Shown here piece after piece: positions 1 to 7,806 of a stretch of DNA of 7,806 nt; positions within the stretch are counted from its first letter, which is position 1, and every line of letters starts with the position of its first letter. The translations under genes were made by a program, and so were the position numbers. Origin of the DNA: Okeania sp. (GTDB lineage Bacteria > Cyanobacteriota > Cyanobacteriia > Cyanobacteriales > Microcoleaceae); assembly GCF_035285525.1 (NCBI RefSeq), contig NZ_JAYKGW010000049.1, forward strand, positions 1 to 7,806, given 5' to 3'. The notes under the pieces are model-generated. The model made no database searches. It saw only the letters and a program-made list of their open reading frames with translations, and had not been told where the DNA came from.

Positions 1-42
1 GCGTTCCCATTGGTCATCCCGTAAGGCATAACGTCTAGTCAT
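1..42 (-). CDS. IS5-family transposase, N-terminal 14 codons only (gene continues beyond the left edge)
   Basis: The reverse complement of 1..42 reads ATG ACT AGA CGT TAT GCC TTA CGG GAT GAC CAA TGG GAA CGC = MTRRYALRDDQWER. This matches the M-x-RRY-x-L-x-D-x-QWE opening that I recall for single-ORF IS5-family (DUF4096-type N-terminus) transposases common in cyanobacteria. Only 14 aa are visible. It is open-ended, so it is not in the ORF track. Confidence 0.45.
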   Translation of the reverse strand, partial: MTRRYALRDDQWER

Positions 43-326
43 TTAGAACATTCCTACTTATGTTATTCTTCATAAGCATATTATACTTTTAATGTCAACC
101 TCTATAATTGATGACACGCCCTAGGAAGATGAATAAAAATAAAAAATGGATTATTTTATATATATTATAAGAGTTTATTAAGTTATATCTGTTTTGATGG
201 CAAGTATTCATGATCTTTATCTTTCTCCTTACTGCCTATTGCCTACTCTCCTCGCCATTTCTAATCTCCCCTTAAGAAATAAATTTTTTTCCTTTTATTC
301 AATCCTATCCGTTTTTAGGGAGAGGT

Positions 327-347
327 AATTATCAATTATCAATTATT
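327..347. repeat. Heptamer tandem repeat AATTATC x3 (third copy AATTATT)
   Basis: Read directly: aattatc aattatc aattatt. It has the same format as the short tandemly repeated heptamers typical of heterocystous cyanobacteria, but the sequence differs from the classic STRR units. Confidence 0.6.
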
Positions 348-377
348 GAAAGATGTCTATGTTGTCAATTATATATA

Positions 378-478
378 GGACTTACACGGGAGGAACCCGG
401 TTTCTAGGATAAATCGTTGTTTTGAGCAGTAATAATCTACCCTCGTACCGGGTTTCTAGGTTCACGTGGCTTGAGTCC
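378..478. repeat. About 100-bp imperfect inverted-repeat (MITE-like / long hairpin) element
   Basis: The left end is GGACT-TA-CACG-GGAGG-AACCCGGT. The reverse complement of the right end is GGACT-CAAGC-CACG-TGAACCTAGA-AACCCGGT. The blocks are shared in the same order with indels. Internally, CCGGTTTCTAGG and CGGGTTTCTAGG occur as direct repeats. The GGACTTAC... opening resembles a dispersed Nostoc repeat family that I recognise only loosely. Confidence 0.45.
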
Positions 479-502
479 TGATCTAGATGCAATAACTTTA
501 TA

Positions 503-519
503 GTAACCGGATTTTATAT
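503..519. repeat. Dispersed 17-nt repeat GTAACCGGATTTTATAT, copy 1
   Basis: Identical to 5652-5668 in the same orientation. Copy 1 sits in a 31-bp segment (503-533) flanked by a perfect 11-bp direct repeat ATAACTTTATA (492-502 and 534-544). Confidence 0.7.
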
Positions 520-932
520 CAAATTATCGCCTTATAACTTTATACTATAGGTTGCAATAATCACAAATTTTTAGTATTAAAAGTTACAATTCTTCTCTCC
601 ATCTACCTTAATTCATAAGATAAGTTAAAGATAGCCCCAAGAAACGAAATATCACCCTAATAATTTTAGAAAGGAACCCATTAGTAAAAAACCATAAAAT
701 AGTTAGCTAACTCCAGCCAATTAATTTTAGCTGAATTGTCAACAAGCCTCACAATGATTGTCTGTAAATATTCTCTAGTGGTTTGAGATTAATAGGGCTG
801 GCTGTTTCCCAAGTTACGCCTGTGAACTGGAGGGAGCCGACTCCCCAAGTTGAAACAGGAAGCAAGGATCTTTACATTGGCATTACCAAGTTTTGCCACA
901 AGTGTATAGGTATTGTACCGCAGATGAAAAAT

Positions 933-938
933 AAGGAG
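933..938 (+). promoter_or_regulatory. Shine-Dalgarno AAGGAG for pntAA
   Basis: AAGGAG lies 5 nt upstream of the ATG at 944. Confidence 0.7.
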
Positions 939-943
939 AATTT

Positions 944-2086
944 ATGAGAATAGCAGTAGCTAAAGAAACTCTGGTCGATGAATCTCGTGTGGCCTTAGTT
1001 CCTGATGTCGTAGCCAAGTTAGTTAAACAGGGGCTAGAAGTAGAAGTAGAAACAGGTGCGGGAGAAAAATCTTTCTTCTTTGATAAAGCTTACGAAGAAG
1101 CTGGAGCCAAGATAATTTCTGACAATGATAGCTTTTGGCGTGAAACTGATGTACTCCTAAAAATTGGGGTACTACAGGATTCAGAAGTTGAGAAATTAAA
1201 AGAGGGTGGTATTGTTATTACTTTTCTTAACCCTCTAGGCAACCCTACTATTGTACAACGTTTAGCTGAACGGAAAATAACTGCATTTAGTATGGAAATG
1301 ATCCCTCGTACCAGTAGGGCGCAAGTTATGGATGCTTTATCTTCTCAAGCTAATATTGGTGGATATAAAGCTGTTTTGTTAGCATCCGCTGCTTTACCTA
1401 AGTTTTTCCCAATGTTGACTACCGCAGCAGGTACTATTAAACCAGCAAAAGTCCTAGTTATGGGAGCAGGGGTTGCTGGTTTACAAGCGATCGCTACTGC
1501 TCGTCGTTTGGGTGCGATAGTAGAAGCGTTTGATATTCGTCCAGAAGTTAAGGAACAGGTGCAAAGTTTGGGAGCAAAATTTGTAGATGTAACTCTCAAA
1601 GAAAGCACTGTTGCTGAGGGTGGTTATGCAAAAGAAATTTCTGAGCAAGCGAAACAACACACTCGTGAAGTTTTGACACAGCACGTTGCTGCTTCAGATA
1701 TTGTCATTACTACTGCTCAAGTTCCTGGTAAAAAGGCGCCATTGCTAGTAACTAAGGAAATGGTAGACCAAATGAAACCAGGTTCAGTAATAGTTGATAT
1801 GGCAGCTATACAGGGTGGTAACTGTGAATGTACTGAAGCAGGCAAAGATGTAGAATGGAATGGCGTGACTATTATTGGTCCTGTAAATTTACCAGGAACT
1901 ATGCAGGTTCACGCTAGTGAATTATATGCTAAAAATATTTCTGCTTTACTCAAGTTAATGGTTAAAGATGGGGAATTAAATCTTAACTTTGAGGATGATA
2001 TTATTTCTGGCGCTTGTGTCACCCATGATGGTGAAATTCGTAATCAAAGAGTAAAAGATGCTCTAGCTGTTGCTGTTGGTAGTTAA
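944..2086 (+). CDS. pntAA: NAD(P) transhydrogenase alpha subunit part 1 (dI, soluble NAD(H)-binding domain; PntAA)
   Basis: A 380-aa ORF with an alanine-dehydrogenase/PNT-type fold signature and the Rossmann motif VLVMGAGVAGLQAIATARRLGA. It is followed by the two membrane subunits in the canonical order. There is a good SD. A HIP1 site lies inside the gene. Confidence 0.96.
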   Translation: MRIAVAKETLVDESRVALVPDVVAKLVKQGLEVEVETGAGEKSFFFDKAYEEAGAKIISDNDSFWRETDVLLKIGVLQDSEVEKLKEGGIVITFLNPLGNPTIVQRLAERKITAFSMEMIPRTSRAQVMDALSSQANIGGYKAVLLASAALPKFFPMLTTAAGTIKPAKVLVMGAGVAGLQAIATARRLGAIVEAFDIRPEVKEQVQSLGAKFVDVTLKESTVAEGGYAKEISEQAKQHTREVLTQHVAASDIVITTAQVPGKKAPLLVTKEMVDQMKPGSVIVDMAAIQGGNCECTEAGKDVEWNGVTIIGPVNLPGTMQVHASELYAKNISALLKLMVKDGELNLNFEDDIISGACVTHDGEIRNQRVKDALAVAVGS

Positions 2087-2112
2087 ATAATCCTAGATGA
2101 TTTATGAAGATT

Positions 2113-2159
2113 TAGGGGTTTGGTCTGAAAACTAAAGGGATTTGGAAACCAAACCCCTA
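2113..2159 (+). other. Intercistronic stem-loop (12-bp perfect stem, 23-nt loop) between pntAA and pntAB
   Basis: TAGGGGTTTGGT (2113-2124) pairs perfectly with ACCAAACCCCTA (2148-2159). No T-run follows on either strand, so it is not a canonical intrinsic terminator. Confidence 0.6.
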
Positions 2160-2211
2160 GGATAAAAATGAGGAATGATTCAATAGTTGAAATAAAGTAA
2201 GATTAAACTTA

Positions 2212-2241
2212 TTCCTTTTTCCTTTTTCCCTCTTCCTTCTC
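2212..2241 (+). other. 30-nt uninterrupted polypyrimidine tract upstream of pntAB
   Basis: ttcctttttcctttttccctcttccttctc contains no purine from 2212 to 2241. It lies 24 nt before the pntAB ATG, which has no recognisable SD. Confidence 0.8.
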
Positions 2242-2265
2242 AAAACAATTAACTCTGAAAAAACT

Positions 2266-2556
2266 ATGAGTGATACATTAATCGCAGCTTTATTTGTATT
2301 TGTTCTGGCATCATTTGCCGGATTTGAAGTTATTAACAAAGTGCCACCAACTCTGCACACACCCCTGATGTCTGGAGCAAACGCCATTTCAGGAATTGCA
2401 GTTTTGGGCGCACTAATCATCGCTGGTGACAAAGATTGGAATGTCACTGTAATTTTAGGTTTGATTGCTGTCGTTTTTGCTACTATTAATGTCGTTGGTG
2501 GCTTTTTAGTAACAGACAGAATGTTGCAAATGTTCAAGAAAAAGGAGACTGCATAA
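2266..2556 (+). CDS. pntAB: NAD(P) transhydrogenase alpha subunit part 2 (small membrane piece of dII; PntAB)
   Basis: A 96-aa hydrophobic protein with about three TM helices. It carries the conserved core FEVINKVPPTLHTPLMSGANAISGI typical of the split alpha C-terminal subunit, and it sits between pntAA and pntB. Confidence 0.93.
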   Translation: MSDTLIAALFVFVLASFAGFEVINKVPPTLHTPLMSGANAISGIAVLGALIIAGDKDWNVTVILGLIAVVFATINVVGGFLVTDRMLQMFKKKETA

Positions 2557-3962
2557 TGACAGACTTTATACCAACCGGAATCCAGTTAAGCTACTTAGTA
2601 GCGGTATCTTTATTTTTCCTGGGACTGAAAAAGTTGGGTTCTCCAGCTACAGCCCGGAATGGTAATTTGTTAGCATCAGTAGGGATGTTTATTGCTATTG
2701 TGGCAACTCTACTCGAAAAAGAAGTTTTGAACTATGAAATGATTCTCATTGGAATCGTCATTGGTTCAATTATTGGAGCGATCGCTGCCTACAAAGTTGA
2801 AATGACTTCCATGCCTCAAATGGTTGGTTTATTCAACGGTTTGGGTGGCGCTGCTTCGGCAATGGTGGCAGTAGGAGAATTTTGGCGGTTTCTAGCTATT
2901 GCTGAGTCACCCCCATTACCTACAACTATTACCGCATTATTAGGTGTCTTAATAGGTGGCGTAACTTTTACAGGTTCTTTAGTTGCTTTTGCTAAACTAC
3001 AAGGAATTATCAGTGGTTCACCTATCACTTTCCCATTACAGCAACCTGTTAATGCTCTCTTATTTGGTGGGTTTATTGCTGCCAGCGTTTATTTGTGTGT
3101 CACACCATTTAATTTACCAGTGTTTTTAGCACTAATAGGTGTGTCTCTAGTATTTGGGATCATGTTTGTGATCCCCATTGGTGGCGGTGATATGCCAGTG
3201 GTGATTTCTTTGTTGAACTCATTTTCTGGATTAGCTGCTAGTGCTGCTGGTTTTGTAGTGATGAACAATCTCTTAATCATCGCAGGTGCATTGGTTGGTG
3301 CTTCTGGTATTATCCTCACAGTTATTATGTGTAAAGGTATGAACCGTTCCTTAACTAATGTACTATTTGCTGCATTTGGTACTGGTGATGGTGGCGGTGC
3401 TGTTGCTGGTGCAGGTAGCAAAACTGATAAGGCAGTTCGTAGTATTGACTCAGAAGAAGGGGCAATGATGTTGGGTTATGCTCGGTCTGTGGTCATTGTA
3501 CCTGGTTATGGTATGGCCGTTGCCCAAGCTCAACATTCTGTCCGAGAGTTAGCGGACCAATTAGAAGGATTGGGCGTTGAGGTTAAATATGCAATTCACC
3601 CAGTTGCTGGCCGGATGCCTGGACACATGAACGTATTATTAGCCGAAGCCAATGTCCCTTATCCTCAGTTATACGATATGGATGACATTAATCCTCAGTT
3701 TGACCAAACAGATGTGGCCTTAGTAATTGGGGCTAATGATGTAGTGAATCCAGCAGCTCGTGCAGACCAGAATAGTCCAATTTATGGAATGCCCATTCTG
3801 GAGGTTGATAAAGCAAAGCATACTATTGTGATTAAGCGCAGTCTCAGCACTGGTTTTGCTGGCGTGGACAATGATTTGTTCTATAAGGATAAGACCATGA
3901 TGCTGTTTGGCAGTGCTAAGGATATGGTTGCTAAGTTGGTTTCCGAAGTTAAGCAACTCTAA
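2556..3962 (+). CDS. pntB: NAD(P) transhydrogenase beta subunit (dII membrane domain + dIII NADP(H)-binding domain; PntB)
   Basis: A 468-aa ORF. The N-terminal part is multi-TM (LGSPATARNGN motif). The C-terminal soluble dIII part carries VPGYGMAVAQAQ, IHPVAGRMPGHMNVLLAEA and GANDVVNP. Its ATG overlaps the pntAB stop (TAATG at 2554-2558), and AAGGAG lies at 2541-2546. Confidence 0.97.
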   Translation: MTDFIPTGIQLSYLVAVSLFFLGLKKLGSPATARNGNLLASVGMFIAIVATLLEKEVLNYEMILIGIVIGSIIGAIAAYKVEMTSMPQMVGLFNGLGGAASAMVAVGEFWRFLAIAESPPLPTTITALLGVLIGGVTFTGSLVAFAKLQGIISGSPITFPLQQPVNALLFGGFIAASVYLCVTPFNLPVFLALIGVSLVFGIMFVIPIGGGDMPVVISLLNSFSGLAASAAGFVVMNNLLIIAGALVGASGIILTVIMCKGMNRSLTNVLFAAFGTGDGGGAVAGAGSKTDKAVRSIDSEEGAMMLGYARSVVIVPGYGMAVAQAQHSVRELADQLEGLGVEVKYAIHPVAGRMPGHMNVLLAEANVPYPQLYDMDDINPQFDQTDVALVIGANDVVNPAARADQNSPIYGMPILEVDKAKHTIVIKRSLSTGFAGVDNDLFYKDKTMMLFGSAKDMVAKLVSEVKQL

Positions 3963-4001
3963 AGCTTAAATGTAGCTTAAATGTAGCTTAAATGTAGCTT
4001 A
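3963..4001. repeat. 11-bp tandem repeat AGCTTAAATGT x3.5
   Basis: Three perfect copies plus a partial one start 1 nt after the pntB stop codon. Confidence 0.85.
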
Positions 4002-4258
4002 GATTACTTAAATTTCAGTTTTTTGAGGTGGTTAACCCTGAGCAATGTTCACTGGTTAATAGTTCTGCAAGTTTGGTGGAACAAACCATTGTTCATTGTT
4101 TAGGGATTATTATTTATATGATGCTTACTATTAATCATTTCTTATAGGAATTAGGGAAAATGTCCTTGGTCATGTTGTAATTTTATATCTTATTAAGAAT
4201 AGACATCTCCAAAAATAAAAAGTAAAATCAATTATTATCCATAAATTATCAATTCTTC

Positions 4259-4291
4259 TTCCCAGTTAAGTGTTCCCAGTTAAGTGTTCCC
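4259..4291. repeat. 14-bp tandem repeat TTCCCAGTTAAGTG x2.4
   Basis: Two perfect copies (4259-4272, 4273-4286) plus TTCCC. Confidence 0.8.
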
Positions 4292-4478
4292 TCTTTTCTA
4301 GAGATATCTAATAGTATTTTTATAAAAGTGTTTGTATATTCACAGTATATTGTGTTAGTATGTAAGCGATAATGAGAATAAGTTCGGTTGCAATGTTTGT
4401 TTATATTGAGGGTCAATTTCCTGTCGTTATTGGCAAGCTTCTCTCCGAAGTCTAAATCTCTACATATCTCTAAAATTT

Positions 4479-4484
4479 GGGAGA
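4479..4484 (+). promoter_or_regulatory. Shine-Dalgarno-like GGGAGA for the RNA-binding protein gene
   Basis: GGGAGA lies 6 nt upstream of the ATG at 4491. Confidence 0.55.
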
Positions 4485-4490
4485 AAATCT

Positions 4491-4790
4491 ATGTCAATTT
4501 ATGTAGGTAACTTATCCTACGAGGTCACACAAGATGACCTAAGTGAAGTTTTTAAGGAGTATGGTACTGTCAAGCGGGTTCAGTTACCAACTGACCGTGA
4601 AACAGGTCGTCCCCGGGGCTTTGGCTTTGTCGAAATGAGTACAGAGGAAGAAGAAACTGCTGCTATTGATGCGCTTGATGGTGCTGAGTGGATGGGTCGT
4701 GATATCAGAGTTAATAAGGCAAAGCCCCGTGAAGATAGAAAATCTGGTGGAGGTTACAATCGCAGAGGCGGTGGTGGTGGTCGCTACTAA
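4491..4790 (+). CDS. RRM-type RNA-binding protein with a glycine-rich C-terminus (cyanobacterial Rbp, class with Gly-rich tail)
   Basis: A 99-aa ORF with RNP2 IYVGNL near the N-terminus, RNP1 RGFGFVEM, and a C-terminal tail SGGGYNRRGGGGGRY. This is the same architecture as the Anabaena rbpA-type cold-regulated proteins. I cannot tell which paralogue it is. Confidence 0.95.
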   Translation: MSIYVGNLSYEVTQDDLSEVFKEYGTVKRVQLPTDRETGRPRGFGFVEMSTEEEETAAIDALDGAEWMGRDIRVNKAKPREDRKSGGGYNRRGGGGGRY

Positions 4791-4844
4791 ATCATAGAAA
4801 GCTAATTATTAGGTTAAATTAATTCCTATAGTTGTTTAGTTTTG

Positions 4845-4907
4845 TAGAAGCAGGTTTGGATAAATGATTTGGTTTTCACCAAAATTTCTGACTCAAACCT
4901 GCTTCTA
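4845..4907 (+). terminator. Nested stem-loop downstream of the rbp gene (possible terminator or stability element)
   Basis: The outer stem is a 14-bp perfect pairing, TAGAAGCAGGTTTG (4845-4858) with CAAACCTGCTTCTA (4894-4907). The inner hairpin is TTTGGT-TTTC-ACCAAA (4868-4883). The T5 run (4914-4918) lies 6 nt beyond the stem, so it is not a textbook intrinsic terminator. Confidence 0.4.
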
Positions 4908-4932
4908 TGTCAATTTTTCAGTAATAACTTTG

Positions 4933-4958
4933 TAGGGACGTTCTATCCAACGTCCCTA
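4933..4958. repeat. GTAGGGACG...CGTCCCTA hairpin repeat, copy 1
   Basis: TAGGGACGTT (4933-4942) pairs with AACGTCCCTA (4949-4958) around a 6-nt loop. The same stem sequence recurs in inverted orientation at 5972-5998. Confidence 0.7.
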
Positions 4959-5119
4959 ATTTAATGACTCGTTTTCTTTTCTCTGATTTCTTTCCGTAGA
5001 TACGATAAATATTTATAGTAATGAGCGCTGGTATATTTAGGGCTTGTTCAAAAAGTATGAAAATAGTTGATTTTTTATTCAAATAAATCTGATAATAATT
5101 TTTTATTATTATAATCTGT

Positions 5120-5633
5120 TCAACCATAAGTTGAAATGATTAAACAGACTACAAAAATAGCTTTTTCTCCAAAAAAGTATAAAAAGAGAGAAAAAGCCTC
5201 TTTCAAGAGGGTAGAAAGATTGATTACCAAGAAAGCAATTGCGATCGCGGTCATGGAAGTTTTAGAAAGTTTTGCCATCACTTTCTCCAAACTAAATCCT
5301 CTTTTTGCTTGTCCGAATTTGCCCTGAATATGATTCCGTAATCTTTCATCTAATTGAGCTTGTTTCTTTTGTTCCTGATCAATATTTTTTGGTGGTCTTT
5401 CCAAAGGAGGGCTGCTGATTCTAATACCTTTCTCTTTACAGAATTGTCGGTTATTCTCTTGTTCTGTAAATTTGGTCTGCATGAACTGATTCTGGGTAAT
5501 AACCTGTTGAATTTTTCAACTCTTCTACTTGAGCCTTTAAATCTCCTGATTCATTATAGTTATCCCAACTTATTCGGTGTAAAAATACATATCCATCAAT
5601 ACAACTTGCAGGGAGATTGAAGTGTCGATAAAA
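5120..5633 (-). pseudogene. IS5/IS1182-like DDE transposase, C-terminal remnant (5'-truncated and frameshifted)
   Basis: Two minus-strand frames join into one transposase C-terminus. Frame A (5633..5454) reads FNLPASCIDGYVFLHRISWDNYNESGDLKAQVEELKNSTGYYPESVHADQIYRTRE and ends at a TAA (5453..5451). The ORF-track frame (5482..5120) continues ENNRQFCKEKGIRISSPPLERPPKN...RNHIQGKFGQAKRGFSLEKVMAKL...AIAIAFLVINLSTLL. There is no N-terminal two-thirds. In-frame stops lie upstream at 5636..5634. Confidence 0.8.
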
Positions 5634-5651
5634 TCATGAACATATACACAT

Positions 5652-5668
5652 GTAACCGGATTTTATAT
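5652..5668. repeat. Dispersed 17-nt repeat GTAACCGGATTTTATAT, copy 2
   Basis: Identical to 503-519. It lies 19 bp beyond the truncated 5' end of the transposase remnant. Confidence 0.7.
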
Positions 5669-5793
5669 AACATAAGTTACGATAAAATTACAGCAGATTC
5701 CGAAGTTATGAAGTTCAGAAATATTAATTATGGCCTGCTGAAAAAGTCTTTTGGTTAAGGTAGGGAGTAGGGAGTAATATGACGTTATAAATA

Positions 5794-5952
5794 AACCCAC
5801 CTCTAACCCCTCCCAGGAGGGGAACTCAGGAGTCAACCCACCCCTAACCCCTCCCAGGAGAGGAAAAGCAGGAGGAAGTTTTTTTATCGCGCTCTGATCC
5901 GGACATGATATAAACCCACCCCTAACCTCTCCCAGGAGGATAAGTTAGGAGG
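5794..5952. repeat. Three copies of an approximately 40-bp repeat (core AACCCACCYCTAACCYCTCCCAGGAG) inside the MITE-like element
   Basis: The copies are at 5794-5832, 5835-5875 and 5913-5952. Copy 1 contains the palindrome CCCCTCC-CA-GGAGGGG (5807-5822). Each copy ends in a second AGGAG(G). Confidence 0.8.
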
Positions 5953-5971
5953 AATGGGAGTTATAGAAGAT

Positions 5972-5998
5972 TAGGGACGCCCTTATGCAACGTCCCTA
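5972..5998. repeat. GTAGGGACG...CGTCCCTA hairpin repeat, copy 2 (inverted relative to copy 1)
   Basis: TAGGGACG (5972-5979) pairs with CGTCCCTA (5991-5998) around an 11-nt loop. The reverse complement reads GTAGGGACGTT...CGTCCCTAA, which gives the same arms as 4932-4959. Confidence 0.7.
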
Positions 5999-6149
5999 CG
6001 ACTCCTGTCTCCTGACTCCTACCCCCACCCATAAGACTTATTCAGCAAGTCTTAATTATAAAGCTTTGTAGTGCGGGTCGGAAAGCCTGCGACTGGTGTA
6101 CCTCATAAAAATGGAAAGTGCTGTAAATAAAAAATTTAAACTAATTATT

Positions 6150-6470
6150 ATGAAGCAAATCGTAGAATTTCCTCTAGAAGATGGTGACTTTATTCTCATA
6201 GAAGTAGATGCACCTCCTCAACCAGTTGATGACCGTATTGGCGTAACAGACGATGTGATTCGGAAGGCTAATAAAAGCTTTGATTCGGCGATGGAAAAAA
6301 TTAAACCTGTGGCTAATACTATTATTGAAAAAGTCAGAAGTATGAATCAACCTGCTGACGAAATAGAAGTAAAATTTGGAATTAAATTAAGTGCTGAAAT
6401 GGGAGCAGTTATTGCTTCTGGAGAAGCAGAAGTTAATTATGAAATCACTCTAAAATGGCATCATAAATAA
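6150..6470 (+). CDS. Small Trypco2-like (trypsin-co-occurring domain 2 / CU044_2847-family-like) protein of unknown function
   Basis: The ORF-track frame opens at GTG 6096, with in-frame ATGs at 6111 and 6150. From 6150 the product begins MKQIVEFPLEDGDFILIEVD and ends EIEVKFGIKLSAEMGAVIASGEAEVNYEITLKW. This matches the pattern I recall for this family: an N-terminal v-F-l-dgg-v-vEv and a C-terminal evefgvkl-ae-GavIa...l-W. There is no TM segment and no signal peptide. Its stop overlaps the ATG of the next gene (TAATG). Confidence 0.8.
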   Translation: MKQIVEFPLEDGDFILIEVDAPPQPVDDRIGVTDDVIRKANKSFDSAMEKIKPVANTIIEKVRSMNQPADEIEVKFGIKLSAEMGAVIASGEAEVNYEITLKWHHK

Positions 6471-7806
6471 TGAGTAAAATGTTTAAATTTGACCGCTCTA
6501 TTGTCAGAATTTATTCTCGGTTAAACCAAGTCAAAGGAGCCGGTTTTTTAGTATCTGAAAATCAAGTTTTGACTGCCGCCCATGTGGTATCTTTGGCATT
6601 AAACGTCAATAGTAATACTTTGGAAATACCAACCACAGAAGTTAAGTTAGATTTTCCCCAAGTTGCACCAGGGAAATTTATGACTGCTAAAGTAATTTTT
6701 TGGTTGCCTGTTAATCCAGATAAAGCTTTAGAAGATATTGCTGTTTTGGAATTAACGACTATTCCTGATAATATTTCCCCAGTCCGGTTGATGACTTCTG
6801 AGGAATACTGGGGGCATAATATTCGTGCTTTTGGGTTTATCAGGGGTAAGGAATATGGTGTGTGGGCTAATGGGGTTTTACGGGATAGTAATGCTAAAGG
6901 TTGGGTACAACTAGAAGATACTGACCACAGTGGTTATGTTTTGGAGGAAGGTTTTAGTGGTACTCCTGTTTGGGATGAATTTTTAGAGGGTGTGGTGGGA
7001 ATGGCTGTTGCTGCCGAAAAACAACGACTGGATGCTAGGGTAGCGTTTATTATTCCGACTAATTTATTGATGGCAGCATGGCCTCAGTTACAGGAGCGGT
7101 TAATTGCTAGTTGTCCCTATAAGGGTTTGTTTGCTTTCCAGGAGGGTGATGCTGCATACTTTTTTGGGCGGGAGGTGTTCACTGAGCAGCTTGTGGCGGC
7201 AGTGGCACAACAACAATTTGTGGCGGTCATTGGGCCTTCTGGTAGTGGTAAGTCTTCGGTGGTATTTGCGGGGTTGGTTTCTCGGTTGCGTTCTCAAGGG
7301 AATTGGCAAATTGAAAAGTTTCGCCCGAAAGCTTATCCTTTTGATGAGTTAGCCCGTGCTTTGATTCGTTTGAAACAACCGGAAAAGGAGGAAACTGGAC
7401 AAGATATTGATGCTTTGCAACTTTCTAGCATTTTGGAATCAAAGGAGTCAACCCTATCAACTTGGTTATCGTCTATTTTAGAGAAACACCGAGGTAGTCG
7501 TTTGTTGTTGGTGATAGACCAATTTGAAGAAATTTATACTCTTTGTTCTGAGCAGGAAAAGTGTCTATTGTTTTTGGAAAGGTTGTTTAATGCAGTGGTT
7601 AATATTCCGGACTTGAGTTTGGTTATTACTCTGCGGGCTGATTTTTTGGAGTATGCTTTGTCTGACCGTTTGTTGGCGGATGCTTTGCAGGGTCTCTCCC
7701 CCAGCCCCCCTTTGAAAGGTTGGGAGAATATCTCCCCCAGCCCCCCTTTGAAAGGTTGGGAGAATATCTCCCCCAGCCCCCCTTTGAAAGGTTGGGAGAA
7801 TATCTC
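6470..7806 (+). CDS. Trypsin-like serine protease fused to a STAND-type P-loop NTPase (partial; continues beyond the right edge)
   Basis: I translated this by hand from ATG 6470 (alternative ATG 6479). It is open for 445 codons to the window end, with no stop. The protease triad motifs are LTAAHV (His codon 6581-6583), DIAVLEL (Asp 6734-6736) and GFSGTPV (Ser 6956-6958). The NTPase motifs are the lead-in PYKGLFAFQEGDAAYFFGRE, Walker A GPSGSGKSS (7232-7258), Walker B LLLVIDQFEE (7502-7531) and ITLRADF. It is missing from the ORF track only because it is open-ended. Confidence 0.9.
   Translation, partial: MSKMFKFDRSIVRIYSRLNQVKGAGFLVSENQVLTAAHVVSLALNVNSNTLEIPTTEVKLDFPQVAPGKFMTAKVIFWLPVNPDKALEDIAVLELTTIPDNISPVRLMTSEEYWGHNIRAFGFIRGKEYGVWANGVLRDSNAKGWVQLEDTDHSGYVLEEGFSGTPVWDEFLEGVVGMAVAAEKQRLDARVAFIIPTNLLMAAWPQLQERLIASCPYKGLFAFQEGDAAYFFGREVFTEQLVAAVAQQQFVAVIGPSGSGKSSVVFAGLVSRLRSQGNWQIEKFRPKAYPFDELARALIRLKQPEKEETGQDIDALQLSSILESKESTLSTWLSSILEKHRGSRLLLVIDQFEEIYTLCSEQEKCLLFLERLFNAVVNIPDLSLVITLRADFLEYALSDRLLADALQGLSPSPPLKGWENISPSPPLKGWENISPSPPLKGWENI
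7695..7806 (+). repeat. Perfect 36-bp tandem repeat (at least 3.1 copies, runs off the window), in frame inside the NTPase ORF
   Basis: The unit is TCTCCCCCAGCCCCCCTTTGAAAGGTTGGGAGAATA, at 7695-7730, 7731-7766 and 7767-7802, followed by TCTC. All copies are identical. The unit is 12 codons (ISPSPPLKGWEN) and is itself an imperfect palindrome (TCTCCC...GGGAGA, CCTTT-G-AAAGG). Confidence 0.95.

Follow-up and report, generated by a model that had tools for sequence, protein, structure and literature searches.

A perfect in-frame tandem array of a short GC-rich palindromic unit in a Trypco1-linked protease-nSTAND1 NTPase gene of Okeania sp.

The stretch of DNA analysed here (the window) comes from Okeania sp., is 7,806 nt long and represents a whole contig, the right-hand end of which lies inside a tandem repeat. 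This repeat directly follows the 5' part of a gene coding for a trypsin-like protease-nSTAND1 NTPase and is read in the same frame. The features of interest are as follows:

6111 to 6470, plus strand: gene of the Trypco1 (CU044_2847) family, recognised by Pfam Trypco1 (97.4 bits) and the NCBIfam model CU044_2847_fam (81.5 bits), and also called in Logan contig L006
6470 to 7694, plus strand: intact 5' part (408 codons) of the trypsin-like protease-nSTAND1 NTPase gene, identified by Pfam and alignment, with its native part ending in ...ADALQG
7684 to 7697, plus strand: left junction between the native gene and the array, reading ...TTGCAGGGTC up to the junction and TCTCC... from there on, identical in an independent k = 31 assembly
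7695 to 7806, plus strand: perfect tandem array of the 36-nt unit TCTCCCCCAGCCCCCCTTTGAAAGGTTGGGAGAATA, 3.11 copies up to the contig end, read in frame as (ISPSPPLKGWEN)n

The ORF starting at position 6470 matched Pfam Trypsin_2 with 51.1 bits and nSTAND1 (PF20703) with 169.5 bits, compared to a gathering cutoff of 27.1. Together with the presence of Walker A (GPSGSGKSS), Walker B (DQFEE) and sensor-1 (TLRADF) motifs, this places the protein among the nSTAND1 NTPases. The nSTAND1 match covers profile positions 1–178 of 379 only and ends at the array. Aligned with ten homologues, the protein shows conservation of the protease triad and of all three NTPase motifs, and because of this the gene looks functional as far as the junction, as judged from its sequence. 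The Trypco1 stop codon and the start of the protease-NTPase gene share an ATGA, indicating that the two genes are operon partners. Analysis of the neighbourhood by PADLOC and NCBIfam gave a weak similarity at the level of the protease to models of Avs1b, LmuA and RT-protease systems, and nothing more.

Further upstream, the window contains pntA, a gene for a small pntA-type membrane subunit, pntB, a gene for an RRM RNA-binding protein and a DDE transposase remnant, which is of the DDE_Tnp_1_2 type and the only one in the window. The window also holds three HIP1 octamers, with 0.02 expected, which together with the identity of the homologues indicate a cyanobacterium. A different GC-rich hairpin element occurs in three copies at positions 5791–5951, where the k = 31 assembly breaks. 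Local alignments of the 36-nt unit with these elements and with the rest of the window yielded scores no better than those of shuffled sequences, and scanning positions 5400–7806 with Rfam at E values up to 10 resulted in chance-level matches only.

A sequence-only reading of the window had proposed a perfect in-frame tandem repeat of 36 bp at this site, which was borne out by TRF (positions 7695–7806, period 36, 3.1 copies, 100% matches, zero indels), by counting exact 36-mers (three copies without mismatches in the window, matched by 0 of 200 shuffles) and by translation in frame. The run with period 36 extends over 112 nt, and its first base is exactly 7695, which represents the second base of codon 409. 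After ...RLLADALQG, the ORF from position 6470 continues as LSPSPPLKGWEN-ISPSPPLKGWEN-ISPSPPLKGWEN-I(S) without any stop codon, and the predicted placement of the array about 55 codons past Walker B was equally right, with the Walker B Asp at residue 350 and the last native residue at G408. No further copies of the 36-mer were found elsewhere in the 7.8-kb window, even when up to three mismatches were allowed. The array thus shows the properties of a coding minisatellite (VNTR): head-to-tail copies of a unit within the size range of 10–100 nt, here with a period of 36 and 100% identity, which lie within and in frame with a protein-coding gene, namely the Trypsin_2-nSTAND1 gene upstream. Because the copies are identical, the data support the proposed recent expansion.

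The apparent copy number proved to depend on the assembly procedure. The Logan k = 31 contigs of run SRR19514071 are identical to positions 2193–4227, 4270–5855 and 5976–7724 of the window, and the last of them (L006), which is the only Logan contig covering the host gene, likewise ends in the repeat and stops exactly 30 nt (k−1) into the array. In a de Bruijn graph, a contig breaks where the next k-mer has two predecessors. The repeat of 112 nt in the window corresponds to 77 + 36 − 1, the length obtained by passing once around a loop of period 36 at k = 77, and we infer that this value was used for the window assembly. In both assemblies, the contig thus breaks in the array where k dictates, so that the 3.1 copies are a lower bound set by the assembler, and because 112 nt of pure repeat require 77-mers lying wholly inside the repeat, more than 112 nt must be present in the array. 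The earlier statement of at least 3.1 identical copies is therefore correct in terms of tandem identity, but the figure is a lower bound imposed by the assembler and not a count. The junction between gene and repeat and the tandem structure are real in the reads. We also searched for the 3' half of the gene with a query in which the repeat peptides were followed by the C-terminal half taken from the closest full homologue, and obtained 53 matches, none of which contained the repeat peptide or the right start; the best Logan candidate (P0142) came from a run other than SRR19514071. Looking up exact proteins (PntB, the RRM protein and three start variants of Trypco1) for the right-hand flank retrieved only short Logan contigs of SRR19514071, and no record matched the partial protein of the window itself.

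The unit differs strongly in composition from its surroundings. Its GC content is 0.556, whereas the ORF has 0.417 and the window 0.387, and the in-frame GC3 values are 0.67 for the unit versus 0.35 for the host gene, in agreement with the foreign, GC-rich composition noted before. Five of the 12 codons per unit are rare in the 408 codons upstream, namely TCC, AGC, ATC and CCC, the last of which occurs twice per unit: upstream, TCC and AGC each account for one of 29 Ser codons, ATC for one of 22 Ile codons and CCC for two of 16 Pro codons. Since the unit can be read without a stop in five of its six frames, an open frame through the array is expected and carries no information on selection. 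When the other open frame of the plus strand (LPQPPFERLGEY, which is not the frame of the ORF) was searched against the representative protein library, no protein reading LPQPPFERLGEY repeats was found; the matches were only unrelated low-complexity repeats of 12 residues, the best of them with an E value of 1.8e-10 and 41% identity. A Pfam search of the array gave a single sub-threshold match to a proline-rich FH1 region (21 bits vs. a cutoff of 40).

To place the array relative to the protein family, we used the alignment of the ten homologues, nine of which span the site, while the tenth (P0003) is a fragment ending earlier. All nine run from ...ADALQx straight into xD-VKLGPMNRxELxxAIExPA... 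without a Pro-rich segment, which confirms the predicted insertion relative to the family. The absence of the insert from the homologues, its foreign composition and the identity of the copies together indicate that the array is not an old protein feature. The place of the insert in the fold was derived from a structure model of P0002, the closest full-length homologue (58% identical), which was calculated from an alignment of 19 sequences and has a mean pLDDT of 84.6. In this model, the residues equivalent to ALQ-G form the end of helix 399–405, which follows sensor 1, and a coil of three residues before strand 409–411; this strand comprises the VKL of the KLGPMN motif and represents beta5. 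The site thus maps to a coil of the homologue model, which places the insert in a loop. Judging from the general P-loop fold, in which core strands have their N-terminal ends on the side of the sheet opposite the nucleotide site, the inserted loop would emerge at the N-terminal end of beta5, remote from that site, and a loop insertion at this coil would be of a kind that can be tolerated.

The unit had also been described as a hairpin. The arms named for it, TCTCCC/GGGAGA and CCTTT/AAAGG, are indeed present, but a single unit folded as DNA (−3.8 to −5.8 kcal/mol) is no more stable than shuffled sequences, with z scores of −0.1 to −1.85, among them −0.4 for the unit in its given register and −1.85 for a rotated one. 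Folding of the whole end region gave a z score of −1.9, and RNA folding resulted in values of −2.0 to −2.5. The best-formed stem in the array, GGGAGA-ATA-TCTCCC, extends across the unit junction. Candidate terminal inverted repeats, TCTCCC(CC)AGCC and GGTTGGGAGA, are complementary at 10 of 12 positions with a bulge of 2 nt, and their DNA fold is no better than those of shuffles. The dyad symmetry is real but modest.

Searches for related elements did not retrieve the unit itself. No exact match to its 26-nt core was present in 185,579 species-representative genomes or in the JGI metagenome contigs, the 22-nt core was absent from viral contigs, and blastn of the unit against plasmids returned nothing. 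A looser pattern with fixed arms and a free loop, TCTCCCCCAGCC N5-25 GGTTGGGAGA, matched four times in the genomes and four times in the metagenomes, which is close to the approximately one to two matches expected by chance per collection. Four of these matches (L010, L011, L012 and L017) nevertheless clearly represent one kind of small GC-rich hairpin, cccTCTCCCCCAGCCCCTCTCCC(AA)GGTTGGGAGAgggg, and originate from MAGs of Pseudanabaenaceae and Anaerolineales and from one metagenome. TCTCCCCCAGCCCC and AAGGTTGGGAGA occur both in the unit and in the hairpins of the Pseudanabaenaceae and Anaerolineales MAGs, as well as at the end of an insert found in another nSTAND1 gene (P0170, see below); the similarity of the unit to the hairpins found by the looser pattern is partial and partly forced by the search pattern.

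Two other nSTAND1 genes contain inserts that are related, although not identical, to the unit of the window. The nSTAND1 fragment P0170, a selected example that was noticed via a shared peptide word, carries an in-frame GC-rich insert of ~150 bp (~50 residues) between LWDKQS and LTHQAY, at a position different from that in the window. The respective DNA (L007, ~4150–4300) is MITE-like, with two internal hairpins and ends resembling inverted repeats, and its left end aligns with the unit-to-unit junction of the window over 24 of 29 nt, scoring 33 compared to a maximum of 24 among 200 shuffled units. The second case, P0093, contains an insert of 14 amino acids, PWQGEGRGEGGNAG, just before Walker A. 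What suggests a mobile origin of the unit is its partial similarity to such elements. All in all, the unit seems akin to the small palindromic elements of high GC content that are common in these genomes, while the searches assigned it to no particular family.

In terms of host group and style (C-runs, a loop and G-runs), the unit agrees with the small GC-rich hairpin or MITE-like repeats of cyanobacteria, such as Nezha and other MITEs. It differs from them in being tandem and perfect instead of dispersed, and the exact unit occurs nowhere else in the collections searched. Small dispersed repeats of 21–27 nt have reportedly been described from Nostoc by Elhai et al. in 2008. A parallel in terms of position within genes is provided by the Rickettsia palindromic elements (RPEs) and their relatives in Wolbachia and Methanocaldococcus, which also represent palindromic DNA located in frame within functional genes that are unrelated to one another. 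Such in-frame palindromic inserts have been documented in unstructured segments of globular proteins, with open frames on both strands (PMC10969869, PMC2996958). The RPEs typically land in unstructured segments and are open on both strands (PMC10969869, PMC2996958), and the insert of the window likewise falls into a coil, according to the homologue model, with five of six frames open. It shares with them the combination of an in-frame insert that is absent from orthologues and lies in a loop of the host protein, as far as the homologue model shows. RPEs measure ~100–150 bp, are dispersed one by one over many genes of the same genome and code for a peptide that is conserved, whereas the unit of the window has 36 bp, is tandemly amplified and shows no second locus among the collections searched.

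The tandem arrangement is matched by the PARCELs, palindromic coding repeats arranged in frame and in tandem, with dyad symmetry of the DNA and a copy number that can vary (PMC2996958). Like the array described here, they are tandem in-frame coding repeats with dyad-symmetric DNA; however, PARCELs have units of 75 nt (25 amino acids) with a conserved amphipathic motif (DUF285/TIGR02167) and diverged copies and occur in surface proteins or proteins of unknown function, whereas the units of the window are 36 nt long, identical, Pro-rich and located inside the core of an enzyme. The sequence-only reading had instead suggested a REP-like element. The unit indeed resembles the RAYT-mobilised REP/BIME/REPIN elements in its size (20–40 bp), its imperfect palindrome and the possible occurrence in clusters. 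According to PMC3733652, REPs are extragenic and of high copy number, form clusters whose members alternate in orientation instead of following each other as perfect direct tandems, and bear a GTAG/CGTC end tag. In the sequences searched, the unit displays none of these traits: neither a GTAG nor a CGTC tetranucleotide occurs on either strand of the unit, and no second copy was found in the window, the reference genomes, the JGI metagenomes, the viral contigs (22-nt core) or the plasmids. The classification as REP-like is therefore not supported. CRISPR arrays (formerly LTRR in Anabaena) also represent direct repeats of 36 nt with partial palindromy in a cyanobacterium; this assignment was dropped, as the units abut without spacers between them (the start-to-start distance of 36 equals the unit length), no Rfam match was obtained and the array lies inside an ORF.

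Considering these data, we favour the view, with a probability of roughly 55%, that a short GC-rich palindrome was inserted and then amplified by slippage in the gene of a Trypco1-linked protease-STAND conflict system. A single imperfect palindrome, of the loosely defined kind represented by small GC-rich hairpins or MITE-like elements in cyanobacteria, would have inserted in frame into the nSTAND1 domain. Judging by its ends, TCTCCCCCAGCC... and ...GGTTGGGAGA, the unit possibly represents a pair of terminal inverted repeats that has collapsed. It would subsequently have been amplified in place, either by replication slippage or by unequal recombination between copies, and the effect of the resulting array would be limited to the length of a Pro-rich and probably disordered loop. 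Copy-number slippage had previously been suggested to act as a switch. Because a unit of 36 nt keeps the frame at any copy number, slippage provides no on/off switch, and the suggestion reduces to variation of the loop length. Most likely, the array is a neutral to mildly harmful "selfish" insert and not an adaptive device.

The main rival to this explanation, which we regard as possible although doubtful, is that the array marks the border of something larger that was inserted (a composite repeat cluster, a MITE or the end of an IS, for instance), by which the NTPase gene was cut in two and became a pseudogene, with the in-frame reading being incidental. With five of six frames open, the in-frame reading indeed carries no weight against it, and several observations fit: the contig ends in the array and no fragment with the 3' half of the gene was recovered, the closest homologue (82% identity) is cut short just past Walker A, with unrelated ORFs behind it, many nSTAND1 matches are fragments, and the neighbourhood is rich in repeats and contains a transposase remnant. 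On the other hand, the gene is intact as far as the junction and retains all catalytic motifs, the divisibility of the unit length by three is in keeping with a tolerated insert, and the tandem loop alone explains both contig ends. A local origin without any mobile element, in which a stretch derived from a small indel or from repair synthesis was duplicated and then expanded by slippage, appears improbable. It would account for the uniqueness of the unit in all collections searched and its single locus in the window, as well as for a similarity to other elements that is partial and partly forced by the search pattern, but the unit matches neither the family consensus at the site nor the rest of the window (the best local score equals the maximum of the shuffles), it is foreign in both composition and codon use, and the junction between units aligns with the end of the independent in-frame nSTAND1 insert of P0170 better than 200 of 200 shuffles do.

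Two further explanations can be set aside with much greater confidence. A chimeric or collapsed contig end might be suspected because the array lies exactly at the end of the contig and its length equals k + period − 1 for k = 77, but an assembly artefact is highly improbable, since the junction appears with every base identical in the independent k = 31 assembly before this stops at k−1, and since a repeat of 112 nt needs 77-mers wholly inside it and hence an array of more than 112 nt. We give even less credence to an evolved and selected protein repeat or linker of the NTPase, for which the open frame and a 12-residue unit as rich in Pro, Gly and Ser as natural linkers could be adduced. The segment is absent from nine of nine homologues spanning the site, the copies are identical at every synonymous position, GC3 and codon use are foreign, and Pfam gives only the sub-threshold FH1 match. 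Finally, the unit may be conceived as an undescribed, ultra-small and self-amplifying element that expands in tandem and in frame in STAND NTPases of conflict systems, where a length-variable loop near beta5 tunes or disables the sensor. We consider this very unlikely; if true, it would amount to a heritable and reversible modulation of an immune-type NTPase without frameshifts.

With insertion and subsequent amplification of a short palindrome as the preferred explanation, the array is a new instance of known phenomena, combining a palindromic in-frame insert with a coding minisatellite. In practice, the main lesson is that the contig end and the value of "3.1 copies" are set by the assembler. 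For the family, the data show that cyanobacterial nSTAND1 genes repeatedly acquire small GC-rich inserts and become fragmented. If the gene continues past the array, it would represent a clean natural case of a foreign palindrome that was inserted and amplified in the P-loop NTPase core of a conflict system, and would bear on how well such molecular switches tolerate loop insertions and on how selfish repeats may seed new protein segments.

The window carries several further repeats and one transposase fragment, which are listed here in window coordinates:

3963-4013, 11-nt tandem repeat AGCTTAAATGT in 4.8 copies, beginning exactly at the pntB stop codon
4259-4291, 14-nt repeat TTCCCAGTTAAGTG in 2.4 copies, upstream of the RRM gene
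5120-5482, minus strand, 120-aa ORF whose sole match is to the C-terminal transposase domain DDE_Tnp_1_2 (82.7 bits)
5760-5776, heptamer tandem repeat GTAGGGA in 2.4 copies
5791-5951, GC-rich hairpin element ATAAACCCACCCCTAACCCCTCCCAGGAGGGGAAC... of approximately 42 nt in three copies, intergenic, upstream of Trypco1
6000-6020, heptamer tandem repeat GACTCCT in 3.0 copies

The three copies of the GC-rich hairpin element are 74-100% identical, and the independent k=31 Logan assembly shows a gap at 5856-5975, which suggests that the element is present in multiple copies in the genome. By local alignment, the 36-nt unit inside the protease-NTPase gene showed no significant similarity to this element. 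The two heptamer repeats lie on either side of the GC-rich elements and are similar to the STRR heptamers known from heterocystous cyanobacteria. The Logan contigs are also interrupted between the 11-nt and 14-nt repeats (4228-4269). The 120-aa ORF is an IS remnant with the RRM gene on one side and the Trypco1 operon on the other; of the window's three HIP1 sites, one falls within it.

The closest homologue of the protease-NTPase (82% identity) is encoded on L002 (region 5355-8449; also on L003 and L004) and is preceded by Trypco1, as in the window. Because this protein ends at residue 274, immediately past Walker A, and two ORFs without any Pfam match (320 and 402 aa) come after it, the NTPase of this lineage is truncated or replaced. 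In-frame GC-rich inserts were found in other nSTAND1 genes at differing positions:

L007 4150-4300 (protein P0170), MITE-like insert of approximately 150 bp, in frame, between LWDKQS and LTHQAY
P0093 (Anaerolineales protein), residues ~243-256, 14-aa insert PWQGEGRGEGGNAG before Walker A

Many cyanobacterial nSTAND1 database entries (among proteins P0122-P0174) are short ORFs starting inside the domain, e.g., with MNREEL or MPLLEF, suggesting that nSTAND1 genes of cyanobacteria, or their assemblies, are often fragmented around this region.
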